From Candidatus Thorarchaeota archaeon (GTDB lineage: Archaea; Asgardarchaeota; Thorarchaeia; Thorarchaeales; Thorarchaeaceae): a DNA stretch of 42,551 bases. The position numbers and the translations under genes were made by a program. Below the pieces are notes generated by a model. It was not told the origin of the DNA. It saw only the letters and a program-made list of their open reading frames with translations, and did no database searches. Positions 1 through 42,551 of the stretch are shown in pieces. Where the stretch lies: assembly GCA_048884965.1 (NCBI GenBank), contig JBHLQH010000031.1:1-42551 (forward strand), given 5' to 3'. The first letter of the stretch is position 1. The number at the start of each line of letters is the position of its first letter.

Positions 1-74
1 CACCAACGGATCCCTCCAAGTAGATCGAGTAACAACATCTGCAGAGATTCTTCTTGATCCATATCAATTATCAT
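1..74 (-). CDS. 5' end of a hypothetical protein running off the window (MIIDMDQEESLQMLLLDLLGGIRW...)
   Basis: Open frame from ATG at 74 to the window edge, preceded by GAGATGA (SD-like). Only 24 codons are visible. Confidence 0.5.
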   Translation of the reverse strand, partial: MIIDMDQEESLQMLLLDLLGGIRW

Positions 75-86
75 CTATCATCTCTG

Positions 87-128
87 GAATTTCCCCCGCA
101 ATTCTACTAAGAGAATTACGGGAAATTC
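87..128 (-). promoter_or_regulatory. Long RNA hairpin just upstream of the RBS of the edge gene
   Basis: Minus strand GAATTTCCCGTAATTCT-CTTAGT-AGAATTGCGGGGGAAATTC gives about 17 bp with one G-U pair and a 2-nt bulge. Confidence 0.5.
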
Positions 129-374
129 AATGCAGTAAAAAGACCGCGATGAACCTTAGTGCAATTTTTCCAGAGGATATTTTCGTATCCTACATGCGAT
201 TCTAAGATATAGGAATTGAAATGGAGTGGAGATGTTTTTTATCTCCATTCCAAAGATTCGTTCCTGAACCAACTCTTGCATCTGAATGAAAATAGCAATA
301 CATATGAGTTTCTTCAAATTGCTATCCTTAAAATTTTAAACTACAAGAAATGGAATCAACTTGGTTCTTGCTGG

Positions 375-2621
375 CTATATTGCAGGAGTAGATGGAAGTG
401 TTATCTTCACTATCAGCCATAATTGGGTAGATGCACCCAGGATACTCTCAGCAGATATTTTACCTCCAAAGAGTTGAATCAATCGATAGCAAAAAGCCAG
501 TTCCGGAACCATGGTCCATTCTCTCTTCGTATACCTATCAAACAAGAGCTTTGATTTGGATGCATCTTGAGATGTCACTTCAATGGTTAAGTCAGTATGC
601 CATGATGGTTTGATATCAAATTTCTCTTGTGCTATTTGGATATCAAGTCCCCGTACATTTCCTATTCGTTGAATAACACCCTCAAAGAGCTTCTGGAATG
701 TATCTACCAGCAAAGAATTTCCAATGACATAACAGGAGCCTCTCTCTTTGTTGATCTTGATCTGCGGCAGCTCTTTGTCATGCTCAATTAATCTGTCAAC
801 GGCGACGATAATGATATCTACCAAATCCATTGCTTCCATCGACCGAGAGTCAAATCTATTCTCTTCCAGAACTGAAGCCATCGTCTGTGTTAGTTCTTCA
901 GCAAATGAAACCTCTTGTAGTGCAAACGATATGGATTCCAGACGCTTGTCATTTAATGTCGATTCCTTTGTCATGTTCTCAAGTGCATCAATCGCGGTAC
1001 CATGATGTGTGCCAATACGCCGAGTCAGAAACTTGGAGTAAATAGTAGCGTTGGTTTCCATCACTATATTCTGTCTATATTCCGCCAAGAAATAGTATAG
1101 CAGCAGGATTGGAAAGATCAAGAACGAGATTGCAAGGACACTCTCGGCAGCCCAGTAGCCAACAGTCCAAACAGAGAAGTTCGCTTTCATAATGGTAATA
1201 ACAAGCCAAATTGAAAGAGACCCAACTGCAAGTGTGTCAAAGGTGATTCTGCCTCCAGATGATCCTGCAAGCAAAAGGAAGAAATCAAGAAGAATGAATA
1301 GAGAGATGTAGCTTAGTCCGAGCATAAGCGCAGTCCCGAATTGCCCTGTGAATACCTCTGGAAATATATCAAACAGCATTTTCTGAATGATTTCGCCAAG
1401 TATCATCATTGTCCCGAAGATTACTGCGAGATAACCGAAGCGGCTAAGTTCATACGATTTGATAGTTCTTTGATTTGGATTCAAAATCTGTCGAACCGCT
1501 GAAACAAGAAAGATGATGGATACTATGCTGCCGGAGATATAAGGCACTCTTGTTTCTGAGATGGTTTCATAGAAGGGTACCAAATGCGAAAAGAACACTA
1601 CTACCTCCGCCATAGTCCAAAACAGAAAGATTGCAATAATCGGAAACACGTACGTATTCCGGTAATTCTGGGATTTGATGTAGAGGAGATATGCCAAAGA
1701 ACCTGCAAACACACATCCACCCAAGTGAATTAGCATTGCAGCACCCGTCTGTTCTACTGGCAAGGTTGTAACAAATCCCTCAACAAGTTGAGTGAGGAGA
1801 AAAGGAATGACAACCAATACACTAATCGCGACCGCTATACCATATGCCACAGATCGTTCAACATCGATGTCAAGAAGGAACGCGTATCCAGTTGCAACTA
1901 TTGCGTATATGAAGGCAATAGCCATCAATGCTATTGATATTATCCATAAGATATTTGGGGAAGGAAGAATCGTGAGGTGGATTAAGCTTGCTCCCGCAAG
2001 TAAACCAAATGAGATCGAGAGACGAACTGGTTCATGAGACCCTCCTCGATATTCAACTCTAGAGGTGTATGTAAGATAGGCAGCTCCTATGTAGGTCATG
2101 AGTGCAAGCAGTCCAACGAAATATCCCCATGAGAGGAAGATCGTCTGGTTAAGGTAACTACGGGTTAGAATGAGTAATATGACGAATGCAGTAATACTGA
2201 CAAGGACGTATATCAAAGTGATATAGCGCTTATTCCATATCGATTTCTCAGAAGGAGGATACTTTTGGAGGTAGGCATAGAGTATCATGGAAATTCCTGT
2301 GGTAGCAAAGGCAACAAGATTGAGAAACACTCCAGCTGTGTACAAGTGAGTTACTGGAGAGCTCTCTGCATATACATAGAAAATTGCTGCCCCTCCAAAA
2401 ACAATGGAAGCATACAACGTACCAGCTGAGAAAAATGAATGAGCAGGAGAAGGATCTGTGCGAATCCGGTTCCTAGAGCCTACTGTAATGGTTATGCAAA
2501 GAAAAGCGAGAACCGAGTAGTACACTGAAGCTGAGCCAGCTGTTGTCCATGGTGGTGAGCTTAGAAAGAAGATAGCAACGCCTATCAATAAAGCTATGAA
2601 GCTGACAATGATATTTCGCAT
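375..2621 (-). CDS. Multi-pass membrane sensor with degenerate histidine kinase/HATPase-like C-terminus
   Basis: About 510 aa of consecutive hydrophobic helices, then a HisKA-like helical region and a HATPase-like tail (GNSLLVDTFQKL..., RLIQLFGGKISAES). Start moved to MRNIIV at 2621; the ORF track start is 2681. Confidence 0.7.
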   Translation of the reverse strand: MRNIIVSFIALLIGVAIFFLSSPPWTTAGSASVYYSVLAFLCITITVGSRNRIRTDPSPAHSFFSAGTLYASIVFGGAAIFYVYAESSPVTHLYTAGVFLNLVAFATTGISMILYAYLQKYPPSEKSIWNKRYITLIYVLVSITAFVILLILTRSYLNQTIFLSWGYFVGLLALMTYIGAAYLTYTSRVEYRGGSHEPVRLSISFGLLAGASLIHLTILPSPNILWIISIALMAIAFIYAIVATGYAFLLDIDVERSVAYGIAVAISVLVVIPFLLTQLVEGFVTTLPVEQTGAAMLIHLGGCVFAGSLAYLLYIKSQNYRNTYVFPIIAIFLFWTMAEVVVFFSHLVPFYETISETRVPYISGSIVSIIFLVSAVRQILNPNQRTIKSYELSRFGYLAVIFGTMMILGEIIQKMLFDIFPEVFTGQFGTALMLGLSYISLFILLDFFLLLAGSSGGRITFDTLAVGSLSIWLVITIMKANFSVWTVGYWAAESVLAISFLIFPILLLYYFLAEYRQNIVMETNATIYSKFLTRRIGTHHGTAIDALENMTKESTLNDKRLESISFALQEVSFAEELTQTMASVLEENRFDSRSMEAMDLVDIIIVAVDRLIEHDKELPQIKINKERGSCYVIGNSLLVDTFQKLFEGVIQRIGNVRGLDIQIAQEKFDIKPSWHTDLTIEVTSQDASKSKLLFDRYTKREWTMVPELAFCYRLIQLFGGKISAESILGASTQLWLIVKITLPSTPAI

Positions 2622-3000
2622 TTCGTTTTGCAAATGACACGTTCTCCTCGACAATATAAAACATGGTACAAAAGCAAGCACGTCTTATATACTGAATATT
2701 TTTTATACCAATAATATAAAGTATCTCATGTAATCATCCGTTCTATTTTCCGATGAATCGAACGAAAAAAGGGACAATCAATGATTTAAACGCACTGTAA
2801 CGCAATTTCCTCCCTTACAGATAAAATACTAGGAGTAAGCCATCGAATCACTCTAGGTCTTTTCGTTGCCAATATAATTTTCAGGTGGCAGTAGGTAAGC
2901 TATTCTTTTGGCCATAGATCAAATACCATGGCATATATCGTTCAGAAAAACCCTTATCAGACCTCATATTACATCGGAAATTGGAGCATGTGTTGAGCGC

Positions 3001-3579
3001 ATGAAAACAAAGCTATTCCTAGAACCAAAAGGCAAAGTTCGCGAAGAAGTCTTTCTAGAGTCCGCGGTACCAGATAAATGGAACCTGTTCAAGAAGTGGA
3101 AACAATCGTGGGTTTCTAAAAAAGATTTCAATCAGTGGCTTAAGCAGGATTGGCCAGCTGATAAGTTGGGAGAACTCCGACCAGGCAAGATCCTGAAGAT
3201 CTCGGTATTGGATGATGCAACTAGCAGACCGAAAGGAAAGCTCTATGCGTTTAGATCATTCTATCTTGAAAGCACAGGGGAGAAGAAGAAGTTACCAATA
3301 GTACTCTATGGTCAACTAAAATCTAACTACAGCTTAGATGAACTAGTAGCTAAACTGGAACTCTCAGCAGAACAAAAGGATGAACTGAAGCAAGATTTCA
3401 AACTTGATCCTTGGGTCCCTATCTCTGTGTGGCATGCAAAGCCCATCAATAAGAATGACGAAATACCACAAACTGAGCTTATTTCGACCTCATTAGATTA
3501 TTCAAAGGCTATCTTCACCTATGACTTTAAACCTCTAAGCGCTTCAAGCTTTACAGAAACAGAGATGTTTAGGGGCTAG
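3001..3579 (+). CDS. Hypothetical soluble protein (192 aa)
   Basis: Long ORF. ATG 3001, downstream of GGAG, is preferred over TTG 2908. No family recognised. Confidence 0.7.
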   Translation: MKTKLFLEPKGKVREEVFLESAVPDKWNLFKKWKQSWVSKKDFNQWLKQDWPADKLGELRPGKILKISVLDDATSRPKGKLYAFRSFYLESTGEKKKLPIVLYGQLKSNYSLDELVAKLELSAEQKDELKQDFKLDPWVPISVWHAKPINKNDEIPQTELISTSLDYSKAIFTYDFKPLSASSFTETEMFRG

Positions 3580-3758
3580 GGCTTACGGAATGATATACAT
3601 CCTTGTAGACATGCTTTGATACATTCCCCGCATTCCTTGCAATACTGCACATTAACTACTTGAGGAGTTTCATCTAATTTCTCATATACTCCATATCTAC
3701 ATTCTTTCACGCAATTTCCACAGCCAGTGCAGCAGTTTTCATTGAGAATTGTTGGAAT
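3576..3758 (-). CDS. 2x[4Fe-4S] ferredoxin (60 aa), probable ATT start; absent from the ORF track
   Basis: Translation (M)PTILNENCCTGCGNCVKECRYGVYEKLDETPQVVNVQYCKECGECIKACLQGCISFRKP* has two CxxCxxCxxxC motifs. A GGTGA SD lies 6 nt upstream of ATT. Confidence 0.8.
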   Translation of the reverse strand: MPTILNENCCTGCGNCVKECRYGVYEKLDETPQVVNVQYCKECGECIKACLQGCISFRKP

Positions 3759-3900
3759 CGTGCATCACCAATCGTTCTTTCGATAGACTTCTCTTTTGGT
3801 TATATGAAGTCAACTTTTGCGGCGTAATATGCATTGAAATACACAAGCAGCCTTTTGCTTCATAAGTGGAATGAATCTACGTTAGGTAGGGATATTATAG

Positions 3901-5739
3901 ATGCAGCTAAAACGATATAGGAAATTCTTAGCTTTTTGCTTTCTCATCACCACCATCACCTTCATTCATCTTCCCGTGAACTTTGTTTCAGGAGTTTCTT
4001 CAAATTCAAAGTTCTCCAAAGCAGGACCCTATATCGATTCCATCCGTTGTATACCATTATGGGGAGATGAGGCTATCAACGCTTTGCAGGAAGGAGATGT
4101 TGATGTAATCTTTGAGATGATCGACCCAGTTTTTCTTGATGCACTAAATGATACCCAATACATCGAGATTGTTACAAGTCTGAGGAATGGCTTTGGATAT
4201 TTTTCCATTAACACAGGAAAATACCCATTTAATATAACTGAGCTACGAAGAGCAATGGCATTTGCATTTGATAAGAACCGAGTTGCTGATGAAGTGCTTG
4301 ACGGATTGGGTGTACCTCAGGACTGTATCATTCCTCAACAAAATCCATTCTCACTTGAGAACCTTCGTGATTACAATTATTATGATTCCGACGTTGAAAC
4401 TGCGAATCAACTTCTTGATAGATCGGGCTTCATAGATACTAATGGAGATAGTTACAGAGAAGCTCCCAATGGCCTTGCTTTTCACATCAATATCGAGGTC
4501 GCTCAATCTTCGGCTTGGGCAAGGGAGATTGGCGATATTTTGGAGGAGAATCTCATCTCTGTAGGATTGAATGCGACATGTAGTTATGTTGATTTCTACG
4601 AATATTTGAATCGGTTATACTTCCATGGCGACTTTGATATTGGATTCCTTGGCTCCTCATTCAGTAACTTCAATGTAGATTGGCTGGCAAATGTATACTG
4701 GTCAGAATACGCAGATGAACCCTACTGCAATTATCCGAGTTGGAGAAATTCCACATTTGATTCGTGGAGAGATCAGCTACTCCATGGATGTTCATTTCAG
4801 GAGGTCTATGACGCAGCAATCGAGATGCAAAAGATCTGTACCTATGCATGCCCTGAAATAATCATATACCAGAACTTGTACCCAAGTGTTTACAGAAGCG
4901 ATAAATTCACAAATTTTGCAGTTGACTGTACTGAAGGAATCGGCAATTGGTGGACATTGTACAATGTAAAACCACTCCATGCTTCATTTGGAGGAACACT
5001 GAACATTGCGGCTGGGCTTGGAATCGATTACTTCTCTCCAATCTGCTCATGTGGGGATTATCATGCTAACATGCAAAGATACTATTATGACTCACTAGTA
5101 AGAGAGGATCCTAATGGAAATCTAATACCTTGGCTTGCGAAGTCATACTTCATTGAGAATCATGAAGACAACCCAAGTATTCCAGAAGGTCGTACAAGGT
5201 TTTACTTCGAGATGCTTGATAACGCAACATGGACAGATGGAGAGAAAGTTACAGCTTTTGATGCTGCATTCACCCTGAATTACTACAGAGACATAAGGTA
5301 TCATCCATTCAAGGCAGATATGTTGCAAATGACCTCTGCGTATTCAATCGATAACAAAACACTGGTCGTAGAGTTCAATGGAGAGTCCTATTGGCATCTT
5401 TACGATTTTGGTAGCAAGCCAATATTGCCAGCTCATTTCTTCAAGGATGTTAACTTGACTCTCTGGGAACCAGACCCACGATATGATGAAATAATTACCT
5501 CAGGTCCATTCAATTATTCTGAATACATGCCATCTGAATATATTGAGTTGACATATAATCCAAATTACTTCTATGGTGTTGATAGGTCTGAATTGCCTCT
5601 AACTTCAGATGGAGAATTGCCAGAGGTTGACACGACTTTAGTCATTAGCCTGGTCATCACATCCTCTTCATTGATTGTGATTACCTGTGTGGCGGTACTT
5701 TGGAATCGTGACAAGAAACTTGTTGGATATACTAACTAA
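3901..5739 (+). CDS. ABC transporter substrate-binding protein, family 5 (OppA/DppA-like), circularly permuted, C-terminal TM anchor
   Basis: Motifs GPYIDSI, LRRAMAFAFD, ANQLLDRSGF, GGTLNI, YDSLV...PWLAKSY, WTDGEKVTAFD and SGPF. N-terminal signal peptide and a C-terminal TM with basic tail. Confidence 0.88.
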   Translation: MQLKRYRKFLAFCFLITTITFIHLPVNFVSGVSSNSKFSKAGPYIDSIRCIPLWGDEAINALQEGDVDVIFEMIDPVFLDALNDTQYIEIVTSLRNGFGYFSINTGKYPFNITELRRAMAFAFDKNRVADEVLDGLGVPQDCIIPQQNPFSLENLRDYNYYDSDVETANQLLDRSGFIDTNGDSYREAPNGLAFHINIEVAQSSAWAREIGDILEENLISVGLNATCSYVDFYEYLNRLYFHGDFDIGFLGSSFSNFNVDWLANVYWSEYADEPYCNYPSWRNSTFDSWRDQLLHGCSFQEVYDAAIEMQKICTYACPEIIIYQNLYPSVYRSDKFTNFAVDCTEGIGNWWTLYNVKPLHASFGGTLNIAAGLGIDYFSPICSCGDYHANMQRYYYDSLVREDPNGNLIPWLAKSYFIENHEDNPSIPEGRTRFYFEMLDNATWTDGEKVTAFDAAFTLNYYRDIRYHPFKADMLQMTSAYSIDNKTLVVEFNGESYWHLYDFGSKPILPAHFFKDVNLTLWEPDPRYDEIITSGPFNYSEYMPSEYIELTYNPNYFYGVDRSELPLTSDGELPEVDTTLVISLVITSSSLIVITCVAVLWNRDKKLVGYTN

Positions 5740-5786
5740 ATGCAGAATCTGGTTTCAGAAAGAGCAAGTAGACTTTCTCTATCCAA

Positions 5787-6833
5787 TCATTCGGGTGTCA
5801 AATGGGATGGAAGGTGAATTGCATACTTGCAAAGCTTGCCGCCATCAATGACAGTTTCTGCAATTTCAATCTTCAGTTTTTCCCCAAACACAGTTTCATA
5901 TAATTGACGCGACCAACCTGCCCCACAATAGCAGAATGTCCGTGGCATCCTATCCAATGTTGCCTTGACTATTGGACAGAAGCATGCAGCCCTGATTATT
6001 TCCTCTTGAGTTGTAGCTTTCTTGTAGGCTTCAGGATCTGCTGGCGGTTTGGTCTGATAGATGATATTTCCTTCACGATAGGGTTTGACAATGAAGGGAA
6101 GACTATTACCCCATACCTCAAGGAATTCATCTACATTCTTGTTTCTATCATAAACAGCTTTCAGCTTCAGTATCTCCTCAATAGGTCTAACATGAGCACA
6201 ACCAGAAATGACCTCATACTTCTGCTCCTCTGTAGCTATTGAGTCCAATTTCATGATGGCATCGATTGCCCATTGACCACGAACGCAAGCTTCAGTATGG
6301 GGTGTGATTTTATCATATCCTTTCATGACCTCTTCTCGTATTTCAGGTCCTAAAATCGATTCCAAGCCATCAGAGAACCGGCGATTCCAATCGTGAAAAG
6401 TAGCTAAAATCTCGACATCTAAGTCATCACCCATTGGATCTTTATGATAGATTTCTCTGGGACTCAAGCCATGAGGCATCCCACGTGAGTTGGCATAATC
6501 ACGAATTTCCCTTAGTGCCGCTGACAACTCGGTCTTTGGACCCTTCCATGAATAGCTCATTGCAGTTACTGACTCAAGTTTATACGATTTAACGACGTCG
6601 TCTTCATAGACCTGTGATACAGGAAACGCTACTTCGGCATCAAATCCTTCTTCGATTCCAGTATCGAATCGAAAGATTACCATTCCGGGTCCTGTGATGA
6701 TATCGTTACATACCTCTCGAAGATATGTGAATCTAGGAGGAATTTCAGACCGCTGCTTAACTGGAGCTCTATATCCAGCAACAAGCATCTCATCAATCTC
6801 TTTGAAAACGAATCGGGAACTATCAGCAGACAT
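5787..6833 (-). CDS. GyrI-like small-molecule-binding domain fused to a Cys-rich DUF6144/V4R-like domain
   Basis: N-terminal effector-binding-like motifs (EVAFPV, WKGP, PREIYH); C-terminal CAH...CFCP...CYCGAGW...C. Confidence 0.7.
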   Translation of the reverse strand: MSADSSRFVFKEIDEMLVAGYRAPVKQRSEIPPRFTYLREVCNDIITGPGMVIFRFDTGIEEGFDAEVAFPVSQVYEDDVVKSYKLESVTAMSYSWKGPKTELSAALREIRDYANSRGMPHGLSPREIYHKDPMGDDLDVEILATFHDWNRRFSDGLESILGPEIREEVMKGYDKITPHTEACVRGQWAIDAIMKLDSIATEEQKYEVISGCAHVRPIEEILKLKAVYDRNKNVDEFLEVWGNSLPFIVKPYREGNIIYQTKPPADPEAYKKATTQEEIIRAACFCPIVKATLDRMPRTFCYCGAGWSRQLYETVFGEKLKIEIAETVIDGGKLCKYAIHLPSHLTPE

Positions 6834-6912
6834 TTATCTCAAACCTCATTTTCTAATACGATATTGAATTCCTACTCCATATTAGTATGCGAGATAAACG
6901 CAATAATCAAGC

Positions 6913-7560
6913 TTGGAATCAAGTGAGGAGGAAATGATGAGAATAAAATACCTAGGTCAATCTGGTTTTACTCTTGAATCCGAATTCTCAACCATGATTA
7001 TCGACCCTTCAAGGAAAGAAGATGGAGATGCAAAGGGCGAAATTGTATATTGCACTCACCATCACTCAGATCACATCAGAGGAGTGCGTACTTTTCTAGA
7101 GAAGAACAATGATGCAATTCTTGTATGTAATGCTCAAGTTGCTTCTAAATTTGAAAGCTTCAATGAAAGAATTACTGTGATCGATTCAGAGAAGACTTTT
7201 CATAAGACCCCTTGGAGTTTACGATTCGTGGAGGGCAAACATGGCTTAGCAAAAGGAGTTGAGAACACCGGAGTCATCATTAGTGAAGGAGAAGAATCAT
7301 TCGGGCATCCAGGTGATACAATAAACTTGGAGGGTTTCTACCACAGAAAAGTTGACATCCTCGCTGTGCCTATTGGAGGTGTCTTCACGGCGTCTCCTAC
7401 ACGGATCATAGATGAGCTTGCTCATTTCAAGGAGTATCCAAGAAGAATCGTGCCAGTGCACTGGTTACTTCGAAATCCAAAGTCTTTCTGTAGACGAATA
7501 TCAGAGAGATTTCCAGATATTCAGTGTACAGTACCTGAGAAGGGAAGATACGTTTTCTGA
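6913..7560 (+). CDS. MBL-fold metallo-hydrolase (UlaG/UPF0173-like)
   Basis: YLGQSGF, IIDP, THHHSDH, HPGDT, VPIGG, PVHW. True start may be ATG 6934 or 6937. Confidence 0.9.
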   Translation: MESSEEEMMRIKYLGQSGFTLESEFSTMIIDPSRKEDGDAKGEIVYCTHHHSDHIRGVRTFLEKNNDAILVCNAQVASKFESFNERITVIDSEKTFHKTPWSLRFVEGKHGLAKGVENTGVIISEGEESFGHPGDTINLEGFYHRKVDILAVPIGGVFTASPTRIIDELAHFKEYPRRIVPVHWLLRNPKSFCRRISERFPDIQCTVPEKGRYVF

Positions 7561-7702
7561 CCATCAACCTCTGGCATAAGATTAGAGATATCACCACTAG
7601 ATTATTATTCACTACGAAATCGAAATCCTCGCGGTCTGTACATCATGAATGGTCTGTATTGCCCGGTATAATGATACATCAGAACAAATGGAGCTAGACT
7701 TG

Positions 7703-8212
7703 ATGCCGTCCAATGTTGTGAAAATCGTCTTTGTTGGGGCGGGAGGAGCTGGAAAGAGTGCGACAGCTTATAGACTAGCTAATGGAGCATTTAGAGAAAC
7801 CATGATGACTATAGGTCTTGATATAGACACTTGGTCACTAAGCGATGAGGACACTGGAGGTCATGTCAAAATCGCGGCTTTTGATCTTGGAGGACAGGAG
7901 CAATTTCGATTTTTCCAAGATAGGTTTGTAGCAGGAGCAGAATGCGTTCTCATACTAGTAGATATGACTCGATGGATAAGCTTGGATGAAGTTGATGAGT
8001 GGATTGACCTCATCCGACATATTCCAAAAGATAGGTGGTTGCTTATTGCCAATAAAGCTGATGCTGCTACTACGATGTCTGAGGAGGATATCAAGGAAAA
8101 GGCAGAAGAACTTGGGATTTCCTATATCGTTGTAAGCGCAAAAACTGGTGATAATTTTGATAATCTCTCGAAAATGATATCAGATTTAGTCTTCAATGAT
8201 GTCGAGAATTAA
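7703..8212 (+). CDS. Ras-superfamily (Rab/Roc-like) small GTPase
   Basis: G1 GAGGAGKS, G2 TIG, G3 DLGGQEQF, G4 NKAD, G5 SAK. Start at MPSNVVK after GGAG. Confidence 0.93.
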   Translation: MPSNVVKIVFVGAGGAGKSATAYRLANGAFRETMMTIGLDIDTWSLSDEDTGGHVKIAAFDLGGQEQFRFFQDRFVAGAECVLILVDMTRWISLDEVDEWIDLIRHIPKDRWLLIANKADAATTMSEEDIKEKAEELGISYIVVSAKTGDNFDNLSKMISDLVFNDVEN

Positions 8213-8229
8213 CTCAACGTTTCAGGGTC

Positions 8230-8982
8230 TTGAGGATCATGCAGGAAGGAATCCCAATATCTATACTGAGTAGAAGCAAAGTCCTACATCACGTACTTGA
8301 AAGATACCTCGATTCAATTATCACCAATGATTCACAAATCCACATAGCAGATTTCGCAGCAGGAGAAAATGATGAGATACCTGTTTACATCCACCAATAT
8401 CTGAGCAATCATTTTTCTTCCCGAAGAAGGGATTTTTCTTTCTACGTCTATTGCACGGATGTTCACAGTCTAAGAATAGAGAGCCTCTTTGACAAGCTGG
8501 TCTCTTTGCATCTAGAGGACAGAACAAGAGTTGTACTCTCGAAGTTTGAAACGATGACAGAAGATGCTACCTACCCAGCGAATCAAATGGACTTCGTGAG
8601 AGGTTTGAAATCAAGAACAGTCATTGATGATAGTATTGTAGATAGCCACAAACTTCCAAGAGGTTGCTTCCACATTGGCATCCTTAACAATGATGTAGTA
8701 GGATACATACACGAGTACTACAAGGAATATACTGATGCAAGCAAGAGTCTACAAGGGATTCGATCCACAATGCAGGATGGAGGGCTACTGATGGTTACTC
8801 AACCATGTATGTTATTTCCCCTTGATAACATCAAAGTTCTCGAATCGCATGGTTTTCGGTTCACAATTGGGTACGATTTTGATCTAAAGAGCGATAGCAT
8901 GCGTGAGATAGACAGGTCTCTCTCATTTGACGAACTGAGCAAGTTGGGGCATTACTCAATCCTCTTGTTCAGGTGCAAGTAA
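8230..8982 (+). CDS. Divergent class I SAM-dependent methyltransferase-like protein
   Basis: Motif-I-like IADFAAGEN, acidic residue after beta2 (YCTDV), and a late MQDGGLLMV motif. Confidence 0.55.
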   Translation: MRIMQEGIPISILSRSKVLHHVLERYLDSIITNDSQIHIADFAAGENDEIPVYIHQYLSNHFSSRRRDFSFYVYCTDVHSLRIESLFDKLVSLHLEDRTRVVLSKFETMTEDATYPANQMDFVRGLKSRTVIDDSIVDSHKLPRGCFHIGILNNDVVGYIHEYYKEYTDASKSLQGIRSTMQDGGLLMVTQPCMLFPLDNIKVLESHGFRFTIGYDFDLKSDSMREIDRSLSFDELSKLGHYSILLFRCK

Positions 8983-8987
8983 GTAAT

Positions 8988-9341
8988 CTAATCCCATTCA
9001 TCAGAGAAGAAAACTATCCATGCTACTACTTCTTCAAGATAGTCAGAAACATCTCCATCTACTTTGAAAAGAGTTGAACCACTAGAATTCATAATGCTAC
9101 TAGAGCTAAGACGGAATCGAGTTGATCCAGAGCTAGTCATCACAGCTGAGCTGCTATAACGCCCTATGGTATTCCCAGACGAATTGCTTACATATCCTCC
9201 TCGTACCTTTCCAATTGTATTACCTGAGGAGTTGCTTACATTCCCAGAAGAAACCTTTCCAAGAGTACTTCTACTGGAGTTCATCACTCGTCCGCTTTCA
9301 ACATAGCCAATTGTTGATCCACTGTAGGTTGATATTCTCAT
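8988..9341 (-). CDS. Small Ser/Gly-rich protein with six 16-aa repeats (beta-flower-like)
   Basis: Repeat consensus GxVxNSSGxTIGKVxx, followed by a short acidic/hydrophobic C-terminal helix. ATG 9341 follows GAGG. Confidence 0.8.
   Translation of the reverse strand: MRISTYSGSTIGYVESGRVMNSSRSTLGKVSSGNVSNSSGNTIGKVRGGYVSNSSGNTIGRYSSSAVMTSSGSTRFRLSSSSIMNSSGSTLFKVDGDVSDYLEEVVAWIVFFSDEWD
9054..9341 (-). repeat. Six degenerate 48-bp coding repeats
   Basis: MRISTYSGSTIGYVES / GRVMNSSRSTLGKVSS / GNVSNSSGNTIGKVRG / GYVSNSSGNTIGRYSS / SAVMTSSGSTRFRLSS / SSIMNSSGSTLFKVDG. Confidence 0.85.
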
Positions 9342-9395
9342 GGTATTTCCCTCAAAAAAGAAGAATATCTGCAAATAATATTCATTCTGATGGAC

Positions 9396-10772
9396 TCATT
9401 CTTTGGAACTACCGGTTATTCTAAAAGATGGCAATTTCACTGGTGGTACTATTGCATCGCTAGTATTAATCTCCGTGTACTTTCCAATCAAGTCAATATC
9501 TCCGAGAAATCGAGGTGCTGCATCCGTATAACGTAAGGTCTTCAAGGGATATTGTATCTCACCATTCTTTATGTACCAAGCTCCATCCCGTGTCAGACCA
9601 GTGAAGGTACCTTGTGTTGGGTCTACTGCATTCTGATAATGGAAATGGGTAACAAGGATTCCATTGCCAGTTTCTGCAATCATCTCTTCGACTGAGGAAT
9701 CACCATCTTCTAGAATCATATGATTTGCTATGGGCAGAGACCTACCCATGGAACGTGCATTATGACCAGTGCTCTTGACACCGTCAACAGCAGCAGTTTT
9801 ACTGTCATATACAATATTCTTCACAACTCCAGCATTGACCAATTCAATTCTTGATTTAGGATATCCTTCTGAGTCGTACTTTGTTGCATCAACGAACCGA
9901 ATGTCAGTAGCATCATCCAGAAGGGTGAATTTCTCAGAGAACATTTTTTCTCCAATCCGATCCCTAAGAAAACTCCTGTAGTCTTGGTATGCTCTTGCGC
10001 TGAATCCAAAGAATGACAGGAAGAACATGAAGTCACCCATTGCAGCTGGTTCCAGAACTACTTCATAATCGCCAGGATCAATGTATTTCATTCCAAATCC
10101 ATCAGCAGCCTTCTGCGCTGCAATCTCTGCGACCTCTTTTACCATAAGATCACCAAAGCCTCTTCTACGGTCCTCGCACCACCCAGCTGTTTCTTCGCTG
10201 CCATCTTCAGCTAGAACTGTCAAGTTGATATTGGATCTAGTAGCTTTCTCATAAGCTTCAACGCCGAGGTTATTTACCAACACATTTTCTGACACAGCAT
10301 GAGATATAGCACCAGCGACAGATTTTATTCGTGGGTCAGTATCATGAGCAATAGCAACCGCATTCATGGCAAATTCTGCCCTCTGTTCTGGTGTCGCATT
10401 AATACTTGAAAGAGCTATGAGATCAGATTCATCGAATGCCTTTGAATAGGGATGAGGTTCCGGAAGCGATACAATGTCATCACTTATTGGAGAAACCTTG
10501 GCTAATTTTGCGGCAACCCGAGTAGCTTCAATTAGCGCATCATCCTCGAACACCTCGAATCTTACTGAGCCCTGCTTTTTCCCATAGTAAAGGTAAATTG
10601 AAACCACTGATCTCCGATCAGCCACATTCTGGTCTATAATCGAGTTGGCCAAGCGAGTCAATGCTGTATCGGCTAAGGTCATGGAAACCTGTATTTGAGA
10701 TGCACCAAGATTCTCAGATTCCTTGATGACAATGGAGGCTTTTTCCATAAGGACATTCTTGTTCGAATCCAT
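9396..10772 (-). CDS. pmbA: TldE/PmbA family protein (non-catalytic subunit)
   Basis: TRLANSII, PGDYEVVLEP, YDSEG, STGH, TGLTRDG. No HExxxH. Starts 1 nt after the tldD stop. Confidence 0.85.
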   Translation of the reverse strand: MDSNKNVLMEKASIVIKESENLGASQIQVSMTLADTALTRLANSIIDQNVADRRSVVSIYLYYGKKQGSVRFEVFEDDALIEATRVAAKLAKVSPISDDIVSLPEPHPYSKAFDESDLIALSSINATPEQRAEFAMNAVAIAHDTDPRIKSVAGAISHAVSENVLVNNLGVEAYEKATRSNINLTVLAEDGSEETAGWCEDRRRGFGDLMVKEVAEIAAQKAADGFGMKYIDPGDYEVVLEPAAMGDFMFFLSFFGFSARAYQDYRSFLRDRIGEKMFSEKFTLLDDATDIRFVDATKYDSEGYPKSRIELVNAGVVKNIVYDSKTAAVDGVKSTGHNARSMGRSLPIANHMILEDGDSSVEEMIAETGNGILVTHFHYQNAVDPTQGTFTGLTRDGAWYIKNGEIQYPLKTLRYTDAAPRFLGDIDLIGKYTEINTSDAIVPPVKLPSFRITGSSKE

Positions 10773-10773
10773 T

Positions 10774-12234
10774 CTAGTTACCTCCTTCGTTGTCAATACC
10801 GACTCTGACATTATGAAACCGTGCAGTTCCACATCCATGTCCAACATACATGATCTGCCCAGGCTGACCTTTCCCACAATTAGGAGTTCCCCATAGTCTC
10901 CAATCATCCCCGGATGATGCATCCATACTTCCCCAGAATTCTGGCGTGATACCTGTGTAGGTCGGATTACGGAGTACTCGAGTTATCTCACCATTTTTAA
11001 TTTCCCATGCGATTTCTGTTCCAAATTGGAAGTTTAACCGCTTATCATCAATACTCCAGCTCTTGTTGGTAGACATTAATATTCCATCTCTGGTATCCTC
11101 AATGATTTCGTTTCTCTTCCAACCATTTGGCTCAAGATTTATGTTGACCATACGGATAAGGGGTATCCTTTGGGGAGCGTCCGCTCTCATTCCAGCGGAG
11201 CTCTCGTTCAAACCAATTAACGCAGCTGTTTCTCGAGAGCTCTGATAACCAACGAAGAGACCATTCTTCACAAGTTCTACTCGTTTTGCTTTGACACCCT
11301 CATCGTCGTAACCAAAGGAGCCGAGACCTCCCTCTAAGGTGGAATCAGCTGTCATGGTCACATGCTCACTTCCGTATTTCAACCCTCCCAGTAAATCAGG
11401 TGTCATGAAACTAGTACCAGCATATGCTGCTTCAGTACCAAGCGCACGATCAAGCTCCGTAGGATGCCCACAGCTCTCATGAATCTGCAACTCCAGCTGA
11501 TGTCCATCGAGAAGTAGTGTCTTTCTACCGGAAGGACAAGTAGGTGCTTCCAGCAATTCCTTTACCTCTGCTAATGCTGTATCTACATTTCCTAGTAAGT
11601 CGATTTTCTCGAAATACTCATGCCCTTGCGTGCTAAAGTCCCCCCTGAAAGAACCAGGAATTGAACGAGTCTGAGGAGGGATTCCAGACGCTGTAGCTAC
11701 CAGTGACATTCCTCCTCCACAGAAAACTATCTTCTGTTCAATATATGCACCTTCTAGACTGGCGAATATCTTATCCTCTGAGTGAGCTCGATAGTCAGCT
11801 TGACTTACCTTGATATGTGACCCAGCCTCTCGAAGTCTCTTCTCTGTTTCTTGAAGAACCTCAAGCTTCTCTTCAATAGGGATTTCAAAAGGATCTTTTT
11901 TCACAGATGTTTCATACTTATCCTCGACAATATCAACATCGACCAACCTTACAGGCTCTTTTCTCGTAGACCCTGATGCCTTGGCGATTCGTACTGATAG
12001 CGCTGCGACCCTTCGTATCTCATCACGGTTAGCATCAAATGATCCTGCGAAGCCCCACCCACCATTAGCAATTGTTCGTATTCCGAAACCGGTTACTGCT
12101 GAATAGTTCAAAACATCAATGCTGCCTTTTCGTACTGTGATATCCTGATCCTTCACGGTAACAATTCGTATATCTGCATAGGACGCACCTGCTTTACTAC
12201 ATGTATCCAATGCAACCTGAGTTAGGTCCCTCAA
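10774..12234 (-). CDS. tldD: TldD family metalloprotease
   Basis: YADIR, GFGIR...GWGFA, catalytic HESCGH, YDDEG and CGKGQP. TTG 12234 (MRDLT) is preferred over the overlapping start at 12324. Confidence 0.92.
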   Translation of the reverse strand: MRDLTQVALDTCSKAGASYADIRIVTVKDQDITVRKGSIDVLNYSAVTGFGIRTIANGGWGFAGSFDANRDEIRRVAALSVRIAKASGSTRKEPVRLVDVDIVEDKYETSVKKDPFEIPIEEKLEVLQETEKRLREAGSHIKVSQADYRAHSEDKIFASLEGAYIEQKIVFCGGGMSLVATASGIPPQTRSIPGSFRGDFSTQGHEYFEKIDLLGNVDTALAEVKELLEAPTCPSGRKTLLLDGHQLELQIHESCGHPTELDRALGTEAAYAGTSFMTPDLLGGLKYGSEHVTMTADSTLEGGLGSFGYDDEGVKAKRVELVKNGLFVGYQSSRETAALIGLNESSAGMRADAPQRIPLIRMVNINLEPNGWKRNEIIEDTRDGILMSTNKSWSIDDKRLNFQFGTEIAWEIKNGEITRVLRNPTYTGITPEFWGSMDASSGDDWRLWGTPNCGKGQPGQIMYVGHGCGTARFHNVRVGIDNEGGN

Positions 12235-12299
12235 CCTTACAACACCACATCTGGCAAATACCCGTTTACAATAATACTCTTCCGCATCAAGTAGGAATT

Positions 12300-13292
12300 T
12301 CAATCGAGACTTTTTATTAACCAATTCAATCGACTATGATCAACAAATCCGAGCTTCTCATACATTGATATCGCAGGATAGTTGATGGTTGGTGTGCCAA
12401 CAGTAGCATACTTGCATCCATGCTCGATCAACGAATTAAGAACGGAATGTATCAACATGCTTGTAATTCCTCTTCTACGATGAGCAGGCAACAGTCCTAC
12501 CAAGCATAGATTACCAGTTAACGGATCTGCATTCCTGCAAGGGATTAACCCTCCAACCACTCCAATAGGAATTCCCTCATATTCAGCGAATCGCCAAAAC
12601 TCTGGAGGTGAGTGAAATTCTTCGTTTGCGAATATAATTCGACCACGCTGCAATGCTACTTCATAATTTGTAACAGATTGATCTGATCCATGGATACGCA
12701 GGTCTTCTTCAGTGCCTGTAAAGCAGTCAACCGTAAGTCTAGCTATATCTTCCGCAGAATGCGTATTCGCATCACTCAGAACTACATCCTTGAAAGTAGG
12801 TATTACATATGAATCATTAGGTAACTTCAGCAGTAATTCGGTCATTTCACCGGAAATATCAACAAATCCCATCTCATTTAACAACTCTTGATGCCAATGA
12901 GCATAATCGGTCCCAGAGGGAACCTTGATCGTACATCGTACTGAGAGTTTTTCTCTCTGACGAGCCTTCTCAATAGCTTCCTCTATTAACGCAACTGCGA
13001 TGTGAAGATGGGACTGCTCATCAAGTACTGTGGGTTCCCATCTTTCAAGTTGTGCATTTCGACCTCCAGTGGATATTCGAAGAATACCTACTATATCTGA
13101 AGATTCTTTCATACGGGCGATCAGATAACATGATTCAGGCTCGTTAAATCTCCTCTCCATATCTTTCAATTCGTTGTCCTTATTCCAGTCAAAAATGCGA
13201 TTCTTTTTGTACCAATAATATCGACTCATGATATTCTTCCAAGCATGTTGGAACTCACTCAAATCATCTGCTTCTTCAATTACAAACTCCAT
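12300..13292 (-). CDS. Tandem GNAT family N-acetyltransferase
   Basis: C-terminal acetyl-CoA motif VGLLPAHRRRGIT and N..AISMYEKLGF; degenerate N-terminal GNAT domain. Confidence 0.88.
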   Translation of the reverse strand: MEFVIEEADDLSEFQHAWKNIMSRYYWYKKNRIFDWNKDNELKDMERRFNEPESCYLIARMKESSDIVGILRISTGGRNAQLERWEPTVLDEQSHLHIAVALIEEAIEKARQREKLSVRCTIKVPSGTDYAHWHQELLNEMGFVDISGEMTELLLKLPNDSYVIPTFKDVVLSDANTHSAEDIARLTVDCFTGTEEDLRIHGSDQSVTNYEVALQRGRIIFANEEFHSPPEFWRFAEYEGIPIGVVGGLIPCRNADPLTGNLCLVGLLPAHRRRGITSMLIHSVLNSLIEHGCKYATVGTPTINYPAISMYEKLGFVDHSRLNWLIKSLD

Positions 13293-13327
13293 GTCAAATT
13301 CATGGTGAAACAGATTCTTTGCGATTT

Positions 13328-14578
13328 CTATTTTGATTTCTCGATTTCTTCTTGTATTCTTTCATGAATCCATTTCAGTCTATCACAAGTCCCAGTGTCC
13401 ATAATCTGCTCCACAGTATTGTGGAGTTCGTCTGAAAGCAATAGTCTTCCTTGTAGCGAACCATCTTCCCGTAACAAGGTCAAGTCCTCAACACCTCGTT
13501 CTAGCCTTACGGCCAAGTCATAGAATTGTTGGTTCTTGGATCTGCTAAATCCAAGAAGGTATGATTGATAGAATAGGATGTCAAGTATCTTCCCAAGAAC
13601 AAGAGTATTCATCTCGTATTCGTAGGGAAGACGATGCCGTACGGACCTATCACTTATCCCAACCTCTCTACAGACTTCGTACCCTCGTAGCATGGATCGA
13701 ACAGTTTTCACTCTGTAGTCAGGTCCCCCATATTTGTCGTTATTTGCATAGAGTCTTGTTAGGTACTCATGATGTTCAGGAAATTGACTTTTAATAACAC
13801 GGAGAAACAATTCCTTTTGTCTACCTGGCTTCAATGTCATTCCACCAAATAGAATGAACTCAGCGTGAGCTTCCTTTGCCATCTTGGCTAATGCTCTCAT
13901 ATTTTCATATGTATCGCCAATACCTGGAATGAGAGGAGTGCCCATTACACCTCCAAACAAACCAGTGTTCCTTATTTCTCTCAAAGCATCAAATCTTTGT
14001 TGAGTTGACGAAGACTTAGGTTCGAATACTTTCTTAATTTCAGGGTCAGCTAGAGTTATCGAAAACGCTACATTTGAAAAAGCAACCTCATGAATTGATT
14101 TCAACAAGTCAAGGTCTCGAAGGACTCTATTTGATTTCGTAAGAACAAAGACTGGCATCTCAAAATCAAGAAGTACCTCCAAGTTCCCACGTGTAACTCT
14201 CTCTTCCTCTTCTGCATGCTGATATCCATCTGAAACACCACCGCATACCCCAATAACTTGTTTCCGTGGAGTCTTCAATGCAAGTCTTTTAGCATCTTCA
14301 TCATCAAGGAAAGACCAAAGTGTTTCCGTTTCTAGCCTTGATCTAGCAGTATATCCTTCTTTCTCAAGTTCCTTACGCAAAATCTGAGGAGCATTCTCTT
14401 TGATACGAATATGAGTCTGGAAGTTATCCACATGGTAGCTCTCAGAGTAACCATCACAATAGACACACGCGAATTCACAACCCCGATAGGAATTAAGACC
14501 TCTATGAATATGGAACCAACTATCTGCCACCAGAGGTTTTGAAAGAAGAGACTTGGCCTTCACGCGCTCATATTGCAC
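13328..14578 (-). CDS. Radical SAM protein (Rv2578c/SplB-like family)
   Basis: NSYRGCEFACVYC (CxxxCxxC), SDGYQ..E, LTKS..VLRDLDLL, FEP. Confidence 0.9.
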   Translation of the reverse strand: MQYERVKAKSLLSKPLVADSWFHIHRGLNSYRGCEFACVYCDGYSESYHVDNFQTHIRIKENAPQILRKELEKEGYTARSRLETETLWSFLDDEDAKRLALKTPRKQVIGVCGGVSDGYQHAEEEERVTRGNLEVLLDFEMPVFVLTKSNRVLRDLDLLKSIHEVAFSNVAFSITLADPEIKKVFEPKSSSTQQRFDALREIRNTGLFGGVMGTPLIPGIGDTYENMRALAKMAKEAHAEFILFGGMTLKPGRQKELFLRVIKSQFPEHHEYLTRLYANNDKYGGPDYRVKTVRSMLRGYEVCREVGISDRSVRHRLPYEYEMNTLVLGKILDILFYQSYLLGFSRSKNQQFYDLAVRLERGVEDLTLLREDGSLQGRLLLSDELHNTVEQIMDTGTCDRLKWIHERIQEEIEKSK

Positions 14579-14682
14579 CTATATCATCTCGTGAAATGAA
14601 GAACGATGTTGCGCTCCTTCGAATCTTTATATTTTCTATCATATATTCTATAGTATTGTACTTTGCAGGAGTCTCTCAGACC

Positions 14683-17538
14683 ATGAGATTTTGGGCCCTA
14701 GAATATTCTCTGACTTCAATAAGGAATCAGAAGATTAGGAGCCTTGGAATTATCCTTCTCCTTGCCTTTGGGGTTGCATTACCTACTACTATTTTCTCAT
14801 GGAGTGCTACAGCTGAATACATCGTCTTCGATTCTTATTTCTCTGAGAATGCATATCAGATGAGCTTCTGTCCTCGAAATTTATCAGGAGAGGGATTTGC
14901 AGAATTACGAGAATGTGAGGATTTCATGCGAGGTCAGCGATTGACGGAACGAGTTGATTTCTTTACTTCAACCATAGGAGCAGTTGCCTCTCCTTTGACA
15001 CAATATCTCAGATCTATTAATCCTTCATCTCCAAATGATTACAACGGGATTCAAGATACCAGAATCATTCCCATATCTAATGACATTTTCGAAATAGTAT
15101 CAGGAGAATTTGATTGGGTGAGTAATCCTGTATATTCACCTCATGGTGTTTTTGTCTCTCAAGTTTTTGTTGAACACTGTAAGAGGTCACTAGATGTGAT
15201 ATATCATATTGGGGACACGCTAAGCCTTGACATATTCCCGGTCAAAGATGAATATGCTATCCGAATTGAGAATCTCACGATCGCTAATATCTTTGACATA
15301 AAATCCATCAATACCATTTTTGGAAGAGCATTTCCATCGACTATGCGACCCAACAATTGGACTGTATATCCAGAAGACCTCGAACCAGTTTTAGGAATAA
15401 AAGACTCGATCCTGATTCCATCAGAAATAATGGATCACTATATTGTATCAGAACTTGATATCGATGGATACTTTGAACCTTCAAGTTTACTTAGAGCGGA
15501 TATTGATGAGATCATCAATATGGGCAGTGATGATTTCGAAGAGCACATGTCATGTTTGCGCACGGTCCTTCTTGAGAAATATCATAATTTTAGAATTAGT
15601 TCAATACGAGAAATAGAGAGAGCCTCTGCATATTTGGAAGTAAAACTCAGGAATCAAGTCTTCACTCTTCTAGGATTTCCAATTATTGGGATGAGTCTTT
15701 TTATGACCATTTTTTCCTCAAGGACGTCAATTACCAAGAGAGAAGAGGAAATTGGTATTCTTCGGTCCAAAGGAGCATCATATAATCAGATTCTGACATC
15801 AATGATGAGTGAATCAATACTATTCTCAGTTACAGGTCTAATCATTGGAATAATGCTTTCATCCATTTTTGTTCCAATAATGGGAGCATCGACAGGGACA
15901 TTTGCAATTGATTATGGTCTATTCGCCATCTATCTGGAAAATTATAGGCTTCCATTCATTTCTATTTTGATAGGCGCGGTTATTTCGTTCTATTTACCGG
16001 GATTATATCTCTATCATATTGAAGTCAATGTTCAGGTGTATGAAATTGGTCCGCAAAAAACAGAGGAGCGTGCATCAAAATCAGAAGAAGGTAGATTCTG
16101 GAAATACACTATAGTTTTTTGCACTATTATCTGTTCTTTATTCTTATTACCAAGCTACATACGGCCCACAGGTAGTGCTGCGATTTTTGAAGTGCTTCTC
16201 ATTACGTTACTACTATTCTTTGCATCATATCTTGCTTCCCATATCATCCAATATCTCGTTGCGAAGATTTCAAATCGAGCAATCCCGATGATCGGTGAGA
16301 AGTTTGAGTATGTTTCTCGAAGTCTTATTAGAAGACAGAAGCAATTCATTCCACTATTGATAATTCTTACTTTAACAATGACAACAACAACAATGTTACT
16401 TGTTCAAAGCGCAACTCTAGATGCTACAGCTGAACAGGAATTACTATACGCCTATGGTTCTGACTTGCGGATGAAGGCAAAGTCAAACAGTATGCACTAT
16501 GAGGATTTCGTTGACGAGTTAGAGAGCTATGATTGGATAACAGAAGCAACTTCTGTCATGGAAGTGAATTCAAGAGTAGGTTCCCTTCCATTGAGAATCG
16601 AAGGGATTCAACCAATGGAGTTCAGTGCGATTTGCAATATTCAATCAGACTCTTTTGGTGTTGGCAATGCTATCGATTCCTTAGAGAGGTTATGCGATCA
16701 CCCGGACGGTATTATAATCTCAGAATATCTATCTGAGTTACTCAACCATTCAATTGGAGACCGTATCTCAATTACAGCTACGATTGACAATACAACAAGA
16801 ACCATAGCATTTCTCGTTCTGGGTATTATGAGAATGTCTCCGGGATTCGGATGGGCGTCTGAAACTGAAGCAGACTCCTTGTCGCTTCCCAACCAGCTAG
16901 GTTTTCAAATCCTTCCTGGAGGATTTGCATTTGTAAATCAAGACTATATTCTGAGAAAGCTGCACGTTACATACTCTAGGTACTTCTTTGCAAATGCAAT
17001 AATCGATCCAGCTTTAACATCGTTCTGTAACGCACTACAGGAAAGATATGACATGGAAGTTGATACATATCATTATTGCACCGTTATTCAGGAGGATATG
17101 GATATCAGCCTATTCCTCAGAGGAATGAAAGGATTCACAACAATAGCAATCATAATCTGTACTTCAATGTCAATAATTGCAATAGGCTTGTTTTTTGGCT
17201 CAGCAATTTCTGAGAGAAAACCAGAATATGCAATATTGCGAGCCGTAGGAGCAACAAAACATCAAATTCGTGTGATTGTTCTGGGAGAGTTCACCGGAGT
17301 TATTCTTGCGATGGTTTTCCTAAGTATAGGAATTGGATTCTCCTTTGGATATCTTACTAGCATTTTGATATTTGCAATATCTCCATTTCAGACACTCCTT
17401 CCCATTGTCCAAGAATATCAGGTTTCCCTGATTCTTTTCATAGCGTTATCAGAAACCATGATTATGCTCTTGGCTTGTTTATACCCTGCACACAAAGCTC
17501 AAAGAACAGAAATTGTGGAGGTGCTGAGAAACCTATGA
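14683..17538 (+). CDS. Large FtsX/MacB-like ABC permease with two permease modules (copy 1)
   Basis: R..EIGILRSKGAS and RKPEYAILRAVGA motifs, two large extracytoplasmic domains, ends in LRNL. Start MRFWALEY after AGGAG. Confidence 0.88.
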   Translation: MRFWALEYSLTSIRNQKIRSLGIILLLAFGVALPTTIFSWSATAEYIVFDSYFSENAYQMSFCPRNLSGEGFAELRECEDFMRGQRLTERVDFFTSTIGAVASPLTQYLRSINPSSPNDYNGIQDTRIIPISNDIFEIVSGEFDWVSNPVYSPHGVFVSQVFVEHCKRSLDVIYHIGDTLSLDIFPVKDEYAIRIENLTIANIFDIKSINTIFGRAFPSTMRPNNWTVYPEDLEPVLGIKDSILIPSEIMDHYIVSELDIDGYFEPSSLLRADIDEIINMGSDDFEEHMSCLRTVLLEKYHNFRISSIREIERASAYLEVKLRNQVFTLLGFPIIGMSLFMTIFSSRTSITKREEEIGILRSKGASYNQILTSMMSESILFSVTGLIIGIMLSSIFVPIMGASTGTFAIDYGLFAIYLENYRLPFISILIGAVISFYLPGLYLYHIEVNVQVYEIGPQKTEERASKSEEGRFWKYTIVFCTIICSLFLLPSYIRPTGSAAIFEVLLITLLLFFASYLASHIIQYLVAKISNRAIPMIGEKFEYVSRSLIRRQKQFIPLLIILTLTMTTTTMLLVQSATLDATAEQELLYAYGSDLRMKAKSNSMHYEDFVDELESYDWITEATSVMEVNSRVGSLPLRIEGIQPMEFSAICNIQSDSFGVGNAIDSLERLCDHPDGIIISEYLSELLNHSIGDRISITATIDNTTRTIAFLVLGIMRMSPGFGWASETEADSLSLPNQLGFQILPGGFAFVNQDYILRKLHVTYSRYFFANAIIDPALTSFCNALQERYDMEVDTYHYCTVIQEDMDISLFLRGMKGFTTIAIIICTSMSIIAIGLFFGSAISERKPEYAILRAVGATKHQIRVIVLGEFTGVILAMVFLSIGIGFSFGYLTSILIFAISPFQTLLPIVQEYQVSLILFIALSETMIMLLACLYPAHKAQRTEIVEVLRNL

Positions 17539-19130
17539 CCTTCACTTCTCAATCAATCATTCTAATATTCGCACTGGCTCTTCTGATGTTCTTCCAGCCT
17601 ACTATCACTCAATTCCAAATCACAGATCAACATGATCCGGGTCCTACAATATTCAGAAGCTATCTTGGCAGTGAAGATGACGACATTATAGTAGACATAG
17701 AAAAAGACGATCAAGATAGTATCTATGTCGTAGGATACACTACCTCTCCTCGATTTGAAATTCAAGATTTCGAATCTGTAAACCATGGTCAAATTGACAT
17801 TCTAGTTGCCAAAATCAGTAGTGAAGGCATACTTCTTTTTGTTAGTCTACTGGGAGGTTCAAAGAATGACATCCCTGAGGATTTCATCGTGGATGGAGAA
17901 CAGAATTTGGTGATTGTGGGTACCACTAATTCGTTGGACCTTCCGACCACAGATAATGCCTTTCAAAACAGAACTTTTGGGCAAGATACTGGGTTCATTA
18001 TACGTCTATCACCAAATGGCGAAATCGTCTATTGTTCCTATTTTGGTGGTAATAATAGGGATCAGATTTCTAATGTCATTGAAACAGATACTGGTGATGT
18101 AGTTTTATTGGGAAAGACACAATCCCACGATTTTCCACTAATCAATTCTCCACGTGACGAAATCTTGGGAAGTGAAGATTTCTTCATCGCTAGGTTTGGG
18201 AAAGAACTGGATGTTCTTATCATTTCTATACTGTGGGGCTCAAATTCAACTGACGTTGTGTTTACTGAAGGAAATCCAATTATCTTGAATTCTCTGAACG
18301 AACTTGTCATTGGGTTCTCGACCAACAACATAGAGTTTCCACAGAAAAGATACTCGGAGAAGGAAAGCCTCGATCCATTTCTCATCAAATTTAGTCTTCA
18401 AGGTGAATACCTGTCTTCTTTGTATGTGAATAATACAGCCGAGGATGATGAGGATACCATAATATCATCAATCGTAGAATATGATAGCGATAGATATTGT
18501 GTTTCCGGAACATTGTACACATGGTTTGTTTGGAAAATCGATCCCGAGATCTTTGTCACAACATTGGATTATGAAAACCAGGGAGCACGAAGAATCGTCT
18601 TCTTCGATGGGATGTTCGATGAAACAGTAACCGATATTGATGTGAATGCAACAGGACATATCTTCATTCTAGGGAATACGACTAGTCCAGATTTCTTGAG
18701 AAAGGATACCATGGAAGAATATTCAGGTGGAATAGATGCCTTTCTTCTAGTTCTCAATCCTCAGACTTTGCAAACTCAATTTACAACTTACTTAGGAGGA
18801 GTAGACGACGAGATCGGAAATCACTTTGTCCTCGATGATTCAGGAAAGATATTCTTGGTTGGATCTACATCATCAATAGATCTGATTCCCGTTCACGCGT
18901 TTCAATCTTCAAAAACAGACGGGAAGTATGGATTTGATGGATATGTTTGGTGTATCGATATAACCAAAGATAGTGAAACTGAAACTTCCGATACTACTAC
19001 GACTGCAGTTTCAATTGCTCAAATCACTCTGTCTGAATATGAAGCAATCACATTAGTTGCACTAACTCTTCCATCAATAGTTGCATTGATAATTCTATAC
19101 ACCTTGTCGAGAAAAGAGAGACATAACTAA
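17535..19130 (+). CDS. SBBP-repeat beta-propeller surface protein with C-terminal TM anchor (copy 1)
   Basis: Repeats of SYLG/SYFGG...D...G.T.S.DF. ATGA overlap with the permease stop; Thr-rich linker, TM and basic tail. Confidence 0.88.
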   Translation: MTFTSQSIILIFALALLMFFQPTITQFQITDQHDPGPTIFRSYLGSEDDDIIVDIEKDDQDSIYVVGYTTSPRFEIQDFESVNHGQIDILVAKISSEGILLFVSLLGGSKNDIPEDFIVDGEQNLVIVGTTNSLDLPTTDNAFQNRTFGQDTGFIIRLSPNGEIVYCSYFGGNNRDQISNVIETDTGDVVLLGKTQSHDFPLINSPRDEILGSEDFFIARFGKELDVLIISILWGSNSTDVVFTEGNPIILNSLNELVIGFSTNNIEFPQKRYSEKESLDPFLIKFSLQGEYLSSLYVNNTAEDDEDTIISSIVEYDSDRYCVSGTLYTWFVWKIDPEIFVTTLDYENQGARRIVFFDGMFDETVTDIDVNATGHIFILGNTTSPDFLRKDTMEEYSGGIDAFLLVLNPQTLQTQFTTYLGGVDDEIGNHFVLDDSGKIFLVGSTSSIDLIPVHAFQSSKTDGKYGFDGYVWCIDITKDSETETSDTTTTAVSIAQITLSEYEAITLVALTLPSIVALIILYTLSRKERHN

Positions 19131-19588
19131 CATGCATCACACGGGGGAAACATGTCCAAGACTAATCGAACGGCAGTTTCAACAAATCCAGGACATTTCG
19201 TTTCAAATATCTTCTCTTCATGTCCTTTTTGATATCCTTCATCAGTGCTTATATTCACACCAACAAGGTCATTGCATTTAACACTATGATGTTTCTCTCT
19301 AAATAGACGAATAAACTCACGAACATATTCATACGATTTCTTCTTGTGATCGATTCGTTCAGGATGGATTCGTTCCAATAGAAGGCCAATTGCAATGACA
19401 GCGCCACTTACAGCTCCACATGTTTCACCGCAGATACCCATTCCGCCTCCAAAGCCTGCTGCAAGGTATGTGACAGATGGTATCTTCATATCTCGTGCTT
19501 CAATTGTTGCCTTAAGTACAGATTGAGCGCAGTTGTAATCTTCCGAGAAGAGTTGCTTAGCTTTTTTGACAGCATCTTCATTCAACAT
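19127..19588 (-). CDS. C_GCAxxG_C_C family putative redox-active protein
   Basis: YNCAQSV, GFGGGMG..GETCGAVSG, SVKC, TKC. Confidence 0.92.
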   Translation of the reverse strand: MLNEDAVKKAKQLFSEDYNCAQSVLKATIEARDMKIPSVTYLAAGFGGGMGICGETCGAVSGAVIAIGLLLERIHPERIDHKKKSYEYVREFIRLFREKHHSVKCNDLVGVNISTDEGYQKGHEEKIFETKCPGFVETAVRLVLDMFPPCDAC

Positions 19589-19755
19589 ATCATATCCTTC
19601 CTGTCCTATACGAACCATATCTAGCAAATCTAGAATGATTCAACAACTTGAGGTTTTCGTATCAAGAAACTAGTTGCTTTGTAGCGTTCTTTTTTATAAC
19701 GCCTAGCTCATTTTGAATAGGAAATCAAGATTCTTCGATCGGATGAGGATGGAAA

Positions 19756-22626
19756 GTGCAAAACAGAACTTGGTCAATTGCATATGCATTCACCTCCATA
19801 AGGAACAGACGACTAAAAAGCCTTGGAATCGTTTTCTTGCTATCTATCGGTATAGCCCTACCCGTGACTGTGTTTTCTTGGAGTGCCACGGTAGAGTATC
19901 TTGCATTCGAATCCTATTGGTCTGATAATATCTACCAAATGCTGATTCTTACTGAGGATCCAAATAGTGCTTCGCTTCAGGAGATAAAAGATGCGCAACA
20001 GCTCCTGCAGAGTAATGAACTAGTCGAGGTGGCAGATTATTATATTTCCACCAGTGCAATCCTTGTAAACGGTGCTCCTAGTAGGACATATTATAGCACC
20101 GAGGCTGCAAACGAACGTGGTGGCATTCAAGATACTCGGGTTATACCCATTACAAACACGCAACTCGATAGGATTTCTGCGGAGTTCAACTGGAAAGGTA
20201 ATTCGACACTGACCAATAACTCAGTTCTTGTTTCTCAGACATTCATTGACCATTGCGTTCTATCACAGGGAATCAGATATCAGATTGGTGATATTGTATC
20301 GTTCGATATTCTGACTATTGAGAACAGACGGTTTTTTACGTGTGATAGTGAAAGGATATCTAACCTCACTATTGCAGGAATATACGACATCAAATCACTC
20401 AGTACATTCATAGGTGAAGCATTCCCATCTACAATGAGACTCAATCCATGGACGAGACATCCTGAAGATCGATGGCCGGTCTTGGGAATATCCGATTCAA
20501 TCTTCATCATTCGCAATAACTTAGACGAGAATCTTTTGCATGAGATTGAATACTCAGGCTATTTTCCACCTAGACTACTAGTACGAGCGGATTTTCAGGT
20601 TATTATGTCAAAAGGTGCAAAGAACCTTGAATCGACTCTTTCTGCAATGCGAGATATCCTGTTGGAGCAATTTCCAGAGATTAGGGTCATTGCAGTGAGA
20701 GAGCTAGAAGATATCACTGAATATATCGAAACCACTCTACGAAGCCAGGTTTTCACGCTTCTAGGATTTCCAATTATAATGATGAGCTTGTTCTTAGCGG
20801 TTTATGTATCCAAATCCTCGATAACTCGTCGTGGTAGTGAGATTAGCATCCTGCGATCAAAGGGAGCATCCTATAATCAAATACTCTCTTCAGTTGTCTG
20901 GGAGGCATTGCTTCTTTCATTAATCAGCATTGGAGCAGGTTTCCTCCTTACATCCATCTTGGTGTCATTGATGGGAAGTGCTACTGCACCCTTCGTATTC
21001 GATTTAGACTCGTTCTTCCACTTTCTCTATAATGTTCGGTTTCCATGGATTGGAGTGATAATCGGGATCACGATAGCCTTCTATCTACCAGGATTGTATA
21101 TGTATCACATTGTATCAAATATGAGAGTCTATGATATAGGACAACCTACACAAAAAGAAATTCCTGAAGAGATTGAAGAAGGAAAAATCTGGCGGTTCAC
21201 GGGATCATTCGTCATTGTTATTATCCTGATATTCCTACTTCCTTCAATCTATGAGCCCAGCGGATGGATCGCATCACTTGAAGTGATCTCTGTTGCGATT
21301 CTGTTGTTCGCAGCAGCATATCTTGGATCAAATATGATGCAACAGATGGTATCGCGAGTATCGGGTATGATGAGACCCATGCTTGGAGAACGTTTTCTTT
21401 ACGTTAGTCAAAGTCTGAAACGTAGAAGAAGTCAATTCATTCCCCTGATGATTATCCTTTCACTGACGCTTTCCACGACGACAATGATGCTTATTGAAAC
21501 GGCAACTGTTGAAGCCACAGCAAGGAATGAGCTACAATATGCATATGGTGCGGACATCAGAGTATCAACAACTGAGAATTCCCATTACATAGAGTTCAAT
21601 CAAGAACTAGAATCATACGAGTGGATCATTAAATCAACTGCTGTAGTTCAGGTATCAGGAAAGGTTGGGAATCTACCTCTCATGCTAGAAGGAATCGAAA
21701 CGAGGGACTATCTAAATATCTGTTCGATACAACCTGATTCATTCAATTACGGAAATGCTATCGATATGTTGGAAGATCTAGATTCTAGGTCGGATGGGAT
21801 CATCTTATCGGAGTACTTGGGAAACATCTTGAATAGAACTGAAGGTTCACAGATTGCCATTCCAGTTTGGAGGGGTGAAGAATACTACATACAGCAATTT
21901 ACTATAGTGGGATTCATGAAATCAGCTCCAGGTTTCGGATTTGCCGCAATTGAACAAGCAGATTCCGCTTCAATTCCATGGCAACTTGGAATACAGATAA
22001 GACCAGGAGGGTTTGCTTTTATCAATCGTCGAACCCTAATTAGACTCGCAAACACTACCAATGCAAAATACTTCTTTGCTCAGACCTATGTTGACCCCGC
22101 ACTACCCGAATTCTGCTCCGAGCTGAATTACAGATATGATATCAATGCTGAAACCTATCACTACTCGAATATATTTCAAGAGCATAATGATGCGGGTATA
22201 TTCTTGAGAGGGATGTACGGTTTCACAACTATCGGAACACTATTGTGCACCGCAATGGGACTAACATCTATAGGACTCTTCTTTGGAGCAGCTATCAATG
22301 AAAGAAGACCTGAGTATGCCATAATAAAGGCACTTGGCGGGACCATCAAGCAAGTGGGATCACTGGTACTTGGGGAATTCGCTGGACTAATCGTAGCAAT
22401 CATAGGGCTGAGTCTCATAATGGGCATCTCTTTTGGTTACCTCATGAGTATTCTAATATTTGCCATATCTCCGTTCCAAGTATTATTACCGTATGTACAA
22501 TCATTCCAATGGCATTGGATTCTTGCGATTTCAACAGCAGATACGTTGGTCATGCTATTAGCATGTCTCTATCCAGCACGGATTGCTGGCTCGACAAATA
22601 TGATCCAGGAGCTGAGAAACTTATGA
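19756..22626 (+). CDS. Large FtsX/MacB-like ABC permease (copy 2, paralog of 14683-17538)
   Basis: Collinear with copy 1 (TSIRN, FSWSAT, AFPSTMR, LRSKGASYNQI, SQFIPL, ILIFAISPFQ, LRNL). Confidence 0.9.
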   Translation: MQNRTWSIAYAFTSIRNRRLKSLGIVFLLSIGIALPVTVFSWSATVEYLAFESYWSDNIYQMLILTEDPNSASLQEIKDAQQLLQSNELVEVADYYISTSAILVNGAPSRTYYSTEAANERGGIQDTRVIPITNTQLDRISAEFNWKGNSTLTNNSVLVSQTFIDHCVLSQGIRYQIGDIVSFDILTIENRRFFTCDSERISNLTIAGIYDIKSLSTFIGEAFPSTMRLNPWTRHPEDRWPVLGISDSIFIIRNNLDENLLHEIEYSGYFPPRLLVRADFQVIMSKGAKNLESTLSAMRDILLEQFPEIRVIAVRELEDITEYIETTLRSQVFTLLGFPIIMMSLFLAVYVSKSSITRRGSEISILRSKGASYNQILSSVVWEALLLSLISIGAGFLLTSILVSLMGSATAPFVFDLDSFFHFLYNVRFPWIGVIIGITIAFYLPGLYMYHIVSNMRVYDIGQPTQKEIPEEIEEGKIWRFTGSFVIVIILIFLLPSIYEPSGWIASLEVISVAILLFAAAYLGSNMMQQMVSRVSGMMRPMLGERFLYVSQSLKRRRSQFIPLMIILSLTLSTTTMMLIETATVEATARNELQYAYGADIRVSTTENSHYIEFNQELESYEWIIKSTAVVQVSGKVGNLPLMLEGIETRDYLNICSIQPDSFNYGNAIDMLEDLDSRSDGIILSEYLGNILNRTEGSQIAIPVWRGEEYYIQQFTIVGFMKSAPGFGFAAIEQADSASIPWQLGIQIRPGGFAFINRRTLIRLANTTNAKYFFAQTYVDPALPEFCSELNYRYDINAETYHYSNIFQEHNDAGIFLRGMYGFTTIGTLLCTAMGLTSIGLFFGAAINERRPEYAIIKALGGTIKQVGSLVLGEFAGLIVAIIGLSLIMGISFGYLMSILIFAISPFQVLLPYVQSFQWHWILAISTADTLVMLLACLYPARIAGSTNMIQELRNL

Positions 22627-24224
22627 TGTGCGGAGAGAGATCTACAGCCTCAGTTTTTTTGCTGGTCCTCATAATCATCAGCACATTAATTCCTCTTCTT
22701 GCTACCGCGGGAGTGCCCTATGAAGCAGAGATTGTTGTTTATCGAAGCTACCTTGGAGGGGACTTCGAGGAAACAATGGTTGAAGTCCTGTCCGATCAGC
22801 AAGGTAATTCCTACTTCTTCGGATACACAAACTCAGAGGAGTATGAGTATTTCGAACCTGCAAATCCTAGCATAGGAGATATAGACATCTTTCTGGCAAA
22901 AGTCGACCCATCAGGGGATTTAGTATTCTATGCTCTCTATGGAGGAAGAAAAGATGACATCCTTACAGATGTCTGTCAAGTAGATGACGATACATTTCTT
23001 CTAGCAGGATATACGACCTCAAGCAACCTTCCCACTTCGTCGCTTTCTTTTCAACAAAGTTTGGAGGGAGAGCAGGATGGTTTCATTCTTGAGATTACAA
23101 ACACAGGTACTCTAGGATATTGCTCATACTTTGGTGGTAGTGGGAATGACAAGATTCTTGCTATTGAACAGGATAGTGAGGGGAACACCATTATTGCAGG
23201 AACCACATCTAGCGGAAATCTTCCCCTTACCAATGCTTCACGTTCGGTGATGGAGGGAGAAGACGACCTCTTCCTTGCAAAGCTATACCAAGAGAAAACT
23301 GCACTAATCTACTCCACTTTTTGGGGGTCGAATACAACTGATGTGATATCACAGAAGGGAAACATCCTTGTCGTAGATGCATTTGACAATGTGATCATTG
23401 CGGCTTCCACAGAGAGTTATTCATACCCTTCACTAAGAACTCCTTCAAATAGAAGTATGGATGTCTTCCTGTCAAAATTCAATGAAACAGGATTTCTAGT
23501 CGACAGTTATTTTCTGAACACTTCCGCGATTTCAGAAGAAGATGATTTTGCTACATCTCTATATATGGATGAAAGTGGTACTCTTTTTGTCACAGGAATT
23601 ATCTATCACGATATTAGGATAATACCTGAGGGACAGGTAGATTCAGTTCCGGCGATTGCTTCATGTGTATTTGTTTCTCGAGTAGACACAGCTTTCTCTG
23701 ACTATAAGACGATTGTATTGGAGGGCTTTAGAAATGATACATCTAGTGATCTGTATGTAAATTCCACTGGCCATGTCTTTGTGTCTGGTATTACAGATAG
23801 CTTGAATTATCCTCAAACGCCAGGTGCAGATGACTTTTCAGGAAAGACAGATGGATTTCTCACCATTCTCAAACCCAACCTTGATGAGATTGCTTTCTCG
23901 ACTTTCTTGGGAGGCTATGATCATGAGAATACGACATACTTCTCTGTCGATTCCTATAATCGGATCGTATTAGGAGGATGTACGAATTCTATCGACATCA
24001 TACCAGTGGCAGCTATTCAATCATCAAAGAATAGACCCGGATTCGATTTCGATGCATATATTGTATGCATTGACCCAAGTCGTATGATACAAGAACCTCA
24101 ACCCCTTGACCTATCATTGCTTTCACTGTCTTTGATTGTAATGGCTCCACCTATTGTTGCAATATTGGTACTCATTCTCATTAGAAAACGACTAAGAATT
24201 GTCGACAGCTATCGTGTAGAATAA
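22623..24224 (+). CDS. SBBP-repeat beta-propeller surface protein (copy 2)
   Basis: RSYLGG, CSYFGG, WGSNTTDV and STFLGG repeats. ATGA overlap with the permease; C-terminal TM and basic tail. Confidence 0.88.
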   Translation: MMCGERSTASVFLLVLIIISTLIPLLATAGVPYEAEIVVYRSYLGGDFEETMVEVLSDQQGNSYFFGYTNSEEYEYFEPANPSIGDIDIFLAKVDPSGDLVFYALYGGRKDDILTDVCQVDDDTFLLAGYTTSSNLPTSSLSFQQSLEGEQDGFILEITNTGTLGYCSYFGGSGNDKILAIEQDSEGNTIIAGTTSSGNLPLTNASRSVMEGEDDLFLAKLYQEKTALIYSTFWGSNTTDVISQKGNILVVDAFDNVIIAASTESYSYPSLRTPSNRSMDVFLSKFNETGFLVDSYFLNTSAISEEDDFATSLYMDESGTLFVTGIIYHDIRIIPEGQVDSVPAIASCVFVSRVDTAFSDYKTIVLEGFRNDTSSDLYVNSTGHVFVSGITDSLNYPQTPGADDFSGKTDGFLTILKPNLDEIAFSTFLGGYDHENTTYFSVDSYNRIVLGGCTNSIDIIPVAAIQSSKNRPGFDFDAYIVCIDPSRMIQEPQPLDLSLLSLSLIVMAPPIVAILVLILIRKRLRIVDSYRVE

Positions 24225-24272
24225 TGGACATACTAGAGAGGTCATTTGATAGAGTATATATTAGGGTAATAA

Positions 24273-25463
24273 TTGCGGAATATTGGGTATGTAATCGTGC
24301 TCGCAGAGAGAAATGCCTATGTTCCAGCAAGTGAGATTCGTAAGATATTCAACATGATTCAAGGCCAGAACGATGTTCTTGACATGACTGTTGGAATTCC
24401 GGATTTTGATACACCCGATTTCATAAAGAAGGCTGGAAAAGAGGCAATTGACAACGGCTTTACGAGGTATACCCACAATGCAGGATACATAGAAACACGG
24501 GAAGCCATGTCTCTGAAGCTCAAGCGCGACAATGGTATTGACGCGAATCCCATCAACGAAATCATGATGACAGCTGGTGGTATGGGAGCGCTTCTCCTTG
24601 CTAATCTTGTTATCGTTAATCCGGGAGATGAAGTTCTATATCCTGATCCTGGTTTTGTGAGTCACTATTCCCATATCCGGCTTGCAGGTGGAATACCCAT
24701 TCCCGTTCCCTTGATGAAAGAGAATAATTTCGGGATGTCTGCAGAGTCAGTTTCTGAATTGATCACAGACAGAACGAAGATGATCGTTCTGAATAGCCCC
24801 AATAATCCAACCGGAGGAGTAACAGATCCAGAGGAGATGAAGGCCATTGCGGAATTGGCAAACGAGTATGATTTCTATATTCTAGCTGATGAGGCATACG
24901 AGCAATTCCAATACGAAAATGAAAAACCCGTCTTCATTGGTTCATTCGATGAAGCGATTGAACGTACAATATCGATATTCTCACTTTCCAAAACCTATGC
25001 AATGACTGGATGGCGAATTGGAGCTGTTGCAGGTCCAAAAGATGTGATTGCTTCAATGGTCAAGCTTCAGGAGCATGTCTTAGCTTCGCCAACATCTATT
25101 GCCCAGAAGGCTGCTGAGGCAGCTGTCATGGGTCCCCAAAGTTGCATCAAGGATATGACTGCGACTTTCAGAAAGCGAAGAGACATCATCACCAAAGGAT
25201 TGAACGCGATTGAAGGAGTTGAATTGCAATCACCCGGTGGAGCATTCTATGCATTCCCAGATATCTCAGCATTCGGTATGTCATCATATGATCTTGTAAT
25301 TAAAATGCTAGAGGACATTCGAGTAGCAGCAGTACACGGATCTGCGTTTGGTCAGAATGGTGAGGGTTTCATAAGAATCTGCTATGCTGTTTCAACAGAA
25401 AGAATTGAAGAAACGATACAACGTATGGACCGATATCTTCCATCTTTGCTACGCCGTAGTTAG
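24273..25463 (+). CDS. PLP-dependent aminotransferase class I/II (aspartate aminotransferase-like)
   Basis: G.PDF.TP, NSPNNPTG, DEAY, SLSKTYAMTGWRIG, PGGAFY. Start may be a few codons downstream. Confidence 0.95.
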   Translation: MRNIGYVIVLAERNAYVPASEIRKIFNMIQGQNDVLDMTVGIPDFDTPDFIKKAGKEAIDNGFTRYTHNAGYIETREAMSLKLKRDNGIDANPINEIMMTAGGMGALLLANLVIVNPGDEVLYPDPGFVSHYSHIRLAGGIPIPVPLMKENNFGMSAESVSELITDRTKMIVLNSPNNPTGGVTDPEEMKAIAELANEYDFYILADEAYEQFQYENEKPVFIGSFDEAIERTISIFSLSKTYAMTGWRIGAVAGPKDVIASMVKLQEHVLASPTSIAQKAAEAAVMGPQSCIKDMTATFRKRRDIITKGLNAIEGVELQSPGGAFYAFPDISAFGMSSYDLVIKMLEDIRVAAVHGSAFGQNGEGFIRICYAVSTERIEETIQRMDRYLPSLLRRS

Positions 25464-25880
25464 TCGCTGAAGAAGAATATCATAATCAGTATAAGTTCGC
25501 AACCCAGGTAATTGACCAACAGGTTTTCCATTTTTGAATGCGATTATCATAGGAACTGATTGAACTCCAAATTGGGCGGTCGTCCTAGGATTCCGGTCAA
25601 TATCGATTTTTCCAAAGAATGCTTTTCCTTGGTAGTCTTGTGCAAGTTCTGTGAAGATAGGCGCAAGCATCTTACAAGGGTTGCACCATTCTCCATAGAA
25701 ATCTATCATTGCAGTATTTGTCTTCTGGATAGTACTCCAAAAAGTGGAATCAACGAGGAGATTCACTTTGCCATTCCCCATAGGTTCAGAAAGTTGCGGT
25801 TTGGGAGGGGCTTGGGCTTGCTCCATCAATTGCTGCATCTTCTTTCTTCGTATTTCAGCTAGTTCATCATCTAAAGACAC
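25449..25880 (-). CDS. trxA: Thioredoxin with N-terminal helical extension
   Basis: DFYGEWCNPC and FGVQSVP; archaeal-type DDELAEIRRKK leader. GTG start follows GGAGGT. Confidence 0.88.
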   Translation of the reverse strand: MSLDDELAEIRRKKMQQLMEQAQAPPKPQLSEPMGNGKVNLLVDSTFWSTIQKTNTAMIDFYGEWCNPCKMLAPIFTELAQDYQGKAFFGKIDIDRNPRTTAQFGVQSVPMIIAFKNGKPVGQLPGLRTYTDYDILLQRLTTA

Positions 25881-26017
25881 AGAAGGACCTCCTTCGCTTG
25901 TGCAGATTAATTGCACAGCCGTTTATGAACCCTTCGATAAGTAACTGAATTCTTTGCGTTATGCGTCGATTTAATACCGAGTATGAATTTCAGCGGTTCT
26001 AATGGTGAATCATTAAG

Positions 26018-26965
26018 ATGGCTGAGGATTACAGCAAGTACTATATTCTTCTCATCATAGCCACTTTTACATGGGGCGGATCATGGGTCGCAGCTAAGAT
26101 TCTGGTCGATATCGCACCTCCATTCACCATTGGATTCTTCAGATTTCTGATTGGTAGTGTTCTCTTCTTGGGACTACTGGGAGTCACCGGTTCCTCTCCA
26201 AGGTATCTATTCACTAGAGCACGTGTCAAATGGCTATTCTTCTTGGGACTTACAGGGATATTCGGGTATGGTGTCATGTTTCTGATTGGGATGCAATTCA
26301 CAACAGCTGCCCAAGGATCAATTATTGCGGGATTCAATCCAATTACAATCAGTATATTTGCTCATATCATCCACAAAGAACATCTAAATCGGAATTGGAA
26401 ATACATCGGATTTGGTCTGGGATTTTTGGGAGTAGTCTTTGTTGTTGGTGTTCAATCATTGCTTGCCTTTCAGTTAGAATACCTGATTGGTAATTTCATC
26501 ATTTTGGGAGCGATGTGCCTATGGGGACTGTATTCTTCAATCGCGAAAGAAGCTATGAAGACCATGACCCCACTTGAAGCTAATGCAGGGGCAGCGGTTA
26601 TTGGGATGACACTTTTTGGAATAGGAGCAATCTTTGAGGAGCCTTGGACTCTCACGATATACAATGATGTTAACTTCTGGTGGAATGTAACCTTTCTAGG
26701 AGTATTCACAACCTTTGTGGGATTCTTGTTGTTCTTCATAAGCATCGAAAAACTAGGAGCTACTCGAACTGGGGGATTCATTAACTTCGTTCCAGTCTTT
26801 GGTACTACTCTCTCAGTACTAATCCTTGCAGAGACAATCTATTGGACCTTTCTTGTTGGTCTAATACTCGTGGTGGCAGGTGTTTCAATCATTAACTATC
26901 CTACTATTGATGGGTCAACCGAATCAATAGAGGGACATAAAGAGGAAGACATGCACAAAGGGTAA
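26018..26965 (+). CDS. EamA/DMT family transporter
   Basis: WGGSW, PPF...FR, about 10 TM helices, LGATR...PVF. Confidence 0.93.
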   Translation: MAEDYSKYYILLIIATFTWGGSWVAAKILVDIAPPFTIGFFRFLIGSVLFLGLLGVTGSSPRYLFTRARVKWLFFLGLTGIFGYGVMFLIGMQFTTAAQGSIIAGFNPITISIFAHIIHKEHLNRNWKYIGFGLGFLGVVFVVGVQSLLAFQLEYLIGNFIILGAMCLWGLYSSIAKEAMKTMTPLEANAGAAVIGMTLFGIGAIFEEPWTLTIYNDVNFWWNVTFLGVFTTFVGFLLFFISIEKLGATRTGGFINFVPVFGTTLSVLILAETIYWTFLVGLILVVAGVSIINYPTIDGSTESIEGHKEEDMHKG

Positions 26966-27007
26966 AAGGGCTCATGGTCTTTCGTTTGACTGAACAGATA
27001 CTTTTGA

Positions 27008-28459
27008 TTGTCATGGGTGAGAGGATTGGCAGATTCAAACAATCTTATGGATACGATACATGATAGACCAAGGTCATTACGATTTATTGGCCTGACCCAA
27101 ATGTTGTTTGGCACATTCGGACTTCTTGCAGGGATTGGCTTGCTTGTCGCCAACACATTGGGCTTAGCAGATCCTACAATGACTCCACTATATTCAGTCC
27201 TGATCTTTGTGGGGGTTGCAGTACCAGGGCTTGTAATCGGTAATTATGTAGATGACCTTCGAAGAGGTGCAGTCGCAGCCCAGATTTTCTACAGCTACAG
27301 TGCGGTCATACTGACGGCATTGTTCTTGGTAGTCTACGGTATAGGATATCATTGGACATTTCCATGGTTTGATGCCACTCTTGATATCTACATAGGCAAT
27401 CTAGCTGCTGCCATACTCGTAATTCAATTCTTCTTTGGAACATATCTCGTAGTGAGATGGAGTAGTGTAGCTCCAGCGCCAGGAATCAAGATAGTTCGTG
27501 ACCGAAGACGGGCACGATTAATCGAGCGAGGGGAGATACCCTCACCATTGTCTACTCATATTCTTGCACCAGATGGACAGACTGAGCTCAGCTACGAGGA
27601 TGGGCAACGTATCCTTGATATCAGAAAAATCACAACGGACGAAGGAATGGCGATCCTCTGCTCAAACTGTGGAGGAGCAACACCTCTCACCAAAGTCGAA
27701 GATGATAACACTCTCCATTGCGATTATTGTGGAGTTAGATTAGGTGTATCAAGCGTGTTCGTTCCATGTGAGAATCATCCGGAGTATTTGGCTGCTACAA
27801 GTTGTGCTGTTTGCGGGGATCACTATTGCAGGCAATGTTTGACTGCTCAAGAACCTCCTGTAGATGAAAGGTGGGAAGGTTCTACCGTGTTCCTTTGTCG
27901 AAAATGCTTCGAAGGTAGATATCGGCCAGCAGTGACAACCTCGTCCTTAGTGATTCCAATTGATCAACTCTTTGGGAAGGCGGGAGGGCGATTTGCCAAA
28001 CTTGGGCAGCTCTATGGAAAATTCCTGAGAGCCTATGGTGGAATCATGAAGTACGTCCTTGAATTCTCACTTCGTATCGCAGCAAGTATGGGCAAGGCTG
28101 GCGGGAAAGGTGGAGGGGGAAAGGACGATGCGGCTGCGTTCCTCCTGATAATGGTCATCATAATCATTGCCATCCCTATTGCAGTTGCAATCCTTTTGCT
28201 GGTTGCAGGAATCGTGATAATCCCGTTACTATTCTATATTGGACTTGTTGGCGTCGCAATCGAAGCCGTGAAGATTATCAGAAGGACCGATTTTCTATCT
28301 TTGCAGGAAGCTCGTGAGAAAGGAATTAAAATGGACAAGCCGGTCCGACAAAACGAATCAGTCCTGAGGGAAACGACGCGAACATGGGACGATTCAGGAA
28401 GATATTCTGATCCAAGGTCTCGAAAGGTCTCCGATCCAGACGCGTTCTTCAGGAAGTGA
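27008..28459 (+). CDS. Membrane protein with Zn-ribbon and B-box-like zinc finger
   Basis: Four N-terminal TMs, CSNC-x16-CDYC, CENHP...CAVCG..YC..C...C..C, and a C-terminal hydrophobic hairpin after a Gly-rich linker. Confidence 0.8.
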   Translation: MSWVRGLADSNNLMDTIHDRPRSLRFIGLTQMLFGTFGLLAGIGLLVANTLGLADPTMTPLYSVLIFVGVAVPGLVIGNYVDDLRRGAVAAQIFYSYSAVILTALFLVVYGIGYHWTFPWFDATLDIYIGNLAAAILVIQFFFGTYLVVRWSSVAPAPGIKIVRDRRRARLIERGEIPSPLSTHILAPDGQTELSYEDGQRILDIRKITTDEGMAILCSNCGGATPLTKVEDDNTLHCDYCGVRLGVSSVFVPCENHPEYLAATSCAVCGDHYCRQCLTAQEPPVDERWEGSTVFLCRKCFEGRYRPAVTTSSLVIPIDQLFGKAGGRFAKLGQLYGKFLRAYGGIMKYVLEFSLRIAASMGKAGGKGGGGKDDAAAFLLIMVIIIIAIPIAVAILLLVAGIVIIPLLFYIGLVGVAIEAVKIIRRTDFLSLQEAREKGIKMDKPVRQNESVLRETTRTWDDSGRYSDPRSRKVSDPDAFFRK

Positions 28460-28463
28460 TATC

Positions 28464-29282
28464 ATGACACTAGAAAGAATCCTATGCCCTGTTTGTGGAG
28501 GAGAGGTATCATTTCACACAAAAGATACTGTTACTAGATGCACCTATTGTGGGAGTCCAGTCCTTGGTAGGAATCAAGGTAGGAATTGCATCCATCATAA
28601 AGACACTCTAGCAAAGGCAGTATGCAATATATGTGGAGATCTTATCTGCGAGTTGGATATGCAAAAACGAGTCGGGAACTATGGAGGGAAGCTATTTACA
28701 ATTGTCAACTGTATGAAACCAGAATGCATTCACCAGAGTGAATGGGCACGTCCAATCAACCCAGAGTATGAGAAGTTGACGAATATGGATTGGGCGGATA
28801 AGGTGGACAATAGCATACTACGAGTATCAGGTCTTGGAGCATTGATGATGATGATCTTCGAGCTATTCTTCTTTATCTCAATGCTCTATATTCAATTTTT
28901 CACTGATTGGGGTCGTGCAGACCCTGCCACTATTTCATTCTGGTTCATTCGAGGTGACGAGGTCGTTGTCCTGAGTATTTTAGGAAACTTCATCTCAGCA
29001 CTAATATTGCAGACTTCATTACAGGTGTATGTGCATGAAAGACAATTAGGGGCAGGTCTCATGCTCTTTGCCTTCCTTGTTCTAGAGGTACTTGTCTTGA
29101 TATACAGAGGTCTTCAATTCAATCTGCTATTCTTTCCCAATCCAGTATATCTTGCATTCCTTCTAGGTGCATTCGTGTTCTCAGCCCTTCTGCTATTTGT
29201 TGGAGCTATGTTCGCAATTCGTATAGGATGGAAGAAGAGGAATCAGCTTGAAGACGCAAAAATCAAGCTTGGATTGAGCTAG
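28464..29282 (+). CDS. Zn-ribbon and B-box-like membrane protein
   Basis: CPVC-x14-CTYC, CIHH...CNICG...C...C...C, then four TMs. Starts 4 nt after the previous gene. Confidence 0.8.
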   Translation: MTLERILCPVCGGEVSFHTKDTVTRCTYCGSPVLGRNQGRNCIHHKDTLAKAVCNICGDLICELDMQKRVGNYGGKLFTIVNCMKPECIHQSEWARPINPEYEKLTNMDWADKVDNSILRVSGLGALMMMIFELFFFISMLYIQFFTDWGRADPATISFWFIRGDEVVVLSILGNFISALILQTSLQVYVHERQLGAGLMLFAFLVLEVLVLIYRGLQFNLLFFPNPVYLAFLLGAFVFSALLLFVGAMFAIRIGWKKRNQLEDAKIKLGLS

Positions 29283-29299
29283 GAGAGGATTTCCTCTCC
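29282..29299. terminator. Palindromic hairpin between convergent genes
   Basis: GGAGAGG-ATTT-CCTCTCC. Confidence 0.55.
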
Positions 29300-29307
29300 A
29301 CTCCTCT

Positions 29308-31050
29308 TTATTCAGTATCAAAAAGATCTATGAACCTGAAACGCTCGACATCAACGAGACCCTTGTCTGTCAGTTTCAGCTTCGGTATGACTGGCAACGA
29401 CAAGAAGGCCATTGCCATAAACGGTTCAGCCAATGTGGTCCCCAATTCCTTTGCAGCATCCTTTAGAATAATCATCTTCTCGCTGACCCATTCCACCGAT
29501 TTATCAGACATCAGCCCAGCAATCGGAAGCGGAAGAGAAGCAGTGACCTCACCATTATTGACGATAGCAATACCGCCCTGCATCCTTACGACCTGAATAA
29601 CTGCTTGAATCATATCGATGTCATTTGTACCAACCGCGACAATATTGTGGCTATCATGCGCAATGGATGAAACCATTGCACCTTCTTTGATACCCAATCC
29701 CTTCACGAAACCCATACCGTTAGGAGGTGTGGCGTTATGCCTTTCTACTATGACTATCTTTGCGATATCTCGCTCAACATCAGGGACTGCAAGTCCATCC
29801 TCAACTGTTACCTTTTCAATCAACCTTTCTGTGATGAGTTGATCAGGTATCATACCAATAACGTTCATCTTTTTGCCGCGAGCCTTAATTTGGAAATCCT
29901 CAGGTTCAAGCCAGTGAACATTGACAGAACGTCTTAATCGAGGTTGCTCTTGTACACCAAAATCGTTGGCAAGCTTGCCATTCTTTGCTACTAACACACC
30001 TTGCTTGAAGACCATCTTTACATTGACTTTCTCGAGAGAATCTAAGACAACGAGGTCAGCATGATACCCTGGGGCAACAGCTCCTAGATATTGTAGACCA
30101 TAATGACGTGCTGTCGAAAGAGTTGCGACCTTGATTGCCAATACTGGATCTAAGCCATATCTGATGGCATCCCTGATGATACTGTCTATGTGACCCTTGG
30201 TTATCAGATCCAGTGAATTACGATCATCTGTGACAAAACTGCATGAGAGAGCAGTATCAGGAGTGATCAGCGGAACAAGCTCTTTGAGATTCTTTGCAGT
30301 GGAGCCCTCTCGAATATGAATGTGCATTCCCACACCAAGCTTCATCTTTGCTTCTTCTAAGGTAGTGCATTCGTGCTCAGATGAAATTCTTGCAGCAGCA
30401 TAAGCATTTAGATCTGTGGATGAAATATCAGGAGCATGTCCATCCACCCTCTTTCCCAATTTCAAGGATACTTTGATCTTCTCAAGTATCGCAGGGTCTT
30501 TGAAGATGACGCCAGGATAGTTCATGGCTTCAGCGAGACCCAAAACATAATGCTCGGTCATTAGGGGTTTGATATCAAGGAAATCCAGTGTTACACCATT
30601 CGTTTCCATGTCAGTAGCTGGTACGCAGGAAGGAAGCATGATGTAGAATTCCATTGGGCCTCCTCGCATACTCTTACTCATGTACATAATTCCTTCCATA
30701 CCAAGCACATTGGCAATCTCATGAGGATCTGCTATTACAGCACCTGTTCCATGAGGTACGACTGCACGTGCATATTGGATAGGCATAACCATGGATGATT
30801 CGACATGGACATGTCCGTCAATGAAGCTGGGGGACACATATTTTCCCTTAACATCAATTACCTCATTTCCAACATAATTCCCAATACCAGCGATGAATCC
30901 ACGATGTATTGCGACATCACCTTTTACAATCTCATTGGTAAAGACATTGACAACGTTTGCATTCTTCAATACAAGCTCAGCTCTGGTCCTGCCAGCTGCG
31001 ACATCTATTATCTGATCAAGTGGATACTCTTCAGTACGTGTAAGGAACAT
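29308..31050 (-). CDS. ade: Adenine deaminase
   Basis: DGHVHVESS, DPHEIANV, SCVPAT, E.MNYPGV, DGHAP, REGS, TDD, AHDSHN, FLSLPVIP. Confidence 0.97.
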   Translation of the reverse strand: MFLTRTEEYPLDQIIDVAAGRTRAELVLKNANVVNVFTNEIVKGDVAIHRGFIAGIGNYVGNEVIDVKGKYVSPSFIDGHVHVESSMVMPIQYARAVVPHGTGAVIADPHEIANVLGMEGIMYMSKSMRGGPMEFYIMLPSCVPATDMETNGVTLDFLDIKPLMTEHYVLGLAEAMNYPGVIFKDPAILEKIKVSLKLGKRVDGHAPDISSTDLNAYAAARISSEHECTTLEEAKMKLGVGMHIHIREGSTAKNLKELVPLITPDTALSCSFVTDDRNSLDLITKGHIDSIIRDAIRYGLDPVLAIKVATLSTARHYGLQYLGAVAPGYHADLVVLDSLEKVNVKMVFKQGVLVAKNGKLANDFGVQEQPRLRRSVNVHWLEPEDFQIKARGKKMNVIGMIPDQLITERLIEKVTVEDGLAVPDVERDIAKIVIVERHNATPPNGMGFVKGLGIKEGAMVSSIAHDSHNIVAVGTNDIDMIQAVIQVVRMQGGIAIVNNGEVTASLPLPIAGLMSDKSVEWVSEKMIILKDAAKELGTTLAEPFMAMAFLSLPVIPKLKLTDKGLVDVERFRFIDLFDTE

Positions 31051-31131
31051 GCAGTTCTCTCCTTTCCCATTTGGTAGACACTAATTGATGAAAAGGATTT
31101 CCTCTAGGTACTATTGCAGAGTGATATTGTA

Positions 31132-31330
31132 GACTTGGGGCGAGTGCGCGTTTGAGAACTCCCTCGCTTTGATTGAGATGTAGCGTTTTACGGATGGTGT
31201 GAGGAGAAGCACCATGAAAATACATAATGCTCGCCCCAAGTCGGAGGAGGACTGGTTTCAGTCAAGATACTAGAATACGCAAATGAACAAAGCCATTCTT
31301 GTGTCTAGAGAAGCACCTTCATTGCGTTGA
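31132..31330 (+). ncRNA. Structured intergenic element (multi-stem), function unknown
   Basis: 13-bp perfect inverted repeat GACTTGGGGCGAG (31132-31144) / CTCGCCCCAAGTC (31230-31242) enclosing smaller stems, with more hairpins downstream. Strand is tentative. Confidence 0.4.
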
Positions 31331-31456
31331 TTTTTTAGAAACCTTCCTCCACGATGAGGATTCAAAAGGCGTCTATCTCTACCCAATATAGCAACTACTT
31401 TTTATTGAATGGCAATCTTTACACAATCCACGATAATCGAGCCGAGTGGATGGAAG

Positions 31457-32077
31457 ATGGGAACAAAAGTAGGAATTCCAAAAACATATGATTCAAAGAC
31501 AATCGCACTGCTTGCGATTTTTCTGGCAATGGTTTTTGCACTTGAGGTATATCCAATCATTGGCATTACAGATATCCCGATTCCAGGAATCAATTTCACT
31601 CTGGATTGGACTGGAATCCCCTTAGTACTTCTGTTCCTATTCTTTGGACCCGTGTTTGCCTTTCTTGGCGTAGGTTTCATGGGGATTGTAATTGGATATA
31701 GAAATATAGTAGGTGCAACATTCAAGGTATTTGCAGAGTTCTACAAGATACTTGGGATTCTTATGGTTTGGTTGCTTATCAGGAACAGGGATATTTCCTA
31801 TGCAAGACGAGTGATTCTATATGCAATTTCTGCTGCAGTATTTTGTTCAATCGGAATGTTCCTTACCAATATTCCTCTTCTGCAATTTCTCTATGGACTT
31901 TCGATAGAAGCTGCGATCACAGCATCTATTGTTCTGGTCCCATGGAACATTCTCCAGTCTGTCGTCAATGTATTAGCAGGCATGTTTCTCTATCAACTAA
32001 TTCCTGATGATTTGAAGCTCTCCTTCTTACTAGATGCAAGAAACACGAACAGCGACCTGCTACTTGATGAAGAATAA
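31457..32077 (+). CDS. ECF transporter S-component-like membrane protein
   Basis: About six TMs; IALLAIFLA, TLDWTGIP...FFGP, and PWNILQ near the C-terminus. Substrate unknown. Confidence 0.75.
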   Translation: MGTKVGIPKTYDSKTIALLAIFLAMVFALEVYPIIGITDIPIPGINFTLDWTGIPLVLLFLFFGPVFAFLGVGFMGIVIGYRNIVGATFKVFAEFYKILGILMVWLLIRNRDISYARRVILYAISAAVFCSIGMFLTNIPLLQFLYGLSIEAAITASIVLVPWNILQSVVNVLAGMFLYQLIPDDLKLSFLLDARNTNSDLLLDEE

Positions 32078-32235
32078 AAAAGGAGTTCTCAGAGGCGAGA
32101 TTTCCGCTCGCCTCCGTTTCCCCCGGGTTTGTAGGATATCATTGGAAATTGAGTTCCACTCACGTTCAGGATGAAGGCAACCTTTCCCGCGTCTCTATCT
32201 CCAGTTGACCACGATTCCCACGGACCAACCCATAC
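32076..32235 (-). ncRNA. Candidate ~160-nt structured non-coding RNA
   Basis: 107-nt rod hairpin (32125-32231), then a GC-rich hairpin (32081-32124) and a U6 tract. G-U pairs form only on the minus strand; TATA box about 25 nt upstream. Confidence 0.65.
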
Positions 32236-32255
32236 TATCTATTAAGCTACATTTG

Positions 32256-32263
32256 CTTATAAA
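32256..32263 (-). promoter_or_regulatory. Archaeal TATA box for the candidate ncRNA
   Basis: Minus strand TTTATAAG, 24 nt before the GGGUU that opens the hairpin. Confidence 0.55.
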
Positions 32264-32265
32264 TT

Positions 32266-32358
32266 ATTGCCAATATTGGGTTAACTGTAAAACTCTATAA
32301 TGGCAATAATTGCCTTATTATTGCATAATTTTTTACGATTGCCACTACTAGGTTAATT
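32266..32358. promoter_or_regulatory. Operator-like repeat array in divergent promoter
   Basis: ATTGCCAATATTGGGTTAACT (32266) and ATTGCCACTACTAGGTTAATT (32338) match at 17/21. Central palindrome GGCAAT-A-ATTGCC (32302-32314). Confidence 0.55.
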
Positions 32359-32411
32359 TATTAGGTAGTTCTGTTTCAGTAAGTATGCACGCTGTATATT
32401 GAGGAAAACTA

Positions 32412-32915
32412 ATGATGCTGACAAATAAACGGAAACGTCTCGCAAAACAACCAACAGTCCTGAAATATCCATCAGAGCAGGAAGGAATGATCTGGCTAAA
32501 ACGACGCCAAGGCACTGCTCCTTCGGAAATAGCTGATGAGCTTGATGTAACTCGAGCCTATGTCAGCAAGGCACTTAGAAAAGCAGAACGAAAAATCGAA
32601 CTTCTCTTGGACCACGCAGCAAAGATCAACAGAGTAAAGCTCCACCATATGAGTTCTGAAAATGGACTCGCTGTCGGTTATTGTGCAGCATACAAATCCG
32701 AAACCATCATTTCATATTCGCCTAAGATTGGCATACAAGTCTGGTTTGACCATCGTGGAGACTGCGATAGTTGTGCGGATTTTGGAGAATGTGCGACTCT
32801 TATCAGTAGCCTTTCAAATGAATGGGCCGTACCAATAGCTCGCAATGCTGGACCAGTTGATGTTGTGAATGATTTATTCACTGCTATAATGAAACGCTTG
32901 GAATGGAAAGACTAG
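32412..32915 (+). CDS. HTH DNA-binding protein with C-terminal Cys cluster
   Basis: HTH PSEIADELDVTRAYVSKAL; C-terminal H...CDSC-x5-C. Confidence 0.8.
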   Translation: MMLTNKRKRLAKQPTVLKYPSEQEGMIWLKRRQGTAPSEIADELDVTRAYVSKALRKAERKIELLLDHAAKINRVKLHHMSSENGLAVGYCAAYKSETIISYSPKIGIQVWFDHRGDCDSCADFGECATLISSLSNEWAVPIARNAGPVDVVNDLFTAIMKRLEWKD

Positions 32916-33478
32916 AGACCCATTGAACTCAAAGTACTATCCATCGAAGAAGCAGACCAAGTCCCGACATGAACCCATCGAAGATATCCATTAGAATCGA
33001 TTATGGCAATCGTTGGGATATATTCTACATTTAGATATTCAGAGAAACTACTCTGAACTTCAACTCCGCAGTCCCATTCAAACTCATGATCGGACTTGTA
33101 ATCAGCCATCATCTGAGTTGTTTCAGAGATATCGACTGAAAGCGCGATTATCATGACCCCTTCAGTTCTTATCGAGAGCAACTCCTCAAGATATGCAATT
33201 TGAGTTTCACACGACGAACACCAAGTCGCCATCAACTCAACTATTACAGTTTGTCCACGTAGATCATGAAGACTAATTTCACTATTGTCAGACAAGGTCA
33301 TGCTCCAATCAGGTAACTCGATTTGTTGGGCACCCAAGTCAGTTTCAAGTTGGATATTGTGAGAGTCTGTTGGCCAATTTCCTGTATTCTGCATGTACAT
33401 GATTCCAAAGAGGAACCCAAATATCACTAGAACTGCAACTGTTGTAGCTTGTATCAAGACCTTGGATTTCATGTTCAA
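32912..33478 (-). CDS. Membrane-anchored TlpA/ResA-like redoxin
   Basis: N-terminal TM; LPDWSM, MATWCSSC, YIPT.AIID.NG. Confidence 0.88.
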   Translation of the reverse strand: MNMKSKVLIQATTVAVLVIFGFLFGIMYMQNTGNWPTDSHNIQLETDLGAQQIELPDWSMTLSDNSEISLHDLRGQTVIVELMATWCSSCETQIAYLEELLSIRTEGVMIIALSVDISETTQMMADYKSDHEFEWDCGVEVQSSFSEYLNVEYIPTIAIIDSNGYLRWVHVGTWSASSMDSTLSSMGL

Positions 33479-33532
33479 TCTCCTCCTTATCTTCTAGAGA
33501 TTCATTATGATTCTTTTGAAAGGGTACTACTG

Positions 33533-34105
33533 CTATTGATCTAGAAGGGACAGTGTCTGCTGGATTTCACTTGAGGTCCAGACTCCTTCATGATACATTC
33601 GAATATAGCCATCACTATCGATTATTACCACTGTAGGTGTATATCTCAGTTTGAAATAGTAGGTGAAGACGCTATTTGTATCAAGTCCATGTTCCCAAGT
33701 TAGCGAAGCATCATCCTTGTAGCTTTGCATCTGCTCTGTAGTTGTGCTGACATCCACGCTTAGTGATATTACATGAATTCTATCACCCATAGCTGATATC
33801 AAGCTAACAATCTCACCATTCTGTGTTTCACAGGCAGGACATGTCAGAGACATCAAGTCGACGATAGCAAACTTACCTTCAAGATTGCTCAATTGGATGA
33901 CCTTTCCATCAGACATCAAAAGACCCCAATCTGGAGCCTCTTTTGATTGGCCAAAATCTGTATCTGGTGAAAGCGATGATTGTGAGGATCCTGATCCATT
34001 ATTTGAAGTGCCACTTGGAGCGGAGGCAACTGATACTCCAATGACAAGTCCTACTATAACCACAGATGTGAGTACGATAGCCACTAGCATCTTTTCAGGT
34101 TCCAT
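33533..34105 (-). CDS. Membrane-anchored TlpA/ResA-like redoxin (paralog)
   Basis: N-terminal TM and Ser-rich linker; APDW, MSLTCPAC, YTPT.VIIDSDG. Start MEPEK at 34105. Confidence 0.88.
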   Translation of the reverse strand: MEPEKMLVAIVLTSVVIVGLVIGVSVASAPSGTSNNGSGSSQSSLSPDTDFGQSKEAPDWGLLMSDGKVIQLSNLEGKFAIVDLMSLTCPACETQNGEIVSLISAMGDRIHVISLSVDVSTTTEQMQSYKDDASLTWEHGLDTNSVFTYYFKLRYTPTVVIIDSDGYIRMYHEGVWTSSEIQQTLSLLDQ

Positions 34106-34185
34106 GATTGATATTCCCCGAATCGGTTGTGTATATATAATGCACAACTGATGAGATGAATATAAAGTTTGGGGATAGGAGCCCA

Positions 34186-34842
34186 TCAATGAGAAACTTG
34201 CTGTACGCGGAGCTGTTCTGTGTCAAAAGCAGCATCAACTGAATTCTGTACCTGCTTCCAAGGAGCACTAATGAATACTATTGCGTGTGGTTTCGATTTC
34301 TTGTCAATAGTAATGAATCCCTTATTCATCAAGATTCTTGATAGCTTTCGTACTTCAGAGACCTTAAGTCTAGATAATTCCGCGATTTCATTGTATGACC
34401 CGCGACCTTTCGTCCGGATGAACTCGAGTAATCTATACTCAGGAACAGACATAATGATTTCTCGAAGTCTATAGTTTTCTTTGCGAATGAATCCCTCATC
34501 ACCTGATGTCGCAACTGCTAGTGAATTCCTGAGATCATTTATCTCTTCAAGCAATGCCTGTCGTTCTGATTCGAACCGTCCAAAAACACCACGAGATTCA
34601 TGAACCAGCTCCGCACTAAGATCGGTCCCAAGGCCATCTAGAGCTTCACGAGATGCCGAAACGGCTTCACGGAGTACTCCTATCATATCACTGGATTCAA
34701 TCCATTGACCATTGATGAGCGATTCCAATTGCCCATAATAGTTCTCAAGTCTTCGAACCCATGTGTCACGAACTTCTTGAAAGACACCAGCCATTTTCAA
34801 AGTCAACCTAGCTGCATTATCATCTGGACTGTTCATGTTCAT
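34186..34842 (-). CDS. Coiled-coil protein with C-terminal winged HTH
   Basis: Helical N-terminus; RLLEFIR...SYNEIAELSRL...VRKL...LMNKGFI. Confidence 0.7.
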   Translation of the reverse strand: MNMNSPDDNAARLTLKMAGVFQEVRDTWVRRLENYYGQLESLINGQWIESSDMIGVLREAVSASREALDGLGTDLSAELVHESRGVFGRFESERQALLEEINDLRNSLAVATSGDEGFIRKENYRLREIIMSVPEYRLLEFIRTKGRGSYNEIAELSRLKVSEVRKLSRILMNKGFITIDKKSKPHAIVFISAPWKQVQNSVDAAFDTEQLRVQQVSH

Positions 34843-34899
34843 TCAAGGTAATCCTGAAGAAACAACAAATTAGAGCGAGTGTTGCCCATGTATGACATA

Positions 34900-35448
34900 C
34901 TAGTAAGGTGCAATCCTGGACCGCTCAAGGTGACTCCATGGATATGGTTCAGGAACAGTGCGAAGCATTCTCTGAATTAATTCATATATACCCCGAGGAT
35001 TATCAATTGAATAGAAGGTGATTACTGGTTCAGCCTCGTCTTTGACAAAGATCTGGATATCACCCTGATTCACCATTCGATCCTCAGTATTGGCAATTAT
35101 CTTGACGTCAGATATCTCGTCATAGAACACCCTTTTCGTTCGTTTCCTTCTGTACCCTCTTCTAACCCGGAGATTCCATGATGTGATGATATAGAGAGTA
35201 TACCGACGGATAATCTCTCTCCAAATAATTGAGAGAATCCCAACAACCATTGCCCATATCCCAGAAATCCAAGCTACTAACGTGAATTCGATAAAATCTG
35301 CTGAACTTGCAATCATAAATACCCAGCCAACAACAAACACCACTACACCAAAGATGTAGAAAAAGAGACTAGATGTCCGTCTTGGATGAAATTTCGCTAT
35401 TAGTATCTCGTGCGGAATCTTAGAATCGGTCTCTTTCTCGTTCATCAT
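34900..35448 (-). CDS. Two-TM protein with bacterial-type PH (bPH_2-like) domain
   Basis: Two TMs, then Y.IT...L.VR.G, I.DV, GDI.I and I.NP motifs. Confidence 0.75.
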   Translation of the reverse strand: MMNEKETDSKIPHEILIAKFHPRRTSSLFFYIFGVVVFVVGWVFMIASSADFIEFTLVAWISGIWAMVVGILSIIWREIIRRYTLYIITSWNLRVRRGYRRKRTKRVFYDEISDVKIIANTEDRMVNQGDIQIFVKDEAEPVITFYSIDNPRGIYELIQRMLRTVPEPYPWSHLERSRIAPY

Positions 35449-35581
35449 GATTGCTCCTAATTATGGTTCTCAGATTGGGCTATGAGAGTCTGTGTTACAA
35501 TCCATTAACTACTTCATCAAACTCGATTTTATCTTTTCCCTTTGTACAATACGATTTTGAGGGTGTTAGCGTCAGTGGAAA

Positions 35582-35644
35582 TTTTTATATATATTACGCG
35601 CCACATACTATATATATCGTACCACATACTATCGTGATGCGATA
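35582..35644 (+). promoter_or_regulatory. TATA box and putative PadR operator
   Basis: TTTTTATATA (35582); CCACATACTAT direct repeat at 35601 and 35622; palindrome TATCG-N5-CGATA (35630-35644). Confidence 0.55.
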
Positions 35645-35666
35645 TATCAAATTCGTGGTGTAAGGC

Positions 35667-36038
35667 ATGGCAAAAGAAACCCAAAATCCTGAACTCGAGT
35701 ACCAGAAATGGAAGCTTGAGGTGAGGCGAGGGGCTCTCTCTTTGGCCATACTCTCTGTCATTTCTGGTGGGCAATCCTATGGATATGACATAATGAAGAA
35801 ACTCAGTGAGGAGAAATTCAATTCTCTACAGGTCGAACCAAGTACAACATATCCTCTTCTCAAGCGTTTGGAGCGTAGAGGAATGTTAGAAGGACATGAA
35901 GTCGAGTATGAGGGAAGAATACGTCGCCACTACTACATCACCCGTGAAGGACGAAGATATCTTGATAGGATGGTAGAATCATGGGAAGACTTGAACAACC
36001 AGTTGGTGCAGCTCCTGCAGGAGGCGGAGTTACTATGA
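35667..36038 (+). CDS. PadR family transcriptional regulator
   Basis: RRGAL..IL, SYGYDI, TTYPLLKRLE..G, RRHYYITREG. Confidence 0.95.
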   Translation: MAKETQNPELEYQKWKLEVRRGALSLAILSVISGGQSYGYDIMKKLSEEKFNSLQVEPSTTYPLLKRLERRGMLEGHEVEYEGRIRRHYYITREGRRYLDRMVESWEDLNNQLVQLLQEAELL

Positions 36039-38551
36039 TAGAGGAGGCACTTACTGTAATTGAGAACTATCTGAAGTTGGTCCGAGACTATCTTCCCGAA
36101 AGCATCGCTATAGATGTGATCGAGGAACTGAGGGCGTATATCATAGATGCAGCAGAGGAGGAAGGTGGCGGATCTCTCACTGTCGAATCTGCAAAGCGAA
36201 CCGTTGCTAGATTTGGTGCACCTTCAGAAGTAGCAGAGGAATACAAGGAGTCCATGATGCTTGATGAGGAAGAAGAAGATGCCGAGGTTTCTGTGTCCTC
36301 ATCGCCACCGATAACTACACCAAAATCAGCCATTCATGAGAAATCAATTCGGACCGCAGATATCAGTCCTGACCGAGTATCTAGCAATATCGAAGCGATG
36401 TTTCATTTCATCTTGGTTGCTGGGATACTGATCTGTCTTACTGCTTATCCTGCTTGGATTACTGCACTCATCATCGCTCCCATTCAGCTAGCTTTGATCA
36501 CTGGATTTGCTATATGGATTGCATTCCGGAATGCAATATTAGGTATAAAGCCTACAAAACGCAGTTATGATGACTGGCCATTCCTACAACGTTTAGTATC
36601 ATATCCTGACAAATTCCTGCCTTTACAAAGCAAGGTAGGACTCATGTTCGAGCTTGCCTTAATGCTATGTACAGTCGCCGCGACAGTAGTATCTCCACCA
36701 ATGCTTGTGATTGTACCAGCATTTCTATTTCGAATATTAATCCTTACTAGAAGACTGTCAGACAATGATCCGATTAGTTATGCACGTGCTGATTTCGCTG
36801 TTGAATTCATCAGCGTTTTGAGTATCAATCTGGGATTCTTCCTATCATTCACTAGTTCGTTCTATTGGTATAATCCACTGTTCCCAATTGTTGCTATTCT
36901 AGCAGGATTCTTTGATGTCTTTATGGTAATCAGATTGACTGCACTAGTTCCGGATCTCTGGATTCAAAGTGAAGACCTTAGTAGCAAGTCACATAGTATC
37001 ACCACAATAGAAATTGCTGATAAAGGTGGAAGGCCTACAAGTCATGAAGGTGTCTTTGCTAAAACAGCTATCTTGAGTCTATTCTGGACAGTCGTGATTC
37101 CCCTTTTCATTTTCCCGTTCACGAGTTCTGCAAGTTTCATTGGATATTACATGATCTTCGTAATCTTCTTCCAAATCCCCGGGTTAATGGGACTTCAACT
37201 GGGTAACATTGCGCGTATCAAGAGAAAGGGAACTATATTATGGGATGAGAGTAATTCCTCGTGGTCGTTATTGAGAAGGTTTCTCACACTACCAAAAGGA
37301 ACGTATCTGGAGCAATCTACAACCATCCTTAGAGCAGACCTTCTTTTCACATTTATCTTAGCAGTTGCGTCACTATCTGTAATGCTTACCTATAATATAC
37401 CATTGGACCTCCAGTTGTCCTTATTGTTATTCGCTACATTCATGGGGATTAGAGTCATTCTACTTGATGATAGGTGGAGGAACCCGGTAGAACGGAGCTT
37501 TGATCGGGCAGAGTTCTTTGTGAATATCGCCATCTTGATTATTGGAACGTTTATACTCTCGATGTTCTTCCGGCCAGACGATATGTGGTCTAGGTTCTGG
37601 GCAAGGTATGAATTACAGAATTACTTCTATGCAATTTGGTCGTTTCTCAGCCTTTACCTACTCTTTAGTACTGTGGCTCGAGGACAAACCCTTTGGAAAG
37701 ACCGTGTACCAGAAGAGCCTAGATCAGAAAGAACGAAAATAAGTGATGAAGTTCCTTATGATCGACCACGGATTCGCAAGTTGGTAACTGAGAAGTACGG
37801 CAATGCACTGAGTGAAGCTGCTGGATGGAGTGCTGTACTCGGAATCGTCATGGGCATCGTTATCCTCATGGGGCTTGATGATCTCTCTGTATTCATTCTA
37901 TTTACTTATGGCTCTGGAATCGGGATACTTATTGGGATTACTCTGTTTGCAGGGTTAGTCCTAACTACACTCTATTTCGTTTGGCGAAGAAATGGAGTCG
38001 CAAAAGAAATGAATCCAAGGGTGATTGGCAAAAGAAGGAGAATCGAAGCTACTATTGACTTGCTGGTTACAGGCTATGCCTTCTGGTTTGTGCTGAGCAA
38101 CCAGATGACATTTCTGAATCTTGCTCGTGGATATGCATCCCATTTGACATCACTATCAGAGGCTCATACCCCTATAGGGATTGTCATATCAACTCTATTC
38201 ATGACTCTTTTATTCTTGACACCATTGATCAGAGTGTTCTCAGACCTTGGAGGACTTGTAGGTGGAGATAACAGATTCTCTAGAAATACGCTCATGACGA
38301 GTGGCGCTTTCTATGTTATACTCTTAGGAATTCTTGTTGGAATGACACCATACTCAGGATTTGGGACTTTTCTACAAGCGAGTGTCTACGGGTTCACTGG
38401 ATTAATCCTCCTCTTAGCAGCACCGATCATATTACAAACGATCACATCGAAATTCCATATGATGGAAATCCCAAGAGAGTTGCCTCGTTCTAGGAAGGAA
38501 CCTTTGATCGAGGATCTTGGTCACGGTGAGATTGATTTGCCTATCAACTGA
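36035..38551 (+). CDS. HAAS-like signalling domain fused to a large internally repeated membrane region
   Basis: N-terminal IENYL..V...LP...EELRAYI.D...FGAPSEVA..Y; about 15 TMs in three blocks; ATGA overlap with padR. Confidence 0.8.
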   Translation: MIEEALTVIENYLKLVRDYLPESIAIDVIEELRAYIIDAAEEEGGGSLTVESAKRTVARFGAPSEVAEEYKESMMLDEEEEDAEVSVSSSPPITTPKSAIHEKSIRTADISPDRVSSNIEAMFHFILVAGILICLTAYPAWITALIIAPIQLALITGFAIWIAFRNAILGIKPTKRSYDDWPFLQRLVSYPDKFLPLQSKVGLMFELALMLCTVAATVVSPPMLVIVPAFLFRILILTRRLSDNDPISYARADFAVEFISVLSINLGFFLSFTSSFYWYNPLFPIVAILAGFFDVFMVIRLTALVPDLWIQSEDLSSKSHSITTIEIADKGGRPTSHEGVFAKTAILSLFWTVVIPLFIFPFTSSASFIGYYMIFVIFFQIPGLMGLQLGNIARIKRKGTILWDESNSSWSLLRRFLTLPKGTYLEQSTTILRADLLFTFILAVASLSVMLTYNIPLDLQLSLLLFATFMGIRVILLDDRWRNPVERSFDRAEFFVNIAILIIGTFILSMFFRPDDMWSRFWARYELQNYFYAIWSFLSLYLLFSTVARGQTLWKDRVPEEPRSERTKISDEVPYDRPRIRKLVTEKYGNALSEAAGWSAVLGIVMGIVILMGLDDLSVFILFTYGSGIGILIGITLFAGLVLTTLYFVWRRNGVAKEMNPRVIGKRRRIEATIDLLVTGYAFWFVLSNQMTFLNLARGYASHLTSLSEAHTPIGIVISTLFMTLLFLTPLIRVFSDLGGLVGGDNRFSRNTLMTSGAFYVILLGILVGMTPYSGFGTFLQASVYGFTGLILLLAAPIILQTITSKFHMMEIPRELPRSRKEPLIEDLGHGEIDLPIN

Positions 38552-38651
38552 GTATCATTGTTCCTGAATAGTGATTTTAGGTACACAAGCATTACTAAAT
38601 CCTGTATCTTTATTTGAATAAGGTAAGTTGGTTGGTCAGGATTGTGTACGG

Positions 38652-40535
38652 ATGATTAGAAGAAAGAGTGGGATGCTAGCAGGAATAGTAGTACTCATTG
38701 TACTATCTTGCAGCATCCCAGTCTCGACTCAATCGAGTTATGCATTTGTCATAGATTCACTATATGACTCTGATGAACTACTTCCCTACCCAGACCTTTC
38801 CGGCCCTCTAAATTACCTTGAGGTTGGAAGTTCGAACGAATTCTCCTTCTCAATTGAGGAGGACACAGATCTATCGAATATTGCTGTTCTCAACTGGACT
38901 CATTTCGCAGGCACCTACTTAGAATATGATACAACTCCATCTCTGCCCGTGTGCCAAGAGTTTGTGTATTTTTCTCAATACTTTTCTTGGAACCATGAAG
39001 TAATTCCAACTGCCCTGAATGTTTCTTTATTCTATCAAGTTGAAGCTTCGGGGAATTTCCTGCAAGATAATTGGCCGGGAATGTTTGAGGTTCAAGTCTG
39101 GCTTATTATGGAAGATGGTACGAGAAGAGTGGCAAACAGATTCTATTGGGGCCACACAGGATATCAACATCATTTCTCACTCATCGATCTATCTTCAATT
39201 GATATGGTATTCACACCTCTTGTGAATTCTGAAGAGACACAAGCCCAGCTTGCTATTGCACTAGTACCTTCTTGGCGTTTTCTTGACGACTTTGGTCAAC
39301 AGCCATGGCAATACTATAATGGATCCGTTATTGCACGATTCAGAGAAGTGCATTTGGATGCACTTTATCGAGAAAGTAAAGAGAAACCAAATGTACGAGC
39401 ACCAATCTTCAATAATACGTGGAAGCTAGGTGATTCAGATAGATTTCAAGATTCAGAGCTCGATTCAAACCAAGATCTGTATATCCTTACAGTTCAAGAC
39501 TACAATGGTGCACCTTGGGGAACGACACTCACTAAAGTGAATAGGCAATCTCAGATTCTCTGGCAAAAGAGCTGGAATGGAACTGAGGCAATCTTTTGGA
39601 GAGGACTTTCTGTTTCGAGTTCTCGAATATATCTGATAGCTGAGGTCGAAGCATCTCCAGGTAGTGATATTCTAGTTGAATCATATACCTTGCAAGGGGT
39701 ATTCGTAGAACAGATCACACTTGATATTATGACATTCGACTTTGCGGCTGAAATCGCTGTAGGTCCTGATGATTCTATATATCTTGGAACATACACAAGC
39801 GTTCAGATGGAAAGGAATTTTCTGGTGAAACTCGATAGTGCGTTGATACCACAATGGACAGAGAATTTCGGTTCCTACCAATATGATACTATCAGGTCGC
39901 TTCAAGTAGACTCTCAAGGAAATGCATACACCCGAACAGACCATACCATAACCAAGTTTGGTCAGAACGGATCATTCGAATGGGAGATTGACGCTTTTGA
40001 TAAAGAGATGTTCGTTTGTCAGGACGGTTCTTCTATTATAACTTCATCAACTGGATGGGCGACAAATATTACCATGGTTAGTGAAAATGGGGATTCCATA
40101 TGGTCGTTCAAGAGCCAGTTTAGATATACGCCAACGTGGAGAGAATTATTCTATGCATCTTGGTTTGCGGAAGGTCCTGATAGTTTACTATATGCTCTCT
40201 ATACAACTTATGGATATCATACTTCTACAATCATCGTCGTTTTCAACATGGAAGGTGAACAACTAGAGAACTATACCGTTGCATTCTCGAACATTGCGTA
40301 CTCAGGAATAGATGTACCTCGTTTTCGCCGTATCCACATAACTGAAGACAATTCTATCTATGTCGTTGGAAGAATAATGGATGATGACTGGAACTATGAA
40401 GTCACAGTAAGTGTCTTTGGTGCAGAACCGCTAATTCTTGGAATACCATCAACGACATTCATCTCAACGACCATAGGGCTATCTGTTGTCACAATTGTCA
40501 TAGTCTTCCTACAATATAGAAAAGGTCAATCATAA
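38652..40535 (+). CDS. Secreted/surface protein with beta-propeller-like region and C-terminal TM anchor
   Basis: Signal peptide; repeats of the type DS.GN.Y...K....G...W; C-terminal TM with basic tail. Confidence 0.75.
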   Translation: MIRRKSGMLAGIVVLIVLSCSIPVSTQSSYAFVIDSLYDSDELLPYPDLSGPLNYLEVGSSNEFSFSIEEDTDLSNIAVLNWTHFAGTYLEYDTTPSLPVCQEFVYFSQYFSWNHEVIPTALNVSLFYQVEASGNFLQDNWPGMFEVQVWLIMEDGTRRVANRFYWGHTGYQHHFSLIDLSSIDMVFTPLVNSEETQAQLAIALVPSWRFLDDFGQQPWQYYNGSVIARFREVHLDALYRESKEKPNVRAPIFNNTWKLGDSDRFQDSELDSNQDLYILTVQDYNGAPWGTTLTKVNRQSQILWQKSWNGTEAIFWRGLSVSSSRIYLIAEVEASPGSDILVESYTLQGVFVEQITLDIMTFDFAAEIAVGPDDSIYLGTYTSVQMERNFLVKLDSALIPQWTENFGSYQYDTIRSLQVDSQGNAYTRTDHTITKFGQNGSFEWEIDAFDKEMFVCQDGSSIITSSTGWATNITMVSENGDSIWSFKSQFRYTPTWRELFYASWFAEGPDSLLYALYTTYGYHTSTIIVVFNMEGEQLENYTVAFSNIAYSGIDVPRFRRIHITEDNSIYVVGRIMDDDWNYEVTVSVFGAEPLILGIPSTTFISTTIGLSVVTIVIVFLQYRKGQS

Positions 40536-40623
40536 CTTGGAGTCAGTAGCTCATGTTTATTTGGTTTCATGGCAATTCATAAACAAAGGCTGTGAATAAC
40601 TCAAAGGAGTGTAGTTGATAGGC

Positions 40624-41541
40624 ATGCAAGATCTTGTGGCGTTAGGAGAAATTATGTGGAATATTTCAATAGGGGTCTTCATTGCTGGATTATTCTATAC
40701 TTTCGGGATGTTCTTCTTAGGGAAACTATTTGCCGCAATTTCAGAGCATGGCGTGGAACATGATGTAGAGAAGGAGATTGACCATGATGTGGATCATGAT
40801 GTGGATCATGATGTCGAGCATGATGTAGAGCACGATGTGGATCACGATTATGATGTTGATCATGACATTGACCATGATGTAGACCACGATTATGATGCAG
40901 ATCATGATTATGACCATCATGTAGAACATGACGCAGAGAAAGAGATTGATCATCATATAGACCATGATGTGGAAAAGGAAATTGATCATGTTGCTGAGAA
41001 GGATTATGATCACCATGTGGAGAAAGACTATGATCATCATATTGACATAGACTCGGACTTGGACCCAGATGGACACTCAGGTTTCTTCGAATTCTCAAGA
41101 GATGCACCTCTTGGTGTCACAATTGGTACATCACTAGTAAGCTTTGGATTCATTGGAACCTTGGTCTATTTGGAAGAAGTCCCGTTACCGTTCTTTTCAA
41201 AGGTTCTATTTCAATTTCTAACAGTCTTCGCGATTGTCTATTCGATAAGATACGTTCTTGGAAGGATCTTCGTAGAGTCTGGATTTCATATTACACCGAA
41301 GCACCTTGTAGGAAGAAATGTTGAAGCCGTATCAACCATACATGATAACTTCGGTGAGATACGTACAGATACAGAAATGGGACTCCGAAGATTTCATGCA
41401 AGACCCTTTGAAAAAGGTATGACCTACAAGAGGGGTAATGAACTTTGGATCATATCAGCAGATGAGAAGTTCGTATATGTCGACCATCGAAAAGACGCTA
41501 AGAAATGGGTGCAGGAGCAGAGTAAGACCCAAGAAGTGTAA
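40624..41541 (+). CDS. NfeD/YqiJ/YuaF-like membrane protein with long His/Asp repeat
   Basis: TM, a 111-aa DHDV-type tract, two TMs (SFGFIG), and an OB-like tail (LVGR.VE..STI...FGEI). Lies upstream of an SPFH gene. Confidence 0.78.
   Translation: MQDLVALGEIMWNISIGVFIAGLFYTFGMFFLGKLFAAISEHGVEHDVEKEIDHDVDHDVDHDVEHDVEHDVDHDYDVDHDIDHDVDHDYDADHDYDHHVEHDAEKEIDHHIDHDVEKEIDHVAEKDYDHHVEKDYDHHIDIDSDLDPDGHSGFFEFSRDAPLGVTIGTSLVSFGFIGTLVYLEEVPLPFFSKVLFQFLTVFAIVYSIRYVLGRIFVESGFHITPKHLVGRNVEAVSTIHDNFGEIRTDTEMGLRRFHARPFEKGMTYKRGNELWIISADEKFVYVDHRKDAKKWVQEQSKTQEV
40744..41076 (+). repeat. 12-bp-unit coding repeat (DHDV/EHDV/EKEI/DHDY)
   Basis: GATCATGATGTG-like units; about 24 His in 111 aa. Confidence 0.92.
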
Positions 41542-41665
41542 TTTTCAACCCAGAGAATTTGCCTTTTCAACTTGACTCTTCAAGCAGCGCGAAGAGTCAC
41601 TATTAATAGTAAATCAGACACATTCTCACATGTTCTCATCTTTCTCGTTTTCTCCTCAGGGAACA

Positions 41666-41709
41666 GGGGAAGGAATCCGTAATCCTTCCCCATAATTTTC
41701 CTTTTTCTC
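41666..41709 (+). terminator. Hairpin followed by T-rich tract after the NfeD-like gene
   Basis: GGGGAAGGA-N8-TCCTTCCCC followed by ATAATTTTCCTTTTTC. Confidence 0.55.
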
Positions 41710-41883
41710 TGAAAGGGTTTATATTCCTTCAGACGTTGGTTCACATGAGTGCATAATCTCCGGAAAATATCTGGATGTGGCTCAATAGGAGAGTCGTGGT
41801 ACTGGTTCTTCGAGGGCGCATGCAGATAGTCGAAGGAGTAGTCATACAATGCACCATAGAAAACGGTGTGAGTAGAAAATCAA

Positions 41884-42551
41884 ATGCAAATAGGAATACT
41901 AGACGTTTGGGGTCTTTATCTGGGATTGGGGATAATTCTCATCGTATTGCTATTGGCTTTATACGTTAAGAAGTATATACGAATCTTTGATCCTAACATC
42001 TTCTACGTCCACCTTCGAAAAGGTAAAGCTATCAAGCAAGGCGAGGGTGGAATGGTAATTAGGATACCTTTCCTGGATAGGATACTTGCAGTTGATAGAA
42101 CTGTCCAACAATTGGATATCTCGGCTGAGTCGGTTTTATCCAAGGAAAAACAGAAGATCAAACTGAGTGCAGTCTTACAATGGCAAGCAGAGAATGCTAT
42201 CGCTACAATCAACAACGTCAAGTGGAGTGAAATTCCACCTCGATTAACTGCTATCATTGAATCTGTTATCAGAACTGCATGTGCACAACTTTCAGTTGAA
42301 GAAGTACTGGAAGAACGTCAACTCATTATTGAAGCTATCAAAAAGGAACTAATTGACATTGTTAGTGAATGGGGTCTTAAAGTCGTTACTGTCGAGCTAG
42401 TAGATGTATCAGTTGTTAATGATTCATTCTTAAGAGACATGGCAAAGCCTAGAGAGGCTGAAATGCATCGTCTTGCGCAGATTGCTCTCATTGACGCAGA
42501 TCAGGCTACAGGTACTCGTGATATTGAAAGAACGAAAGTTCTTCGTCAGCA
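41884..42551 (+). CDS. SPFH/Band-7 flotillin-like protein (3' truncated; absent from the ORF track)
   Basis: MQIGILDVWGLYLGLGIILIVLLL (TM)...IPFLDRI...LSKEKQ...IESVIRTACAQLSVEEVLEER...WGLKVVTVELVDV. Open to the window end. Confidence 0.9.
   Translation, partial: MQIGILDVWGLYLGLGIILIVLLLALYVKKYIRIFDPNIFYVHLRKGKAIKQGEGGMVIRIPFLDRILAVDRTVQQLDISAESVLSKEKQKIKLSAVLQWQAENAIATINNVKWSEIPPRLTAIIESVIRTACAQLSVEEVLEERQLIIEAIKKELIDIVSEWGLKVVTVELVDVSVVNDSFLRDMAKPREAEMHRLAQIALIDADQATGTRDIERTKVLRQ

Follow-up and report, generated by a model that had tools for sequence, protein, structure and literature searches.

The window analysed here, a stretch of 42,551 nt from a Candidatus Thorarchaeota genome (4.1 Mb, 44% GC, with a tRNA-Sec gene), carries a predicted structured small RNA gene on its minus strand, between a convergent gene for a membrane protein and a divergent gene for a transcriptional regulator. 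The features of the locus are as follows.

31409–32077, plus strand: convergent gene of an ECF S-component-like membrane protein, a neighbour and not a constant partner
32076–32233, minus strand: structured small RNA gene of about 158 nt, recognised by its fold and 13 homologous loci, with a putative start 22–24 nt after the TATA box
32076–32081, minus strand: U6 tract, by its sequence a probable terminator, abutting the stop codon of the convergent gene
32082–32124, minus strand: 3′ hairpin, with covariation in its core helix (core 32090–32116)
32125–32231, minus strand: long rod of nested helices, 107 nt, from the minimum-free-energy structure and pair probabilities, with a middle part variable in length and sequence
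32154–32161, minus strand: asymmetric 8-nt bulge with a conserved GUGGA beside the GAG/CUC helix, invariant in alignment A2 and present in locus L097
32209–32219, minus strand: conserved seed GGGAAUCGUGG, 11 nt, reverse-complementary to the 3′ arm in the C-rich-loop RNA family
32256–32263, minus strand: TATA box of the RNA at fixed spacing, with an identity of 0.93 across 12 homologs
32266–32284, minus strand: operator TTAACC-N7-GGCAAT, from a motif search, directly upstream of the RNA's TATA box at the BRE position
32302–32314, no strand assigned: palindrome GGCAATTATTGCC, a possible third site, similar in several homologs
32338–32356, minus strand: second operator, adjoining the TATA-like box of the regulator gene (32357–32362, plus strand)
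32412–32915, plus strand: divergent HTH regulator gene with a Tfx/sigma70-r4-like N-terminus and conserved C91, H114, C118, C121 and C127

Beyond the regulator gene, and convergent on it, two tandem genes of membrane-anchored AhpC/redoxin-type proteins with CxxC motifs are located at 32912–34189; the second of them is missing in some relatives.

The sequence-only reading had proposed a novel RNA at this place, and its description of the fold proved accurate. All helices that it listed are present on the minus strand and lie within its minimum-free-energy structure, seven G–U pairs can be counted in them, the TATA box TTTATAAG is located at 32263–32256, 24 nt ahead of the 107-nt rod (32231–32125), and the second hairpin (32124–32082) follows the rod directly and is itself followed by U6 (32081–32076). 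The element is also GC-richer than its flanks, its 51% standing against 29% for the spacer upstream and 42% for the whole window, and does contain the 12-codon ORF, of which the homologs carry no conserved version. The folding energy of the minus strand corresponds to a z-score of -2.0, with 9 of 200 shuffled sequences folding equally well, and to -2.6 after trimming, while values of -1.1 to -1.2 were obtained for the plus strand. The folding excess over chance in this one sequence is modest, and the comparative evidence is far stronger.

A comparison with Rfam, which had been put forward as the check on novelty, revealed 0 matches in the window at the gathering scores of the Rfam 15 covariance models, only chance-level matches at E-values up to 10, and 0 matches in eight homolog and partner loci. 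Known RNA classes were also considered individually. ARAGORN found no tRNA or tmRNA in the window; archaeal SRP RNA (RF01857, a single gene with a fold of about 300 nt) has its full-length match, below the family cut-off, on contig C50, and the gene for archaeal RNase P RNA (RF00373) was located on contig C16. A C/D box guide was rejected, since there is no 5′ C box and only 6 of 11 homologs have CUGA after the hairpin, as was an H/ACA guide, in view of an ACA that is conserved after neither stem and no canonical K-turn register on inspection. As for a SECIS element, both upstream minus-strand redoxins are ordinary CxxC proteins with no in-frame UGA, and the RNA has its own promoter. A riboswitch or cis-acting leader would call for a constant same-strand downstream gene, and none exists among the homologs. 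The 5′ end of Y RNA, the T-loops of T-box or RNase P RNAs, TPP and cobalamin riboswitches, K-turns, hammerhead and twister ribozymes, group II intron domain V, and CRISPR repeats were dropped by eye, the partner motifs being missing or not conserved in the homologs.

Conservation of the RNA, its promoter and its regulator

A DNA search yielded two relatives, and the remainder were found by following the orthologs of the regulator. Altogether, 13 homologous loci (11 full and 2 partial) were collected from seven genomes in two genera, six of the host's genus and one of another, and from six assemblies. No further true copies turned up in 86 genomes of the family with a model of the promoter and 5′ end, and exact-pattern scans of metagenome and genome contigs returned only G004 plus apparent chance matches. 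The element is single-copy and tied to one clade of the regulator.

Alignment columns of the operator have an identity of 0.85 and those of the TATA box 0.93; the value falls to 0.50 over the spacer that leads to the start, rises to 0.95 for the seed and drops again to 0.58 beyond it. The TATA box and the seed are 43 nt apart in 9 of 11 homologs; in G013 the seed is duplicated in tandem. In the core helix of the 3′ hairpin, 90% of cells are paired, compared to 45–59% in slid controls, and two-sided changes occur at 5 of 10 pairs, a count that is inflated by the relatedness of the homologs, which are not independent. A long 5′ fold of about 95–150 nt is predicted in all 11 full homologs, the one of G013 being weak. 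The rod persists, with helix registers shifting between subclades, which is why a single consensus fold (MAFFT and RNAalifold) failed. The GUGGA bulge is confined to one subclade (alignment A2 and L097), and the other five homologs are without it. Variable pairs are mostly G–U on the minus strand and not A–C, in line with the earlier suggestion that the G–U pattern reflects selection at the RNA level.

The surrounding genes are less constant. The ECF-like gene is replaced by other genes in G001, L090 and G013; on the strand of the RNA, no gene follows in this genome (G000), G004, L088 and G005, and differing genes follow in G006, G013 and L090. Of the promoter and terminator claimed for the RNA, the promoter is well borne out, operator and TATA box being conserved at fixed spacing, and the terminator is weaker, since one subclade reads through into a gene; the U6 tail is loosely conserved, as a pyrimidine tract only. 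At L080 (623–1480, G006) and L083 (G003), the right arm of the RNA and its hairpin double as coding sequence for the signal peptide and linker of a secreted, membrane-anchored protein, and the G003 gene has an internal deletion beginning just after the hairpin. The operator/TATA spacing, the covariation of the 3′ hairpin, the G–U pattern, the loss of the ORF in homologs and the negative Rfam result support a stand-alone minus-strand non-coding RNA with its own promoter and outside the known families, and the minus-strand RNA gene is very probably real.

The motif TTAACC-N7-GGCAAT has two matches in the window, one beside each of the divergent TATA boxes, and 0 in shuffled sequences. This operator shared with the divergent regulator was missed in the sequence-only reading, as was the complementarity to a second RNA family described below. 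Across the genome, the operator profile matched only the two regulator loci, so that the RNA is the sole apparent target of the regulator besides the regulator's own gene. Operator-like sites were found at 17 of 30 loci of regulator paralogs, and the RNA-bearing regulator copies form one clade with support of 99/96 on a midpoint-rooted tree. In archaeal promoters, a regulator site overlapping the BRE position suggests repression; because the operator occupies this position, the regulator is probably a repressor, and one could suppose that a metal or redox signal releases it. A close homolog of the regulator is annotated from Candidatus Thorarchaeota, and a fold search with the protein revealed no significant solved relative.

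The family of the regulator, combining an HTH domain and a Cys/His cluster, has up to about eight matches per genome (the window gene and the paralogs L054–L078), with relatives in Bathyarchaeota and Methanobacteriota, and its genes are mostly adjoined by two to four TTAACC-N7-GGCAAY-like sites. The promoter model also picked up a different regulatory motif in genus g6 (L252, L254–L257 and L266), where a conserved gene is preceded by a conserved promoter carrying GGCAA ahead of the TATA box and a TGCCA site behind it.

Complementarity to the C-rich-loop RNA family

A search of the genome for the seed revealed a second RNA element on contig C18 (58144–58235, minus strand; L179). It belongs to a family, referred to here as C-rich-loop RNA, that occurs in 83 of the 86 Thorarchaeota-family genomes, its core hardly changing over about 55 nt. 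The family has several paralogs per genome, many more in G006, and five in this genome, where copies are located on contigs C49 (4808–4888), C2 (126813–126893), C48 (9008–9067) and C1 (152472–152509). The C-rich-loop RNA has its own TATA box and a covarying 14-bp closing stem. The TATA box and the G–U pattern assign its transcript to the C-rich strand, opposite to the seed, and the seed is therefore complementary to this transcript rather than identical with it. The main copy often follows a radical-SAM gene, and some copies are found beside transposase-like ORFs. The family has no match in Rfam; among the 301 genomes searched, blastn revealed no members in Asgard families beyond this order, a search that distant members may escape, and the viral contigs searched for the partner motif contained none. 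RoxS of Bacillus subtilis is likewise a C-rich-loop RNA.

The RNA in the window is not itself a member of this family: the invariant CCCUCCUACCAC is absent from both of its strands, the family profile misses the window locus, and the relation is antisense. The element's 5′ end and the family's 3′ arm are reverse complements of each other, in register with the family's 3′ end, whereas the element differs from the family in lying on the opposite strand, using a different promoter, lacking the invariant C-rich loop and occurring in only two genera among those searched.

The seed pairs with the partner at 11 of 11 positions in six genomes, and its single variable base stays paired (G–U, A–U or G–C). 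It remains fixed while its pairing partners in cis change between homologs. When 17,232 seeded sites across the genome were ranked for complementarity to the partner's 3′ arm, the element came first once self matches were set aside (-29.6 versus -26.8 kcal/mol), and in the reverse search the partner ranked fourth. When the model of the promoter and 5′ end was run blind on 86 genomes, its best further matches were partner genes, on their antisense strand (E-value of 5.8e-4 in G002 and of about 0.002 in G006 and G003). Co-folding favoured the same duplex in seven of seven genomes, with the 5′ end of the element in register with the 3′ end of the partner and full-length energies, as raw values without a shuffle baseline, of -12 to -32 kcal/mol. 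The first 32 nt alone gave -9.9 in this genome compared to -5.8 ± 2.8 for shuffled sequences, which is moderately better. The G005 copy is antisense to the partner over about 40 nt, into the partner's inner hairpin (E-value of 9e-4 within the homolog set, significant only at the predefined locus).

In this genome, most of the seed is engaged in the RNA's own rod (mean unpaired 0.2), and the seed covers the flank of the partner's C-rich tract and the closing stem, not the invariant C-rich tract itself. The site in the partner is nearly constant, so that true compensatory change in trans is not visible. Some complementarity between the two RNAs would be expected from shared descent alone, and the long antisense match of the G005 homolog suggests such an origin: the RNA probably arose as an inverted copy of a C-rich-loop RNA gene placed behind the promoter of the regulator.

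A putative sponge and its alternatives

Considering these data, one could hypothesise that the element is a stand-alone, transcription-factor-controlled RNA sponge that pairs with the C-rich-loop RNA and titrates it, a reading to which we assign about an even chance. The divergent Cys-rich HTH regulator would control transcription of the small RNA from the minus strand. The 5′ end of the transcript would then pair with the 3′ arm of the C-rich-loop RNA (C18, 58144–58235, minus strand), nucleating on the exposed CCAC of the partner's loop and proceeding to invade its closing stem, and the partner could thereby be titrated or inactivated. A conserved segment complementary to a small RNA, as a sponge should have, is present. 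Concerning independent expression, the promoter and operator are conserved, and one shallow metatranscriptome run gave no reads or contig over the element and one contig over the regulator gene. More tentatively, and with clearly less confidence, a two-layer circuit could be proposed, in which a near-universal multicopy RNA is switched off through strand invasion of its closing stem by a trans-acting anti-RNA born from inverted duplication and governed by a metal- or redox-responsive regulator.

The most serious alternative, though an unlikely one, is a regulated small RNA with another task, such as binding of a protein or RNA through the GUGGA bulge or the hairpin, in which the match to the C-rich-loop RNA is only a vestige of the inverted duplication and structure or promoter function accounts for the retention of the seed. 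Such an RNA would explain why the seed of this genome forms pairs in cis, why its spacing to the TATA box is fixed, as expected of a DNA element, and why there is a second conserved motif, the GUGGA bulge, with no counterpart in the partner. Structure alone, however, would allow the seed to covary with its cis partners, and it is the partners that change while the seed is fixed. Other targets were sought as well: neither the 5′ segment nor the 3′ arm finds an mRNA start region with which it pairs better than shuffles do, targets near start codons do not clearly exceed shuffles for either the element or the partner loop (a comparison based on crude gene calls and a small number of shuffles), and no complement to Thorarchaeota 23S or 16S rRNA was found for the seed or the partner loop; the GUGGA bulge has one mRNA start-region match above its two shuffles. 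It is rather improbable that the element is instead a leader that remained from the mRNA of a secreted protein, with this mRNA as the real target of the C-rich-loop RNA, the gene lost, and the leader decaying or retained as a decoy. This would fit G006 and L094, where the element overlaps the start of an ORF with a signal peptide (in G006, a complete ORF of about 285 aa from a large Thorarchaeota protein family), the loss of the middle of the corresponding gene in G003, and the frequent position of regulator paralogs opposite protein genes. Yet the gene-fused state occurs in one nested subclade only and is missing from the deeper branches G013 and G005 and from the seven-member clade (on a tree with a midpoint root only), and the gene-less copies are not decaying, since they keep the seed, the covarying hairpin and a new conserved bulge; a retained decoy would itself be a sponge.

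There is little probability that the plus strand is the functional one, as a degenerate member of the C-rich family within the 3′ UTR of the ECF-like gene, or that the locus is a DNA element such as the relic of a mobile repeat. The plus strand shares with the partner family a layout of hairpin followed by rod, its z-scores equal or surpass those of the minus strand in several homologs, and the C-rich family is multicopy, with some copies next to transposase-like ORFs. Nevertheless, the plus strand has neither the family's invariant CCCUCCUACCAC nor a visible promoter, in some homologs the ECF-like gene is not the neighbour, operator and TATA box point along the minus strand, where the variable pairs are mostly G–U, and the element is single-copy and confined to one regulator clade. 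Least credible of all is a leaderless mini-gene for a 12-residue peptide, for which speak an AUG at the putative start in most homologs and recurrent GIV or EIV codons. The comparison of homologs largely refutes it: the third codon is a stop in G004, the AUG is missing in G003, the frame is shifted in L090 and G005, the length of the ORF varies, and no synonymous change is seen in the seed.

Known counterparts and further observations

Neither the putative sponge nor the C-rich-loop RNA was described in the literature searched. The first of them is very probably a structured RNA gene absent from the catalogues and restricted to this lineage, with its own regulator and one specific candidate partner. 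A close counterpart is QrrX of Vibrio cholerae, a sponge of Qrr1–4 under the adjacent regulator QrrT; in both cases, a small RNA gene lies beside that of a transcription factor and a conserved stretch pairs, or is predicted to pair, with a multicopy small RNA family (PMC9732341). QrrX is bacterial, requires Hfq and RNase E and has been proven experimentally (PMC9732341), whereas the Thorarchaeota RNA, recognised from sequence alone, is archaeal and rod-shaped, looks like an inverted copy of its partner and has a Cys-rich HTH regulator. RosA of Bacillus subtilis, a sponge of RoxS and FsrA, is similar in that a transcription factor controls it and its pairing partner is a small RNA, but effects on the levels, processing and activity of RoxS have been reported for it (PMC8216469), while the pairing in Thorarchaeota is predicted only. 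The only proposed archaeal sponge found in the literature searched is RrrR(-) of Sulfolobus acidocaldarius, an RNA reverse-complementary to another, regulatory RNA and suggested to titrate it (PMC5961385). RrrR(-) is the full reverse complement of RrrR(+), in contrast to the Thorarchaeota RNA, which is complementary to its partner over 11 to about 40 nt and resides at a separate locus with its own fold and its own regulator.

If the sponge reading is correct, a lineage related to the ancestors of eukaryotes would have layered RNA-on-RNA control by a trans-encoded sponge with its own transcription factor, and an inverted gene copy with a captured promoter would be a simple route to the origin of such regulators. 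The pairing also offers a testable handle on the C-rich-loop family, nearly invariant across Thorarchaeota, and since both RNAs are short, it can be tested in vitro without a culture.

Several features of the C-rich-loop family were recorded in passing. The 5′ hairpin arm of the RNA could alternatively pair with the C-rich loop. An expanded variant of the family in G006 (contigs C78, C84, C106, C126, C251 and C373; L196, L200, L202, L204, L205, L178 and L219) combines variable 5′ parts with a constant 3′ part carrying CGAUGA or CUGAUGA; one copy is located about 570 nt upstream of a 23S rRNA gene, and the expansion suggests mobility. A near-intact copy in G060 (C86, 19995–20115; L086/L253) has a TATA-like sequence on its G-rich side and is possibly an independent young inverted copy. 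Short hairpins with GGGGGGAG as their 5′ arm, complementary to the partner's C-rich loop and thus possible targets, occur in G000 at C13 ~13546 (minus strand), C4 ~31180 (minus), C42 ~7734 (plus) and C3 ~109673 (minus), the one on C13 immediately preceding a gene whose start resembles a signal peptide. The same genome contains dense arrays of tRNA genes with divergent sequences on C4 (~160880–163300, 17 genes) and C9 (108216–108648, five genes), which perhaps derive from integrated mobile elements.
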